Part shown: positions 1 through 64,000 of the stretch, one piece after another
How positions within the stretch are numbered: the stretch's first letter is position 1
How the letters are laid out: the number at the start of each line of letters is the position of its first letter
Assembly (NCBI GenBank): GCA_964478715.1
Contig: CAYZIY010000011.1
Span: forward strand, 1,980-65,979
Reading direction: 5' to 3'
DNA: 64,000 bases
Source of the DNA: an uncultured Planctomycetales bacterium
GTDB lineage: Bacteria; Omnitrophota; Gorgyraeia; Zapsychrales; JBDRMG01
Notes under the pieces: generated by a model
Databases searched by the model: none
What the model saw: the letters and a program-made list of their open reading frames with translations, nothing else
What the model was told of the DNA's origin: nothing
Made by a program: the position numbers and the translations under genes

Positions 1-72
1 AATAGCCAATTTGCTATATAGCTTAACGTATTCCTCATGCATTGTCAAGATAAAATCTCGCAGAACAAGTGG

Positions 73-2157
73 TCAGCTTAGGAATGTAGTGATGCTTCCC
101 GTAAAAGTAAGGGTCAATCGATGCATGGCGCGGGTACAGGCGATATAAAGCAGGCTTCTGTCCATAACGTTTGAATAATTGACATATGTGCCCTCGGGCA
201 CAATGACCCGGTCAAACTCCAGGCCCTTGGCCATGTGCGCGCAGCAGATAAGAACTCCCTGCCTGAAAACCGAACTATGCGAGGTTAATAGATGAATTTT
301 ATGGACGGATTGATGAAGACGTTCGTGTAATGTTTCCGCCTGTTTCTGGGTTTTGCAGATTATCCCAAGAGAGTGGTGGCCGGATTCCTGAAACTCGTTA
401 ATGATGTTTATTATCTTGGATATCTCATCTTCGGCGTTTTTGCAGGACAAAATACGCGGGGTTTCGCCTCTGCGTTCTATCGCCACAAGGTCATCGTTGG
501 GCTGAATCTTTTGCGCGAATTGGGTTATTTCATAGCTCGAGCGGTAGCTTTTACACAATTTCACACAGTCAGCTTCTTTAAAAACCTCATTGATTTTTTC
601 CGCGGATGACGAACTGAACGGATTAACCGATTGATTGGCATCTCCCAGGATCGTTTTTTTACAAGAAAATAATTCTGAAAGAACCGTATACTGAATCGGT
701 GTATAATCCTGCATCTCATCGATAAGCAGATGTTTCACGCCGCTATAGGGGCTTTCAATTCCTTCAAGCCGCATCTTAAGATAAATCAAGGGAAAGGCAT
801 CCGAATATTCAAAAACAGAATTCTTTATCGGCTTAAAGAGCTTGGGCCGCCCCATCCACGCGTAAAATTCTTTATAGGCACTTCGAAGAGTCGGCAGTGA
901 AAACATTTTTCTTACGGCTTTTTTTATTGCCGCGCGTTCTTGGGATGTAATATCGTAATGGTAACAAATTCCTATATTTTGCTCGATCTCCCCAGCGAGC
1001 TTATCTAAACGTTTAAAAACCGGCATGCCGCGCGCGTCGTTAAAACGTTCTTCCATAAACCATGAAGGCACCAGCCTGCCGTTGATGATTATATCCTTGG
1101 CATGAAAGCAGGTCTTATCAATATGACGGATATATTCATCCAGTTTCGATACAAATTCGACGGAGGATTTCTCCTGAATGCGCTTACGCAGTGCATCATC
1201 ATTCTTTTGTAGAAGCAAAGTGACCTGTTCAAAAAACGTCTGGAATTTATATTTGTACCCCAAAAGCTGATGTGCCAGTTTTTCCATCTCGATTTCAGGG
1301 ATATTTTCTTCACCCAGTTCCGGCAGGACGTTAGAGATATAGTCCGCAAAAACCTTGTTCGGCGAAAGAATAAGGATATCCTTTGAGGAAACAGTGTCTT
1401 TAAACCGGTAAAGCAGAAATGCGATGCGGTGAAGCGCGATGGAAGTCTTGCCCGATCCGGCCACTCCCTGGATGATTAACACCTGCGAATTTTCATTGCG
1501 GATAATGGCGTTCTGGTCGCGCTGAATGGTAGCGACAATGTTCTTCATCTTATCGTCGGAGGCGCGGCTCAGTTCTTCCTGCAGGATATCGTCATGGATA
1601 TTAAGAGCGCTCTCAAGCATAAACTCCATCTGGCCGTTACGGATACGGTATTGCCGCTTTAAAGTGATTTCACCCGAGACGGTTCCGTCCGGGGATTCGT
1701 AGCGGGCTTCTCCTGTTTCGTAATCATAAAACATGGTCGAAACCGGCGCGCGCCAGTCATAAATGAGATTTTTATTCTCATTCTCATCAAAGAAGGCGTG
1801 AATCCCGATATAAACCGGCAGGGATTGCGTTTTCCCTTGTTCGATAAAATCAAAACGCCCGAAATACGGTGAGGTTAGCAGCTTCTGGATGCGTTTTTGT
1901 TTGGCGAGCATTGCCTGTCCTGTCAGTACGGACATGTCGATAGACTGGCGCACCGATATTTTCTCGGCGTGGTCCATCCCGGTCTTATTTTCCCAGAGAA
2001 AGTTCTTGTGCTCCCTGATCTCGCGCGCGCGGCTTGCCACCTTATTGTGAATTTCAGCGAGCGCCCCATGGAGCATATTCTTCACTTCTTCCAAGAATTG
2101 TTTTTCGTCGGTTTCGGTTCTATTGATCATAACATTTTCAAAAGACGCGTTTTTCAT
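73..2157 (-). CDS. UvrD-family DNA helicase, HelD (helicase IV)-like
   Basis: Walker A GVAGSGKTS and DExx-like LLIDEMQD motifs; ~230-aa N-terminal domain with YFGRFDF motif typical of HelD. Confidence 0.7.
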   Translation of the reverse strand: MKNASFENVMINRTETDEKQFLEEVKNMLHGALAEIHNKVASRAREIREHKNFLWENKTGMDHAEKISVRQSIDMSVLTGQAMLAKQKRIQKLLTSPYFGRFDFIEQGKTQSLPVYIGIHAFFDENENKNLIYDWRAPVSTMFYDYETGEARYESPDGTVSGEITLKRQYRIRNGQMEFMLESALNIHDDILQEELSRASDDKMKNIVATIQRDQNAIIRNENSQVLIIQGVAGSGKTSIALHRIAFLLYRFKDTVSSKDILILSPNKVFADYISNVLPELGEENIPEIEMEKLAHQLLGYKYKFQTFFEQVTLLLQKNDDALRKRIQEKSSVEFVSKLDEYIRHIDKTCFHAKDIIINGRLVPSWFMEERFNDARGMPVFKRLDKLAGEIEQNIGICYHYDITSQERAAIKKAVRKMFSLPTLRSAYKEFYAWMGRPKLFKPIKNSVFEYSDAFPLIYLKMRLEGIESPYSGVKHLLIDEMQDYTPIQYTVLSELFSCKKTILGDANQSVNPFSSSSAEKINEVFKEADCVKLCKSYRSSYEITQFAQKIQPNDDLVAIERRGETPRILSCKNAEDEISKIINIINEFQESGHHSLGIICKTQKQAETLHERLHQSVHKIHLLTSHSSVFRQGVLICCAHMAKGLEFDRVIVPEGTYVNYSNVMDRSLLYIACTRAMHRLTLTFTGSITTFLS

Positions 2158-2204
2158 AACCGATATAGCGCTCCTATAATAAAAATAAAAACCCTGTGTA
2201 CAGA

Positions 2205-3656
2205 TTATTTGTTCATTCCCTTTATGAAGCTCCGTTTTAAGGAATCGCCCAGTCTTCCCTTTTTCAATTCCCCCCAGAGAGCGGCAACGAGCAAAACAGG
2301 TATTTCTAATACAAAAACAACGAGTTCCATGGGTGTAAAAAACTTTACAATAAAAATATTCTTAAAAAGTATTTTCAAAAAGCGTCCGGGCGTATAAAAC
2401 ATAAAGCGCATGCGCCGTCCTATTTTCTTTAATTTGGCATGGCTGTATTGATCCGAATATAATTCGCCGCGGTCGGTAATATGATAACCGGGTGTTTTCT
2501 GGGCAATTTCCCGAAGAGCTGAAAATTTTTCAATCCGCAGTTTATTAAAGGTAATTCCATCAACTCCTATTTCTTTCGCGAACTTTGGAATACACAACAT
2601 CTCCTCTTCCGTCTCACCGATATTGCCAAAAATAAAATAACCGTGAAAGTATATAGGAAATTGATTAAAGACCTTAAAAGCATCTCTGATCTGCTGTGAA
2701 GTAAATCCCTTATGAAACTGCTTTAAGATCCAGTCATGCGGAGACTCTATGCCTACCAGAAGAACTTTAAAACCAGCCTTAACCATTTTTTCTAATAACA
2801 CCGGATATTTGGCGATATCAATTCGGGTCTGGGCAATATAGCGTTTTTTGATTTTACGCTTGATGATTTCATCGCATAACCGCTCGGCCCGTTTCTTACT
2901 GGCAAACACCTCGTCATCCCCAAAAAGTATGACCCCGGCCTTTGAACTTTCGATTTCATCCACTACCGATGAGATATTGCGCTCAGAATACTTCCGTTTT
3001 TGTCCCAGCGGATTCATGTTAAAGGTGCAAAACTTACAGTTAAACGGACAGCCACGGGCTGTCAAAACCGAATCAAATGAAAGATTCGCCACGCCTACTC
3101 CGTGTAAACTTAGACGATAATCATAGCGCCTTAAACTCCTGTCGAAAGCAGGGATATCGCTAGCATTTTGAAAGGCACGAAAATCATTGTGAACCAGATT
3201 GCCGTTATCCCGAAAAGAAATGCCCAGTATGTCTTTTAGAGGCCTGCCTTCCAAAATCTCTTTTATTGTCGCCTCTCCCTCGCCGCGCACGACAATATCG
3301 ACGTTGGGACATTTTTCTAAAAGTTCAACCGCCCGTTCCGTTGCTTTGTATCCGCCGGCTACTAAGGTGATGTCGGCGGGCAGATGGTTTAACAGTCCGC
3401 AGATCTCCTCAAACTGCCTGTCCCAGGTAATACTTACACCGATAAAATCAATACCTTGCTCTTTAATAAAGGATAAAAGGTTGTCCGCCTCACAGAGCTT
3501 TGTCTCTTGCCTGAGGTCCATGATAGTGATTTTATCGATAAGTTCTTTGGCGCTAGTGGCAATATATTCCAGCCCCACAGGCGGATAAATACGCATGGCA
3601 CTCGTTGAACTGCTTTCACGGTATGGATTTAAAAATAAAGCGTGTTGATATCTCAT
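2205..3656 (-). CDS. B12-binding domain radical SAM protein
   Basis: N-terminal cobalamin-binding-like domain followed by CPFNCKFC (CxxxCxxC) radical SAM cluster motif. Confidence 0.65.
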   Translation of the reverse strand: MRYQHALFLNPYRESSSTSAMRIYPPVGLEYIATSAKELIDKITIMDLRQETKLCEADNLLSFIKEQGIDFIGVSITWDRQFEEICGLLNHLPADITLVAGGYKATERAVELLEKCPNVDIVVRGEGEATIKEILEGRPLKDILGISFRDNGNLVHNDFRAFQNASDIPAFDRSLRRYDYRLSLHGVGVANLSFDSVLTARGCPFNCKFCTFNMNPLGQKRKYSERNISSVVDEIESSKAGVILFGDDEVFASKKRAERLCDEIIKRKIKKRYIAQTRIDIAKYPVLLEKMVKAGFKVLLVGIESPHDWILKQFHKGFTSQQIRDAFKVFNQFPIYFHGYFIFGNIGETEEEMLCIPKFAKEIGVDGITFNKLRIEKFSALREIAQKTPGYHITDRGELYSDQYSHAKLKKIGRRMRFMFYTPGRFLKILFKNIFIVKFFTPMELVVFVLEIPVLLVAALWGELKKGRLGDSLKRSFIKGMNK

Positions 3657-3774
3657 GTGTTATTCACATATCCTTCCCATGTCATTGATGATAGATAGGC
3701 CGGGAATTGTAATGGCCGGAATCATCAACGTTGTTGTTAATAAAACCTGAATCCTTATGAAGCAGCAAGAACTG

Positions 3775-4758
3775 TCATATGTCCTGGTTTTGCGGGTACT
3801 TCTTTTTAAAAAGCCGCTGGGCAAGCATGGATATGTGCGAACGGCCTTTATCTCCGTCTTCAAGCGCGTTTATCCATCGCTCGGGAATCGCCGCAGCTCC
3901 GTGAAAAGCACCGGCCAGAGCTCCTGTCATCGCCCCGATGGTATCACTATCTCCTCCCAGGTTAACCGCGTATACAACAGCGTCCTCAAAACTTCCGGGA
4001 TGAGACAGAAATGAATAAAGCGCGGCAGGCCAGGAATGCAATGCCGTTACGTCATTGCCCAGCAAGCTAACGACTTCGCTTTCATCCGGGAACTTTCTCA
4101 GCAGCATTCTTACATTTTTTAACGCCTGATAGAAAATACGCCCTTGTTTAGAAACCGAATCAAAGAGCTCGGATAACGTTTCCGCCGGGTCGAAATCACG
4201 CGATACATGCCGCTTTTCTATCATAATGGCGATAACGCGGGCTTGCAAATAAGCGCCTTCACAGGCTACAGGATGGTAGTGCGTCACCCGGCTCTGCTCA
4301 TAAGACGCCCGCCTTAAAAGATCCGGTTTGTCCGAATAAAAGAGCCCTACGGGAGCCGAGCGCATAACAGAACCGTTTCCGTAAGACCCTCCGGGAAAAA
4401 CCGTTAAAGCCGCTTCATTGACGCCGGTTCCATTGCGAAGCAGATCAAGGATCCGCCGCGTGCCCGGGCCATATCCGCGCCATTGGTGAAAATTGTCTAA
4501 AAAAGACCGGGCCAAATCCTCTTTATCCACTTTTTCCATTCGGATAAGTGATTCGGCCAAAGCGATCATCATTTCAGTATCATCGGTATATGTTCCTCTG
4601 CCCGCGCGTGAATCGACCATATCTTCTAAAACCCCGTATTGATATTTGATCTGTTCAGCCGTCCAGCCTTCAACAGGCATGCCCAGCGCGTCCCCTGCGG
4701 CTGTCCCCAAAAGAGCGCCTTTAAAACAGTCCAGTGTTACCACGCGCGCCATGTTCAT
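3775..4758 (-). CDS. ADP-ribosylglycohydrolase family protein
   Basis: GDALGMPVEG N-terminal and GGDSDTIGAMTGALAGAFHG C-terminal metal-binding motifs of the ARH/DraG family. Confidence 0.7.
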   Translation of the reverse strand: MNMARVVTLDCFKGALLGTAAGDALGMPVEGWTAEQIKYQYGVLEDMVDSRAGRGTYTDDTEMMIALAESLIRMEKVDKEDLARSFLDNFHQWRGYGPGTRRILDLLRNGTGVNEAALTVFPGGSYGNGSVMRSAPVGLFYSDKPDLLRRASYEQSRVTHYHPVACEGAYLQARVIAIMIEKRHVSRDFDPAETLSELFDSVSKQGRIFYQALKNVRMLLRKFPDESEVVSLLGNDVTALHSWPAALYSFLSHPGSFEDAVVYAVNLGGDSDTIGAMTGALAGAFHGAAAIPERWINALEDGDKGRSHISMLAQRLFKKKYPQNQDI

Positions 4759-4759
4759 A

Positions 4760-4966
4760 TAAGGTCTTTGCTTCTCACGATATTTACGCCCACTTTATTC
4801 ATTTCATCAAAAGCACTGTCGATATCTTCTTCATGCCGATTGACCCCTTTGCAGGCATCTTCGATAAAAGTTGTTTCAGATCCTAATCGTGTCTGCGTTT
4901 TTAACCGCAAGCGCGCCACCCGGACAAGAATCATTTTTCAAATCAATCATGATAAGTGTTTTCATG
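4760..4966 (-). pseudogene. nicotinamidase/isochorismatase (pncA-like) relic with internal deletion
   Basis: Minus-strand N-terminal MKTLIMIDLKNDSCPGGALAV (PncA-like) ends at a stop after 29 codons; a different frame encodes C-terminal ...IEDACKGVNRHEEDIDSAFDEMNKVGVNIV (PncA DGC catalytic-Cys region and C-terminus); the middle ~130 aa are absent. Confidence 0.5.
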
Positions 4967-5031
4967 TTCCTTTACATCCTTTTAAGACGACAAAAGTATT
5001 TATACATTTTAATGTGTTTTCTTGAAACACC

Positions 5032-5730
5032 CTATTTCCGCGCGAAAAACAGCCAGTCGGTATGCTTTTCGTCATTGAGAAACTTATGCTTAAAGCACAC
5101 CGGCTCAATACGGACTTCAGGAAAAACTTCATCAAGGGCGCTGGCGAAGGCCGAATTTTTTGCGTACGACCACACGCCCAGCACTCCGCCTTCGGCTAAA
5201 TGTTTCTTTGCTTTTATAAGGCCCTCCCGCGTATAAAATTGCCTGCCTTTAGTATCCAGGCGTTCGTCGGGGGAATGGTCGACATCAATCAAAATCATAT
5301 CAAACTGCTTCTTCGGTATTTCGCTGAGCCTGGCGTAAATGTCTCCTTGGGCCACTCTCAACCGCCTATCAGCCTTAAGTTTACCGCCAAGCGGTATCAG
5401 CCCTCTCTCCATCCATCCGATCACCTGCTTTAAAAACTCCACAACCTCTACATGGTGAACCAGGTCACAGCGAAGCGATTCATAGGCGGTGTATCCCAAC
5501 CCAAGGCCACCGATCAGGAGATTCAATTCTTTTCCTTTGTGCATTTCGATAGCGATCGACGCCAGGGCGCGCTCGGAGTCTGTGTGATGACTGCTCATCA
5601 GAAATTCATGGTTAAGCGTAATCTCTGTCACGGTCGCCCCGAGCTCTTGAAGAAGGTTTCTCTTTCTTAAACATAACACTCCTAACGGCGTCTCTTCATA
5701 CGCGAGTATTGTTACGTTTGATGAATCCAT
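5032..5730 (-). CDS. spermidine/spermine synthase-like (polyamine aminopropyltransferase family) protein
   Basis: GGLGLGYTA and ILIDVDHSPDE motifs resembling the PABS methyltransferase-fold family. Confidence 0.5.
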   Translation of the reverse strand: MDSSNVTILAYEETPLGVLCLRKRNLLQELGATVTEITLNHEFLMSSHHTDSERALASIAIEMHKGKELNLLIGGLGLGYTAYESLRCDLVHHVEVVEFLKQVIGWMERGLIPLGGKLKADRRLRVAQGDIYARLSEIPKKQFDMILIDVDHSPDERLDTKGRQFYTREGLIKAKKHLAEGGVLGVWSYAKNSAFASALDEVFPEVRIEPVCFKHKFLNDEKHTDWLFFARK

Positions 5731-5823
5731 TTTCTACCCTATCTTTATCCTCGACAGAAAAATTTTTTAAAATACTTCTTCCGCGTTAAGCGCGTTTATC
5801 CTGACCGGAAAAATATCGACCAC

Positions 5824-7032
5824 TTACATCTGTTCATGCCTTTGCGCGGCAGGCAATTGCCTGCTTATAAAAACAGCGGCCAAAATGACGCCCATGGATC
5901 CGGCGCTGATAAACGTAAAATTAAATCCCTGATCCAGTAAGAATCCAAAGAATGCGGGGCTCAATGCTGTGCCAAATACCGTAATTGACGAAAGCGCGGC
6001 CCTTATGCCGCCTAAATTTCGCGTCCCGTACACTTCGGCCAAAAGCGCGGTACTCAGAGTACTGCTGAATCCGACCGAAACGCCTGTTAGTATAAAATAA
6101 ATGGGCGCGATGAGCGGATGGCTGAATATGGAAAGAACTAAAAGGCCAAGAGCGAAAGGAATCAAATAAAACGGGAAGACCGCCATAGCGGAAAACCTGT
6201 CGATCAATTTTCCTCCAACCAATGAAAAAACAGTCCGTCCGGCCGCGAATCCAAGGAATGAACCCGTAATCCACTTCACCGTCCATCCTTTCTCCTGCGC
6301 CAAAAGAAGCTGATAAAAAAACAAACCCGTTATTGTAGAAAACAATACAAAAGAATTAAACGCGATAATATAAAACCGCTTGTCCTTTAATAACCGCTGT
6401 CTGGAAAAAACAGGGATTTCGCCTGGCAGGCTCTCCTTTGGCCTTATCTGGATATTCTTATTCTTTAAAGCTGTTAAAATAAACGGAATCAAAATGAGAC
6501 TGACGAATGCGGCGCTAAGAAACAAAGATCCGCGCCAGCCGGCGTATAAAATCACCATGCCGATTGTGATCGGGAAAAAGGCCTCACCGGCTGAATACCC
6601 TAAAGCGGAAAGGCTTAAGGCCATGCCGCGCTTGGAATCGAAAAACCTTGAAATGGACGTTTGGGAAATATGCGTAAGCAGACCCTGCCCGGCAAGCCTG
6701 AGCCCCCAAAGCCCCAAAAATACTAAAACAGGATTGACGGAGAAACCTAGAAGCGAGCAGGAAGCCATCAAAAGAAAAACTGCCGCGAGGGTATAATCGC
6801 GCAGATGAACCTGATCTATGAATTTGCCGAGAAAAGCGAGAGTCAATCCGCTCATGATCGTGGCTGACCCGTATATCATCCCGAATGAAAAACTGCTTAA
6901 ATGAAATTCGTTCATAATATCCGGCACATACAGAGAAATCAGAAACGTCTGTCCAAAGCTGGAGAAGAGAGCCAAAGAGAATCCAAAGGAAATGAGTTTT
7001 TTATTGTTCAGGAAGAAGAAAAGGTATGACAT
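5824..7032 (-). CDS. MFS transporter
   Basis: ~12 predicted TM segments in two-halves architecture, 402 aa. Confidence 0.6.
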   Translation of the reverse strand: MSYLFFFLNNKKLISFGFSLALFSSFGQTFLISLYVPDIMNEFHLSSFSFGMIYGSATIMSGLTLAFLGKFIDQVHLRDYTLAAVFLLMASCSLLGFSVNPVLVFLGLWGLRLAGQGLLTHISQTSISRFFDSKRGMALSLSALGYSAGEAFFPITIGMVILYAGWRGSLFLSAAFVSLILIPFILTALKNKNIQIRPKESLPGEIPVFSRQRLLKDKRFYIIAFNSFVLFSTITGLFFYQLLLAQEKGWTVKWITGSFLGFAAGRTVFSLVGGKLIDRFSAMAVFPFYLIPFALGLLVLSIFSHPLIAPIYFILTGVSVGFSSTLSTALLAEVYGTRNLGGIRAALSSITVFGTALSPAFFGFLLDQGFNFTFISAGSMGVILAAVFISRQLPAAQRHEQM

Positions 7033-7042
7033 TTGCCGATCA

Positions 7043-8080
7043 TTATTCTCTTAAATTAGTTCGGGCGTGTAAATAATTTTCAATAATTTCCCCTATACGG
7101 CGGGCCGCAATCTTGTTTGCTTTTCTGTTAGGATGCGAGTCAGATCCCTCCACCCAAAGGTCGATGTCTTTCCGGCCGTAAAATGACGGGGTCAGATCAT
7201 ATGCCTCAATATCGTATGAAGAAAAAAATCTAAGCATAGTATCATGTATCGGATGAAATGGATGTTTTTCGTCGAGTTTATATAATTTGGGGTAAATCAC
7301 CACAATGAGTTTGAAATTCATGGCCTCCGACATTTTCTTAAAATCAAGAAACGCCTCTTTACACTCTTGAAGTTCTTTCGATTCCGTGCGATAAGGCGTA
7401 AAATATTCGTTTATTGTTGTTTTTGTGAGAATGTGTTTATAGTATGCTGTCCGTATCGTGGTCAACAGCCTTGAGGAATACCATTTCTTTTTCTGTTCAA
7501 TAATATTATCAAGCTCTCTTTTTAGGTCAACAGCGCCGCAATTAGAACAGACATCTGCCGCGCAGTCATTGATCAGGAAGCCTATAATTACCATATCGGG
7601 CTTATAGCGTGATGTGTATTTCCGAAAAAGATCATATTGGAATTGCGTGTCCGCTCCTGGCCGGCCCCCGTTTAAAATTTCTATATCATCCCATCCGGCT
7701 TCATGAAGATACTTTTCCGTCAGCTTTGGCCAGCTGCTGGCGTTGGTCAATTTAAAGCCATAGGTGAAAGAATCTCCCACGGCCAGTATCCGGAATTTTT
7801 CTGTCTGAAGAGGATATTCGGCATCCCGTAAACCCAGAGAGTTGCTTTCTCCTTCCAAGGTCATCCCGTTAAGCACGGATGTTCCAACATCCGATACCTC
7901 AACGTGATTCCAATTATTTGCTCTATCATTCTCTGCATAATGCCAATTGATTGCAATCGGCGCAAATTCAAAAAACCTTAAAATTATTTCTCCAACAAAA
8001 AAAGAAAAGACAAGCGACAAAACGACCAAAAAAGCATTATTGAAAACATATTTCTTATATTTTTTGTTATTCATATTCAT
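7043..8080 (-). CDS. SGNH/GDSL hydrolase family protein (N-terminal membrane anchor)
   Basis: ILAVGDSFTYGF block I motif; N-terminal hydrophobic helix. Confidence 0.6.
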   Translation of the reverse strand: MNMNNKKYKKYVFNNAFLVVLSLVFSFFVGEIILRFFEFAPIAINWHYAENDRANNWNHVEVSDVGTSVLNGMTLEGESNSLGLRDAEYPLQTEKFRILAVGDSFTYGFKLTNASSWPKLTEKYLHEAGWDDIEILNGGRPGADTQFQYDLFRKYTSRYKPDMVIIGFLINDCAADVCSNCGAVDLKRELDNIIEQKKKWYSSRLLTTIRTAYYKHILTKTTINEYFTPYRTESKELQECKEAFLDFKKMSEAMNFKLIVVIYPKLYKLDEKHPFHPIHDTMLRFFSSYDIEAYDLTPSFYGRKDIDLWVEGSDSHPNRKANKIAARRIGEIIENYLHARTNLRE

Positions 8081-8103
8081 GGGATAATAAAAAGGTTTTT
8101 TAA

Positions 8104-9045
8104 TTAAAATGATATATTAAAGGCTTCATTATTTATTCCTTTATATGCGTGTCCCTCTGCGTCGCAAGGATTGCAAAATCCGTAATCATGGCACAAAAAA
8201 TAATCCTGAGGCACATTAATATCTAAACCTTTCTGAAGAATATTCCCGAGCTTATCCGAATGCCCAGCATAAAGCTTGTAATGGCAGTTATATATGTCAC
8301 CGTTCGGAGCGAAGAGCACCTTGTGCATACGGCAGAATATATCCTGGCGCCCCCTCTGGCCGAAACCTTCTCTGTAGTCGCAATAATTTCGTATGCCGTC
8401 TTGCTGTTGATATTCTATACCACAGCCCGATTCATTAGGATAAAGCTTGTCTTTATCGTACCCTGTAAAGCGCTGAAGTTTTACAAGAGGATGCACGTTA
8501 CGCAATCTCTTCCTGTAGCTCTTGACATCTGCGCTATGTGCCGGATGGGCTACTATAAATACATTATGAGTGAAAAGTCCCGTTTTTTTAACTCTTTGAA
8601 GATTCTCGATGAATTTTTCGATTGGCATATAAAGAAAATGGTAGGAAAAATTAAATTTAAGCCAGTTTTTTCTTTTTATTTGCTTAAGCAGCGCGGCGTC
8701 TTTATAAAAAGGAGAGCACAGATTTGATGTTACCGTTATATTCCAATCGTTGTCCAGATTATTAATAATATACGCAAAATCGGGATGCAATGTCGGCTCA
8801 CCGCCCGTAATGGATATTTTTTTGCGTTTGGCTTGCCTTAGAAAACGTTTCTGGCGCCTGCCTTTCAGGCTATTTAACGATTCAACCCACTTTCTGCCGC
8901 TTATTATGGGATATTTCTTTGTGGGCACGGCCGGGGCCGTTATCTTTTGCACGCAGTACTCACAGCTTAAACTACAATTTAGATTTAAAAAAACTCCGTA
9001 ATAACTGTTAAATGTGTTATGAATCGTGCGCAAATTTTGTGACAT
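8104..9045 (-). CDS. radical SAM protein with Cys-rich C-terminal (twitch/SPASM-like) region
   Basis: NLNCSLSCEYC (Cx3Cx2C); C-terminal CHDYGFCNPC and additional Cys. Confidence 0.55.
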   Translation of the reverse strand: MSQNLRTIHNTFNSYYGVFLNLNCSLSCEYCVQKITAPAVPTKKYPIISGRKWVESLNSLKGRRQKRFLRQAKRKKISITGGEPTLHPDFAYIINNLDNDWNITVTSNLCSPFYKDAALLKQIKRKNWLKFNFSYHFLYMPIEKFIENLQRVKKTGLFTHNVFIVAHPAHSADVKSYRKRLRNVHPLVKLQRFTGYDKDKLYPNESGCGIEYQQQDGIRNYCDYREGFGQRGRQDIFCRMHKVLFAPNGDIYNCHYKLYAGHSDKLGNILQKGLDINVPQDYFLCHDYGFCNPCDAEGHAYKGINNEAFNISF

Positions 9046-9123
9046 AGATTACCTTTTTCAAGAATAACTGTCTGCGGCCAACATTTCTTAACAAAAATCG
9101 ATTAGTTTCGCTTCGCGCGTTTT

Positions 9124-9801
9124 CTATCCAAAATACTGCGCTAATCTTCCCTCAAATCTTAAAGCAGAAAAACCAAACTGAGATTTAATCTTTGCGAGGG
9201 TGCTTTTTTGATAAAAAAATACGTGTGTGGGGTCATTTTTATAATACCATCTTTCGAAATCAGTATTCTCTGAAAATAAATCAGTCATGCAAAACAACAC
9301 GCCCGTGGATTTTAAAAGAGACCGCAGGCGTTTAAACTCTTTCGCGGGCGAATGAAAATGCTCGATCACTTCACAGCAAATAATAAAATCATACTTCAGC
9401 TCAAGAGCCGCGGGATTGTTCCAAAAATACGGGTCGTATAACTCAATGGAATATCCTTTATCCCGAAGAAGCTTGGCGGCAACCGGTCCTGTCCCCGCGC
9501 CGTAATCCAGCCCCTTGCGCTCTTTGCCGAACATCTTTTGCACCCTATAAGTAATGGGTTCAACAAATTTCTGGTACCCGGGATCATCGACATTGTTGTT
9601 ATGTTCCTCGTATCTTCTCTTCTCGGACTCCGGTGGAATAAAGCGCGTCCGGTCCAAAAACACCCCCAAACAGCACTCACACTGATGATATGTTCTGTTA
9701 GGTATTTCAAGAAAAGAGTTCGCGGGCCCCCCGCACAGAGGGCATTGGGCTGATGGAATTTTCTCTTTGTCCCTGGTGACAATATTATCGGGTTCTCGCA
9801 T
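9124..9801 (-). CDS. class I SAM-dependent methyltransferase with N-terminal zinc ribbon
   Basis: CPLCGG...CECC ribbon then DYGAGTG SAM-binding motif; start moved to internal Met to limit overlap with prfC. Confidence 0.55.
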   Translation of the reverse strand: MREPDNIVTRDKEKIPSAQCPLCGGPANSFLEIPNRTYHQCECCLGVFLDRTRFIPPESEKRRYEEHNNNVDDPGYQKFVEPITYRVQKMFGKERKGLDYGAGTGPVAAKLLRDKGYSIELYDPYFWNNPAALELKYDFIICCEVIEHFHSPAKEFKRLRSLLKSTGVLFCMTDLFSENTDFERWYYKNDPTHVFFYQKSTLAKIKSQFGFSALRFEGRLAQYFG

Positions 9802-11410
9802 ACAACGGCACCTTATGGTTCGCGCGCGGGGAATCAAAAAGAGCAATAGACGGATTGCCCTCGGCAAAATATTTTAAGGACCATTGCGATTCAAAGAGTA
9901 TAACTTTTCTATCCTGATCATCCCGCGCCAAGACCGCGCCGCTTGGCAGAGCACGTTTTAATTCCTCATCCTCAAGAGACGATTCCATCCATCGCAATAT
10001 TTTCCACGGCATCATCTCAAGACGGGTGTCCGCCTTATATTCGTCTTTCAAGCGGTACTGCAAAACCTCAAACTGCAAAGGCCCTACGGCGCCTAAAAGC
10101 GGAGTCGGCCGCTGAGAATTCTCCAAATAAAATGTCTGCGCAATATCTTCGGCAAGCAGATGTTCTAATCCTTTTCTGAAGGATTTGTAAGTGGCGGCTG
10201 AGGCATACTGTAAAAAAGCGAAACATTCCGGCGCGAAACGGGGAATTTCTTCAAAGGAAAGGCCGGTATCGGTACTTATGGTATCCCCGATCCGAAACTC
10301 TTTTTTTGTGACAAATCCGATAATGTCTCCTGGAAACGCTTCACTTGTAAGCTCACGGTCATGCCCAAAAACATTAAAAGAGTCGGACAAGCGGATTTCG
10401 CGTCCTGAGCGGGCGTGAAGCACTTTCATGTCGCGGTAAAATCTCCCCGAACAAACCCTGGCAAAAACCACGCGGTCGCGGTGTAAAGGGTTCATGTTGG
10501 TCTGGACTTTAAACACAAAAGAGGAAAAATGCGGGTGATCTATCGGAATGATGTTACCGTTAGCTTTTCTGGGTTTCGGCTCTTGAGAATACTTCAAAAA
10601 GCTTTTTAAAAGAAACTCTACTCCGAAATTATTAGCTGCGCTGCCGAAAAAAACAGGCGTTGTTTTTCCTTCCCGCACGGCGTCTTGATCAAATCCCGCG
10701 TGCGCGCCGTCTAACATTTCCAGCTCCTCGGCGATTTCCCTGTATGTTTGTTTATGCAACAGGTTTTTTACTAAAGGATCAGAGAGATTCCGCACTGCAA
10801 CCGGAGCTCTGTATGAGCCGCCGGGAACCCGTTCAAAAAGATGTACCCGCTTGCCCATCCTGTCATAAATGCCTTTAAAATCGGTGCCGTTGCCTAACGG
10901 CCAATTAACGGGATAAGCATGCAGATGAAGAACTTTTTCTAATTGATCAATAAGCTCAAGAGGAGATTTGGCGGGCCGGTCAAGCTTATTCATGAAGGTA
11001 AATATCGGAATGCTCCGCTTGCGGCAGATTTCAAAGAGTTTTAACGTTTGGCTTTCTATGCCCTTAACCGCGTCGATCACCATAACAACCGCGTCCACCG
11101 CTATTAAAACCCGATAAGTGTCTTCCGAAAAATCTTTATGCCCCGGCGTGTCGAGCAGATTAAGGCGGTAGCCCTCATAATCAAACTGCAAGACGGTTGA
11201 GGATATCGAAATCCCGCGCTTTTTCTCAAGCTCCATCCAGTCGGAAGCGGTTTCGCGCTGTTTCTTTTTCGCGGTTACCGATCCGGCCAGGTCCAAAGCC
11301 CCGCCGTACAATAACAGCTTTTCCGTCAGCGTTGTTTTACCCGCGTCGGGATGCGAAATAATAGCGAATGTCCTTCGCCGCGAGGCCTCCCTTTTTATCT
11401 GCATATCCAC
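9785..11410 (-). CDS. prfC: peptide chain release factor 3
   Basis: AIISHPDAGKTTLTEKLL G1 motif, DTPGHKDF G3 motif, ~540 aa, RF3 domain order. Confidence 0.85.
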   Translation of the reverse strand: MDMQIKREASRRRTFAIISHPDAGKTTLTEKLLLYGGALDLAGSVTAKKKQRETASDWMELEKKRGISISSTVLQFDYEGYRLNLLDTPGHKDFSEDTYRVLIAVDAVVMVIDAVKGIESQTLKLFEICRKRSIPIFTFMNKLDRPAKSPLELIDQLEKVLHLHAYPVNWPLGNGTDFKGIYDRMGKRVHLFERVPGGSYRAPVAVRNLSDPLVKNLLHKQTYREIAEELEMLDGAHAGFDQDAVREGKTTPVFFGSAANNFGVEFLLKSFLKYSQEPKPRKANGNIIPIDHPHFSSFVFKVQTNMNPLHRDRVVFARVCSGRFYRDMKVLHARSGREIRLSDSFNVFGHDRELTSEAFPGDIIGFVTKKEFRIGDTISTDTGLSFEEIPRFAPECFAFLQYASAATYKSFRKGLEHLLAEDIAQTFYLENSQRPTPLLGAVGPLQFEVLQYRLKDEYKADTRLEMMPWKILRWMESSLEDEELKRALPSGAVLARDDQDRKVILFESQWSLKYFAEGNPSIALFDSPRANHKVPLYARTR

Positions 11411-11426
11411 GATTGATTTCTAAAGA

Positions 11427-13538
11427 CTATTTTGTTTCAGCCTTCTTTTTGCTTAAGTTACACCGCTTCATTTTATCGATTTCGACCAACTTGACTTTAA
11501 AACGGTCACCTGTCTTAACTACTTGGCTTAAATCCTTGACAAAATCATTTGAAAACTCAGAAACATGAACCAGTCCCTGCTTGCCCGGCAGAAATTCACA
11601 AAAAGCACCGAAATTCTGAACTTTGACCACCACGGCGTCATAGATTTTACCGATCTCGGGAGCTTCCGTAAGGCCGTTAATAAAAGTAACGGCCTTTTGA
11701 GCGGCTTCTTTGCTGAAAGCCGCTACCAAAACCTTACCGTCATCGTCGATATCTATGGATTCGACCCCCGACTCTTCCTTAATCCGCTTGATCATCTTTC
11801 CACCGGGGCCTATAACTTCGCCAATCTTATCCTGCGGGACTTCGGTCATTACGATCCTTGGGGCGTGTTCAGAAATATCGCTTTTAGGAGCCGCGATAAC
11901 GGAAAGCATATGCTCTAAGATCGACATCCGCGCTTTACGTGCCGATTCCATACCCTTAACCAGTATTTCCATCGGAAGTCCTTTGATTTTTAGGTCAAGC
12001 TGTATCGCGGTAACGCCTTTTTTGCTTCCGGCGATCTTGTAATCCATGTCACCATGATGGTCTTCCATGCCGATGATATCGGTTAAAAGTTCATACCGGT
12101 CTTTATCAAAGTCGCTGACAAGCCCGATTGAGATACCCGCGATCGGGTTTGTTATAGGCACTCCGGCATCCATAAGGCTTAAACAGCCGGAGCATACGCT
12201 GGCCATTGACGAAGAACCGTTGGATTCAAGGATCTCGGAGACCACCCTGATGGTATAAGGAAACTCTTCCCTTGAAGGCAGAACCGCCTTAAGAGCCTTG
12301 GCTGCCAAAGCGCCGTGACCGATTTCCCTGCGTCCCGGTCCGCGGCTTGGACGAGCCTCGCCGACGCTGAATGACGGAAAATTATAATGGAGCATAAAGT
12401 TGTTATACGCCAGATCCTGCAGGCCTTCGATCATCTTTTCATCCCGCTTTGTTCCGAGCGTGACAACCGCCATGCTTTGGGTTTGGCCGCGGCTGAATAA
12501 AGCTGAGCCGTGTGTGCGCGGCAAAACACCAATTTCCGCGCACAGAGGCCGCAATTGGTCCAATGCCCTGCCGTCAAATCTCTTTTTTTCATTCAAAACG
12601 AATTTTCGGATCACTTCGGACTCGATTGTATCGAATATTGCGCGGACATCTTTTTCCGTGACTTCGTTGCCTTCGCTCGCATATTCTTGATACACAGACA
12701 TATCATTTAAAAGATCTTTCAGAATATTTTTACGAAAGTTCTCTTTTTCCGTTAAGTCTAAGATCTTAGAATAACCGTTGAGGCGGTCAAAACACAAGCG
12801 TGAAACATTTTCTTTTAATCCGGGATGACGCGCGGACAGTGTAAGCGAGGCTTTTTCTTTGCCCGTTTGATCACGCAGCTCATCCTGAATGGTAAGGATT
12901 CCTTTTAATAACGGTTCAGCGAATCTGAGTCCTTCGGCGACTTTTTCTTCCGGGACCTCTTTTCCTTCTCCCTCGATCATGACAATTCCGTGACGTGAAC
13001 CAACGACGAAAAGCTCCAATAAACTTTCCTCGCGCTCGGTGTATCCCGGGTTTACGATAAACCCGCCGTCTTTCATCCCCACGCGTAAAGCCGCAACAGG
13101 CCCGTCAAAGGGAATGTCGGAAATGTGAAGCGCCGAGGACGCGCCGATAGCGGCAAGGACATCCGGATCATTCTCGCCGTCACTGCTGATGACATTACAG
13201 GTAACGACAACATCATAGTAAAATCCTTCCGGAAACAACGGGCGGATAGGCCGGTCGATGATCCGAGCCGTTAGTGTTTCTTTTTCCGTGGGGCGGCCTT
13301 CCCGCTTAAAAAATCCTCCGGGAATACGCCCGGCCGAATAAACTTTTTCCTGATATTCAACCATCAAAGGCAAGAAATCTGCCCCTGCCTTTGGGTTCTC
13401 AGACATACATGCCGCGACCAGCACAACCGTTCCGCCGCAGGTTACCGTTACCGCGCCGTTGGCCTGTTTCGCGACCTTGCCGGTTTCAATGATTATCTTC
13501 TGACTGCCCAATTGCACTTCTACTTTGCTAGAATTCAT
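11427..13538 (-). CDS. pnp: polyribonucleotide nucleotidyltransferase (PNPase)
   Basis: 703 aa; two RNase PH domains, KH and C-terminal S1 domain; highly conserved PNPase sequence blocks. Confidence 0.9.
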
Positions 13539-13582
13539 CGCTTCTCCTTTTTTTATTTAAAATCTACTTTTTGCACCTTTTT

Positions 13583-13892
13583 TTATGAAAATGTTTCCGC
13601 GCGCTTAATGCACATTTTTGTTTTCGGCAGTGCTCTGCGCCGTTTATCTTCAATAAGCCCCTTACCATATGCGCATATACTAAAATTCTGATTGTTAATA
13701 TTAGCCAGGTTCTTTTCTAACCCCTGAAGCACATTTTTAAGAGAGCGTAACGTCTGTTCTTCCCATCCTTCCGTGGGATCGATTTGAAATAAAAGGCTTA
13801 CTCTTCGCCTTTAATTTCTCAAGATTCCGCTTAACCGCGTCTATCTGCTTGTGAATCTCTTTTTTAAGCTTTTCTTTCTCTTCCCGTAGCAT
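13583..13892 (-). pseudogene. DksA/TraR-family zinc-finger-like protein, apparently frameshifted (~103 aa if joined)
   Basis: Frame 0 encodes the coiled-coil N-terminus MLREEKEKLKKEIHKQIDAVKRNLEKLKAKS...; the +1 frame encodes ...LKNVLQGLEKNLANINNQNFSICAYGKGLIEDKRRRALPKTKMCIKRAETFS, which aligns with the DksA motif [29 protein letters not shown] (2 of 4 Cys retained). No start codon exists in the second frame. Confidence 0.35.
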
Positions 13893-14376
13893 ATTTTACC
13901 TTTTTGTTAAATAAAATCATAACGCCCATGCACTTCTGGACACCATCCGTCTGATATCAATTATTTTTTTAAGAAAATAAGGATACAAAACGTCACGGAG
14001 TTACTGCTTCTTAAGGCGGAGTAACCGGGGACGAAGTCGAAACTCGGAGAGGTACCAGCGCGAAAGGGGATTTACTGATATTATATTTAGGCTTCTTCAT
14101 TTGAGTGGCATGTTACCATTTAACCGCGCGAAAGTCAATCTTTAACTGTTCCGTAACTGTTCCACCCATTAAAAATAATATTATCCTCAATACGGCTTCT
14201 TATCGATCCTAATCATGCCGAAAAGCGCTAACAATCAGCAGTTTTCCAGCTCGATCGCGCGATGTCCGGCCCCGAAACAGCTAGTGACAATCTTTAAGAA
14301 TTTATCGCGCTTTATCTCCTTAAAACAACTTCTGGAATTATAGCATTCATTAGGATATAAGGAAAGCGATGGGTGA

Positions 14377-16431
14377 TCAGAATTTGCCGGTGACCCCAAT
14401 CAGAAAATTACGCTCCGGTGCCGGATAATGGTCTTTATCCAGGGATCCGCTCTTTTTGGCGGCGTAGCTGTAATATTTTCCGTCAAAAATATTATTCAGC
14501 TCCAGAAAGAATTCCAAGTGCTTAGCCTCAAAGCTGAATTTGCTGTCCATTACACAATACGGCTTAATGCCCGCTGTGATATTCTCAGTATCATTAAGCG
14601 GGTAACGAAATCCTGTATAGCGACCCGATAGGGTGATGCCGAAACGTTTTATAAAATTCAGACTCAAACCCCAATTGGCCTGATGTTTGGATGTCATGGG
14701 AATTTGCTTGCCGTTGTTGTCACCATCAACAAATTCCGGATTCTGATAGGTGTAATTCGTGAAGAATTCCAGCCTGTCCAAAATCTCTAGATCAAGCATT
14801 TTTAGCAGATTGGTGGTTTGGCTAACCTCGAATCCGGTACGGCGGGTTTTACCATAATTGTCGTTTGCTCCCGATCCCCAGGGGCCACCTTTGGGATCAT
14901 AATAAATTTCATTATTGAGATCCATCCAGTAGAATGTTCCGTTGATTAGCACTTTATCCTGCCAATTATGTTTCAGGCCGGCTTCATATTGAAGACCGGT
15001 TTGCTGTTTCAAATCGGTATTAAGCGTTCCTGTAAAAGAATCATACCATTCATCGGTGGCCAGATATCGGAAGGTCTGCTCCACATCGAAGAAAGCATTA
15101 GACCCTCTGGCGTATTCATACTTCATCCCAAATGTGTTGACGGATTCCGCAGGCGAGGCCGTGTCATAGGTGATCGTTCCGGGAATAAAGCCGGCTCGTT
15201 GATCAAAGGTGTAATCAGCTTCATGAAAACGTGTACCGGCATTGGCGTGGATGTCGTCCCAAAATTCATATTCCGAAAATAAATAAAAGCCGCGTTCTTC
15301 TTTAGATATGGTCAGATTATCGCTGTTCGTGCCGCTTCCGATGATTTGATTAGTCGTATCATAATAATCGATTCCGGTCACAAAATTGAATTCTTTATCA
15401 AAGATTGTCTGATTAAAGACATATTTAGAGGTCAAGCCGAAGGAATCTATTTCTCTTTTGGTATTGAAATTAAAATCAGCGAACGAACCGTAGGTGTCAC
15501 GGTTACGATAAGAAAAATCTACCACAAAATGACCCCAGTCAATATCTTCGGGCCAGGGCCTTACATCAATAACCATTTGTATAAAGCGGTCGGTGGCATT
15601 GGCAAAGTTATTAGGCTCAGCCGTTCCCTTTCGCCCGAAAGTTTGCAGCTCGCTGGCGCTTAATCCTCCGGGTAGTCCATAATCCGATTCGTGCCAACCG
15701 GTATGCAGATCAAGGCTGATTTTATCGGAAAGTTTGTATCCGAATTGACCGTTAAAATCTTTGGTTAAAATATCTCCGTTATCCCTATGGCCTCCGGTAT
15801 CATAATATTTTGAGGAAATCATGTAGGAAAGGTTGTGATCAAGCCCCAGGAAATCAAATGGCTTAGATCCGAATAGCTGGGTATTAACGCCCTCTGTGCG
15901 GAAACTCCCATAAAGGGCCTGAACTTGGCCTGATAGATCCCCTTCGCCTTCTTTGGTAATAATATTGACGACGCCGCCAACGGCATTATCTCCATAAAGA
16001 ACAGATCCGGCTCCGCGGATGATTTCGATTCTTTTAACGATTTCCAGAGGAATCTGTAGGAAGTCGGGTCCTGTCATATCGATGGAATTGACCTTGCGGT
16101 CATTGACCAGAACCAGGACATTCCGGGCGGCTGTGTCGCCGAATCCGCGGATATCGACAACAGCAGTCTGGATTGTTCCGGTGTCATAAACGCTAATACC
16201 CGGCTGTTGTTTTAGAATATCAGAAACAGTTTGAGCGTTTAAGACTTCGATATCTGTGGTATCGATTATTGTCACATCGGAGGAAACTTTATATCCATGC
16301 TGAGCGATACGGCTGGCCGTGATAACGATAGATCCTAAGTCAACAACATCTCTTTCTTGCCCCATCACCATACCTAAGCAAGAAAGAAGAAACGCGAAGC
16401 TTAACACATAAATACGCAAATTATTCATCAT
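14377..16431 (-). CDS. btuB: TonB-dependent outer-membrane receptor (BtuB-like vitamin B12 transporter)
   Basis: Signal peptide, TonB box/plug domain (DVVDLGSIVITASR), C-terminal aromatic residue (ends ...TGKF); preceded by a cobalamin riboswitch. Confidence 0.75.
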   Translation of the reverse strand: MMNNLRIYVLSFAFLLSCLGMVMGQERDVVDLGSIVITASRIAQHGYKVSSDVTIIDTTDIEVLNAQTVSDILKQQPGISVYDTGTIQTAVVDIRGFGDTAARNVLVLVNDRKVNSIDMTGPDFLQIPLEIVKRIEIIRGAGSVLYGDNAVGGVVNIITKEGEGDLSGQVQALYGSFRTEGVNTQLFGSKPFDFLGLDHNLSYMISSKYYDTGGHRDNGDILTKDFNGQFGYKLSDKISLDLHTGWHESDYGLPGGLSASELQTFGRKGTAEPNNFANATDRFIQMVIDVRPWPEDIDWGHFVVDFSYRNRDTYGSFADFNFNTKREIDSFGLTSKYVFNQTIFDKEFNFVTGIDYYDTTNQIIGSGTNSDNLTISKEERGFYLFSEYEFWDDIHANAGTRFHEADYTFDQRAGFIPGTITYDTASPAESVNTFGMKYEYARGSNAFFDVEQTFRYLATDEWYDSFTGTLNTDLKQQTGLQYEAGLKHNWQDKVLINGTFYWMDLNNEIYYDPKGGPWGSGANDNYGKTRRTGFEVSQTTNLLKMLDLEILDRLEFFTNYTYQNPEFVDGDNNGKQIPMTSKHQANWGLSLNFIKRFGITLSGRYTGFRYPLNDTENITAGIKPYCVMDSKFSFEAKHLEFFLELNNIFDGKYYSYAAKKSGSLDKDHYPAPERNFLIGVTGKF

Positions 16432-16443
16432 TCTTTCCTTTCC

Positions 16444-16480
16444 ATAAAAAAAAATCCCAGCCGAAAATACGACTGGGATT
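16444..16480 (-). terminator. riboswitch expression-platform intrinsic terminator hairpin
   Basis: On minus strand aatcccagtcgtattttcggctgggatt followed by a U9 tract, ending ~12 nt before the btuB ATG. Confidence 0.55.
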
Positions 16481-16690
16481 GCACCCTTGATTTCTTGATC
16501 CCGATTTATTCGTTTGTGATGTTATACACCCGTAACGTGACAAACGTGAAACTATAGGCAGGCCTTCTGGCTTACGGACGAATGTCCTACTCCTCTTGCC
16601 TTCTCACCCTTATGAGTAATGGCTGATTAAGAGTTTCGTTTCCGATTACAGCGGCGGGACCGCGCCTGAATCGCACAGGCTTTCCTTTTA
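16453..16690 (-). promoter_or_regulatory. cobalamin (B12) riboswitch
   Basis: Minus-strand ggtcccgccgctgtaa (GGUGCC/CGCCACUG-like), ataagggtgagaaggc (GGGAAGGC-like) and B12 box gtaagccagaaggcctgcc; sits in the 5' UTR of the TonB receptor gene. Confidence 0.75.
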
Positions 16691-16735
16691 ACTCTGCGTT
16701 TTTAAAATAAGCAGAGCACTCTATAGCGAAAATTG

Positions 16736-17242
16736 TTATGCTGTCAAAAGAACGCGGGCCATCTGTGTATCTTTGATCCGATAGGCAATGATCTCATAAA
16801 TCCCAAAAAAGACAGTACTGTAAAACACAGTACTGATAAGCGTTTTTCTGAAAAAAGGCAGGGCAAGAATAAAACACTCCTGCAATCCCGCAAGCGTGTG
16901 GGGATACCATCCCATCAGCCAGACGCCGAAGTTGGTGGTCAGGAAAAATATGACCGCCGAAAGTAAGCTCGCGCCAAAAATCATAACCGGAGTTTTTCTT
17001 TTCCTTAAAGCCAGCCCAATAAAAGCCACAATCAAAATAGAGCCCCAGGTAAATAAAATAATATTATGCACTCCCAAAAGGACGTCAGTGATCATCATCA
17101 AGGCAACCGGCAGCAACAAGGCTAATTTCCGGTTTAAATAGACGCCTCCGAAAAGGATCAACGCCAGAAAGGGAGTAAAGTTTGCATCATGGGTTATGAT
17201 TCGCGCCACTATACCAGCCAATAAGATAAGAATAGCAAGCAT
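16736..17242 (-). CDS. small polytopic membrane protein (possible ECF-S/BtuM-like vitamin transporter)
   Basis: 168 aa, ~5 TM helices; immediately upstream of the B12 riboswitch-btuB unit. Confidence 0.35.
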   Translation of the reverse strand: MLAILILLAGIVARIITHDANFTPFLALILFGGVYLNRKLALLLPVALMMITDVLLGVHNIILFTWGSILIVAFIGLALRKRKTPVMIFGASLLSAVIFFLTTNFGVWLMGWYPHTLAGLQECFILALPFFRKTLISTVFYSTVFFGIYEIIAYRIKDTQMARVLLTA

Positions 17243-17334
17243 GGTTTTCTCCTGTTTTTTTACCTATTTTATTTTACCTATTTTTTTTCATCTGTATATT
17301 TCTCAAGGAAGCAAAAGGCACCAGGAAGCTCTCC

Positions 17335-17826
17335 TTATCCCTGATTCTTTTGTGTAATTTCCCTGATAAGAAGCAAAGATCTCTGCAGGCCTTCTTTGTT
17401 CTGATCTTGACTGAAAAGCTCAGCGCTTTTCTTAGCGCTGGCCAGCGCTTTTTTCGTGTTTCCTTTAAAATTATAATTAATGGCCAGCATGTAATGGAGA
17501 TCCGGCTCATTGGGAGCGACGCGTGTTGCGGCAACAAATGTATCAATGGCGCGATCGGGCTGATTCAAATTCATGTAAGTCCGGCCCAGGATCAGATACG
17601 GGTCCAAATCATTGGGATTTCTTTTGATGGCTTCATCAAAACTATTGATAGCCTGAATAACATTTCTTTCTTTTAAATGTTGTAGGCCTTCCTGGATAAG
17701 ATCGTTCTGCTCTTTTTTTGCGGAAGCGACTTTATTTTCGGATTGATTAGATCCGCAGCCGCCAACGCATAATATCAGTACCAGGACGAAAAATGATAAA
17801 AACTTCATAGTGCATCTCCTTTTCAT
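17335..17826 (-). CDS. TPR-repeat lipoprotein
   Basis: Signal peptide with lipobox LCVGGCGS; TPR repeats. Confidence 0.55.
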   Translation of the reverse strand: MKRRCTMKFLSFFVLVLILCVGGCGSNQSENKVASAKKEQNDLIQEGLQHLKERNVIQAINSFDEAIKRNPNDLDPYLILGRTYMNLNQPDRAIDTFVAATRVAPNEPDLHYMLAINYNFKGNTKKALASAKKSAELFSQDQNKEGLQRSLLLIREITQKNQG

Positions 17827-17888
17827 TGATTATATAACTTAATATGGAATACTCTCCCTGTCAACCGAAAATATCTGATCAAGAATAT

Positions 17889-18932
17889 TTATTGCAGATT
17901 ATTGACGGCAATGGATGTCAGTTGCGATAAAGCGTCAATTGAATCGATGCTGTGTTGGTTAAAAATATCTTCTTCGCTTTTGGTGTGTAAATTCAAAATA
18001 CCGATAAGTTTGTTATTTAAGACAAGAGGAGTAACATAGGCATGCTTGATGTCCTCTCGCTTGAGGAAAGGCTGAATCCGGTTATTTTTACAGCGCGTTC
18101 CGTGTATAATTACCGATGATCGCTGATCAGCAACGGTGCCGGAGAGGCCTTCTCCTATTTTGATTCTTGTCTTTCCGGCAATCTGCGGGTCAAGCCCTCG
18201 AGAGGCCATAATTTTTAAAGTTTGACTGCGCTGATCTAAAAGCATTACCGAACCACATTGCGCTCTAGTGACCTTCAGCACAGAATCAAGGAAATGGGCC
18301 AGGACTTCATCAGCATAAACAGTGGCAAACAATTTCTGGGCTTTGCTTCGGATTTCATCCGGGAGAAGATCGTGGTGGAGTGATTCTTTTTTGAAGATCA
18401 ACTCTTTTAGCTTGAGCTGAAGAATATAATTTCCGATTCTGTCGATTAAATCCAGCACAGATTTGATGCCCACAAATGACAAGACCCGCATCTCATTAAT
18501 TGCCTCCAAGAGATTATTGTCGTCAATCTTTAAAGAATCAGCGATTTTTTGATATTCTTTTTTTTCAAGTCTTTTATTTAGAATCACAGGACCTATGACA
18601 ATGTATGCTATCGCTTTATTTTCATCGATATTTAGAGGAACGGCAAAGTTGTGCAGGTCAAATTGGTAGTTGTATTCCAAATAAAATCCATGTCGACGAA
18701 ATTTGTCAATAAAGACACTATGCTCTTCATTAAGCAGATCAAAGTGGACCGGATGTGTTGAAAGAATGCTCCATCCGTAGCGATCCATTTGAGGCGGGAT
18801 AATGGTTTTTCCCGTACGATCCGTAATGAAGATGTTAATCCGAAGGACATCGACTAAAAACCCAAGGATCTCACTCCATTTGTCTTTTTCTATAACTTGC
18901 GCTAACAGATTGTCAGATTTCTCCGGATTCAT
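17889..18932 (-). CDS. GAF domain-containing sensory protein
   Basis: C-terminal GAF-like region; translationally coupled (4-bp overlap) to the upstream response regulator gene. Confidence 0.4.
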   Translation of the reverse strand: MNPEKSDNLLAQVIEKDKWSEILGFLVDVLRINIFITDRTGKTIIPPQMDRYGWSILSTHPVHFDLLNEEHSVFIDKFRRHGFYLEYNYQFDLHNFAVPLNIDENKAIAYIVIGPVILNKRLEKKEYQKIADSLKIDDNNLLEAINEMRVLSFVGIKSVLDLIDRIGNYILQLKLKELIFKKESLHHDLLPDEIRSKAQKLFATVYADEVLAHFLDSVLKVTRAQCGSVMLLDQRSQTLKIMASRGLDPQIAGKTRIKIGEGLSGTVADQRSSVIIHGTRCKNNRIQPFLKREDIKHAYVTPLVLNNKLIGILNLHTKSEEDIFNQHSIDSIDALSQLTSIAVNNLQ

Positions 18933-20329
18933 TCACTGACCTTTTTAAACGGGATATCGAATTTTTTCATTTTATTATAAAGAGTGGTTCGGTTTATTCC
19001 GAGTTGGGCTGCGGCTTTATTGCGGTTCCAATTCGATTGCCTTAAGGCCGAGAGAACCAGCTCCCGCTCAGGTTCTTCTAAAATGGATTTTAGCCCCTTT
19101 CCCTCTACGGGTTTCAGCGAAGAGCTTTCGAATTTATCGGAATTAGGGATATCCCATGCGTTGATGATGTGAGTTTTAGACATGATACAGGCTCCCTCAA
19201 TTGCGTTTTCAAGTTCGCGAACGTTGCCGGGCCAGTTGTATTCTATTAATAATTTTCTCACATCCGGGGACACATTTTCAATGCTTTTGTTGTTTTTTTT
19301 ATTAATTTTCTTTATAAAATGTTCGATCAAAAGTGGAATATCTTCTTTGCGTTCACGCAAAGGCGGCATCTCGATGCCGATTACGTTAATCCGATAGTAA
19401 AGATCTTCTCTGAACTGGCTTTTAGCAACCAGTGTTTTGAGATTTTGATTAGTTGCAACAATGATGCGGGCATTGGTCTTGCGGGTTGTATTATCCCCGA
19501 CTCGCTCAAAGATGCCGTCCTGCAGGACCCTCAGCAATTTTACCTGCAGATTAGGAGAGAATGCGTCGATCTCGTCGAGAAATATCGTTCCGTCTTTGGC
19601 GAATTCGAATCGTCCCTCTTTATCCTTGATTGCTCCCGTAAAAGCGCCTTTGACATGGCCGAAGAGCTCGCTTTCCAAAAGAGTTTCCGAAAGCGCGCCG
19701 CAGCTGACCTCGATAAACGGTTTTTTACTGCGGACGCGGTCTGTCTTGTGTATTGCCTGCGCCACCAGCCCCTTTCCCGTTCCGCTTTCGCCCGTGATCA
19801 TGATTGTGGCATGAGAATTGGCTACCGATTCTATAATATGATAAACTTTCTGCATTTTCTCTCCAGGTCCGATAAGATCATGAAATCGATGAGGGCGTGT
19901 TTTGGAAACTAGCTGGCGCAATTCTTTGTTTTCCTGCACTAATCTTTTTTGTTCCACTATTTTATTAAGCAGAATCTTGATTTCAGTGTCGTTAATGGGC
20001 TTGGTGATATAATCGGTGGCTCCTTTTCGCATGGCCTCCACCGCGCTTTCGATGGTTCCAAATCCGGTGATCAGGATCACTGCGCATTGCGCGAACTCCC
20101 TCTTGATCTGTTCCAGAAGTTCGATCCCGCTCATTTTGGGAAGCATCATGTCAGTGATCACGATATCGATAGGATTTTCTTTAAGAACATCGAGGGCTTC
20201 TTCCGCAGTGGGCGCCATGAAGGCATTATATTTTTCGATTCTCAGAATTTCATAAAGTGATTTTCGGATCAGAGGTTCGTCGTCTACAATCAGGATATTA
20301 TAAGGGTGGTTTTCAGCTAGCATCGTCAT
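18929..20329 (-). CDS. sigma-54-dependent response regulator, NtrC family (PrsR-like)
   Basis: Receiver domain (DD...K), AAA+ sigma-54 interaction domain (GESGTGKG, GAFTGA), C-terminal Fis-type HTH. Confidence 0.85.
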   Translation of the reverse strand: MTMLAENHPYNILIVDDEPLIRKSLYEILRIEKYNAFMAPTAEEALDVLKENPIDIVITDMMLPKMSGIELLEQIKREFAQCAVILITGFGTIESAVEAMRKGATDYITKPINDTEIKILLNKIVEQKRLVQENKELRQLVSKTRPHRFHDLIGPGEKMQKVYHIIESVANSHATIMITGESGTGKGLVAQAIHKTDRVRSKKPFIEVSCGALSETLLESELFGHVKGAFTGAIKDKEGRFEFAKDGTIFLDEIDAFSPNLQVKLLRVLQDGIFERVGDNTTRKTNARIIVATNQNLKTLVAKSQFREDLYYRINVIGIEMPPLRERKEDIPLLIEHFIKKINKKNNKSIENVSPDVRKLLIEYNWPGNVRELENAIEGACIMSKTHIINAWDIPNSDKFESSSLKPVEGKGLKSILEEPERELVLSALRQSNWNRNKAAAQLGINRTTLYNKMKKFDIPFKKVSE

Positions 20330-21617
20330 TTAACAACGGGAGGGTGACTTTAAAAGTTGTCCCGCCTCCGATTTGGCTATCGATGGCAATATGTCCGTTA
20401 TACGCTTTAATGATTTCACTGGTGATTGTCAATCCCAGTCCGCAACCCTTATCGATGTCTTTTGTCGTAAAAAAAGGCTCAAAAATATTCTCCAGGTTTT
20501 CTTCCGGAATACCGCAGCCGGTGTCTTTGATATGGATTTCAACAGCTTTATCCGCCTGTTGAGTTTTTATCGTGATATCTCCTTCTGCATCCATTGCATC
20601 AATGCTGTTACGTAAAAGATTGACCGCTATATGTTCAATTCCAAAATCTGTAATTTCGGGCAAATTTTGCGCAAATTGTTTATCGATTCGAATGTTTTTA
20701 TGATAAATGTCGAGCTTGACGGCTCCCAGGGCATCTTCGATAGCGTGGTGAATATTGACTCTCCTGATTGTCCTCGGGGCATTACGGGAGCAGGCGAGAA
20801 GATTCTTGACGATATTGGCCATGCGGTTCAATCCCTGTTTTGCCTCAAGGAGATAGCCGCGGATTACCTCGTCTGCCTGAAGTTGATCGAGGCTTAAATT
20901 CACATAACGCAATACACCGTCTAGAGGATTGTTGAGTTCATGGGCGATCCCGGCTGTGATTTTACCGATCGAGGCGAGGCGTTCCTGAATAACGATCTGC
21001 TTCTGAAGGCGGTCGGTGGTCTCTTTCTTTTTCCCCAGCTCGTCTTTCAGAGTTTGAGATTCCCTTAGGACTGTTTTGAATTTTTTATACAATTGAGTGC
21101 GACGGTAATTGAGGGCGATTTGACTTGAGAGAAAATCCAGGATCTGAAGCTCTTGAGGAGAAAAATTCTGCCCTGATTCCTTATCGGCAATATTAATAAC
21201 GCCAACCAGAATATCTTTGATCATTAAAGGTGAGCAGATAAAGGATGGCGTGCGGTAATTTTTGCGGCTTTGGTAATCGGGGAAACGCTTGTCGTTGGCA
21301 ATATCGGAAACGAAAATGGGCTGTTTCATTTCAGCGACTTTGCCGACGATTCCCTCTCCCAATTTTTTCACCAGGGTATCCTCTTCCTGTCTTTGCATGC
21401 CCCTGGCAATCTTTAAAATCAATTGCTGGCCGTTTTCGCTCAATATAAAAATGGATCCTCTCTGGGCCTTGAAGAGCTCTAGAGTTTCTTTGAGAGAGAT
21501 TTCAAGCAGGTCTCGGTCGGTTAACGAAACAGTGACAGCATTACAGATCTTTGAGATTTTCTTAAACAGATCTTCGTTTGTTAGGTCAACAAAGTGCGGG
21601 TGAGCCTCTCTATTCAT
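20313..21617 (-). CDS. sensor histidine kinase with N-terminal GAF domain
   Basis: H-box AHELNNPL, HATPase_c (G-boxes DTGCGIP, GLGL), GAF domain; no TM segments. Confidence 0.8.
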   Translation of the reverse strand: MNREAHPHFVDLTNEDLFKKISKICNAVTVSLTDRDLLEISLKETLELFKAQRGSIFILSENGQQLILKIARGMQRQEEDTLVKKLGEGIVGKVAEMKQPIFVSDIANDKRFPDYQSRKNYRTPSFICSPLMIKDILVGVINIADKESGQNFSPQELQILDFLSSQIALNYRRTQLYKKFKTVLRESQTLKDELGKKKETTDRLQKQIVIQERLASIGKITAGIAHELNNPLDGVLRYVNLSLDQLQADEVIRGYLLEAKQGLNRMANIVKNLLACSRNAPRTIRRVNIHHAIEDALGAVKLDIYHKNIRIDKQFAQNLPEITDFGIEHIAVNLLRNSIDAMDAEGDITIKTQQADKAVEIHIKDTGCGIPEENLENIFEPFFTTKDIDKGCGLGLTITSEIIKAYNGHIAIDSQIGGGTTFKVTLPLLNDDAS

Positions 21618-22501
21618 TATGGTTTAAGCGTGACATCCGCATCAGCTTCTTCCACCACATCGAGTTTTTCGATCATCTGCTTGAGGATTTGGGCTAACGG
21701 ATGTTTCGGATTTTCATCGAGGATGTCTTGATAGAGATTGATTGCCCTTTGCTTATCTTTTAGTTGCGTTAAAGAAATGATATTGATCGATTTTAAGATC
21801 GGCTCGGCTGTTTGAGGATGCGGATATTTTCTCAAAGAAAGCGACAGGGCGTCCAGCGCTTGATTCCAGCGCTTAGCGCTCATATAACAATTAGACAGTA
21901 AACCCAGGAGTTTGAATTCCAAATTCTTTGAAGGATCACTATTGAGCATCTCACGATAATGAATGATCGCGTTATTATAGGCTAAGGTGGCCTGCGGCTG
22001 ATTCCCTTTGTTTTCGTAATATTTCGCGATATACAGAGGCCCGGAAAGACCTTCTTCTGTTTGAGGGTATTTCTGGATCATCTCTTTGTAGATCTTTTCG
22101 GCTTCTTCCCAGTTTCCCTGCGCTTCCTGAACTTTGCCCACAGAAACCATGGCTAAGGCACAGATGTTTCTGTTGTTGGGAAATTTTGGGCATATAGAAC
22201 TGAAAATCTCTTTCGCTTTCTCATAATCTTTCTTGATGAGATAAACGCGACCCAAAATAATATGAGTTTGCGGAGTAAATTTGGAATCAGGGAAGCGCGT
22301 GATCACGGCTCGATATTGACCGGCCAGTCTCTCGAAGGCTTGATCAGGAAAAGATTCCGTGCTTTTAACCATTTTGGCAAATTGTCGATCGGCTTTCCAG
22401 AGCATTTTTTCCGCCGCAAAATCGTCTTTCTGAGATAAAAAGGTTAAAATGCCGAAGACCCCGATAAGGATAATGCAGAGAATAATGATCGTCTTTTTCA
22501 T
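21617..22501 (-). CDS. TPR-repeat protein with N-terminal membrane anchor
   Basis: N-terminal TM helix, multiple TPR-like repeats. Confidence 0.5.
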   Translation of the reverse strand: MKKTIIILCIILIGVFGILTFLSQKDDFAAEKMLWKADRQFAKMVKSTESFPDQAFERLAGQYRAVITRFPDSKFTPQTHIILGRVYLIKKDYEKAKEIFSSICPKFPNNRNICALAMVSVGKVQEAQGNWEEAEKIYKEMIQKYPQTEEGLSGPLYIAKYYENKGNQPQATLAYNNAIIHYREMLNSDPSKNLEFKLLGLLSNCYMSAKRWNQALDALSLSLRKYPHPQTAEPILKSINIISLTQLKDKQRAINLYQDILDENPKHPLAQILKQMIEKLDVVEEADADVTLKP

Positions 22502-23379
22502 AATCGTTCCTTTGCTGATAGGTAAAATATGGTTGTCGCGGTAAGTATTACCGCTTCCAGCATTAATTGCACGATAATGCTTATAGCAATTATAATTGCC
22601 TGGATTTGGGGAAAGCTTATCATAATTTGACCCGATAAGACAATTTGCCGTATCAAAATTATCGGAACATAAAGAAACATGGGTAAAAAGATGACAAACG
22701 CTATAAACCAGAAATGACGAAACAGCACCTTGAAGTTTTCGAGTATTGCCTTATGGATTTTAACCTTTTCAATCACAACGATAGGAAGAATAAAGGCGTA
22801 GAGGATTGTAATAAAAATGTTGATCAAGAGACCGAAGTAAGGCTTTCCGAAAATAACAAGATTTTTAACCGCCGCATACAGGCCTGTTTCCGAGCGGATA
22901 CGCAAAGCTCTATCAAAAGCAATATCGTAAATTTCAAGAAAAAGAAAGACAGTCGCAAAGGTTAAGACAGCCGCCAGGACAATATGAATATATTGTGATC
23001 GAATCTTGCGAAAAACAGATTTCAGAGAAATATTTTTTCCGGCATTAACGAATTCCACGATTCCGATCACAGAGGCGCTTAAGAAACTGCCAATAAAAAG
23101 ATATACCGGAACCTGGGCATCAAAAAATAATTTTGGGAGTAAGTCGTAAAAGAAAGGAAAGTGAACAAATCGAAGCGCAAACTGTTTCTCGATTATGGGG
23201 CCAAAGAAATTGACCAATGGCCAGCGCGGAGCAAACATGAGGATTTCTAATATCAACAGCTGGATGAAGGCCGTAATCACCAATGGATACATAATAACAG
23301 GATGTCCCACAAGGGTATTGACACTTGTCTTAATCAAATCAAGGACATGTTCCTTCTTTCCGGTCGATTTTCTCATCAC
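22498..23379 (-). CDS. polytopic membrane protein of unknown function
   Basis: 293 aa, ~7 hydrophobic helices; 4-bp overlap with downstream TPR gene. Confidence 0.4.
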   Translation of the reverse strand: MMRKSTGKKEHVLDLIKTSVNTLVGHPVIMYPLVITAFIQLLILEILMFAPRWPLVNFFGPIIEKQFALRFVHFPFFYDLLPKLFFDAQVPVYLFIGSFLSASVIGIVEFVNAGKNISLKSVFRKIRSQYIHIVLAAVLTFATVFLFLEIYDIAFDRALRIRSETGLYAAVKNLVIFGKPYFGLLINIFITILYAFILPIVVIEKVKIHKAILENFKVLFRHFWFIAFVIFLPMFLYVPIILIRQIVLSGQIMISFPQIQAIIIAISIIVQLMLEAVILTATTIFYLSAKERL

Positions 23380-23430
23380 AGCTCCTTTTTCAAAACTTGT
23401 TCATTTTTAATAACTTACATTGGAATGCAA

Positions 23431-23459
23431 ATTGTAGCACAGGGAAATCCTGCTGTCAA
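23431..23459 (-). promoter_or_regulatory. sigma-70-like promoter (TTGACA-17-TACAAT) for the membrane/TPR/HK/RR operon
   Basis: Minus strand ttgacagcaggatttccctgtgctacaat, ~50 nt upstream of the ATG at 23379. Confidence 0.4.
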
Positions 23460-23470
23460 TAATCCTTGAA

Positions 23471-23508
23471 TTCAAAAAATAATGGCAGGTTAAATTTAAC
23501 CTGCCATT
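23471..23508 (-). terminator. intrinsic terminator of the PEP-CTERM gene array
   Basis: Perfect hairpin aatggcaggttaaa/tttaacctgccatt followed by a U6 tract on the minus strand. Confidence 0.55.
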
Positions 23509-23592
23509 ATCGTTTTATAGAGATGCATAAAACAGGCTGTTATCGACTTGCTGTCTTTAAGTCGATAGTATCTTTTGCTTTAAACGCCTGCC

Positions 23593-23889
23593 TTATCGAC
23601 TGATTTTTCTCTTATAAACAGCCATGGCAGCCAATCCGCCCGTTAACAAAAGCATTGTAGCCGGTTCGGGATTATGAATTGTCGCGATCGTTTCCGGTCC
23701 GGTTTGCAATGTTGTGACGATTGTTGCGCCGCCATCTCCTGTTCCTCCTGTCGCAGCCGGTGATGCCGGTCCACTGACGCCCAGAGCGCTTGCTAGACCG
23801 CCCCCGCCGCCAGTTTGACATCCGTATACAAACGGCAATACCACAGAAAGAATGCTGAAGTTGATGAAGCGTGCTAATGTTCTTTTCAT
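23593..23889 (-). CDS. PEP-CTERM sorting domain protein (Gly-rich, small)
   Basis: C-terminal PEPATMLLLTGGLAAMAVYKRKISR; signal peptide MKRTLARFINFSILSVVLPFVYGC; ATG start preferred over upstream TTG. Confidence 0.75.
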   Translation of the reverse strand: MKRTLARFINFSILSVVLPFVYGCQTGGGGGLASALGVSGPASPAATGGTGDGGATIVTTLQTGPETIATIHNPEPATMLLLTGGLAAMAVYKRKISR

Positions 23890-23923
23890 AATTGACTCTT
23901 TCAAGATAAATGTGATTAAATGA

Positions 23924-24781
23924 TTACGATCTCTTTTTTCTAAAGCCCACAAAACCTAAAAGGCCGCTTCCAAGAAGCAGTAAACTCATCGGTTCCGGTA
24001 CGGGAGCGACTTTGGTGATTAAAAACATTGTATCATTATAGTCACTGTCAAACATTGGATCATCTAATGCGAGATCTTCAAACCCGATTAAATAAGTGTG
24101 ATAATCAAGTGTGATTTCGATAGGATCAGCATCACCCAGCTGAATCCACAGTGTTTCGCCTTCCAGTTCGGGAAGATGATAAGCCAGCATGTGATCTAAC
24201 GGATCAGAATTTAAATCCGGATCAGAGTACCATGTTTTAACTTGAGAACCATAGACGCTGGTCAAAGAAAATCCGAAATTCTCAAAACTTGTAAACGGAT
24301 TAATGCCGCCTGGAAAAGGATTACCGGATGTTCCGTCTCCTAAAAATCCATCATTAGGCCCTAAATTAATGACATCGATAATGTCATCAGGTAAGGTTGC
24401 GCCGTATTCAAAAACGCCTAATGTGTTGCTGGCAGCAGCGCTGAGTCCAATTGCAGCGAAGTTACTGGCCTGATCTCCGCCTAAATCATACCAGTATGAG
24501 TTGGGAACGGTGACCATGGCTGAATCAGCATCTTCATTGCTGGAATAAGCCTCAAATCCCAAAAGAAAATTGATGGCTTCATACAATTGAGGATATTGAT
24601 CTTCTCCAGTATAATCCGGATTCTCATTGTTAGACTGTTGCGGGGTTTGGACCGCATCTGGCGTGGAATCATATCCGTCCACAGTCATGATCGGATCATA
24701 CGGACCCGGATCGGCGATCGCCATTGTGCCAAAACTCGCAAGCGCCAGACTAATCGCCAGGCTTAAGATTAACTTTTTCAT
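23924..24781 (-). CDS. PEP-CTERM sorting domain protein (acidic)
   Basis: Signal peptide; D/E-rich; C-terminal VPEPMSLLLLGSGLLGFVGFRKKRS. Confidence 0.8.
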   Translation of the reverse strand: MKKLILSLAISLALASFGTMAIADPGPYDPIMTVDGYDSTPDAVQTPQQSNNENPDYTGEDQYPQLYEAINFLLGFEAYSSNEDADSAMVTVPNSYWYDLGGDQASNFAAIGLSAAASNTLGVFEYGATLPDDIIDVINLGPNDGFLGDGTSGNPFPGGINPFTSFENFGFSLTSVYGSQVKTWYSDPDLNSDPLDHMLAYHLPELEGETLWIQLGDADPIEITLDYHTYLIGFEDLALDDPMFDSDYNDTMFLITKVAPVPEPMSLLLLGSGLLGFVGFRKKRS

Positions 24782-24865
24782 TTGACTCCTCCTTATTATT
24801 ACTTCTTTGTTTTTATTTTTTTCGTATATTAACGGACACCTTTGGCAGTGCCGATCAAGCTGAGG

Positions 24866-25627
24866 TTATAAAATCCTTTTCTTCTTTAATCCTATAAGGC
24901 CTAATAAACCGCCCGATAATAATGAAAGGCTTATCGGTTCGGGAACGGCATCGGTTGTCCTTGCTGTTAAAGCCAGAGAACCTCCAAATTCAGCGTTTAA
25001 GAATTCCGGCCAGCTAATATCCCATGGAAGCTCAATTTCTTCATTTTCTAAGATTGCCGGAATGGAATCATAGAGCGCCAAATAGACTTCTCCGCTCTCC
25101 AAGTCGCCATTGATTAGATATCCCCCGATATCATCATCGCCTTCAGAAAGAGGAATTCCGGAAAGGTAAGTTAAGACGTCTTCTTCGCTGGCTCCAAGGA
25201 GTCCGGACAGAGAAAATGTTCCTAGTTCGATACCGGATTCCGAGAAGCTTTCTTCAAAATCGCCTTCCTCATAGCTGCCCTCTGCCCAGAGATCTGCATC
25301 GAGAGTCCAGTCGTAAACGGTATCCCAGTCTGGAAGATTCCAGTCAAATTCATAAGCTACAGCGCCAACGCCGAAAAAAGGACCATGAGAATTAAGCTCA
25401 TCCAAAATTTCAGAATCCATCTCCAACCAGGATTGTGTTTCCAGGTCGGGTCTGCTGTCATAAGGGAAATACCCCGGCTCTTCATCATCCAGCCAGGCTT
25501 CAGGCCCGTAAAGAATACCTCCGAAAAAATCAAGGGTTGAGGTTTGGGCTGATGCTGAGCTGACCATGAAAGCTAAAGCAATAACTGCAAGAATGATACT
25601 TTTCATTCGACCTTTCCTTTCTTTCAT
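24866..25627 (-). CDS. PEP-CTERM sorting domain protein (highly acidic)
   Basis: Signal peptide; C-terminal VPEPISLSLLSGGLLGLIGLKKKRIL. Confidence 0.8.
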   Translation of the reverse strand: MKERKGRMKSIILAVIALAFMVSSASAQTSTLDFFGGILYGPEAWLDDEEPGYFPYDSRPDLETQSWLEMDSEILDELNSHGPFFGVGAVAYEFDWNLPDWDTVYDWTLDADLWAEGSYEEGDFEESFSESGIELGTFSLSGLLGASEEDVLTYLSGIPLSEGDDDIGGYLINGDLESGEVYLALYDSIPAILENEEIELPWDISWPEFLNAEFGGSLALTARTTDAVPEPISLSLLSGGLLGLIGLKKKRIL

Positions 25628-25631
25628 TATT

Positions 25632-26282
25632 TTATTGTTTTCTTCTTTTAACCGCGAAACCGACTAGACCTGTCCCTAGCAATAAAAGAGAAGCCGGCTC
25701 AGGCACAACAGGTTCACCATTTTCCGCCAGGACCATTCTCGCAAAAGCAAATCCGTTTGGATTCTGATCTTGTTCATTAAAAGCGACATTGATTGTCATA
25801 GCAGCGATATCCCCCTCAGTCCAGCCGAAAAATTGAGCACCGGAATTTCCCGCGACCGGAATAGTCAATGAAGAATCATCGCTCAATGTTAAAGTGACAT
25901 CGAAAATACTGTAAACATTGGGTTCAATCTCCAGTCCGAAGGCATAAAGAGAAGAATCGAATGTTCCCGTCAAAGTGTTAGGGCTGCTGACTAAGACAGC
26001 GCCGGTATAACCGCCGGACCATGTGGCCCAACCGGATCCGATTGTGCGCCTCGTTAAGTCGGCATCGAAGCTGATCGATTTGCTTTGAGGCAATGATAAC
26101 GGGGTTCCGGCCGTCAAGACATCGCCGTTATTGGGAAGCTGAGGTGTAAAATCAACATCAAAAAATGAATCCACAGCTCCTTCCCAGCTGGCTCTGTTAT
26201 CCCAGAGCGTTATCGCATGCGCGTTTTGCGCTAATGCGATACTCACGCAGATGACCAGAGCGGAAATTAGATACTTTTTCAT
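25632..26282 (-). CDS. PEP-CTERM sorting domain protein
   Basis: Signal peptide; C-terminal VPEPASLLLLGTGLVGFAVKRRKQ. Confidence 0.8.
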   Translation of the reverse strand: MKKYLISALVICVSIALAQNAHAITLWDNRASWEGAVDSFFDVDFTPQLPNNGDVLTAGTPLSLPQSKSISFDADLTRRTIGSGWATWSGGYTGAVLVSSPNTLTGTFDSSLYAFGLEIEPNVYSIFDVTLTLSDDSSLTIPVAGNSGAQFFGWTEGDIAAMTINVAFNEQDQNPNGFAFARMVLAENGEPVVPEPASLLLLGTGLVGFAVKRRKQ

Positions 26283-26283
26283 A

Positions 26284-27030
26284 TTAGCTCCTCCTTCTTT
26301 TTATAAGACCAATTAGTCCCAGTCCTAGCAAGCTCAACGTTGCCGGTTCGGGGATAACGGGTTCTTCTTCGCCCTGACCGACCCAGCTGGCCACATTGAT
26401 TGAGAATTGTCCGTTGTCCGCGTATGACCAGTAATCATCGCTGAAAACATTGACATCAAGCATCGCTAATACATTATCTTGAGGGCCCCACAATGTCGCG
26501 ATGCTGTCGTCAAAAAGGGAAATGCCGCCGTCAGCCCGCCCGCCGTTCGGAACATAAATCGAACTGACGCCATTTGTTAATGCGTGATCGAGAACCGTAT
26601 TGTAAACACCGTTTGTTTCGTAATTCGCGTCATGTCCACCCAGCAAGGAAAGGAATGATTCATTCCATGTATTCCAACCGGTATTTTCGCCCATGAAGAC
26701 AACGCGACCGCCGTTATTTATGAACGAACTAAGATTCACGGCTTCAGCTGTGTTGAGTGATCCCGGTGAAGCATCCCAATCACTCTTTCGAAGGTCTACC
26801 CATACAGCATCGGCATTTGCGACCTGTGAAACATCGCCAAGGTTTGATACGACAGTAAAGCCTCCTGAGTAACTCGCGTTTAAGGCGGATGTCATTTGCG
26901 TCCAGTAAGAACTGCCGTAACCATAGTTGGTGCTATGCATTGATTCAGAAACTAAAATATAGGCCTGCGCCTGACTGCCCGCAAAAAGAACTAAAGAGAT
27001 GATTGCCATGGTTACAAATATTTTTTTCAT
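26284..27030 (-). CDS. PEP-CTERM sorting domain protein
   Basis: Signal peptide; C-terminal IPEPATLSLLGLGLIGLIKRRRS. Confidence 0.8.
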   Translation of the reverse strand: MKKIFVTMAIISLVLFAGSQAQAYILVSESMHSTNYGYGSSYWTQMTSALNASYSGGFTVVSNLGDVSQVANADAVWVDLRKSDWDASPGSLNTAEAVNLSSFINNGGRVVFMGENTGWNTWNESFLSLLGGHDANYETNGVYNTVLDHALTNGVSSIYVPNGGRADGGISLFDDSIATLWGPQDNVLAMLDVNVFSDDYWSYADNGQFSINVASWVGQGEEEPVIPEPATLSLLGLGLIGLIKRRRS

Positions 27031-27077
27031 TTCTGACCTTTTCTTTATTATTAATAGTTGAACGTGCTAATCTGGCA

Positions 27078-27656
27078 CTAAACCGTCATTTTTTTTCTAA
27101 TCAATCCAACCAGCCCCAACCCTAAAAGGGTTAAAGTTGCCGGCTCAGGAACCGGGCACTGGGTTTCGGGAGTTAAGCCGGTGATATCAAGATCGTAGGT
27201 CCAGCCGGAGCTTCCGCCACCTGTAAATCCAAAATCGCTATAGCCTGTCGCGGCAACACCATAATATCCGGAAGAAGCAATGGCATAGTTGTAGATAGCT
27301 GAATTATAGCCGGTGTATCCATCATCATTGTAAGCAAGCTGAACTCCCGATGGAGAATAAAATCCAAGCAAAGGATCGTTTGTGTAGCTTGTGCCGCCAG
27401 GAGCGACATAGATCATCGTGATGATGTCGCCGGATGTGGCGTAAAATCTGTAGAAATCAACGGAGCTATCTCCAACTCGTGAACCATCAATATGGACCGT
27501 TCCATCATGTCCATAGAGAAATTGTGCCGTACCAAAAGAATTGTTTGTCTCAACTTCTGTATAAATGGTAGCTTGAGCTGCAGGAGTTAATGTTAAAAGA
27601 AGTCCTATAATTCCAATCATAACCAGTAAATACTTCATGCCTTCTCCTTTATCCAT
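27078..27656 (-). CDS. PEP-CTERM sorting domain protein
   Basis: Signal peptide (probable start MKYLLVM); C-terminal VPEPATLTLLGLGLVGLIRKKMTV. Confidence 0.8.
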   Translation of the reverse strand: MDKGEGMKYLLVMIGIIGLLLTLTPAAQATIYTEVETNNSFGTAQFLYGHDGTVHIDGSRVGDSSVDFYRFYATSGDIITMIYVAPGGTSYTNDPLLGFYSPSGVQLAYNDDGYTGYNSAIYNYAIASSGYYGVAATGYSDFGFTGGGSSGWTYDLDITGLTPETQCPVPEPATLTLLGLGLVGLIRKKMTV

Positions 27657-27667
27657 TATTGAGGTTT

Positions 27668-28543
27668 TTAACGCGCACCTTCACCCGTTAAGACAACACG
27701 GATGGTCCTTACTATAATTGTTAAATCCGTCCAAAGACAAAGTTTACGGATGTAGAGTAGATCGTATTTGATTTTTTTCTTCACATCGTTGATTGACTCA
27801 TCGTATTTATGCCAAACTTGAGCCAAGCCGGTAATGCCGGGTTTGACTTTCAGTCTTTTTTCATAATCAGGGATTACTTTTTTGAATTCATCGACAAACA
27901 TGGGGCGTTCCGGTCGCGGACCGATCAGGCTCATATCCCCTTTAAGGATATTGACAAACTGCGGTATTTCGTCCATGTGGGTTTTACGGATTAGCCCGCC
28001 CAGCGGAATCAATCTTTTATCATTATCCGAAGCCCACACAGGGCCGGAATGATCTTCAGCATCAACATGCATGGTTCGAAACTTATAAATGGTAAAAAGC
28101 TGCCCGTTTTTTCCCACGCGCGTCTGCTGGTAGATAATGGGACCCCGGCTTGTCAATTTGATCAAGACAGCCAAAAAGAGACAGATGGGCGAGGCGAGAA
28201 TGATCCCCATGGCAGCGGCCACAATATCAAAAAGTCTTTTGACTTTCTGATAAATTTTTCGGACAAAACCTACCATCATGCCGAAGATGCCGCTTCCAAA
28301 AAGAGCCAATGTGGTTGGCTCAGGGGCGCGCGAACGGGATTCTTCGGGTAAAACCGGTTTAATAGATTCAATACCTTGACGATTAACAGATGGATGATCG
28401 TGCGGCTTGATTAAAGAGAGTGCAGCCCAGGTTGTTGTCCCAAAAATAACGACCAAAGCAAAAGCGGAAATAGCCAAAGTAACCCGTTTAAATCTTTTTT
28501 TGGATTTTTTTCGGTAAATTGTTCGAGAAAGCGCTTTCTTCAT
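27668..28543 (-). CDS. polyprenyl glycosylphosphotransferase (bacterial sugar transferase, EpsL/WbaP-C-like) with N-terminal PEP-CTERM-like module
   Basis: Catalytic domain with KRLFDIV...PICLFLAVLIKLTSRGPIIYQQTRVGKNGQLFTIYKFRTM and DEIPQF...GPRPERP; N-terminal 100 aa carry a signal anchor plus APEPTTLALFGSGIFGMMVGFVRK. Confidence 0.8.
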   Translation of the reverse strand: MKKALSRTIYRKKSKKRFKRVTLAISAFALVVIFGTTTWAALSLIKPHDHPSVNRQGIESIKPVLPEESRSRAPEPTTLALFGSGIFGMMVGFVRKIYQKVKRLFDIVAAAMGIILASPICLFLAVLIKLTSRGPIIYQQTRVGKNGQLFTIYKFRTMHVDAEDHSGPVWASDNDKRLIPLGGLIRKTHMDEIPQFVNILKGDMSLIGPRPERPMFVDEFKKVIPDYEKRLKVKPGITGLAQVWHKYDESINDVKKKIKYDLLYIRKLCLWTDLTIIVRTIRVVLTGEGAR

Positions 28544-28771
28544 GATACCTTATATTGAAGCAAATAGCGTGCCATAATTTCATAAAGAAGGCAGAATTAT
28601 GGACAAATCTTATCTTATTGTCATTCAATGTGTTATGCGTCAATAATTTGGCATGAAAACAATTAGTCATGGTAAAACCTACCAGAGGTATGACATACCA
28701 TGACAATACCATGTCCTAAACCTTCGACATGTTTTACCCTTTCATCATTTATTTATTAATTCTGATTTTAT

Positions 28772-29416
28772 TTATGGTAAATATTCCTGCAGGAGCGGTA
28801 TGATTGTCCGGACAAAGTTCTTCATGACGGAAATCGTTTGGGGTGTATTTTCATATGTTGCGGGTGAGGATACACGGATCAGGGCACTGCTGGCTGATTG
28901 TCCCACTAAAGTTTTTAGGGCAATCAGGATCTGCTGCTTCCAGTAGCTAGAGGTGAATATATTACCGACTTTAAACCAATAAAAAGCGATTTGTTTGTCT
29001 CCTCTTCCCTCGAGAGAGAGACGGTTGACGTCAATCACCAGATTTTCCTTTGGGACCGGAATCTTGTCTTTTTCATTTTCTAAAATCGTAATGCCGCCGC
29101 CGGTGTAGCAGACTTCCGGAGGATGCGTGGCCTTGCGGTTGTTTTCCGTGTAGACAATAAATAAAAACATCTGCTCGCCTTCGGGATTCGAATATTCCCG
29201 CACAAAGGCGTTGCGGGTTTCCAGAATCGCATATTCCTTGTCGCTGATAGGCAGTTCCCGCGAGGTCCATTCTCCAATTGTTTTGGGGAACAGATGAATG
29301 TCAACCGATGTTGTCTGCTTGTATCGTTTGAAATACAGCGACCATGTGATCACGGCCACTAAAAGAAAAATTGTAATTAAGACGATAAAATTTTTGTCTT
29401 TCTTGACACGCATCAT
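28772..29416 (-). CDS. EpsI-family exosortase-associated protein
   Basis: ~210 aa, N-terminal anchor, periplasmic domain typical of EpsI (DUF3485-like); 4-bp overlap with the exosortase gene. Confidence 0.65.
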   Translation of the reverse strand: MMRVKKDKNFIVLITIFLLVAVITWSLYFKRYKQTTSVDIHLFPKTIGEWTSRELPISDKEYAILETRNAFVREYSNPEGEQMFLFIVYTENNRKATHPPEVCYTGGGITILENEKDKIPVPKENLVIDVNRLSLEGRGDKQIAFYWFKVGNIFTSSYWKQQILIALKTLVGQSASSALIRVSSPATYENTPQTISVMKNFVRTIIPLLQEYLP

Positions 29417-30255
29417 TCCAAAACCTTTCCCACAAAATACAACAATACGAAAGCGATCGCAAAGACCAGGAATCCGGAGAAATCATGCACAAAGCCTGTG
29501 GCATATTGCGCCCCCCAGATTTCCGAGACAAAAGATAAAAAAATCACACGGATCACATTGGTGATAATGGCGATAGGAATTGTTGAAAGAAACAGTATCG
29601 TTTTTTTCACCCAGCCGGTTGTCATCCAGTAGGCAAAAATGCTACCCAGCGCGGTCAATGAAATCAGAGAGCGTAGTCCGCTGCAAACATCATCGACGAC
29701 AACATGGGTATGGCGCATCTTGATGATGCTGCCTTCCCGGATCGCCAGGATGTTCATCTTATTGAGTATGACGGCTGCGATATGGGCGGCGAACAGTTTC
29801 ATTTTAAAGCTGATATTGCTGATTACAACCATCGGAAGCGGAATCATAAAAAACAAAAAAGCAATGGGAAACGCGACAATTTTTAATATCGCGAATCCGT
29901 AAAAATGAAGAATCAAGCCGATGAGAACAAAAAGCATGGAAAAACCGGACGTAAAATAGACGCGGAACAGAGAACTAAAAACATGGATAACCAGGCCTAT
30001 GATGATCAGCTTCAATCCCAGCGGAGATGATTTGATCTTGCACTTGGCCAGTTCATCTCTCTTTTGCCAAATGAGATAAATGCTGACGAAAGGAATTAAA
30101 ATTCCATGTGAATAATAGGAATCACGGGCAAACCACCTCTGCCACATCCAAAGAAACGTCGGAATATACATAATCAGAAAGACGGCGATGAGGATGAGTT
30201 CGGACTGGAAGTTTTTAGCCGTTTTGAGCAGGTTTTTAGTACTAAGCTTTTTCAT
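29413..30255 (-). CDS. exosortase (EpsH/Xrt family)
   Basis: 280 aa, ~8 TM helices, conserved active-site region VDDVCSGLRSL (Cys and Arg of exosortases). Confidence 0.75.
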   Translation of the reverse strand: MKKLSTKNLLKTAKNFQSELILIAVFLIMYIPTFLWMWQRWFARDSYYSHGILIPFVSIYLIWQKRDELAKCKIKSSPLGLKLIIIGLVIHVFSSLFRVYFTSGFSMLFVLIGLILHFYGFAILKIVAFPIAFLFFMIPLPMVVISNISFKMKLFAAHIAAVILNKMNILAIREGSIIKMRHTHVVVDDVCSGLRSLISLTALGSIFAYWMTTGWVKKTILFLSTIPIAIITNVIRVIFLSFVSEIWGAQYATGFVHDFSGFLVFAIAFVLLYFVGKVLE

Positions 30256-30511
30256 AATATTGCCTCAAGCCTCAAGTTACAGGCTGCAGACACATGCTTC
30301 AGGCTACTTGCCCCATATTTTTTCGATCTGTTTCTATGAACGTCTACTGCCAGTATATGGGCCATCTTATAAATATCTAAATCTCTGTAATTTTGCATTC
30401 ACTTTTACTTCTATATCTTGCAACCTGTGGTTTAAGTCACCAGTATTCAGCCTGTAAGCTTGCTGGCTGAATCTGTAGCCTGTGACTTGCAGCCTGCGGC
30501 AATAATTAATG

Positions 30512-31669
30512 TCAAACACTTCTCGCCTTCTCCCACCTGATCGACTGCCCCGACGAGAGATATTTGAGAAATCCCACCAGAGCCGAAAAATTCAATAAGC
30601 AAAACACGTAGGGCACATAGCAAAGCCATGCAATGGGTTTAAGCATACCATACTTTTTATCTCTTAACAAGTATCCGCACAGCGCCAGGATATAAAACAG
30701 AATCTGCAGCATCATGACTTCAAAATAACATCCAAAGATGGATGTCGCCAAAGGCATATTGACCAAAAATAAACCGATCATCAAAAAGGGAGCCGTCACC
30801 CTTAAAAATTTATGAGAGAAAAACTGGATAGCGATCGGGCTTTTGCCGGGATGAAAAAGATGGGCAAAAGCCCGGAACATCTGAAAATTCCCATAAAGTG
30901 TTCGTGTTTTCCGTCGGTGTTCTTCTTGTGGATTATCTGCAGGCTTATCATAAGCAATGGCCGAAGAATCAAAAATCGCCCGGTGACCCTTTTCGATTAT
31001 TTTAAGCGGAATATACATATCATCGAGAACAATATCTTCCGGAGGACTGCAAAAAAGTTTTTTTCGAATAGCATAAATTGCACCTGTTGCTCCAAGCATA
31101 GAATGAACTTTGCTTTCCGAGCTTCGCATCAACTTTTCATAATTCCAATACAAAGAAATCCCTCTGGATGTCGAACCTTTAGCAGATTTAAAAATAAGCT
31201 CACCACTTGCGCAACCTACTTTTGGATCCTCGAAGTTCTTTACTAGATTAGAGACGGCATTTGGATCAAATTCTTGTCTAGCATCTGTGAAAACAAGAAT
31301 CTCTCCCTTTGCTCTGCTGACAAGATTGTTAAGAACGCTAATCTTTCCTCTTCGATTTTTTTTATCTATAACTACTATGTTATCGGCTATGTTTTTCTTG
31401 ATAATCGATGCGGTATTGTCGCTGCAGCCGTCGCATCCAATGAGGATCTTGAGTTTACCTTTTTTATACTTGAGGCTCTCAAGATTCTTAATCTTATTTT
31501 CAATGACATCAGCTTCATTGTAAACCGAGATGAGGATCGAGACACTTGGCGTGATCTCTCCTCTCTCTACTTCCTTCTCTTGATAAAAAGAAAGTATCCA
31601 GATTCCAAGAGGATATCCGAAATAGCAATAAATCAATAAGATCAAAAACAACCAAAACAAGAAGCTCAT
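30512..31669 (-). CDS. glycosyltransferase family 2 (membrane-associated, processive-type)
   Basis: VSILISVYNE...DGCSDNT GT-A motifs, C-terminal TM helices. Confidence 0.7.
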   Translation of the reverse strand: MSFLFWLFLILLIYCYFGYPLGIWILSFYQEKEVERGEITPSVSILISVYNEADVIENKIKNLESLKYKKGKLKILIGCDGCSDNTASIIKKNIADNIVVIDKKNRRGKISVLNNLVSRAKGEILVFTDARQEFDPNAVSNLVKNFEDPKVGCASGELIFKSAKGSTSRGISLYWNYEKLMRSSESKVHSMLGATGAIYAIRKKLFCSPPEDIVLDDMYIPLKIIEKGHRAIFDSSAIAYDKPADNPQEEHRRKTRTLYGNFQMFRAFAHLFHPGKSPIAIQFFSHKFLRVTAPFLMIGLFLVNMPLATSIFGCYFEVMMLQILFYILALCGYLLRDKKYGMLKPIAWLCYVPYVFCLLNFSALVGFLKYLSSGQSIRWEKARSV

Positions 31670-31670
31670 T

Positions 31671-32480
31671 TTATTCCTTTACAATTGCGATAATCTGATC
31701 CGAAAGACGTTTATGGTAAATTGTTAGGAAACAACTAACAACGTAACTTCCGAGCAATGCAATGATATCGTTTGTTTTGAGAATCTTATTGAAGAAAAGC
31801 AAAATACCACCGTGAATGAGAAAGAATGAATAACAATGCGATTGCACAAGAAATAGGGCTCTGTTGAATGCATGCATCCTTTCTTTTGGTTTAATCTTTA
31901 AGACTCGAAATCCCGAGAAAAATTGTCTAAATAGAAATCCGCCAAAGAAAAAGATGTAAAAGAAATCGCTGCTTGGAACCAGTATTAAGAAGGCAAAGAA
32001 GCCTGTGACCATCAGAACGCTTCTGTAGATGGCATTTTTAACAAGCATTAGTACAGTTGCAAAACAGTAAAGGATAAGAATGAGAGTGATGAACCAGGAA
32101 ATAACATAGACGGGATTCTCAATAAAAAGACTTAAACCCAGGAATGTCATAGCGTCTTTAAACAGCGACGAGGATTTGTAACCTATGAGTGCATTAATGA
32201 TTATCACTACCAGGATAACACTCCAGTAAGGAACTAAAATCTTCAAGAATCTTTTCTTAAGCCACTTGAGCGGTGAAATTTTATTTTGGAAGGCGAAGTA
32301 GCCAGAAATAAAAACAAAAGCATGGAGTCCGAAAACATCAAGGTTAAATGTTTCATAACCTCTTTGGCCGAGGAAGTGAAAAAGAAAGATTGCATTCATC
32401 GCGAACAGGCGAACCAAACTGGCCCAAAATATCGGTGACGAATCGAAGCTACTGCCTGCTTTCATTCCTTTACTTTTCAT
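31671..32480 (-). CDS. acyltransferase family 3-like membrane protein (EPS O-acylation candidate)
   Basis: Polytopic; FVFISGYF-type motif. Confidence 0.5.
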   Translation of the reverse strand: MKSKGMKAGSSFDSSPIFWASLVRLFAMNAIFLFHFLGQRGYETFNLDVFGLHAFVFISGYFAFQNKISPLKWLKKRFLKILVPYWSVILVVIIINALIGYKSSSLFKDAMTFLGLSLFIENPVYVISWFITLILILYCFATVLMLVKNAIYRSVLMVTGFFAFLILVPSSDFFYIFFFGGFLFRQFFSGFRVLKIKPKERMHAFNRALFLVQSHCYSFFLIHGGILLFFNKILKTNDIIALLGSYVVSCFLTIYHKRLSDQIIAIVKE

Positions 32481-33653
32481 TTAAAAAAGTCCTTTTAAAC
32501 TTTCCTGAATAGTATCCCATGAATACTTCTCTTGCGCCAGTTGTCTTGCGCTTATTTCGATCTTTTTGCGCTTCTGTTCATCAACAAACAGTTTGCCAAT
32601 TTGATCAGCAAAGCTTTTCGGATCATCTGCGATGAGGATGTTCTTATCGTGCGAAATATCAATTCCTTCAGCCCCTATCGATGTAGAAACGATGGCTTTA
32701 CCAAGAGCCATTGCTTCAAGAATCTTAAGCCTGGTTCCGGATCCGATTCTTAAAGGAACGACAAAGACATGATGTTCGCACACGGTTTGCTGAATGTTGT
32801 CCACAAAACCCAAAATAGACACGCTGGGATCATTTTTGGCTAATAATTTTATTTTCTTCGTAGGATTTTTGCCAACAATTGAAAAGCATGCATCGGGATG
32901 ATCTTTTTTCACAAGCGGATATATTTCTTCAAGAAAATAGCATGCTGCATCTTCATTAGGATGCCAGGCCATCAGCCCCACATAAATCAATGACTTGGGT
33001 CTATGCGGTGTCTCAGCTGGATAAAACTGTTCAAGATTAACCCCGTTTGGGACAACATCGACGGGCTTCTCTCCAATGCGGTTAATGATTTCTTGTCGAT
33101 CTATATCAGAGCACGTTAGAATTTGATCAAATCTTGACCACATAGAGGTCTCGAAGGTCTTTGTCTTGGCGTATTGGATTTTTGCAAAGCATTTCTTAAG
33201 GGGATTACTTTCAATCGCCTCATAGCGCTTAATAATACTAGATTCGATATTGTGCTCACAAAGAATTGACTTACATGGAAGCGGAAATTCAATATGAGAA
33301 GATTGATAAACTGAATCACACAGCACAAGATCTATTTCTTCAGATGCCATTACTTCCTTGATCTTAACAGCAAGATTGGATGAGGATACTCGAAGAACAT
33401 TGTAAGGAAGGTTTGAAAATACGCTTAGAAGAAGCAAAATAATCTTTTTGACATATGAAGCCGAGATTTTAGGCACAAGATGGATTTTTGCACACAGTGA
33501 CCCAATCTCCGGTTCGATCTCTTCCCTTCTTCCGGGACAGATTAAATGAATTTGGTTATTGGCTGCCAAACCTTTGAGAATATGAAAAGTGCGCATGCGG
33601 TGGCCATTGATCAAAGGGAAAGGCAATTCTTTTGTGATGAACAGTATGTTCAT
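32481..33653 (-). CDS. glycosyltransferase family 4
   Basis: GT-B fold, C-terminal E-x7-E region (EAMALGKAIVST). Confidence 0.75.
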   Translation of the reverse strand: MNILFITKELPFPLINGHRMRTFHILKGLAANNQIHLICPGRREEIEPEIGSLCAKIHLVPKISASYVKKIILLLLSVFSNLPYNVLRVSSSNLAVKIKEVMASEEIDLVLCDSVYQSSHIEFPLPCKSILCEHNIESSIIKRYEAIESNPLKKCFAKIQYAKTKTFETSMWSRFDQILTCSDIDRQEIINRIGEKPVDVVPNGVNLEQFYPAETPHRPKSLIYVGLMAWHPNEDAACYFLEEIYPLVKKDHPDACFSIVGKNPTKKIKLLAKNDPSVSILGFVDNIQQTVCEHHVFVVPLRIGSGTRLKILEAMALGKAIVSTSIGAEGIDISHDKNILIADDPKSFADQIGKLFVDEQKRKKIEISARQLAQEKYSWDTIQESLKGLF

Positions 33654-33682
33654 TGGAGCATGTCGATGGCTTTCTTCTTCGC

Positions 33683-34792
33683 CTATATAAGAAGATTAAG
33701 AAATTCCAAAGCAGGAGCGGCGCGAATTCCTTCAGGGGTGATGTAGTTCTTTTTGCCCGTAGCATGGATTTGCCAGGCTTCGGATTTCGGAAACTTGTTT
33801 TTTAGATACTTCAATGATTTACTGATTGCATCATCCGAGTATTTGCATTCAATTAATGTGACTGGAGAATTGTTTTCAACAATGACAAAATCGACTTCCC
33901 GTCCGTCGATATCCCGGAAATAGCGAAGATCAATATCGCGTCCTTTAGTGTCCTGCTCATAATGAATCCATTTTAAAAGATGTGATGCCACCAAATTTTC
34001 AAAGCGCTGCGGCCATTGCGGCACCAGAGACCAGTCAAAATGATAATGCTTTTGCTCTTTTTTGACGGCTCGGATCTTTGGTGCGCCAAAGGGGCTTAAT
34101 CGAAAGATCGCATAAATTCTTTCAAGCACGGCGATCCAGGACGAAAGCGTTTTATGGCTCACCTGGAGGTCTTCACGTAAGGCGTTTAATGAAAGCGGAC
34201 TCGCCACAAGATCTGGAAGGCGAATCATCAGGAGTTCCAGGCGGCCAAGATCCTGGATTCTTTCTAAAGAGAGAACGTCTTCGCGAATCAATCGATTGCG
34301 ATATTCCCGTGACCATCTTTTGGCTTCTATTTTTGATCCACCGAGAAAAGGTTCGGGAAAGCCTCCCAATTCAAGAAGAGACATGAAATCTTCTTGTTTC
34401 CTGATTTTTAGCTCTGCAACAGATAGCGGATGGAGACGCAGATAATGATATCTTCCCTGAAGAGAGTCTCCCCCAAATCGGTATAAATCCAATCTGGCGC
34501 TTCCGGTTACGAGGATTTTAAGGTTTTTTGGCGAAGCATCGTATAAACCTTTGAGATAATTACGCCAACCCCTATATTTGTGCAACTCGTCAAAAACAAG
34601 GAATTTAGCTGGTGGAAGCTCACGCTTGAGGATGAGCTCACGATGTTGTGCAATATCCCAATTCAGGTATCCTTTGAAATCTTTAAGAACGGCTTTAGCA
34701 AGGGTTGTTTTTCCGACCTGACGCGGTCCTCCGAGAAACACCATTTTTTTGGATAAATCGTGATTAACTTGAGAAGTCAGATAACGTTTCAT
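33683..34792 (-). CDS. AAA+ ATPase with C-terminal DUF4143 / PD-(D/E)xK-like domain (COG1373 family)
   Basis: Walker A GGPRQVGKTT, Walker B LVFDELH; C-terminal DIDGREVDFVIVE...IECK nuclease-like motif. Confidence 0.7.
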   Translation of the reverse strand: MKRYLTSQVNHDLSKKMVFLGGPRQVGKTTLAKAVLKDFKGYLNWDIAQHRELILKRELPPAKFLVFDELHKYRGWRNYLKGLYDASPKNLKILVTGSARLDLYRFGGDSLQGRYHYLRLHPLSVAELKIRKQEDFMSLLELGGFPEPFLGGSKIEAKRWSREYRNRLIREDVLSLERIQDLGRLELLMIRLPDLVASPLSLNALREDLQVSHKTLSSWIAVLERIYAIFRLSPFGAPKIRAVKKEQKHYHFDWSLVPQWPQRFENLVASHLLKWIHYEQDTKGRDIDLRYFRDIDGREVDFVIVENNSPVTLIECKYSDDAISKSLKYLKNKFPKSEAWQIHATGKKNYITPEGIRAAPALEFLNLLI

Positions 34793-34798
34793 GATTCA

Positions 34799-34827
34799 AT
34801 TATACAATGAATTTCCACCATAGTCAA
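34799..34827 (-). promoter_or_regulatory. consensus sigma-70 promoter (TTGACT-17-TATAAT) ending 6 nt before the ATPase ATG (leaderless transcript predicted)
   Basis: Minus strand ttgactatggtggaaattcattgtataat tgaatc ATG. Confidence 0.4.
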
Positions 34828-34893
34828 ATTTACTCGCGTGTATTCTTGACAGTACTCAAAAACAATAATTATTGTATTTTCGTACTCTTTAAT

Positions 34894-36012
34894 CTATTTA
34901 GTGAGTTGAGCGTATAAGTCAAAATATTGCTTCGCCATGGTTCGGGCAGAGAATTTCTCTTTAACAAGTTCATGTCCCTTCAATGCCAGTTTACGTGCCT
35001 TTTCTTCGTTTTCAATTAAATCTTCAACAGAATTGGCGATGCTTTGGGGGCAACTATGTTCGATTAAAAAACAATGTTCGCCGTTTTTGACAATGGAAGG
35101 AATGGCGCCTACTTTTGTGGTCACAACAGGCAGTTGGCAGGCCAGCGCCTCCAGCAAGACAAGCGGAAGTCCTTCTCTTAATGAGGGCAAGACAAAGATG
35201 TCAAACGCTTTGTAATAATCCTGAATATTTTCTCCGATTCCCGCAAAAACCACATTTCCTGAAATGCCTAATTTTTGTGCACGCATCTCAAGCAGGTGTC
35301 GCATATCCCCTTCTCCCACAAGCAAAAAGGTTGTATTGGGATGGGCTTCTATAATTTCTCTGGCCGCATCCAGAAGAAAAACCAAGCCTTTTTGAACACT
35401 CAGACGTCCGACATAGCCGATTATGCGGTGACCTAAGGGGATATTAAATTTTTCGCAAATTATTTTTTTATGGTCCTTCTCATTAGAAGAAAATTTATCC
35501 AGATCGATTCCGTTGTAAATGGTAACGGACTTCGATTTAACAAGAAGTTCTGAGCGAATCTCCTTTGAAATAGCGTCCGATACCCCGATAACGGTATGGA
35601 AGAAATTCATAAGCAGTCCATCAAGAAACTCGTAGCAGAGCAATTTTTTACTCTCTTTAGTCCACAAATGATTGGTGGCAAAAAGTTTTGCCGGTGTGAA
35701 TCTGGCCGCCAGCCATCCGTAAAAATCAGCCTTGTAATCATGACAGTGAACAATATCGATTCCATTGTTTTTGATGATTTTCCTGATGGTCGATACGCAG
35801 GAGAAATCGATCTTTCCTTTGCAGTCACAAGGAAAAGCCTCAATGCCGCAATTTTCTGCTTCGCGCACCAGCTCATCATGCGGATTTGAGGTACTGCGCA
35901 AACAAGCGATCAAGCATTCGACATCTTTTTCTTTCAGCTCTTTGCAGAGATTTAAGATGACGCCTTCAGCGCCGAAAAAACCACCAGAACTTCGTAGATG
36001 TAATATTTTCAA
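34894..36012 (-). CDS. glycosyltransferase family 4
   Basis: GT-B; ...REGLPLVLLEALACQLPVVTT. Confidence 0.75.
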   Translation of the reverse strand: MKILHLRSSGGFFGAEGVILNLCKELKEKDVECLIACLRSTSNPHDELVREAENCGIEAFPCDCKGKIDFSCVSTIRKIIKNNGIDIVHCHDYKADFYGWLAARFTPAKLFATNHLWTKESKKLLCYEFLDGLLMNFFHTVIGVSDAISKEIRSELLVKSKSVTIYNGIDLDKFSSNEKDHKKIICEKFNIPLGHRIIGYVGRLSVQKGLVFLLDAAREIIEAHPNTTFLLVGEGDMRHLLEMRAQKLGISGNVVFAGIGENIQDYYKAFDIFVLPSLREGLPLVLLEALACQLPVVTTKVGAIPSIVKNGEHCFLIEHSCPQSIANSVEDLIENEEKARKLALKGHELVKEKFSARTMAKQYFDLYAQLTK

Positions 36013-36057
36013 TCAGACCTCCCCTGCTCAAAGGTTTTGAGTTTTGAGTTTTGGGTT

Positions 36058-38076
36058 TTAATCTTCCTTCAATACTATTTCCGCCAACTCTCTCCTCGCC
36101 TCTTCCCAGACATCCGGATCGGTAGACCAACTGATGTCCGCATGAACATACGACGGATCCTTAGGGTCGGTGACACCCACTTCCCAGAGCACTTTGGGGA
36201 TCATTTCATTGACAATTTCTTTCACTCCCTGAGGATCAATTTTGGCGGCCATGGTCAGATAATCCACATCCTGAATTCCGCGGCGCCAGTGTTTAAGCCG
36301 CAAACTGGCAATAGGCCCATCCAGCCCATAATCTTCTCTGCGGAATCGCTTTTCTGTGCCGGGATAGAACAGAACGCCGTCACCGTTGCTATAATCCGAA
36401 CCGGTTTCTCCGTATTTCGCGTGCCGTTTATCCCATTTCCGGCCAAAGGTCCAGGCACTTTCAAAAACATTGGTTTCATGATTCGCATGCGAAGGATTTC
36501 GATAAGATGTGGAGTGCCAATAAAACCACCGGGCAATTTTATGTTTAAATTGGGTCCATCCGACAACGCGCAGGGCCACACCGTCATCCTCAATGGCAAA
36601 AGATCCGGTCGACGGCCGCCATCCGTTATAAGCCCAGTAATCTTTTCCTTCTCTTTGGTAATTTTTAACGATTGGGCCAAAGACATCCGCATCGCCCCAG
36701 CCGGTAAAAGCGATATCAACTGAGGGCATGTGCTTTTCGACTCTTGGAAGAAGACTTGTGGCAAGTGTTCTTAAGCGTTTCCCTTGTTCAGGATTTTCAT
36801 CAATCCAATGGGCCCACCGCTCCACATCATCAAAACTTTTTGATCGAGGCTCATCCAGTAAATAAAGGAAATATTCCACTTTTGGCGCATATCGCTTAAA
36901 CCACTCCACCCAGAGATTGCTTAGGAGCCATAAGTCCCGCTTATTATCTTCATTCCATTGACGCCTCCATGCTCCATAGGTCCCGATGGAATACACATTG
37001 CTTGTTGATGCCTTGCCCGGACCGTCATAGCCGTTTTTTTGAGAAAAAGCGTCACCGCTTAATACATCCACCCATTTTTTGGTATGATCATCAAACCTCT
37101 CATCAGTATTGCTGGGCTCTATCCCCATGCCGGGATCAATGAGGGAAATTTTATGACGATGCGCAACCTTATGATGATTAAGCCAGATTCGATCCAGTCT
37201 TTTTTTATCCTGTTTGCTGACTTTACTCCAGTTAGGCCACCTCTCTCCATAATAGCGGTCACGGATATCTTCATCCTGGTAATAAAGCATGGTTTTCGCA
37301 TGGGGTAAATCTGGCAAAGCAAAATTTAAAACCTCAAGCTGAACAGGAATTGAAACATCTTTTTCTGTCGCTGACTTTACAGTAAGAATGCCTTTATAAA
37401 AACCCTGATCGAGATCCTTTGGAATATAGATATCAATCCAGATGCTCTGGTTATTTTCCTTTTTTATGTCAAAGGCGCCGACAGCTTCGATAGGAACGGC
37501 GATGTCGGGATAAAATTTATTCGCATTGGGGCGGTTTTCAAAGCGGCCGCGGGACTTTCCTTTAGGTAATTTATAAGGCAGGCGTAATTTTTCGGGGACA
37601 TGTCTTTCATCATATTCGGGACGGTACAGAAGACGCGTCAGCCCTTTGATTTGCAGATAACGGATATAAAAAAGCTCAATATTACGATCCACAAAATCAA
37701 ACACATTATTTTTCGGGACTTTTTTAGAGCTTATCGTTTGACCGCTGTCGTTTTCCAAATGATCAAAAATAATATGGACATCCTGCAGATCCCTGCGCGG
37801 GGCCTCGATAATCAGATTGAAGGCAATCACCTCATTGCGGGCGCCGAAAAGACGGATTCTCTCCCCGTCCCAAATGCTGTTGGTGACGTCTTTTCCTCTG
37901 GCGGCTCTCAGCTCATCCCGGGTGACCTTATCTTCCCCATTGTTGGCCCAGATTTCAATTGGCCGGCTGAACACAAGACTCTTAATCGGTTTTTCTTTTG
38001 AAATCCCGACAAGGGCGATGAAAAGCCCTAAAAGCAAGATAAAAATTCCTAGAAGTCTATTTCTGTCTTTTTTCAT
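36058..38076 (-). CDS. large membrane-anchored hypothetical protein (possible DUF4091-like glycoside hydrolase/EPS-processing enzyme)
   Basis: 672 aa, N-terminal TM anchor, Trp/Tyr-rich extracytoplasmic domain; no recognisable catalytic motif. Confidence 0.3.
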   Translation of the reverse strand: MKKDRNRLLGIFILLLGLFIALVGISKEKPIKSLVFSRPIEIWANNGEDKVTRDELRAARGKDVTNSIWDGERIRLFGARNEVIAFNLIIEAPRRDLQDVHIIFDHLENDSGQTISSKKVPKNNVFDFVDRNIELFYIRYLQIKGLTRLLYRPEYDERHVPEKLRLPYKLPKGKSRGRFENRPNANKFYPDIAVPIEAVGAFDIKKENNQSIWIDIYIPKDLDQGFYKGILTVKSATEKDVSIPVQLEVLNFALPDLPHAKTMLYYQDEDIRDRYYGERWPNWSKVSKQDKKRLDRIWLNHHKVAHRHKISLIDPGMGIEPSNTDERFDDHTKKWVDVLSGDAFSQKNGYDGPGKASTSNVYSIGTYGAWRRQWNEDNKRDLWLLSNLWVEWFKRYAPKVEYFLYLLDEPRSKSFDDVERWAHWIDENPEQGKRLRTLATSLLPRVEKHMPSVDIAFTGWGDADVFGPIVKNYQREGKDYWAYNGWRPSTGSFAIEDDGVALRVVGWTQFKHKIARWFYWHSTSYRNPSHANHETNVFESAWTFGRKWDKRHAKYGETGSDYSNGDGVLFYPGTEKRFRREDYGLDGPIASLRLKHWRRGIQDVDYLTMAAKIDPQGVKEIVNEMIPKVLWEVGVTDPKDPSYVHADISWSTDPDVWEEARRELAEIVLKED

Positions 38077-39260
38077 GAATCAACATCTTTCCATTGTTTA
38101 ATAATAGCATCTACAGCCCCTTGAATGCTGTATTCTTTCGATTTTTCAATGCTGTTTCGCCCCATTCTCTTAATTTCTTGCGGGTTACCCAGCAATAGTT
38201 TTACTTTTTCTCCCAAAGATGAGATATCTCCGGCTTCCACCAAATAACCATTATAGCCGTCCCGGACCATATCAGGAATGCCGCTGATTTTGGTGCTGAT
38301 AATCGGCAGCCCGCTGGCCATCGCCTCCATGATGCTGACCGGACTGCCTTCCAGATAACTGGGAAAGACAAAGACGGATGTGTGATGATAATAGTGGCTT
38401 AGGTCATTGTTGTGAACGGCGCCGGTAAATGTTATTTCTTTTTCTAGATTGAGATTGTTGGCCTGTGATTTAAACTCTTCCCTATCTTGACCTTCTCCAA
38501 CAATGGTGCAGTGGACATCAAGGCCTTGCGATTTAAGGTTAGCGACGCACTGAATAAGATCTGCAATTCCTTTATGCTTTACCTGTCTTCCAACAAAAAT
38601 GATCTTGTTTTTTGGGTAAGATCTGATTCCTTTGGAGTGAAACTTCTTAATATCAATTCCTGTTGTGTTGACAATTGTTTTTTTGTTGGAAAAGAAAAAA
38701 TTCTTATCTATGTTGTCTTTTAGCTCGCTTGAGACCGCAAAACATACCTGACAATGCTTGATGACTGGCTCGAAACTTCTTTTTCTAAACAAAAGATTCC
38801 CGGTTCCTCCATTGTGGAATGAAAATGGGATGCCGGTAAGCCGCGAGGAGAGCATAGCAATAACGGTTTGTCCCTCAGCAAAATAGCAATGAATATGATC
38901 AGGATTTTGCTTCTTGATATTGATTGCGATCCAAAGGTATTTTAAAAAAATTTTCCAGTTAATCTTACGAGCAAAGACATCGACAAGGATGGACTCATAG
39001 ATCGATAATTTCGAAAACAAAAATATTATATGCGCCATAACCGCTCTGCCAAATGTTGTTTCCTTTTTTATATAGAAAACGGGACATTCAAGATAGTGTT
39101 CTTTTTGGAATACAGATTGATTTGATGGCTCATTAAGGGAATAAATGACAACACTGATACCTCTTCGCTTTATCTCAATAATTTGGCTAGCAATAAAGGA
39201 ATTGGAGATTTTTGGAAACTCACCGACGAAATAGGCGATGTTTTTAATTTCTTTCTTCAT
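38073..39260 (-). CDS. glycosyltransferase family 4
   Basis: GT-B C-terminal motif FPSYLEGSPVSIMEAMASGLPIIST. Confidence 0.7.
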   Translation of the reverse strand: MKKEIKNIAYFVGEFPKISNSFIASQIIEIKRRGISVVIYSLNEPSNQSVFQKEHYLECPVFYIKKETTFGRAVMAHIIFLFSKLSIYESILVDVFARKINWKIFLKYLWIAINIKKQNPDHIHCYFAEGQTVIAMLSSRLTGIPFSFHNGGTGNLLFRKRSFEPVIKHCQVCFAVSSELKDNIDKNFFFSNKKTIVNTTGIDIKKFHSKGIRSYPKNKIIFVGRQVKHKGIADLIQCVANLKSQGLDVHCTIVGEGQDREEFKSQANNLNLEKEITFTGAVHNNDLSHYYHHTSVFVFPSYLEGSPVSIMEAMASGLPIISTKISGIPDMVRDGYNGYLVEAGDISSLGEKVKLLLGNPQEIKRMGRNSIEKSKEYSIQGAVDAIIKQWKDVDS

Positions 39261-40398
39261 ATTCTTGGCCCTTGGCGATGCGAAGAAATAACTCTTCGTA
39301 CTTAGCTATCATTTTTTCTTTTGAATAATTCTCGACAGACTTCCTTCCTGTTTTACTGATTCGCTCTCTCATGGTGTGATCAGCTTTTATCTGCACAATC
39401 GCATTAGCCAAATCATTCGGTGAATTATCTTTTACAAGGAGCCCATTTTGATTATGTGTAATCAATTCATTGTTGCCGATAACATCAGTGGCAATAATGG
39501 GTGCTTGGGCTGCCATCGCTTCCAAAAGACTAAATGGCAGCCCCTCAAAATATGACGGCAGACAGAAACAGTCGATTGACTGCATCAGCTGGGGGATATC
39601 ATAACGCGGTCCCAGAAAGATCACTTGCTTCTTAAGATTTTTTTCATCGACTAATTTCATAATTTTATCTTCCAGGGGGCCGGATCCGCATAAGAGCAGC
39701 TGAATGTCTTTCTCTCCTTTTTCTTGTAAAATTCGTAAAGCGTGGATTAAACAGGCGTGGTTTTTCTGTTTTCGAAAATTAGCGAAAAGTCCCAGGGCAA
39801 AACTGTTTTCTTCAAGCCCCAGCTTTTCGCGGTATTCTTTGCGGTTAAAATCAGATAAGCAATACCGCTTAAGATCAATACCGTTAGAAATATAATGAAC
39901 TTTATTTGCGGGCACATTCAATTTTGTCCGGAAATAATCGCAAGCTGATGGAGATGCGCCCACAACAGCATCAACTCTTGTGAGAAATAGCTTCTCGATA
40001 AACAATGATTTAGGTGTTGTGTTAGGATCAAGGTCAAGACGCGTATGCTCGACATGTATCATGGGTAATTTTTCGCATAGCTTCAAAGGAGCAATGCCCT
40101 GGATCAAGGGGCTGGCGTGATGGGTGTTGACGAGATCGATGTCATGTTTAAGGGCGATTTCCCTTAAAGAAGAAAAAACAGAGAATTTCGATCGAATGCC
40201 GTCTTGATGGATCACGTAAAAAGGCAGATTCAGCTTACGGAATTCTTTTTCCAGTGAACCGGTAAAAAAGACGGTTAGAACGGGCTGGAATTTTGTTTTG
40301 TCCAGAGATGCGATCAGATCAAAAACGAGCTTTTCCGATCCGCCGGTGTCGAAGTTGGGAAGGATGAAAAGGATATTTATCGGCTTTCTTCTTTTCAT
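39244..40398 (-). CDS. glycosyltransferase family 4
   Basis: LPSYFEGLPFSLLEAMAAQAPIIAT. Confidence 0.75.
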   Translation of the reverse strand: MKRRKPINILFILPNFDTGGSEKLVFDLIASLDKTKFQPVLTVFFTGSLEKEFRKLNLPFYVIHQDGIRSKFSVFSSLREIALKHDIDLVNTHHASPLIQGIAPLKLCEKLPMIHVEHTRLDLDPNTTPKSLFIEKLFLTRVDAVVGASPSACDYFRTKLNVPANKVHYISNGIDLKRYCLSDFNRKEYREKLGLEENSFALGLFANFRKQKNHACLIHALRILQEKGEKDIQLLLCGSGPLEDKIMKLVDEKNLKKQVIFLGPRYDIPQLMQSIDCFCLPSYFEGLPFSLLEAMAAQAPIIATDVIGNNELITHNQNGLLVKDNSPNDLANAIVQIKADHTMRERISKTGRKSVENYSKEKMIAKYEELFLRIAKGQEYEERN

Positions 40399-41660
40399 TC
40401 ATTTCCTTCCATTTTTTCAGCTTCTTTTCTGAGAACATTCTTTAAAGCAACTAATATAGCGATGAAAATGTATTGATTCCAATAATAAGCAACCGAAAGA
40501 AACATGGATGAAATCATAAAAGTGACAAGCGATGCCGTTAAGCCATAAGCAAGGATGTGATATCTGTAATTCTTGAGCTTTTGGGCGTAATAAACAATGC
40601 GCTTAACACTCATAAACCCACTGATTAAGAAAAACAGATAAAGTATAAGTCCAAGAACGCCAAGCTCCACACCTATTTGAATATAGGCATTATGCGCGAC
40701 CATCCATTTGCCGATGACTCCCTCTTCCTGTTTTTGCGCGCCTTCGGCGAGGGAAAAATTCTTAATGCCAACTCCTAAGGGATTGCTTCTAAATGCCAAA
40801 AGACCGCGCTTCCAAATAGCAACACGACCAACTCGCTCATTGGTATAGCTGTACCCTTCAGAGTCAAATATCGACATAAAACGACTTTTATACTCACCCG
40901 GGAGTACTGTGAGTAGGATGAGAGCTGCGCAGAGCACGAACATAACAAGCTTAAATTTTCTTCGTCTATAGATGAGAGAAAAGAAGGCTATGATACCTGT
41001 CAAAACTCCTAAATAACCGCCTCGAGATCCCGTGTAAAGAACAGCATATCCAATGAATATTGTTGAGCTCAAAAACAGAAGTTTTTTAAACTTGGATCGA
41101 TTAACGTATGTTAGATAGAGGCCAATCGGGATGGCCATCGCAAGCACCAATGCAATGTCGTTAGGATTATTAGATGCGAGAGTTGAAACACCAACAACGC
41201 GGGGTGTTCCATCATGAGCAATGATTACATTCCCAACCCAGAAAGAGACAACGACACGCAAAGCGACAAAACTACAGCACCAAAAGATTGTGTTGATTAG
41301 AAGACTAATCTTACGCTCATTGTTGGCTGCTATCGTTATTAATAAGAATGTAATGAATACTTTCAGGAAAGAATTGCTCCAGTATTGAAATGAGTTATAT
41401 TGCCAGTAGGCAAACGGAATAAGTGCAACAGCAAGTAATTGCAGTGATAGAAATAATCTAAAGCTCGGTTCTTTAATAATAAAGCTTTTACGGCTTCGCT
41501 CGAAGAAGCAAAATATCAAAGAAATGATAATCAGGATTCTTGCTAAATTAATCTTTGTTTGGATAATAAAAAGCAATGGAAGGAATTCATAGGGTCGTAC
41601 ATAAACAAATATTAAAAAAGTGGCAAGAAAGAGAATTGCGGCTGTCAGGCGTTTTTTCAT
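40395..41660 (-). CDS. O-antigen ligase-like / Wzy-type polysaccharide polymerase
   Basis: ~10-12 TM helices with a large loop; position between GT genes in a Wzx/Wzy-type locus. Confidence 0.6.
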   Translation of the reverse strand: MKKRLTAAILFLATFLIFVYVRPYEFLPLLFIIQTKINLARILIIISLIFCFFERSRKSFIIKEPSFRLFLSLQLLAVALIPFAYWQYNSFQYWSNSFLKVFITFLLITIAANNERKISLLINTIFWCCSFVALRVVVSFWVGNVIIAHDGTPRVVGVSTLASNNPNDIALVLAMAIPIGLYLTYVNRSKFKKLLFLSSTIFIGYAVLYTGSRGGYLGVLTGIIAFFSLIYRRRKFKLVMFVLCAALILLTVLPGEYKSRFMSIFDSEGYSYTNERVGRVAIWKRGLLAFRSNPLGVGIKNFSLAEGAQKQEEGVIGKWMVAHNAYIQIGVELGVLGLILYLFFLISGFMSVKRIVYYAQKLKNYRYHILAYGLTASLVTFMISSMFLSVAYYWNQYIFIAILVALKNVLRKEAEKMEGNE

Positions 41661-42787
41661 TTTGCGTGCTCCTCAATCATAGATTGAAAATAAGATAAAT
41701 AGCATTCTGGAGAATAGCGTTTTTTGATTTCCTGAAGAGCGCGCTTTCCCATTTCGCCTCTCAAATGATGATCTTTAAGAAGATGTTTAATCTTCATTGA
41801 GAGATCTTCTATATTTTCTGATTCAAAGAGGAATCCGTTAATTCCATTTTGAATAAAAAATGGAATACCCCCCACGTTTGATCCGATAATGGCTTTTCCG
41901 CAAGCCATGGCTTCAAGCATCACTCGCCCCATTGCTTCAGACCGAGATGGAAGGACAAAAAGCGTGCAGTTTTGGAAGTATTCTATAGCTTCGTTATAGA
42001 AAACGGGCTTAAGGATTTCAACGCGAGGATTTCCTTGAGACATTTTAAGATAATGTTGTCTCTCGGATTCTCGACCGTGACAATGGCCGATGATTTTTAA
42101 AGTGATGTCTTTAAACTCACCAGAGATCTTGATAAAGGCTTTTATGAGAATATCAACTCCCTTGCGATGAAATGGATGCCCCATGAAAAGAATATAGTTA
42201 TCATTTCTGGCTTTTGCAACATCGAAGACGTGCGTTGGGACAAAATTGAAAAATACATGAGTCTTCTTGTTTTTAAGATACGGATTCCAGTCAAGGATTT
42301 GATCTTTATTAAGGAATTTAACGTGATCCGCTTGAAAAAGCGATATCTTTGTCAGGATAATAAACAGCATTCTTTTTACTTCGGCTTTAAGGCCGGTACT
42401 TTTTAAGAATGCGTCTTTCTTGAGATGGCCGTTGATTTCAATGACTAACTTGGCTTTCGTAAGGTATTTCAGGACAGAAGCGCAAAAGCCATAAAGCAAA
42501 GGATCGTAACTCACAATAATATCCAATGGCTTGCTTTTGTGAATACGAATACCGGTTTTTATAATTTCGATTACGTAATGAATATGGCGCTTCAATTTGT
42601 TTTGGATATTTGGCAGGGCGTGATAAATGAAATCGCCAAAATGAAGACCATCATATTTTCTGTCTGATGGAGAAATGACATGTCCATAACTCAATCGAGA
42701 GAGAAACACAAACTTATCTTTAAAATTGGGCAAAGTCGGATTGAAATAGAGTGGTTGAATAAATAATATGTGTGGTTTTTTACTCAT
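41657..42787 (-). CDS. glycosyltransferase family 4
   Basis: LPSRSEAMGRVMLEAMACGKAIIGS. Confidence 0.7.
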   Translation of the reverse strand: MSKKPHILFIQPLYFNPTLPNFKDKFVFLSRLSYGHVISPSDRKYDGLHFGDFIYHALPNIQNKLKRHIHYVIEIIKTGIRIHKSKPLDIIVSYDPLLYGFCASVLKYLTKAKLVIEINGHLKKDAFLKSTGLKAEVKRMLFIILTKISLFQADHVKFLNKDQILDWNPYLKNKKTHVFFNFVPTHVFDVAKARNDNYILFMGHPFHRKGVDILIKAFIKISGEFKDITLKIIGHCHGRESERQHYLKMSQGNPRVEILKPVFYNEAIEYFQNCTLFVLPSRSEAMGRVMLEAMACGKAIIGSNVGGIPFFIQNGINGFLFESENIEDLSMKIKHLLKDHHLRGEMGKRALQEIKKRYSPECYLSYFQSMIEEHAK

Positions 42788-44334
42788 AATTTAATTTCCA
42801 TTGCTATGATGGAGTGGGCCGGCACAGTATAAGTTTGGGATTGAGATACTGTTATCGGATTCAAGGGCCTTATCTTGACAAGTCCTGGATGACCATCGTT
42901 CTGCGACATGAGATTCGGCCCACTTAGAATCCATTGATGAGCTGTGTATTGTCCTTTACCGATGCGATCAAAATTCAGAACTACTTCAATATCATCTGTG
43001 GCATGTTTATTGATTAGAATAATTCCAAGCTTGTTTTCTTTTTCGAATTTGCTCGCATAGGCAGAAATATAAGGAACCTCGCCTGCATAGGATGAGGCCC
43101 AGTAGTCCCTTTCTTTCATATAGACTGGCGAATTCACAACAGTGCTTTTAATAGAGATATCTCCGAAGTGGTCTTTAAATAGCTTAATTGCGTAAGCTTT
43201 GGGTCGTATTGTTTTTTGATCCCACTTCACTCCCCCGCCTCCTTCAGCGGGATGCCATCCTCTGATTAGTCCGTAAGGGCACTCTTGAAAGCGATAATGA
43301 GTTGCAACGCTTATACCATTCTGAGCGAATTGTCCGAGCGTATCAGCATAAAAAATTGCATTCGCAAGCGACCATTGAACAATTCCTTTTGCATAATCTG
43401 GTCCGGAGTTAGCTGTTGGCGCATCCCAGGCGCCATCCCATTCAAGAAATCCAATTTCAATCATGCCTTTTCGATGAGGAGCTTCTTCAGCGATAATGCT
43501 GTGGACTCTTTCAACAATGGTTGGAATTTCGAGTGAATTCGCCATTACTTCTTGGGGTGTTGGATGGGAGCGGCCCCGATAGGTATTGCCGGGATTCGTA
43601 TGATTGGGATACCAATGGATGGAAACAAAGTCTATGGCATCAGCCGCTCCTCTTATAATAGTGCGGTCCCAATCAACTTCATCGAAATATCGCTCGCCCC
43701 AATTAGCTCCAATCTTGATGTTGGGATCTATGGTTTTCATAGCAGCAGAATAGTTCTTAAGCGTTTGAACATATTCCAATGGGCTCTGATATCCCATATC
43801 CCAATCGCCGAATGCTTCATTTCCGATTTCCCAGTATGTTACCGGAGTATCGCTTTGCTTATTCATATAGTGAACTAATCCGGCCGCTTCTTTAGGCGTT
43901 CCGGTTTCGATATTGATTTGCATAATGATATCCATGCCTGTTTTTTTAGAAAAACCACTAACGGCTTGCACTCTTCCCATGGGCATATTGACAACTTTTT
44001 CATTATAGTCTGCATAACCACCTCTCCAATGCCATCCTGGAGAATCTCCACCAGGATAGCGGAAACATGTCAAGCCAATATAGTCAATAAAACGCCAGAT
44101 AGGAGGATCGCTTTCCATTTTGGGAGCAATATTAGTTCCGTAAATCAAGCGGTTGATAGGATGCAGCTCATTGCTGGGATCAATCTTGATTACAATAACA
44201 CCCTTATGGCGATCGTTCTTTTTTTTCTGACGGAAGATGCTGATTATTCCAAAGGTATGGATTATATAAAATCCTACGCTAAGACTCAGTATGATGGTTA
44301 TGAACAGGATATTTTTTTTAGATATCATTTTCAT
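42784..44334 (-). CDS. clan GH-A glycoside hydrolase (GH51/GH79-like), membrane-anchored
   Basis: N-terminal anchor; RYPGG and WEIGNEAF (catalytic NE) motifs. Confidence 0.55.
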   Translation of the reverse strand: MKMISKKNILFITIILSLSVGFYIIHTFGIISIFRQKKKNDRHKGVIVIKIDPSNELHPINRLIYGTNIAPKMESDPPIWRFIDYIGLTCFRYPGGDSPGWHWRGGYADYNEKVVNMPMGRVQAVSGFSKKTGMDIIMQINIETGTPKEAAGLVHYMNKQSDTPVTYWEIGNEAFGDWDMGYQSPLEYVQTLKNYSAAMKTIDPNIKIGANWGERYFDEVDWDRTIIRGAADAIDFVSIHWYPNHTNPGNTYRGRSHPTPQEVMANSLEIPTIVERVHSIIAEEAPHRKGMIEIGFLEWDGAWDAPTANSGPDYAKGIVQWSLANAIFYADTLGQFAQNGISVATHYRFQECPYGLIRGWHPAEGGGGVKWDQKTIRPKAYAIKLFKDHFGDISIKSTVVNSPVYMKERDYWASSYAGEVPYISAYASKFEKENKLGIILINKHATDDIEVVLNFDRIGKGQYTAHQWILSGPNLMSQNDGHPGLVKIRPLNPITVSQSQTYTVPAHSIIAMEIKL

Positions 44335-45868
44335 TGATTTGACTATTGTTTTTTGATTTTTGTATATTTAGTTTAACAAAACCTAAAAGATATCGACGTT
44401 CGTCCTTGTGGAAACCGATAAGATATATAACACAAGCATAAAATCCAAGATGTGCGCTTCCGATAAGAGCAAGGCGCACAAAATCCGGCAATGCATAATG
44501 TTGCATAAATATATAAATAGGGATAATGGACACAAAGGCAATACCGATGCATGTGGTCAGGGTATTGATGTAATATTTCCATCGGCTGATATTAAGCACA
44601 TGACAGACATATATGGGCTGGATGCAAAAGCGTAAGACAAACATAGGGATCGCTGTTCCGATGGCTACACCGACAATTCCGTAGTTTTTCACCAGTAGAA
44701 TACTCAGGATAAGATTGCATATTCCTTCAAGCGCTCCTGACCAGGCCAGAAATTTATGGCGCGAAATATTGTAAAGGACTGATGTAGAAGGTTGCTGCAT
44801 CAGCATAATGACTGTCGGAGGAATCAAGATAACAAGCACCGTATAAGCATCAACATAATCAGCGCCCATCCATCGCACGATAAAATGTTTGCCATAAAGC
44901 AAGACCATCGCACCGATAAAACAAGTCATATAGATAGAAATTTTGGTTGTCAGCAATAGCTTACGTCGAATCTCTTCATAGTTCCCTCTTCCTTCATCTT
45001 GGCTAAAAACAGGACCGATCAATCCTAGAGATCGGAAAAGGAATGTTGAGAAATAAGTTACGAGCGTTGCCGCAATGGAATAATGGGCAACAGCGGAAAG
45101 TCCTACGAAAGAAGCGATAACAACAGAATCTACTCGATGCACCAGGATGTGTGCCAATCGACCGATAAAGGAATAGATGCCATAGGAGAAAATTTCTCTT
45201 ATTCTACGGCGGTCAAACAAGGTTGTATTCAATCGCAATCTTTTTTCTACCGAGAAGGCAAAATAAATCCATAAGACATAGGTCAGGAGAGATACGCAAA
45301 ACACAATGAAACCTAGCGTTACGATTCGGTATCCTAAATTGAAGAAAATAACAATGAGGATGTTTCTTAGCAAGAGCTCTGTTAACCTAATTCCTGCTGT
45401 AACTTCATAACGTAGATGGGCGTGGATGACGCCGCCAAACGAACGCGTAGGAAAACCGATCGACAAATTTAAACCGGCCATTAAAATTAAAATTCTAACA
45501 ATACGCAACTCATCAGGAGACTGGACAAAAAAGCGGCTACAGATAACCAAAAGAATGGTTAGCAGAAATACCACAACGCCAATGATTAGGTAAAGGATAA
45601 AGGATGTACTGATGACCGTATTAACTTCATCCACATCATCTCTTCCAATGGCCCGGGATACAAATCTGCCCACTGCTGAAGAGATGCCAAGATCCAGGTA
45701 GTTCATATACCCCATAAATGCGCCAATGAAGACCCACAGCCCGTACATTTTGTCGCCTAATGTATGCAAGATAAACGGCATCATAAAGAATGCAATGACG
45801 ATGCTTGCTATTGTATTGAATAGGCGAAAGAAAAATCCAGATATTATTCGCTTGCCGCGGCTAGCCAT
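44318..45868 (-). CDS. Wzx-type oligosaccharide flippase (polysaccharide biosynthesis protein)
   Basis: 516 aa, ~14 TM, MOP/MATE-like flippase architecture. Confidence 0.7.
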   Translation of the reverse strand: MASRGKRIISGFFFRLFNTIASIVIAFFMMPFILHTLGDKMYGLWVFIGAFMGYMNYLDLGISSAVGRFVSRAIGRDDVDEVNTVISTSFILYLIIGVVVFLLTILLVICSRFFVQSPDELRIVRILILMAGLNLSIGFPTRSFGGVIHAHLRYEVTAGIRLTELLLRNILIVIFFNLGYRIVTLGFIVFCVSLLTYVLWIYFAFSVEKRLRLNTTLFDRRRIREIFSYGIYSFIGRLAHILVHRVDSVVIASFVGLSAVAHYSIAATLVTYFSTFLFRSLGLIGPVFSQDEGRGNYEEIRRKLLLTTKISIYMTCFIGAMVLLYGKHFIVRWMGADYVDAYTVLVILIPPTVIMLMQQPSTSVLYNISRHKFLAWSGALEGICNLILSILLVKNYGIVGVAIGTAIPMFVLRFCIQPIYVCHVLNISRWKYYINTLTTCIGIAFVSIIPIYIFMQHYALPDFVRLALIGSAHLGFYACVIYLIGFHKDERRYLLGFVKLNIQKSKNNSQINENDI

Positions 45869-46901
45869 GATTCATTCCAGTCTGTTTTATGAACGTTGCA
45901 AGGATTTCTTTGATTTGCGACACATGTGTATCGAGATTATACTTTGACCAGGACTCTTCAAAGGCCCGTTGCCCAATATCTTTTCGTGCTTGGGGATCAA
46001 GGATCAATCGATCCAGACATTCGCCGAATGCGCGTGGTGTATCAGCGAAAAGTCCGGTTGCTCCATCTCGCATAACCAGCTTGTCTGATTCTGTCGGGCG
46101 GCATACGACTGGTAATCCTGCGGCCATGAAGGAGAGTATTTTATTAGAATCTTTGTGATACTGATCATTGCAGTTGTTCCACCAGCGAAAGGCAATATCG
46201 CCTTGCAGTAAATCTCTTTCCCAAGTCTCTCTCGTCCAATGAACGTAGTTTATGAAATCGCTTTTGTTTTTATAAGAGTCAGTTAAATAAATAACGCGTG
46301 AATCGTATTTATCGCAAATTTTTTTTAATATTGGTTCAATTTGGCTATTTTGCTTGATGTTTAATCCAATTCCTGTCCATATCATGGTTAAATTACGGGT
46401 TTTTTCACTATGCTGTTTCGGATGATTCTGATGCCAGTCATTATAAATCTGCCGATGAATGACCAAAGGTTTCATCCCTGCTTCTTGGACTATTTGTTTA
46501 GCCGCTGGCGATGCGATCAGGCAACCGTTAAAACAGCCGAATCTTTTTCGTTCAGACCCTTCAAGATGATAATAATAAATTTTTTTCATAATTTTTTTTA
46601 TCGAATTACGTTCATAGACACTCGGAAATAAAAACATATCTTGATAATCTAAAATTAGTATTTTTCCGGCATCTTTCAGTTTTTTCAATATGTCAAATGG
46701 AGGACAAATTTTAATAAAAATAAGAATGTCAAAATCAAGGAGTACTTTTAGTGAAAATGGTTCAGCAAAAAAATCGCATTGAAAACGACTGTCCTCTTCC
46801 AGTTTACGAGCCACTTTAATACCAGATTGATAAAACGAGTTGGCTGTCGTTTCTGGACCGAAACCCACTTTGAATTTTTTACACATATCGTTCGATGACA
46901 T
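45861..46901 (-). CDS. putative glycosyltransferase (GT-B-like)
   Basis: C-terminal MAAGLPVVCRP...DGATGLF resembles the GT-B nucleotide-sugar binding region. Confidence 0.4.
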   Translation of the reverse strand: MSSNDMCKKFKVGFGPETTANSFYQSGIKVARKLEEDSRFQCDFFAEPFSLKVLLDFDILIFIKICPPFDILKKLKDAGKILILDYQDMFLFPSVYERNSIKKIMKKIYYYHLEGSERKRFGCFNGCLIASPAAKQIVQEAGMKPLVIHRQIYNDWHQNHPKQHSEKTRNLTMIWTGIGLNIKQNSQIEPILKKICDKYDSRVIYLTDSYKNKSDFINYVHWTRETWERDLLQGDIAFRWWNNCNDQYHKDSNKILSFMAAGLPVVCRPTESDKLVMRDGATGLFADTPRAFGECLDRLILDPQARKDIGQRAFEESWSKYNLDTHVSQIKEILATFIKQTGMNHG

Positions 46902-48000
46902 TTTTTATATTTGTGGCCACTGCATTTGGATGATACTTATTGTGGATATGACTTCTTGATGCTTTGCCCATCATTTCTAAAATTGGTCGATTCTTTAACA
47001 GATAGATAAGTCTATTTTGAAATCCTTCAATATCATCAGGATTGATCAGATATCCTGTTTGGCCATCGTCTATGATTTCAGGAATGGCGCAGATGTTGCT
47101 CGCCACAGAGGGTATTTCAAAATTTGCTGCCTCCATAATAACACTTGGAAACGGATCATATTTTGCCGGATGAATGAGGATGTTTGATCCTTTGTAGATC
47201 TCAATAAGCTCTTGTTTTTCAATAGATCCTTTAATCTCCAGCCAAGAAAGATCTGTTGCAAAGTTATGCGGAACATTGCCGACAATGATTAGTCTGGCTT
47301 CAGGAATTTCACTGACGATTTTTTCGAAAATCGGAATTAATTTATATCCGCCTTTTCGTTTGAAATCTGTGGACACAAAGAGCACATCCTTCTTTCGTCT
47401 CGTCCAATCAACTTGATGATCCTCAGTGATCTTGCAGGCTGACCCGATGACATGCATTTTGTCTTTGGCTATTGCGTATTCATTCTGGCATGTCTCGGCT
47501 GCCCAATGGCTGTAAAAGAGGCAGCCGTCTGCTTTTTCAAACAAATTCTTTTCAAGGGCATACCATTGTTGGCGGAATTGTCCGAAGTCATCCGGCATCC
47601 AGTCGGGCCACATCTTTTCGGCATTTATAACTGTCGAATCACTGTAAGAGAAATACGGAACATTTTTCGGATTATCGACAGGACCAAAGAGGGAACCTAT
47701 TTGCAGCAGGGCATCGTATGGCTGGGTGTATTGTGCCAGCATTTTACTATATCGTTCAGTGGTCCTTATAAATGAAGAAGGATGCTTGCGGGCATGTTCC
47801 TCAAAAGCCGATTTCTTGTATTTCCATTTCTCGATATTCCAGTGAAAACTTTTTACGTAGGGCCACAGGCGTGAGAGTTTTGTTTGGGGCAGAATAAGAA
47901 AGTCAATATCAAAGAATTTCGATAAAGCACGATAAAGAACCGATTTGCTAGCACCGCTTTTTGCATTGTTCCATAGATCTAGAATAACGATTCGTGGCAT
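46879..48000 (-). CDS. glycosyltransferase family 4-like
   Basis: PSVIMEAANFEIPSVASNICAIPEIIDDGQTGYL. Confidence 0.6.
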   Translation of the reverse strand: MPRIVILDLWNNAKSGASKSVLYRALSKFFDIDFLILPQTKLSRLWPYVKSFHWNIEKWKYKKSAFEEHARKHPSSFIRTTERYSKMLAQYTQPYDALLQIGSLFGPVDNPKNVPYFSYSDSTVINAEKMWPDWMPDDFGQFRQQWYALEKNLFEKADGCLFYSHWAAETCQNEYAIAKDKMHVIGSACKITEDHQVDWTRRKKDVLFVSTDFKRKGGYKLIPIFEKIVSEIPEARLIIVGNVPHNFATDLSWLEIKGSIEKQELIEIYKGSNILIHPAKYDPFPSVIMEAANFEIPSVASNICAIPEIIDDGQTGYLINPDDIEGFQNRLIYLLKNRPILEMMGKASRSHIHNKYHPNAVATNIKNVIERYV

Positions 48001-48004
48001 GAGT

Positions 48005-48967
48005 TTATTGTTTTTGCACTCTCATTTGCTTCCATAGCAAATCGAAATGGCATAAATAGTTGATTAAAAGGAATTTCCAAATTTGTCTATTTAATGGTTT
48101 TAGTAAGATGGCTTTGAACAAAAAACTGAGAGAATTACGATAATCCGAGCAATAATAGAGTCGGATGGCCCAGTGGAAATAATGCGACGCCTTTTCGTGT
48201 CGCTGTGGTAACGTTTTGAACTCACTGGCATGATGATCAATTTGTATTCTGTGAATACGGCTTAACTTTCTTTCTATTGCTAATTGTTTGATTAATTCAA
48301 GGATTCTTTTTTGTTTCATCTCTTTAAAAGAAATAGATGATGGATTCACACGACGCATTGAAAGACATTCACTTAAGTTGGCAACAGGAAACCGTTCAGA
48401 AATTCTTAGGCACAACTCGTAATCTTCTGCAAATTTCAGCTCTTCTCGATAAAACAATTGATCCGCGATCTGTTTTTTTCTAAGCATTAGAGAGCTGTGA
48501 TTGAAACGGTTGCATTGAAAAAGTTCGGTCTTGATTGTCTTTTCATCCGTTTCGGTTTTGTATTCTTCAATGAGTTTGCCACGGTCATTGATTCTCCACC
48601 CTCCGGTTCCCAGAAGGGCGATATCGGGATTCTGATCTAAGAATTCAACCTGTTTTTGCAATCGCTGCGGCAAAGAGATATCATCTGAGTCCAGGATGGC
48701 GATATACTCCCCTCGGGATGCCTTAATGCCTACATTTCTAGCCTTCGAAGGACCTGCATTGTCTTGATAAATGTACTGCATCTTCTGCGGATGTTGAGCG
48801 CAGTATTTGTTAACGATATGTCCGGTATTGTCCGTTGAGCCATCGTCCACAATAATAAGTTCAAGGTCTTGATATGTTTGATTCACAATACTGTCAATGG
48901 CTTGCCGGATATACTTACCTGCATTGAAGGTGCTCATGATGACGCTGACTTTTGGATTAGTGCTCAT
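48005..48967 (-). CDS. glycosyltransferase family 2 with C-terminal TPR-like extension (paralog A)
   Basis: KVSVIMSTFN...IIVDDGSTDNT, DSDD; first ~124 aa identical to paralog B. Confidence 0.75.
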   Translation of the reverse strand: MSTNPKVSVIMSTFNAGKYIRQAIDSIVNQTYQDLELIIVDDGSTDNTGHIVNKYCAQHPQKMQYIYQDNAGPSKARNVGIKASRGEYIAILDSDDISLPQRLQKQVEFLDQNPDIALLGTGGWRINDRGKLIEEYKTETDEKTIKTELFQCNRFNHSSLMLRKKQIADQLFYREELKFAEDYELCLRISERFPVANLSECLSMRRVNPSSISFKEMKQKRILELIKQLAIERKLSRIHRIQIDHHASEFKTLPQRHEKASHYFHWAIRLYYCSDYRNSLSFLFKAILLKPLNRQIWKFLLINYLCHFDLLWKQMRVQKQ

Positions 48968-48969
48968 TT

Positions 48970-49923
48970 TTAATTAACAGGTTTAAACATTAAACGTGGA
49001 TTCATAAGATATTTAACAAATAGAAATCTCCATATACTTATATTAATGGGCTTGTGAAGGATTGAAAGCAATGTCAATTTCAAAGAGTTCCGGTAATCGC
49101 CGTAATCATAGAGACGTTGTGCCCAATGAAAATAACTTGAAGCCTTGGCAAAGCACTTGGCGAGAAACAAAAAACGAGAAAGATCATAATCGATCTGAAT
49201 CGTTTCAATATGATTAAGTCTATTCTCTCGTGCTAATTTCTGAAGTGTTTTTACAGATTGATCTTGGGCCACTTTTCTTTTAATAGAAATTGAACTCAAA
49301 CTTAATCGCCACTTACAGAGAAGATCAGCAAGATTAGCGAAATTATAATGCGCGGATAATCGCAAGTAGAGCTCATAATCTTGAGAATATGCCAATTCTT
49401 CACGGTAGAAACCGTATTTTTCCATACAAATTTTTCTGAACATGACAGAGCTATGGATAAATTGATTTCTTCTAATCAGTTGCTTTTTAATCATCTGACT
49501 ATCTGTGAGAATTTTGAACGTAGTTAAGATCTGATTTTGTTCATTGATAATCCACCCTCCTGTTCCCAGAAGAGCGATATCAGGATTTTGATCTAAGAAT
49601 TCAACCTGTTTTTGCAATCGCTGCGGCAAAGAGATATCATCCGAGTCCAGGATGGCGATATACTCTCCTCGTGATGCCTTAATGCCTACATTCCTGGCCT
49701 TCGAAGAGCCTGCATTGTCTTGATAAATGTACTGTATCTTCTGCGGATGTTGAGCGCAGTATTTGTTAACGATATGCCTTGTATTGTCCGTTGAGCCATC
49801 GTCCACAATAATAAGCTCAAAGTCTTGATATGTTTGATTCACAATACTGTCAATGGCTTGCCGGATATACTTACCTGTATTGAAGGTGCTCATGATGACG
49901 CTGACTTTTGGGTTAGTGCTCAC
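48970..49923 (-). CDS. glycosyltransferase family 2 with C-terminal extension (paralog B, GTG start)
   Basis: Same GT-A motifs; 5' ~375 bp ~97% identical to paralog A. Confidence 0.75.
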   Translation of the reverse strand: MSTNPKVSVIMSTFNTGKYIRQAIDSIVNQTYQDFELIIVDDGSTDNTRHIVNKYCAQHPQKIQYIYQDNAGSSKARNVGIKASRGEYIAILDSDDISLPQRLQKQVEFLDQNPDIALLGTGGWIINEQNQILTTFKILTDSQMIKKQLIRRNQFIHSSVMFRKICMEKYGFYREELAYSQDYELYLRLSAHYNFANLADLLCKWRLSLSSISIKRKVAQDQSVKTLQKLARENRLNHIETIQIDYDLSRFLFLAKCFAKASSYFHWAQRLYDYGDYRNSLKLTLLSILHKPINISIWRFLFVKYLMNPRLMFKPVN

Positions 49924-50714
49924 AGTGCATTACCCCTCTTTTTTTCGAATAAACATACTAGCCACCAGAATTCTTCTTTTTTTCCTATGCGCCACTGGAT
50001 ACCATCGGTTAAATACTTAATTGTTCTGTTTATCTTAGCGTTATTGGAGTTGCATGCATTACCGCATTGCGGACAAAGAGAAGATTTTTCCCATGCCCAT
50101 TCATTTCCAAGTGTTTGCTTTATATAAAGTAAAATTGGATTTTGATAGGACATTTTTGAACAAAATACGTATGTTTGAAGAGTGAATAATGAAAATAATC
50201 TTGTCAAATGACGTACAGAACGGAAAGATCGCACATGACCCCATGTGTGATAGACAAGACCGCATTGAGAGCATTTCGTGAAACGTTCTCGCAACTGTTC
50301 ATGATAAGGAACGCTGATAATAAGATATTTGCTGGCAATCCTGGATAATTCAGAAACGGCTTTTTGCAAAGTGTCATTCGGTAAATGTTCCAAGACTTGG
50401 CTACAGATCACCATATCAAAAGAATTATCCTTAAAGGAAATGGTGCATATATTGCCAAGTATTCTTTTCGTCTTAACATGGCTCAGGGCGATTTGGCTTC
50501 GATCAAAGGCCATAAGAGAATATTGCTCATCAATAAGGTAATTTGTCAAAGAACCGTCGCCACAACCCACATCAAGAATCGTCTTCACGTCTTGAGGAAT
50601 CAAGGCCTTTATCAAGCGTGCCTTTTTCATAAATTCTTCGTTCTGAGTTAAAATTCCCCAGTGCTCAGGTTGTTCATAGAGTTTTTTGTTATCAAAATCT
50701 TTTTTAACAATCAT
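49920..50714 (-). CDS. class I SAM-dependent methyltransferase with C-terminal zinc ribbon
   Basis: LDVGCGDGSL motif I; CSQCG...CPQCG. Confidence 0.65.
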   Translation of the reverse strand: MIVKKDFDNKKLYEQPEHWGILTQNEEFMKKARLIKALIPQDVKTILDVGCGDGSLTNYLIDEQYSLMAFDRSQIALSHVKTKRILGNICTISFKDNSFDMVICSQVLEHLPNDTLQKAVSELSRIASKYLIISVPYHEQLRERFTKCSQCGLVYHTWGHVRSFRSVRHLTRLFSLFTLQTYVFCSKMSYQNPILLYIKQTLGNEWAWEKSSLCPQCGNACNSNNAKINRTIKYLTDGIQWRIGKKEEFWWLVCLFEKKRGNAL

Positions 50715-52215
50715 GATAAGTAAGTATTTTTTGGTTTTGAATCTGTTCCAGCTGTGATAAATATAAAAGCAGAGGAGGTTTTATCCACCAAATGCTCTTT
50801 CGATAATTTTTACTGACCAAACAATGCATTAACCGTGGAACAATATAGGTGCTTTTAATAAAATGAGATCGCCCCTTCCTGACAAAAAGTAAATAGTATA
50901 AGAGCGACCTTAGAAATTCTGATCGACATGCTTGGGGATCAATACCCATAGCATGCTTTTGTTCAAATGGAATATGGGCAAATTGAGGGTAAGCGTGATA
51001 GATTGTATCTGTATGCAAATTACTGTCCATCCGCACATGAATAGGTAGAGAAGATAAAAATGTGCGCAGATCGAAATCAAGATAGGGGCTGTAAATACAT
51101 GGGATATCGCTTAAAATTGCGTATGGCGATAAACTGATTTCTCGCCTTCTTTTGTTCCAGAAGTAAAAAGAGCTGATCGGATGCGGTGTGTCAACATGAT
51201 TTTTTAGCTCAGAGACCAAATGATCAGTAGCGCAATCGATATGCATACGTTTATAGGATTCCGGAGTTAGTATGAGTTGAGCGATGTCCTCACCCATAAC
51301 CCAGTATTGAAATAATATCTTTGATAGTTCTTTTAAGCGTTCTTCTTTGAAATTTTCAATTTGTTCAGGTACAAATGTTTTCCAATCGCTGCCAAGCCCG
51401 TCGTAAATCAATTTTGTTTTACCTTTGAGAAAATCGGCTAAGATAAGTATCTGGGCATGTTCATCAGTACACATATTGGTTATGAAATTTTTTCTGATTT
51501 CATTTTTGAAGAGCTTCACTTGTTGTTTAAGCGTAATATGCTCTATCTTAAGCTCTGAACATAGGTGTTTTGCAATTCTGACATCCTCATCGGAACGTGG
51601 CGGGTAATGATCATGGGTTACGCAGAATTTCGGTTTATAACCAAGTCTATTGAGTTCTAAGAGAATGTGCCTTGAGTCTCGACCACCGCTTAAAGGAATG
51701 ACAAAATTATTATCTTTTGGCAATCGTCGTTTCATGGACTGCTGGAATAAAGATGCGTATCTATAAACGGCATCATGCCTGGTTATTTGTAGGCATTTTG
51801 TTTGAGCGCACTGTCCTTTTAATACCAAGCCGTCTTTATTCCATTGAAATTTAACAATAGGCGGTAAGGCGCGTATGTATTTAAAGGGAGTATCGTTACC
51901 AATGAAAAAACCTAATCGGATAAATACCGATAAAGCTTTGTAGTCTATTTCACGGGATGCTCCCTCCTCAAATAGCTTCCATATCGACGGTGAGAGGCCG
52001 ATTTCACCATTATGGCAATAGTAATACAGCGGATAAAATCCAAACGGATCGTTTTCAACAGTAAGAGTATTGCCATCCCAATGCCATTTAGCATAGACAC
52101 CATCTGGTTTTTGCCCTGATGAACGGGGAATCTCGTGCCCTAAAAGACAATCAGGAGAGCCTTTTACTTCGAATTGGCCGTTTATTTTTTTTGCATGGAA
52201 ATATGATTTATTCAT
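50704..52215 (-). CDS. asparagine synthase-like amidotransferase (exosortase-locus-associated type)
   Basis: PP-loop IPLSGGRDSRHIL; no N-terminal Cys glutaminase nucleophile. Confidence 0.65.
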   Translation of the reverse strand: MNKSYFHAKKINGQFEVKGSPDCLLGHEIPRSSGQKPDGVYAKWHWDGNTLTVENDPFGFYPLYYYCHNGEIGLSPSIWKLFEEGASREIDYKALSVFIRLGFFIGNDTPFKYIRALPPIVKFQWNKDGLVLKGQCAQTKCLQITRHDAVYRYASLFQQSMKRRLPKDNNFVIPLSGGRDSRHILLELNRLGYKPKFCVTHDHYPPRSDEDVRIAKHLCSELKIEHITLKQQVKLFKNEIRKNFITNMCTDEHAQILILADFLKGKTKLIYDGLGSDWKTFVPEQIENFKEERLKELSKILFQYWVMGEDIAQLILTPESYKRMHIDCATDHLVSELKNHVDTPHPISSFYFWNKRRREISLSPYAILSDIPCIYSPYLDFDLRTFLSSLPIHVRMDSNLHTDTIYHAYPQFAHIPFEQKHAMGIDPQACRSEFLRSLLYYLLFVRKGRSHFIKSTYIVPRLMHCLVSKNYRKSIWWIKPPLLLYLSQLEQIQNQKILTYHDC

Positions 52216-53191
52216 GGCTTGAGTGTTTTTCTAACAATATGTTGCTTTCATTAAGATTCGACATACAAAATATGAATTTTGTTAGAAGAAATCTCCATAT
52301 TTGTCTGTTGATTGGTTTTCGTATCAGCGCTTTACACAAAAGACTTAAAGAATCGCTATATTCACCCGCTTGATACAAACGCGTTGACCAGTGATAATAG
52401 CTTTCAGCCATTAGGTGCATTTTCTCAAAGAACCCCGTGGATAAATCTGGCCTTTCAATATCTTGACACGTGACGTCTTTAAGTTTGTGTTCTCTCGCAA
52501 ATTGGCGCATTCTTTCAGCGGATTGAGTTTGCCTGATACTGCTTGTAATGGAAATAGAATGGAGATTGATCCTTCGATAACACAATAATTGATCCAAACA
52601 AGCAAAGTTTTGGGTTTCCGAAGATCTAAGATAAAAATCGTAATCTGGCGCGCAATACAAGCCATCACGATAGAAATGCACAGATTCAAAATTTATTTTG
52701 CGAAACATAATCGAGCTATGGATAAGCGGATTACAAGACCTGAATGAATTTTTGATATCACTATCGCTTAACGGGGATTTTATTTCTGAAAAAACTTTTC
52801 CATTCTCATTAATCAGATAGCAGTAAGTCGCGCAAAGGGCGATGTCGGGATGTTTGTCTAAGAATTGAACTTGTTGTTCCAATTTTTCTGGCATCGCGAT
52901 ATCATCCGAATCGAAATTGGCAATGTACTTTCCTTGCGCATGAGAGATCGCTGTATTGCTGGCTGTGGCCGGACCAAGATTTTGATCGTGCCGAAATACT
53001 TTGATTTTTTCAGGATACTTTTGTTCATAATCTCTGGCGATTTTAAGGGTTTTGTCTTTTGAGGCATCATCAACGATAATTAACTCAAAATCCTGAAATG
53101 TCTGAGACAAAAGGCTCTCAATGGCCTCTCTCATGAACCTCGAGGCGTTATAGGCTCCCATCACTACGCTTACTTTTGGTTTTTTCTCCAT
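52208..53191 (-). CDS. glycosyltransferase family 2 with C-terminal extension (divergent paralog C)
   Basis: KVSVVMGAYN...IIVDDASKDKT, DSDD; C-terminal YYHWSTRLYQAGEYSDSL block shared with paralogs A/B. Confidence 0.75.
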   Translation of the reverse strand: MEKKPKVSVVMGAYNASRFMREAIESLLSQTFQDFELIIVDDASKDKTLKIARDYEQKYPEKIKVFRHDQNLGPATASNTAISHAQGKYIANFDSDDIAMPEKLEQQVQFLDKHPDIALCATYCYLINENGKVFSEIKSPLSDSDIKNSFRSCNPLIHSSIMFRKINFESVHFYRDGLYCAPDYDFYLRSSETQNFACLDQLLCYRRINLHSISITSSIRQTQSAERMRQFAREHKLKDVTCQDIERPDLSTGFFEKMHLMAESYYHWSTRLYQAGEYSDSLSLLCKALIRKPINRQIWRFLLTKFIFCMSNLNESNILLEKHSSHE

Positions 53192-53216
53192 GGCTGTTTC
53201 CGTTTATTCAACAATC

Positions 53217-53247
53217 CTGGCCAAGTCTTTATCCAGAAGCTCCTGAT
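53217..53247. repeat. 31-bp direct repeat (left copy), 29/31 identical to 54640-54670
   Basis: tggccaagtctttatccagaagctcctgatt vs tggccaggcctttatccagaagctcctgatt; corresponds to the 3' coding end of the SNase-fusion gene. Confidence 0.6.
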
Positions 53248-53276
53248 TTAGCAACCATCCGTAGGCCAGAATTTCT

Positions 53277-54419
53277 TTACATAAAGCGTCTTGGACTACT
53301 CCAGAGCTGATCAAGGAAGTTTTTCCAGGGAAGTATTTTAATCCCCTGAATAATTCTCGGCCGTTTTTCCAGGCACGCAACGACATAATGCTTGATTCTT
53401 TTCTCTTCTTTGAGCGCCTTCATTCCTCTTAGGTCTCTTGGAGAGATATTGCCCTTTGCCTTGGCTTCCACGGCAAGGTTGTCATTTATTATAAAATCAA
53501 CCTCGTATCCGGATTTGGACCGCCAATAATGAAGATCGCCCAAATTATGATAGTCGACAAACGTTTTCAGCTCGTGCGCCATATATGTCTCAAACGCGTC
53601 TCCGAATTCCGGCGACTTTTCTTTTATTTCCGGCCGATTTTGCAGGTATCGCACCACCCCTGCGTCGAAAAAATAAAATTTCGCGGTTGAAGTGGGCTTT
53701 CGTTTTTGACTCTTTTTCCATGCCGGGACATCAAACCCGATAAGTGTATCGCGCAAAATCTGAAAGTACTCCTGGACCGTACTGGCGGGTACCTGGGCGT
53801 CATTGGCTATATTGGCATAATTGATCAACAAGCTGTTGCAGGCGGCCGCAACCTGCAGAAACCTGCTGAATGCCGGGACATTTCTGACCAGTCCCTCGGC
53901 TGCGACCTCTTCTTTTAAATAGTTTCCGGAATAGGCCTTCAAATCCTGCTCAGGGGAGTCAGAAAAATAAATCGAAGGAATCAAACCGTTATTCAGCGCT
54001 TTGCGTAAATCGAATTTTTCCTTAAGTTCACGGTAAATAAACGGATGCAGGTTTGCCGAACGCGCCCGGCCGCCCAAAAGGTTGACGCCTCCTCTGCGCA
54101 GTTTTCTGGCGCTTGATCCTGTCAACAGAAAATGAATTCTTTGCTTTTCAATAATCCGATGTACTTCATCAAGCAGAAAAGGTAATTTCTGAATTTCGTC
54201 AATTATAATGATCTTTTCTTTGGACCGTATTTCCTGTTCAAGCCTTTTTGGCTCGCGGCTTAAAGTCAAATAGATATCGTTGTCCAAGAGATCATAGACG
54301 CGGAATTGTTTCAAGCTATGGGCTATCAGCGTGGATTTTCCCGTCTGCCTCGCGCCAAAAAGAAATAGTGACTTGCTCTTTAACGCTTTTAGGACGTCAA
54401 TCTGACGGTCGATATACAT
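53277..54419 (-). CDS. AAA+ ATPase with C-terminal DUF4143 / PD-(D/E)xK-like domain (COG1373 family), second copy
   Basis: Walker A GARQTGKST, Walker B IIIDEIQ; C-terminal GYEVDFII...VEAK. Confidence 0.7.
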   Translation of the reverse strand: MYIDRQIDVLKALKSKSLFLFGARQTGKSTLIAHSLKQFRVYDLLDNDIYLTLSREPKRLEQEIRSKEKIIIIDEIQKLPFLLDEVHRIIEKQRIHFLLTGSSARKLRRGGVNLLGGRARSANLHPFIYRELKEKFDLRKALNNGLIPSIYFSDSPEQDLKAYSGNYLKEEVAAEGLVRNVPAFSRFLQVAAACNSLLINYANIANDAQVPASTVQEYFQILRDTLIGFDVPAWKKSQKRKPTSTAKFYFFDAGVVRYLQNRPEIKEKSPEFGDAFETYMAHELKTFVDYHNLGDLHYWRSKSGYEVDFIINDNLAVEAKAKGNISPRDLRGMKALKEEKRIKHYVVACLEKRPRIIQGIKILPWKNFLDQLWSSPRRFM

Positions 54420-54538
54420 AAAATCCTCCTAGGTTAAATGACATATATGTTGTTGATTATCATGACATACAACGATATAGTTGTCAAATAAAATATGCTT
54501 AAAATTATCCTCGATCTCCATTCTTCTGTTTTTATCCA

Positions 54539-54610
54539 GGGACATACCCCGAATCAGGTAAAGGTGTGTCCCTCAGGGGTCATACCAACACATAAATCGG
54601 GGTATGTCCC
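54539..54610. repeat. 72-bp palindromic element (14-bp perfect inverted arms gggacataccccga / tcggggtatgtccc with internal sub-repeats)
   Basis: Read directly; lies between the ATPase gene and the right-hand direct repeat. Confidence 0.6.
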
Positions 54611-54625
54611 TGAGCCTGAAGTAGG

Positions 54626-55435
54626 TTACTCCACTATTCTGGCCAGGCCTTTATCCAGAAGCTCCTGATTGAGAAGGCGACCATGGCTTAAAATTGTTTC
54701 TTTATCCGTCTCCCCTTTCAAATACCAGAGATCCACAATGTAGCGGCCGAATTTGCCGGCTTTATACGAGCGGATAACAACACCGCCCTCAGAGAGGCAA
54801 TCCTCGACAAATACTTTGGCTTGGCCGCCTTTTTTCGTCCCTTTTTCCGGGCAGTTAATGCCCCGCAAACGCACTTTGTGCTCCATTTTGGCCTTGAAAC
54901 CGACATCGATATCAAGAACAAGCGTGTCGGCATCAACAACCCGGGCTACCTGTGCCGCATAGGTATATAATTTTTGGTTAAGATCTCTGAGCCGGGGCCC
55001 GTCATTTTTGTTTGTGGCCCCGGCTTCACATCTGTTTTCGTAATAATTATTGCGGATTCTCAATCGCAGTTCATGTGAGCTCCACTGATTGAGCGCGGCA
55101 CTTTGGATATAGAAGGAGCGCTCTTTTCTGTCGGCCACATACAAAAGGGCGGCATAATGCGACCAATTCAGCGGATGTCCCTCGATTTCATCTTTAAATC
55201 CGTCCGGATATTGCCGGAAAAAACGAACGCATTTTTCCAGCGTTCCTCTGGATGCGCCCGCATCGAGCGCGATATTCTTAATGACTTCTCCGCTTTTACG
55301 GGTGTAACCATAAACAGACTCTCCGATGATCCAGTAGGCATTGAGCGTCTGAAGACGCTCATCATCGTTAGCTGTGTACTGCTCGACTTTCTCCAGTCTT
55401 TTTTGAATATCTTTAACTAGTTTTTGATAAGACAT
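54626..55435 (-). CDS. nuclease-domain fusion protein: YhcG/DUF1016-like N-terminal domain + staphylococcal nuclease (SNase/thermonuclease) domain
   Basis: C-terminal VVDADTLVLDI...KVRLRGINCPEK SNase catalytic signature; N-terminal ~130 aa resemble the DUF1016 N-domain (uncertain). Confidence 0.55.
   Translation of the reverse strand: MSYQKLVKDIQKRLEKVEQYTANDDERLQTLNAYWIIGESVYGYTRKSGEVIKNIALDAGASRGTLEKCVRFFRQYPDGFKDEIEGHPLNWSHYAALLYVADRKERSFYIQSAALNQWSSHELRLRIRNNYYENRCEAGATNKNDGPRLRDLNQKLYTYAAQVARVVDADTLVLDIDVGFKAKMEHKVRLRGINCPEKGTKKGGQAKVFVEDCLSEGGVVIRSYKAGKFGRYIVDLWYLKGETDKETILSHGRLLNQELLDKGLARIVE
54640..54670. repeat. 31-bp direct repeat (right copy) at the 3' end of the SNase-fusion gene
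   Basis: See left copy. Confidence 0.6.
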
Positions 55436-55456
55436 AAGACGCAGAATGCTTGAATG

Positions 55457-56071
55457 CTAAAGCAAAATATGTTCAAGTTTTCTTTTTACGCATAAACGAA
55501 TTTTATCGTCTTTTATTTTCCTGACCCACGTACGAGCTGATTTAAAACAAAATTTTTTTCCTAAATACAGCTCCGGAAAATGACCAAATTGTTTCTTTTT
55601 TCTTGTGGATAAATATAAACAATCAACTAATGCCTTCTCCGGCTCAGCTATAAGGAATTTCCCCGTCTTTTTGTACCAGCTGAAACCCTGGAAAAATTCA
55701 GGACATATTTTGTGAATCTGAAAAGTTCCCAAAGAGGTGCTAACGGATCGACTATGAGCGGTTGAAGCCAAAGTGATAACTTGTGGTATTTGCTCCACAA
55801 TGCCGTGAAGGTGCAAGGCGCTCAGGAAAGAGACATAGGCGCGGTGTTTATCAAACAAGAGAGGTATCATTTGATAGGGGCTTACATTTCGTTGATCCCC
55901 TTGGGACCATACGCCTCTGTAAACACGCTGAACCAATCCCTGTTTTTCTAAGTGAACCAATGACTGATTGATAGCAGACGCGGATTTTCCTGAAAGAGAC
56001 ACAAGTTCTCTAGTCGCAAATACAGGTCTCTCTATTTTCTTAATAAAAAACATTAAAGACCGTTTCTCCAT
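55457..56071 (-). CDS. AbiEi-family antitoxin-like transcriptional regulator (type IV TA)
   Basis: N-terminal wHTH-like segment; immediately downstream of, and co-oriented with, an AbiEii-like gene. Confidence 0.45.
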   Translation of the reverse strand: MEKRSLMFFIKKIERPVFATRELVSLSGKSASAINQSLVHLEKQGLVQRVYRGVWSQGDQRNVSPYQMIPLLFDKHRAYVSFLSALHLHGIVEQIPQVITLASTAHSRSVSTSLGTFQIHKICPEFFQGFSWYKKTGKFLIAEPEKALVDCLYLSTRKKKQFGHFPELYLGKKFCFKSARTWVRKIKDDKIRLCVKRKLEHILL

Positions 56072-56075
56072 ATCA

Positions 56076-56852
56076 CTATCCCAATTCTTCTAAAAAACCA
56101 ATTGTTTTTAATTTGATTTCATCCCAGTTATTTTCATTAGTGTACAAAGATTGATCTTCCGCGCTGAAATAAGCGACGACTGAATCTCGAAATTGTTCAT
56201 AGCTGACTTGATACACATTTTCCGAAGCTTTTTTCAATTTATCCGGGTTGACTTTGAGTTTTCCCTCTATCTCGGAATCATATTGTGAATTCAGAATATA
56301 CAGATCGAAAATATCCCTGGCCTGAAGCTCTTTGCGGTTTATCAGGGCATCAATTTTTTGTGTGATGGCCGATGAAATTTTGTAATGGGATATTAATAAT
56401 GGCGCCAATCGATAATGCCGGAGAATGGAGCTGGAGACAGATTCAACTTCTGCTTGGCCGCGAAAGCCCCTCCGGGAAAACTCAATTTTTGTAAACAAAT
56501 CTTCGCCTGAGGAGTTCAACAAATGAATCTTAAATCGTTGCGTTGTTTTTGTTTGTTTAGCGTATTTCATATCAGGCGGAATCAACCGCTCAACACCAAA
56601 CGAATTCAGTATGTCATGAAATGAAGCCGCGGTGAGAATATCCATGACAGTATCTTTGATTTTGTAAACCGCAATATCGCAAATATCCAGATCCATATCT
56701 TCTGAGTAGCGGAAGCTTTTAAAGAAAAATCTTAAATTTGATCCGCCTTTAAGCGCGAAGAAACTCTGCTTAACTTTCCTGGAAAACAGCCGAAGGAATT
56801 CCAGATGAAAGATTTCTCGTAAATCCAGATTATTGTATGATTTTGCGTTCAT
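56076..56852 (-). CDS. AbiEii/AbiGii-family nucleotidyltransferase toxin
   Basis: LKGGSNLRFFF...SEDMDLDI pol-beta-like NTase motifs (GS...D.D). Confidence 0.55.
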   Translation of the reverse strand: MNAKSYNNLDLREIFHLEFLRLFSRKVKQSFFALKGGSNLRFFFKSFRYSEDMDLDICDIAVYKIKDTVMDILTAASFHDILNSFGVERLIPPDMKYAKQTKTTQRFKIHLLNSSGEDLFTKIEFSRRGFRGQAEVESVSSSILRHYRLAPLLISHYKISSAITQKIDALINRKELQARDIFDLYILNSQYDSEIEGKLKVNPDKLKKASENVYQVSYEQFRDSVVAYFSAEDQSLYTNENNWDEIKLKTIGFLEELG

Positions 56853-56969
56853 ATAATGTATTATAACTTAGTTATGACTAAACAACAACGCATAATTAAA
56901 ATTATTATATATTCATTATGTTCAGGGACAACCATTTATCTGGTTCAGGATACGTCGCTGGTCTTAATT

Positions 56970-57923
56970 TTATCTATTTTCCATTTCGCGAAAGCATTTC
57001 ACCGTATATCTAAGACCTTCCTCAAAATTGACCAGAGGTTTATATCCGATAACCTTACCCGCCTTCGAAATATCCGCATGGGTTTTAAAGACATCGCCGG
57101 CGCGGACATCTAGATGCTGAGGTTTGATATCTTTTCCGATGATCTGATTAAGCAGATCAACGAGTTCTAAGACGGTATGATCCCTGCCATTGGCTACATT
57201 GAGAACCTCATGCTTGATGCCGGGTGTGGTGGCGGCCAGGATATTGGCTGAGACAACATTATCGATATAAGTGAAATCGCGCGACTGCTTGCCGTTTCCG
57301 AAAATCGGCGGTTGCTCATCATTGAGAATACTGGTCGTGAATTTGGGAATCACGACCGCATATTCATCATCCAGGGCCTGCCGGGGGCCGAAGACATTGA
57401 AATAGCGAAGGCACACGGTCTCAACGCCAAAAAATTCGGCGAAGATCCGGCAGTAATATTCGCCGGTTAATTTAGATAGCGCATAGGGCGAAATCAGTAG
57501 CGGAAGCTGATCCTCTTTTTCGGGGAATTGATCCGTATCGCCATAAATCGAACTGGATGAGGCCAGAACAAACCGTTTAACCTGATGCTTGGCGGCCGCC
57601 TGAAGCATAAAGAGCGTTCCATCGATATTGACATGATTATAGGTCAGCGGATCTTTCATGGATTTGGGCACTGAGCGCGCCGCCGCCTGATGCAGTACAT
57701 AATCAATGCCCTCGCAGGCCTTGTCGCACACCAGAGCGTCACGGATATCGCCGCGGATCAGTTCGAATTTTTCGATGGATAATTTTTTAGCGAAAGCAAG
57801 ATTTTCTTCTTTTCCGGATGAAAAATTATCCAATACACGGACAAAATCATCACCCTGAATTAGTTTCTCAGTGATATTGGAGCCGATGAACCCGGCTCCC
57901 CCTGTGACGAGATAACGTGCCAT
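56970..57923 (-). CDS. NAD-dependent epimerase/dehydratase (UDP-sugar 4-epimerase, WbpP/CapD-like)
   Basis: TGGAGFIGSN Rossmann motif, YALSK catalytic dyad region. Confidence 0.8.
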   Translation of the reverse strand: MARYLVTGGAGFIGSNITEKLIQGDDFVRVLDNFSSGKEENLAFAKKLSIEKFELIRGDIRDALVCDKACEGIDYVLHQAAARSVPKSMKDPLTYNHVNIDGTLFMLQAAAKHQVKRFVLASSSSIYGDTDQFPEKEDQLPLLISPYALSKLTGEYYCRIFAEFFGVETVCLRYFNVFGPRQALDDEYAVVIPKFTTSILNDEQPPIFGNGKQSRDFTYIDNVVSANILAATTPGIKHEVLNVANGRDHTVLELVDLLNQIIGKDIKPQHLDVRAGDVFKTHADISKAGKVIGYKPLVNFEEGLRYTVKCFREMENR

Positions 57924-59190
57924 GGGGCATCCTTTCTTTAATCAGATGATTCCTTATTAATGTTCGATAGAGCCTTTGAAATTGATCGGCCACCTGTGGC
58001 CAGGTGAATTTTTCTAAAACTTTTTGATAGCCGCAGCGGCCCAGCCGCGTTCGCATTCTTTTGTTTTTCAATAAAGTCGTGATTTGATCGGCCAGTTCAT
58101 GATCATTTTCATACGCATAAAGCAGACCGTCTTTGTTTTCATCCACAACAGAACCCGGAGCCGAATTTCGGGTGGTGATCACCGGTTTCTGGCAGGCCCA
58201 GGCCTCAAGCAAAACGATCCCGAAAGATTCGCTGACCGATGGTAAGACTAAACAGTCGCTGGCATGGCAAATTTCATTCTTTTGGGATTCACTGAAATGA
58301 TTGATGATCAAAACACGCTCCCGGTCTTTGGATTTCAGCGTTTTGATTTTATTTTTTAATGCTTTTTTGTAATTTTCACTCAAAGATCCGGCCAGGATGA
58401 GTCTGGCTTTGGGGATTTTTTCACAAACGAGCGCGAAAGCCTGGATCAAGCCATCAATGCCTTTTTCTTTTGACAAGCGGCCCATATAGAGAATGACAGG
58501 ATCTTTTTTCAGTCCATAGATCGATCGAAAGTCGTTTGTTGGCGGTACGGGAAAATCCGAAAAATCGATCGCCGGAGAGATAACCCTGATTTTATGGGGA
58601 TCAATGCCTTTTTGAATCAAAAAATTCTTTTCAAATTCGGTGAGCGCGACCACGCAATCGCAATCTTGAAGGGCCGTATAAATAAAGGGATTTTTAACCC
58701 ACTGATCATGAATATGCAAACAGGGAATAATCACATAAGGAAATTTGCGGATGCGATGCGCCAGATAGGCCCAGATAGTGCTGGCATTGCAGGAGTTAAT
58801 ATTGCAGACCACATCGGGCTTATGCGCGAGGATTGCCTGGATGCTTTGGGGGACGACTCCTCCTCTTTGCATCATCGCAAACCAATCTTTCAAAATCGCG
58901 CGAGATAATCGGTATCCGCCTCTGATTTTCGGTAAATGTTTAAACACGAACTGTTGAATTCTTTTCGACGGAGGAAAACGCCGTATTTTAACGCCGTTTA
59001 AGGTTTCATAGCTAAGCAAAGAATTGATTTGGCCATTGGGATTGCGCAGTTGATTAATCGTCAAAGCTTTGGCGGTAAAAACAGTGACATCCTCTCCCTT
59101 TCGGGTCAGGTGTTCGGAGAGTTTCTTAAGATGGATTTGATTCCCTCCGATGGATGGATGGTAAAGATGGCTTATGTGCAGTATTCTCAT
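57868..59190 (-). CDS. glycosyltransferase family 4
   Basis: LPSVSESFGIVLLEAWACQKPVITT. Confidence 0.7.
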   Translation of the reverse strand: MRILHISHLYHPSIGGNQIHLKKLSEHLTRKGEDVTVFTAKALTINQLRNPNGQINSLLSYETLNGVKIRRFPPSKRIQQFVFKHLPKIRGGYRLSRAILKDWFAMMQRGGVVPQSIQAILAHKPDVVCNINSCNASTIWAYLAHRIRKFPYVIIPCLHIHDQWVKNPFIYTALQDCDCVVALTEFEKNFLIQKGIDPHKIRVISPAIDFSDFPVPPTNDFRSIYGLKKDPVILYMGRLSKEKGIDGLIQAFALVCEKIPKARLILAGSLSENYKKALKNKIKTLKSKDRERVLIINHFSESQKNEICHASDCLVLPSVSESFGIVLLEAWACQKPVITTRNSAPGSVVDENKDGLLYAYENDHELADQITTLLKNKRMRTRLGRCGYQKVLEKFTWPQVADQFQRLYRTLIRNHLIKERMPHGTLSRHRGSRVHRLQYH

Positions 59191-59257
59191 GGCTTAATAG
59201 CTTGGGCACAAGCGCACAAGACACAAGGCCACAAGATAATACAGAACCTTATAGATA

Positions 59258-59338
59258 TGTGACTTTGTGACACTGTGAATTTGACCTGTGACTTTGTGAC
59301 ACTGTGAATTTGTGAATTTGACCTGTGACTTTGTGACC
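59258..59338. repeat. tandem direct repeats of a 29-bp unit (tgtgactttgtgacactgtgaatttgacc), x2.5 with a 9-bp internal duplication
   Basis: Read directly; 8 TGTGA(C/A) pentamers in 80 bp plus one more at ~59369. Confidence 0.7.
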
Positions 59339-59375
59339 AACCTTTATCTTTTTTTGTTATTGCGACTTGTGACGT

Positions 59376-60161
59376 TTATAGATATCGATAAATATATTCC
59401 GGCAGATGATATTCGATATTGGTTAACACATGACCGAGCAGATGGGCCTGGGTCTGATGCAGGAGCTCTTTAGCGCGATGGACAATCCCGCGCTGGGTGC
59501 GGCCGGCCTGGATAACCAGAATGGCGCCGTCGCATTCAGCGGCCAGGATGCCCGGATCGGTGACGGCAATCAACGGCGGGGTGTCCAGGAGAATCAGGTC
59601 GAATTTTGCTGTAAGCTTCTCAAGCAATTGTTTCATTCTCCGGGATCCCAGAAGCTCGGCCGGATGAGCCGGGGTTCCTCCGGACGGAATGAATGTTAAA
59701 TTTTCCAGGTCGATTGAAAACATGACATCCTCGACGCTGGTCTTCTCCTGCAGGACTTCCGAAAGGCCTTCTTTGGGATCAACGCCCAAATATTGAGCCA
59801 TGCGGCCGCGGCGCAGGTCGGCATCGATCAAAAGTATTCTGGGCCTATGCATGGCATGGGCCAGAGAGATGGCCAGATTGAGCGATGTGATGGTTTTACC
59901 TTCGGCTCGGATCGAGCTGGTAATGACTATTGTTTTAGGCGGTTTAGATTTATTAAGTGAAAGAAGGTTGGTGCGCAGGATTTTGTACTGCTCGGTGATC
60001 GGGCTTTTGGGATCGAAATAGGTCACGATACGCGAATCGATGCGCGAGTCTCCCATTTTGCGCACGATGACGTGCTCGGCTTCTTTGACTTTGGCGAGGC
60101 GTTCGAGCCGGCTGACTCTTTCTTCCGAGGCCTTTTTGAGTGCATTAGTGATTTTTCCCAT
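59376..60161 (-). CDS. polysaccharide-biosynthesis tyrosine autokinase (BY-kinase catalytic protein, EpsG-like)
   Basis: Walker A-like SSIRAEGKT, A' ILLIDADLRRG, B DLILLDTPP, C-terminal Tyr cluster EYIYRYL. Confidence 0.75.
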   Translation of the reverse strand: MGKITNALKKASEERVSRLERLAKVKEAEHVIVRKMGDSRIDSRIVTYFDPKSPITEQYKILRTNLLSLNKSKPPKTIVITSSIRAEGKTITSLNLAISLAHAMHRPRILLIDADLRRGRMAQYLGVDPKEGLSEVLQEKTSVEDVMFSIDLENLTFIPSGGTPAHPAELLGSRRMKQLLEKLTAKFDLILLDTPPLIAVTDPGILAAECDGAILVIQAGRTQRGIVHRAKELLHQTQAHLLGHVLTNIEYHLPEYIYRYL

Positions 60162-60178
60162 GGATGATTTCCTTTCAA

Positions 60179-61162
60179 TTATTCGCTGAATATTTGATGT
60201 TGATTGACGGAGATAATATGGTCTGACATTGGCGGATCACTTTCTGCATCGCAAGAATGATCTGATTCCGGGGGTTTATGATCGGCTGTATTTTTTTCTG
60301 TTTTATGGTGCATATTCTTATGCATGTGGGCCTGTCTTTGAAAATCTGGAGCCAGCTGGAGCATGGGCGACTCAGCGATGACTTCCAGCATGATTTTTTC
60401 ATCGATGAGTCGCCGGTCATGGGTAAAAGCTGTCAATAAGGCGCTGTCGCAGATTTGGTTAATCAGACGAGGAACACCTTGAGAAAATTTGTAGATGAGA
60501 TTGAATGCTTCAGGAGTAAAATATCTTTCCTGCAGACCACCGGCGACATGAAGGCGGTGGAGAATATATTTGCGGGTTTCTTCTTCGTTGATAGGGCTCA
60601 GGTGATAATAAACCGCGATTCGTTGACGGAATTGATCAAGCTTGTGAAGTCCCAGTTTTTTCTTAAGTTCCGGCTGGCCCATCAAAATGATTTGAATCAG
60701 TTTTTCCGTTTCGGTTTCCAGGTTGGATAACATGCGGATTTCTTCAATCACCGACGGCTTGAGGTTTTGCGCTTCATCAATGATCAAGACAACATTATGA
60801 TCATTTTGAAGCTGTTTAATCAAATACGCATTAAGCTGGGAAAGCAGACGGGCTTTGGAGCCGTTTTGAAAGTCAACTTCCAGATCCTCGAGGATGGCAT
60901 AAATCAGGTCTTTGCTGTTGATCGAGGTGTTGGTGATCAGCGCTGTTTGAGTGTCGGCGCTGAGTCTGTTAAGCAGGGTTCGGCAGACAGTCGTTTTTCC
61001 GGAGCCGATTTCACCGGTGATCACTACAAAGCCTTTTCGCTCTTCAATCGCATAAATCATGGTACTTAAGGCTTCCGTATGCTTGGGGCTGGCAAAGAAA
61101 TATTTCGAATTAGGCGTAATGTTAAAAGGCGGTTCTTTAAAACCGAAAAATTGGGTATACAT
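60179..61162 (-). CDS. ExeA-like AAA ATPase (PEP-CTERM-locus secretion ATPase type)
   Basis: Walker A GEIGSGKTT, Walker B VLIIDEAQ. Confidence 0.7.
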   Translation of the reverse strand: MYTQFFGFKEPPFNITPNSKYFFASPKHTEALSTMIYAIEERKGFVVITGEIGSGKTTVCRTLLNRLSADTQTALITNTSINSKDLIYAILEDLEVDFQNGSKARLLSQLNAYLIKQLQNDHNVVLIIDEAQNLKPSVIEEIRMLSNLETETEKLIQIILMGQPELKKKLGLHKLDQFRQRIAVYYHLSPINEEETRKYILHRLHVAGGLQERYFTPEAFNLIYKFSQGVPRLINQICDSALLTAFTHDRRLIDEKIMLEVIAESPMLQLAPDFQRQAHMHKNMHHKTEKNTADHKPPESDHSCDAESDPPMSDHIISVNQHQIFSE

Positions 61163-61192
61163 GATGCTCCTTCCTTATTCTCCGCTATTTTT

Positions 61193-62503
61193 CTAATGGA
61201 TCACATTGGCGATAAAGACCGAAATGATAACGGCCATGATTCCGGCAATGATCAGGATGCCGGCGATCCAGCGTTCTCGGGTTCTATGATCCTGATATTC
61301 GTCCATGCTGATGATGCTGGAGATGGCGCCCAGAAGCGGCTGGCCCAGATATTCTTTGGCATCCTGGACATCGAGAAAAGATTTATCCAAGAATTCGCGC
61401 ATAAAAACAAGCCCGACACCAAGCGCTAAACCGGCGATCAGTCCCATCGCGGCGGTAAGCGGTTTGTTGGGGCTGATGGGGCTGATCGGCAGAAGCGGCG
61501 GATCCAAGATCGTATAACGCGTGCCTTCTTTTGACGACTGCAGGCGCTGGGTGATTTTGGCTGTCTCGAGCCTCTGTAAAAGCATATTGTAAATCTGCTC
61601 ATTGACCTTAACATCGCGGCCCATCACGTCGTCTACTTTATCCATGATCAAAATTTTCATCATACCGTCTTCGAGGTTCCCTTCCCTTTTATCCTTGTCA
61701 GAAGAAAACTGGCCGGTTTTGATCGTGCCGCTTTGCAGATCGTCAAGCGTTTTTCTGATTTCATTAACCAGGGGGCTTGTGCTTTCTTTGCTTAAACGGG
61801 CGTCTTCGATATATTCCAGATCTTCTTTCTTGAGTTCTTCCTTCTTGGATTCGATCTGGGTGCGCAGTTTTTTGACCATCGGGTGCTCTTCGGTGGAATC
61901 GATCAAAAGCGTGTCGAGTTTTTCCTGCAGTTCGGCGATTTCGGCCGACTTGATTTTACTGCGATAGACCTGGAGCTGCTCTTCGATAAAGTTGATGGCA
62001 TCGGATGTTTCTTGGTTCTGGATTTCGACATTACGTTCGATAAAAATTTCAGTGATGGTCTTGACGATACTCTGGGTGGTTTGGGGATCTTTGCCGATGT
62101 AGGCCAGATCGATGATATTTTTTCCGGTGAGCCTGATAATTGTGTTATTGCGGATCTTTAGGATCAGTTGCTCGAATTCCTGGCGGTTTTTGATGTCTTG
62201 ATCCAGATTGAGGCGCTTAACGAGCTTGACCAGGCTGTTCCAGCCGAGCATGGATTCTTTGATCGTGGCGATGCGTTCTCCGACGGTGGTTGAGACAGCA
62301 ATCTCTTGAAACAGCGGATTATCGGTCTTGCCTTCCAGGACAAGGATTTTCGTGTTGGCTTTGTATCTTTTGGGCAGAAGCAATCCGCTGCAAATCCCGA
62401 TAATCAGTCCCGCAAAGACGGGGATGATGATGAACCATTTCCGCCGGAAGGCGATCCGCAGGTATTCCATGGGGGAAATGGATTTTTCTTGATGTTCGTC
62501 CAT
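61193..62503 (-). CDS. polysaccharide chain-length determinant (Wzz/PCP-like, EpsF-type)
   Basis: TM helices at both termini around a long coiled-coil periplasmic region. Confidence 0.65.
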   Translation of the reverse strand: MDEHQEKSISPMEYLRIAFRRKWFIIIPVFAGLIIGICSGLLLPKRYKANTKILVLEGKTDNPLFQEIAVSTTVGERIATIKESMLGWNSLVKLVKRLNLDQDIKNRQEFEQLILKIRNNTIIRLTGKNIIDLAYIGKDPQTTQSIVKTITEIFIERNVEIQNQETSDAINFIEEQLQVYRSKIKSAEIAELQEKLDTLLIDSTEEHPMVKKLRTQIESKKEELKKEDLEYIEDARLSKESTSPLVNEIRKTLDDLQSGTIKTGQFSSDKDKREGNLEDGMMKILIMDKVDDVMGRDVKVNEQIYNMLLQRLETAKITQRLQSSKEGTRYTILDPPLLPISPISPNKPLTAAMGLIAGLALGVGLVFMREFLDKSFLDVQDAKEYLGQPLLGAISSIISMDEYQDHRTRERWIAGILIIAGIMAVIISVFIANVIH

Positions 62504-62571
62504 TAAAAGGTCCTTTCTTTTCTTATGATATGAATCGTTTGTCTAAATTTTTCTTTGGATAAGCAGCATAA

Positions 62572-63375
62572 TTAAAATCCTGTGACAGCCATGCGGCCGG
62601 CGCCGGCCGCGGTGCTGACCGGTTGGGCCACGGGGGCGATCACGCGCATGGCCTTGGTCATGACGGTGGCCGGGATATAAAGCGTGTCCCCCGGTTTCAT
62701 CACCAGATTTTCTCTCAGATCTCCTTCATAGAGAAGATTAAACACATTGACATAGGTGATATCGGTTTCGCCGGAATCATTAGGGGTAATCAGGCGGCAT
62801 TTCTTGGTTGAGGCGCCGAGAGTGGGCAGTCCCGACTGGACCAGGGCCTCCCGGACAGTAATGGTGTCTCCCCGCATAAATATTTTACCCGGTTGGTACA
62901 CTTCGCCAATCACGTAGACCACTTTGCTGTTGTAACCGGTGATCTTGACGGTTACCTCTGGCGCGATGATAAATTTTTTAAGAAGAGAGGCGAGTCTATT
63001 TTGCAGCTCATCTTTAGTGAGGCCCACGGCTTGGACGTCTCCTACAAATTCGTACTGAATCTTTCCTTCATTATTAATTACGTACTCACCGCTGACCTCA
63101 GGATGTCGCAGGACGCTGATTTCAATCACATCATCCACTCCCAGAGTGTAATTGCTGGCATCACCCAAAGGCAGCTCGTCTTTAAAATCGATGGGAGCTT
63201 TCATGGTAAATTCTTCAGCGAGACCGCCGGTTTCTTTCTGTTGCAGACCAGGAACAGCCTCAGGTAAATCGGTCGTAGCCACCCCCACGGTTCCTTGCGC
63301 AGCTACCGGGCAAACGCCCAGCACAAAAGAAATGACGGACGCCCAAATGATTATTGCTATTTTGTTATTTTTCAT
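62572..63375 (-). CDS. polysaccharide export protein (Wza/OPX-like, EpsE-type)
   Basis: Signal peptide MKNNKIAIIIWASVISFVLGVCPVAAQ; PES and SLBB-like domains; ATG at 63375 with agagga RBS preferred over upstream start. Confidence 0.7.
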   Translation of the reverse strand: MKNNKIAIIIWASVISFVLGVCPVAAQGTVGVATTDLPEAVPGLQQKETGGLAEEFTMKAPIDFKDELPLGDASNYTLGVDDVIEISVLRHPEVSGEYVINNEGKIQYEFVGDVQAVGLTKDELQNRLASLLKKFIIAPEVTVKITGYNSKVVYVIGEVYQPGKIFMRGDTITVREALVQSGLPTLGASTKKCRLITPNDSGETDITYVNVFNLLYEGDLRENLVMKPGDTLYIPATVMTKAMRVIAPVAQPVSTAAGAGRMAVTGF

Positions 63376-63512
63376 TTTTTTTCCTCTTTCTGATTTCTGA
63401 TTTTTTCCCATTATCTCAAATTTGTGTAAGCCCACTTAAGCCCTGCCTTTCATGAAATATTTCTTAAACCAGGACGGTTCTTTTCAAAACGGGTTGGATT
63501 TAAGGACATCGT

Positions 63513-63698
63513 TTAGGCCTCAAAGACTGCTTCGTGAAATTGTTTAATGTGGGCTACGTCTGTGTCGTCGTAGACTCGCCATCCGCGCCAATCTCTTTTA
63601 GGTTTCCTTACTTTTCCTACTTTTTCCCAGCGGGCAATTGTTTTCGGACTTACGCCCACCAAACCCGCAACATCGGTAATTGTCAGCCTTTTGTTCAC
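63513..63698 (-). CDS. MerR/excisionase-type helix-turn-helix protein (61 aa)
   Basis: LTITDVAGLVGVSPKTIARWEKVGK HTH. Confidence 0.45.
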   Translation of the reverse strand: MNKRLTITDVAGLVGVSPKTIARWEKVGKVRKPKRDWRGWRVYDDTDVAHIKQFHEAVFEA

Positions 63699-64000
63699 CT
63701 TCGACTCCTCCTTTACAACAAATTCTTTTAAGCTTTTTCTTACTCCTTATTTTTTAATTTAAATTCTCTACCCTTTTAAGAAGCAATTATTATGCCAGTA
63801 ACAGTATTCTTTAGCAAGAGTTTATTTTTGGCTTCTAATTTAATATAAATCAACATGTTACCGCACAATTATTATAAGTGGCCTTTAGTCCCATTCAGGA
63901 TAAATTTGACCAAGCGTCTAAATGTCTCAACATTACTGTCTATGACATACCAGGACAAAGTGTTTAAAGACTTCCCCTGGTTGACGTTAAGGATTATGTT

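Follow-up and report, generated by a model that had tools for sequence, protein, structure and literature searches.

How did an ATPase gene in an Omnitrophota genome come to lie between the intact end of a nuclease gene and a second copy of that end? The window, by which we mean the whole 64-kb stretch of DNA analysed, carries direct repeats on either side of the ATPase gene, which a preliminary description had read as the footprint of a site-specific or microhomology-mediated insertion. These repeats are real. Positions 53217-53247 and 54640-54670 agree at 29 of 31 nucleotides, and a repeat search of the window extends the match to 48 nt with 85% identity (53204-53251 and 54626-54673; start-to-start spacing 1422 nt). 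They share a perfect 22-nt core, CTTTATCCAGAAGCTCCTGATT, which occurs exactly twice in the 64 kb where shuffled sequences give an expectation of zero; a perfect run of this length has P=0.011 given 18 differences in 75 nt. No further copies of the repeat, or of a palindrome that lies between the two copies, were found in the 64-kb window. The core was also considered as a palindromic site and rejected, as it contains just a 12-nt near-palindrome made by the NQELLD codons. The near-palindrome is not conserved in the family, whose consensus at this position is NQVLLD with varied codons. The coordinates of the features are collected in the table.

Table. Features of the nuclease-ATPase locus (positions in the window; a dot marks features without a strand)
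Feature	Position	Strand	Basis
Family-2 glycosyltransferase gene	52208-53191	-	Pfam PF00535 E=4e-39
Left-hand repeat copy: orphan nuclease-gene tail, probably a displaced 3' end, KEILAYGWLLNQELLDKDLARIVE(stop)	53204-53278	-	HMM and tail alignment
Repeat core, left copy, perfect 22 nt	53227-53248	.	Exact-match count
AAA_14 + DUF4143 ATPase gene, 380 aa, COG1373 type, complete	53277-54419	-	Pfam, PADLOC, homologues
Sigma-70-like promoter of the ATPase module, TTGACA-17-CATGAT with TG	54459-54487	-	Promoter scan
Imperfect 76-nt palindrome, 14-nt perfect outer arms	54537-54612	.	Repeat search, folding
Right-hand repeat copy: 3' tail of the intact nuclease gene, ..KETILSHGRLLNQELLDKGLARIVE(stop)	54626-54700	-	
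Repeat core, right copy, perfect 22 nt	54649-54670	.	Exact-match count
Intact DUF1016_N + SNase fusion nuclease gene, 269 aa, conserved anchor of the locus	54626-55435	-	Pfam
AbiEi-family antitoxin gene	55457-56071	-	PADLOC AbiEi E=2e-24
AbiEii-family nucleotidyltransferase toxin gene	56076-56852	-	Pfam PF08843 E=8e-15; PADLOC AbiEii

The left-hand copy is longer than 31 bp. It consists of the last 24 codons and the stop codon of a DUF1016_N-SNase nuclease gene, and the family HMM matches it at positions 255-278 with E=3.5e-4 in a search of all six-frame pieces of the window. It should be annotated as a fragment of a gene rather than as a repeat with a regulatory role or from a mobile element; the 60-aa open reading frame at 53204-53386 does not represent a gene. 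The preliminary description placed the 31-bp copy over the 3' end of the ATPase gene. This is wrong: the copy lies 30 nt past the ATPase stop codon (53277-53279), and it is the extended, protein-level remnant that begins at this codon and overlaps it by 2 nt. At its other end, 12 nt separate the orphan's stop codon from the start codon of the glycosyltransferase gene.

The orphan and the intact tail agree at 57 of 75 nucleotides (24% nucleotide divergence). Identity is uneven, at ~50% in the 5' third, complete in the core and 50-73% in the flanks of the core. The codon differences are 9 synonymous versus 4 non-synonymous. Conservation across the family is highest in this tail, where L255, N256, Q257, L259, D261 and A265 are invariant, and the orphan has kept all conserved residues but one. 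The retained frame and stop codon, and a start exactly at the ATPase stop codon, support displacement of a former gene end. Among family members with comparable tails, the orphan is closest to the window's own nuclease gene (18/24), and none of the 110 nuclease homologues is an allele with the orphan's tail.

These homologues are mostly from Omnitrophota, and the nearest is 64% identical. The nuclease protein matches PF17761 (E=1e-14) and PF00565 (E=9e-7). Likeness to the DUF1016/YhcG-like family is confined to the N-terminal half, which also matches PADLOC PDC-S02 (E=3e-18); the C-terminal half is the SNase domain. Viral contigs searched for relatives of the nuclease yielded merely two distant SNase matches. 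The nuclease gene adjoins an epimerase gene in many loci, and in the window the AbiEii gene lies between the two as separate cargo. The AbiEi gene scores below the cut-off of NCBIfam TAA_AbiEi and matches Pfam AbiEi_4 weakly. In an Omnitrophota polysaccharide locus, the nuclease gene marks the point where the conserved part gives way to the variable one, and toxin-antitoxin and defence-candidate genes accumulate there. GC3 is 0.50 in the nuclease gene and 0.51 in the ATPase gene, unlike in the AbiE and glycan genes (0.35-0.41, with 0.41 for AbiEii), which is consistent with displacement.

The ATPase is a solitary gene that travels widely. Its Pfam matches are PF13173 (N-terminal AAA_14 P-loop, E=5e-21) and PF13635 (C-terminal DUF4143, E=2e-30), it matches the PADLOC candidate PDC-S01 with E=5e-52, and neither the ATPase nor the nuclease protein has a sequence match among solved structures. 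Homologues at 83% identity align over the full length and end in ..LWNNPRRFI and a stop. The C-terminus is native and DNA homology stops at 53278, inside the stop codon. Loss of the stop codon, with the gene reading into the remnant, is ruled out because the 83%-identical homologues end ..PRRFI at the same position. The left, promoter-side limit of the conserved unit is the promoter itself, which aligns with the promoters of ATPase homologues in unrelated contexts; DNA homology to one of these loci (L031) begins at 54487. No duplicated ends of neighbouring genes were found around the ATPase homologues in unrelated contexts (L024, L029 and L031), and therefore the scar belongs to the nuclease gene and not to the ATPase. 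Between the repeats, the ATPase is the sole open reading frame with family matches, and no recombinase or integrase is encoded there.

The palindrome noted earlier was also verified, with perfect 14-nt arms at 54539-54552 and 54597-54610 that extend to 36 nt at 78% complementarity. It starts 13 nt past the nuclease stop codon. Folded as RNA it is strong on both strands (minus strand -47.7 kcal/mol, z=-6.6; plus strand z=-6.9). The G-U wobble asymmetry allows no assignment of its RNA strand, the two being about equal (-47.7 versus -50.9 kcal/mol). An intrinsic terminator was also dismissed: there is no U tract, the sense strand reads GGAUAAAAACAG after the hairpin, and the terminator scan made no call. 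Rfam has no family for the palindrome (53000-57200, E<=1). It is a single copy in the window and was not found in the first 23 fetched loci (L001-L023) or in the viral contigs; the many copies expected of a REP- or MITE-type palindrome were not seen in these sequences. It is also missing downstream of other nuclease genes, so that it is not a family feature, and from a locus with the same gene pair (L019). The spacer that bears it gives no alignment to the four ATPase homologue loci compared. As judged by homology, the conserved ATPase unit excludes the palindrome. The palindrome lies outside this unit and is not a family feature, and therefore it does not speak for a recombination site of a cassette.

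Related loci carry the same kind of scar. Orphan ends occur in 6 of ~27 distinct loci, the window counted. Besides the window there are orphan tails in L003 (two), L010, L038 and L047, and an orphan 5' head in L037. Their lengths are 19, 21, 24, 29, 32 and 63 codons, their divergence ranges from 0% to ~40%, and frameshifts and internal stops are absent from all seven orphans. The enclosed inserts span 54 nt to 3.1 kb. Across the scar loci the cargo is an ATPase, MNT+HEPN, GT2+PMT_2, HTH_3 with a Fic-like remnant, or PIN; in L038 and between the first two tails of L003 there is a spacer of just 54-100 nt without a gene. A conserved core or fixed junction across the scars was not found. This recurrence with varied cargo, junction position and divergence supports displacement. 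Because relatives show this scar around other cargo genes as well, it is the trace of recombination by an ordinary mechanism and does not define a new type of mobile element.

The other tail pairs diverge in a coding manner as well, with 11:4 (L010), 12:4 (L038) and 16:7 (L003 a-c) synonymous to non-synonymous codons. For each of these pairs and that of the window, 0 of 5000 random-substitution trials had equally few non-synonymous codons, although this bias is weaker evidence than P suggests, as selection on the intact tail after a local duplication would also give a mixed pattern. The mostly synonymous differences suggest, as the best reading, that the orphan derives from a once-functional, different allele. 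In L010 the orphan ends ..AQKME, as does the sister allele of L023, while the intact tail ends ..AYTVE, in further support of displacement. L003 has three tails (a, b and c) in series, and its copy b is a mosaic with a 5' half like c and a 3' half like a, in runs of 32-35 nt (<1 in 5000 trials).

In every case the orphan tail separates the cargo from the gene that follows. Contact with the latter is tight, from a 4-nt overlap to 12 nt, in the window, L003 c, L038 and L047; the exceptions to this tight junction are L010, where ~280 nt follow the orphan, and L003 b, which is ~140 nt ahead of a cargo gene. In two cargo-free loci (L035 and L048) nothing comes between the nuclease gene and the glycan gene after it, and the junction is equally tight. 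That orphans usually abut the next gene as the intact gene does in these loci favours displacement. The two loci are the family-level equivalent of the empty site sought for the insertion; no true empty site for the window itself was found.

The ATPase is flanked by an intact and a displaced nuclease-gene end, and therefore DNA was inserted and the gene end replaced. To this extent the proposed insertion into the 3' end of the nuclease gene holds, with other cargo taking the place of the ATPase elsewhere, but its site-specific form does not, as there is no recombinase and the junctions vary. We consider it probable that the orphan once formed the 3' end of an earlier nuclease allele and was displaced by homology-anchored recombination. 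The nuclease gene would provide the homologous anchor, where recombination would bring in donor DNA made up of a complete gene end, a palindrome-bearing spacer of ~140 nt and the self-promoted AAA_14/DUF4143 ATPase module. The non-homologous far end of the donor, at the ATPase stop codon, would then join the resident gene ~24 codons short of its stop. This would keep the nuclease gene intact, with the ATPase as its new downstream neighbour, and strand the old tail right before the glycosyltransferase gene that it formerly preceded. The route may be homology-facilitated illegitimate recombination (HFIR) or an equivalent single crossover. Both this pathway and the joint arrival of the ATPase are inferred. 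In two loci (L019 and L004) the nuclease gene is directly followed by a 57%-identical ATPase without a remnant, and therefore donors with such a gene order exist.

Several observations stand against this model. With the nearest nuclease homologue at 64% identity, no close relative, parental allele or orphan-type tail was found. A perfect 159-nt repeat in L047 (0% divergence) indicates that tails can be identical at birth, and fits local duplication or integration of a circle too. Orphan ends were found for the nuclease gene and none for the neighbouring, better conserved epimerase gene, a bias that pure HFIR does not predict. The 22-nt core and the L003 b mosaic point to crossovers inside the tails, which go beyond what HFIR by itself demands. 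The model also leaves the palindrome without a part to play.

Crossovers inside tails are central to an unlikely alternative, in which a circular cassette of nuclease-gene tail, palindrome spacer and ATPase module integrated by a Campbell-type homologous single crossover. A crossover in the 22-nt core would leave a hybrid intact tail and a hybrid orphan, and tail-tail recombination could re-excise the circle. The perfect core within flanks of 50-73% identity fits this, as do the long L047 repeat, a contig (L023) that looks circularly permuted for the nuclease and AbiE genes, and the clean L003 b mosaic, predicted by two insertions sharing one attP-like tail. However, the gene-less spacers of L003 a-b and L038 would need circles of ~140-160 nt, the longest identical stretch available for a crossover is 5-6 nt in the tails of L010 and L038, no circular junction was seen, and most cargo beside the nuclease gene lacks a flanking tail (L011, L013, L019, L006 and L016). 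The partial duplication that the preliminary description offered as its alternative fits poorly, and we regard it as quite unlikely. Here the last ~25 codons would be copied by slippage or unequal exchange and the ATPase inserted later and independently. The perfect L047 repeat would be a fresh duplicate, duplications without gene cargo do occur, and the orphan is most similar to the tail of its own locus. Yet the orphan keeps its frame, stop and all but one conserved residue despite 24% divergence; its ~50% identical 5' third beside a perfect core is not uniform decay; the spacers are unrelated foreign sequence and not tandem repeats; and the coincidence of ATPase stop and orphan start, expected at a recombination junction, would be accidental.

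Site-specific integration is very unlikely. It would make the 22-bp core an att site for the nuclease protein or for a recombinase whose gene lies elsewhere, with the palindrome as a possible attC-like folded site and the element supplying a replacement gene end. Direct repeats around the insert with a regenerated gene end resemble attL/attR of islands in gene 3' ends, the same gene is targeted repeatedly, and the insert contains a strong palindrome. An identical core does stand at both ends of the insert, but an integrase gene between the repeats and a core or junction that is constant across insertions are lacking: core codons vary in the family, junctions range over 19-63 codons with one case at the 5' end, and the duplications of L003 a-b and L038 are free of cargo. 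The palindrome itself is unique to the window, lies upstream of the ORF and is absent from the same gene pair in L019. More speculative still, and highly unlikely, the nuclease gene ends may be a dedicated landing pad, with small defence, toxin-antitoxin and glycan modules carrying a fragment of this gene as a homing arm, or the nuclease cutting close to the ends of its own gene and so promoting capture, and with the palindrome as a capture structure. Retention of the orphan for a function, such as the translation-initiation context of the glycosyltransferase or a substrate for programmed deletion of the ATPase, seems extremely improbable. The tail usually ends 0-12 nt from a glycan gene where one follows (exception L010), and the intact reading frames of the orphans fit such retention as well. 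A role in translation initiation, however, needs the last few codons alone and no conservation at the protein level, no start codon or ribosome-binding site makes the orphan a gene, direct repeats permit irreversible deletion only, and function would account for retention and not for origin.

The accumulation of small defence and toxin-antitoxin genes at chromosomal hotspots without mobility genes is poorly understood, and orphan gene ends are natural footprints of it. Under displacement, these footprints would show one conserved nuclease gene being reused as a homologous anchor, with varied cargo trapped beside it, in an uncultivated phylum. They also provide a searchable signature, a profile of the last 25-60 codons of the nuclease gene, with which these events can be counted and dated. 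If the landing-pad reading were true, the locus would be an integrase-free, integron-like platform assembling defence clusters on the margin of the Omnitrophota polysaccharide locus.

The locus shares features with several known systems. Both the ATPase and the N-terminal half of the nuclease match candidate phage-defence families (PADLOC PDC-S01 and PDC-S02), and both stand with AbiE in a small defence and toxin-antitoxin cluster. YhcG proteins carry a PD-(D/E)XK domain where the window nuclease has its SNase domain. As in genomic islands in the 3' ends of tRNA and protein genes, direct repeats surround the insert and a replacement 3' end keeps the target intact, whereas those islands have an integrase and always one core, and here there is no integrase, with variable junctions and inserts of 54 nt to 3.1 kb. 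Integron cassettes (attC) are likewise small one- or two-gene units beside one conserved gene, with an imperfect palindrome in the insert. Here IntI and attI are lacking, the units bring promoters of their own, and the palindrome, on the 5' side of the ORF, does not recur after each cassette. An integron gene cassette was rejected, as no palindrome follows the ATPase ORF, where the orphan starts at the stop codon, and no integrase family occurs in the genes scanned. The minimal mobile elements of Neisseria (PMC3787668; PMC3082526) are differing whole-gene cassettes between conserved flanks, exchanged by recombination without mobility genes, but they have two homologous flanks and no duplicated gene ends.

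In C-terminal displacement, known from rhs, cdiA-CT/cdiI and T6SS arrays (Kirchberger et al., 2017, PMC5361080; Jackson et al., 2009 and Poole et al., 2011, as cited there), an intact gene is followed by same-orientation 3' fragments of older alleles with accessory genes between them, and arrays grow by successive events without a recombinase. Our loci likewise have a truncated 3' copy in the same orientation with foreign DNA between, variable junctions and, in L003, an array. Their tail differs from the polymorphic toxin domain with immunity-gene cargo of those systems. It belongs to a non-polymorphic nuclease, of which it is the best-conserved part, and the cargo is unrelated (ATPase, toxin-antitoxin pairs, glycosyltransferases) or absent; a polymorphic toxin system of the rhs/CDI type is ruled out on these grounds. 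The route proposed for such arrays is HFIR (Kirchberger et al., 2017, citing de Vries and Wackernagel, 2002 and Prudhomme et al., 2002; see also PMC3240628), which was defined experimentally in transformable bacteria, whereas here it is deduced from scars in uncultivated Omnitrophota. HFIR combines one homologous anchor with one illegitimate junction near the end of homology, as the displacement model does, and would therefore leave short orphans of variable length and foreign DNA beside a conserved gene.

The 3' end of the DUF1016_N + SNase nuclease gene occurs twice in the window, on either side of the ATPase gene. A preliminary description reported a direct repeat with 29 of 31 nucleotides matching, which we confirmed at the same coordinates; a repeat search extends it to 48 nt at 85% identity (53204-53251 and 54626-54673), with a perfect 22-nt core that has just two occurrences in the window. 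The 31-bp downstream copy, previously said to overlap the 3' end of the ATPase gene, actually lies 30 nt past the ATPase stop codon. We built a family profile from 23 nuclease sequences and searched it against all six-frame pieces of the window. The last 24 positions of the profile align to 53278-53207 (KEILAYGWLLNQELLDKDLARIVE, with a stop codon after; E=3.5e-4), and the search gave no match beyond this segment and the intact nuclease gene. This alignment identifies the downstream copy as an orphan 3' end of a nuclease gene.

The orphan tail starts at the ATPase stop codon, sharing two bases of the TAA with its first codon; 12 nt separate its end from the start codon of the glycosyltransferase gene. 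It retains its frame and stop codon. The two tails are identical at 57 of 75 nt, with 12 identical codons, 9 synonymous differences and 4 amino-acid changes; none of 5000 random-substitution trials gave so few amino-acid changes, and a perfect run of 22 nt between the tails has P=0.011. A 60-aa ORF at 53204-53386 was rejected as a gene: its family resemblance is limited to the last 24 residues and the remainder overlaps the ATPase out of frame.

All genes in this part of the window lie on the minus strand. PADLOC assigns the ATPase to candidate PDC-S01 and the N-terminal half of the nuclease to PDC-S02, and together with AbiE the 53.2-56.9 kb region is a small defence/TA cluster. The AbiE pair (55457-56852) separates the epimerase and nuclease genes, which are neighbours in many relatives. 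It has a lower GC3 (0.38-0.41), and its homologues in the related locus L013 (51-57% identity) are found on the other, downstream side of the nuclease gene.

Genes around the two nuclease tails, in order of transcription
Feature	Coordinates	Strand	Position
Epimerase	57923-56970	minus	first in transcription order
AbiEii	56852-56076	minus	3' of epimerase
AbiEi	56071-55457	minus	3' of AbiEii
DUF1016_N + SNase fusion nuclease, 269 aa	55435-54626	minus	3' of AbiEi
Spacer, 206 nt			between nuclease and ATPase genes
AAA_14 + DUF4143 ATPase, 380 aa	54419-53277	minus	
Family-2 glycosyltransferase	53191-52208	minus	followed by a long series of glycan-synthesis genes

Essentially all members of the nuclease family come from Omnitrophota metagenome-assembled genomes; even the closest homologue shares just 64% identity. 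In the ~27 distinct loci gathered, the surroundings are syntenic: polysaccharide export, Wzz-like, ParA-like, 23S-IVP and epimerase genes precede the nuclease gene, and variable glycan genes or a wzm/wzt-type transporter follow it. At the cargo-free loci (L001, L008, L035 and L048), the glycan gene starts between a 4-nt overlap and ~25 nt past the nuclease stop codon. Other loci carry small self-promoted modules on either side of the nuclease gene, including AbiE pairs, DUF6036 pairs, MNT/HEPN, PIN, HicAB, HTH/Fic-like genes and one or two COG1373 ATPases. A frameshift divides the nuclease gene of L021 (5989-6827) into two ORFs, and it is likely a pseudogene in that lineage. A 2.5-kb low-coverage contig (L023:1-2512) appears circularly permuted or tandem relative to L011:7003-8578: it opens with 474 nt that match the 3' part of AbiEii and closes with 876 nt that match AbiEi and the 5' part of AbiEii, leaving only ~227 nt missing between its ends. 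The contig may represent a ~2.7-kb circular or tandem form of nuclease gene plus AbiE pair; an assembly artefact is the alternative.

The family profile detects orphan ends at further loci. In L003 (= L018) the tail occurs three times: at the end of the intact gene (copy a), 54 nt past it (copy b), and 3.1 kb downstream (copy c), where it follows GT2 and PMT_2 glycosyltransferase genes and is separated by 11 nt from the next gene. Copy b is cleanly mosaic, matching c in its 5' half and a in its 3' half; the perfect runs measure 32 and 35 nt. In L010, an orphan of 21 codons lies behind an MNT/HEPN pair that is present without an orphan in L011 (89% identical). This orphan ends in ..AQKME, as does the sister allele in L023, while the intact L010 tail ends in ..AYTVE; the differences between the two tails are nearly all synonymous, and the longest identical run is at most 6 nt. 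A copy of a widespread GTCATTCCCGCGCAGGCGGGAATCC hairpin repeat is directly 3' of the L010 orphan (2340-2385). In L038-L041, an orphan of 19 codons, with 12 synonymous versus 4 non-synonymous codon differences, lies ~100 nt past the intact gene and 4 nt before the next gene, enclosing no gene. The L047 orphan has 63 codons and matches the intact tail perfectly over its last 159 nt; upstream of it are an HTH_3 gene and a Fic-like gene in decay, with REP-like copies on their flanks. These GC-rich hairpin copies (6885-6935 and 7920-7965; ..GGGGTKAGGGGGAGGGCC) lie around the cargo between the 159-nt repeats. L037 has an orphan head instead, consisting of the first 38 codons (80% identical, 24-nt perfect run) and located upstream of the intact nuclease gene, with a PIN module in between. 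A Y1_Tnp gene (IS200/IS605- or RAYT-like; L037:4621-5841) adjoins this head and the PIN module, and weak Y1_Tnp matches occur upstream of the nuclease gene in L042-L046. Among the 11 loci with the better conserved epimerase gene, window included, none has orphan ends of it. Nuclease identity is 40-64% where the epimerase holds ~75%, and the restriction of scars to the nuclease gene may reflect the landing place of the cargo or a faster allelic turnover of the nuclease.

At E<1e-40 the ATPase matches >7970 database proteins, a very large family that is also highly conserved. Its nearest homologue is 83% identical, and near relatives occur in unrelated contexts: beside recQ, beside a phosphofructokinase gene, and between mgsA and a cysteine-synthase-like gene. 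These relatives end in ..LWNNPRRFI* and the window ATPase in ..LWSSPRRFM*; therefore, its C-terminus is native. DNA similarity to the homologue loci is bounded by the -35 box of a conserved promoter (54487) and the stop codon (53278). The sharply bounded unit (53277-54487; L024, L029 and L031) comprises a TTGACA-17-TGATAAT promoter, an RBS and the ORF, and retains 72-75% DNA and 83% protein identity across unrelated contexts and phyla, unusually high for a solitary gene with no assigned function. No duplicated neighbour-gene ends were found around the homologues in L024, L029 and L031.

The palindrome reported between the genes is real, its 14-nt perfect arms extending to 36-nt arms with 78% complementarity (54537-54612). 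It folds with z-scores of about -6.6 to -6.9 on either strand, far more stably than sequence downstream of other nuclease genes (z=-7 versus +1.2 to -4.4); it has neither a U tract nor an Rfam match. No second copy was found in the window, L001-L023 or viral contigs. The sole other near match to an arm in the window (25464-25477, 2 mismatches, GGGAAATACCCCGG) has no partner arm and is probably due to chance. In an unrelated genome, an imperfect, AT-rich palindrome of 78 nt precedes the ATPase promoter by ~80 nt (L024:1670-1747); it is alike in size and position and unrelated in sequence, which may be a coincidence. A role of the palindrome in insertion is not borne out: together with the remainder of the ~140 nt that separate the ATPase promoter from the nuclease stop codon, it is outside the unit that travels with the ATPase, and in L019/L004 an ATPase (57% identical) lies directly 3' of the nuclease gene without palindrome or remnant.

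The proposal of an insertion that regenerated the nuclease 3' end holds in outline, given the orphan tail beyond the ATPase. Its site-specific version, or an integron-like cassette using the palindrome as its site, is not supported, and several properties speak against both. Orphans vary from 19 to 63 codons and from 0 to 40% divergence, several have no identical core, one is at the 5' end of the nuclease gene, two cases enclose no gene, most cargo beside the nuclease gene has no flanking tail, and a recombinase is absent. These properties fit homology-anchored recombination in the nuclease gene. Homology there would anchor recombination with incoming DNA, whose other end would undergo an illegitimate join slightly within the resident gene. 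Past the stop codon, such a join would remove the beginning of the closely abutting glycan gene and would not persist; just within the nuclease gene, it would leave a short, harmless orphan, which would explain why orphans are short and mostly abut the next gene.

In the window, donor DNA probably carried a related nuclease allele with its own tail, the palindrome-bearing spacer and the ATPase module; the join would lie between the ATPase stop codon and codon -24 of the resident gene. Neither a close relative nor a parental allele for the window is present in the databases. The near-equal GC3 of the nuclease (0.50) and ATPase (0.51) genes, compared with 0.35-0.41 in the AbiE and glycan genes, agrees weakly with a shared history. 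The perfect 22-nt core in the window, the mosaic copy in L003 and the 159-nt perfect repeat in L047 indicate that crossovers within tails happen too. For the gene-carrying cases, a circle could have integrated through a single homologous crossover, or gene conversion could have acted later; a purely local duplication in the window is unlikely.

The value of these observations is modest, and lies chiefly in a recurrent, searchable footprint of the trapping of defence and TA genes next to a conserved gene, with no mobility genes involved. The window repeat is a variant of an already known kind of recombination scar. The process proposed here for the nuclease scars is also the one put forward for 'C-terminal displacement' in rhs genes, orphan cdiA-CT/cdiI modules and Vibrio T6SS immunity-gene arrays (PMC5361080). 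Homology-facilitated illegitimate recombination (PMC3240628) and the minimal mobile elements of Neisseria are related concepts. The nuclease scars differ from the rhs, CDI and T6SS systems in their unrelated cargo and in the displaced part, which comes from a non-polymorphic nuclease and is its most conserved segment.
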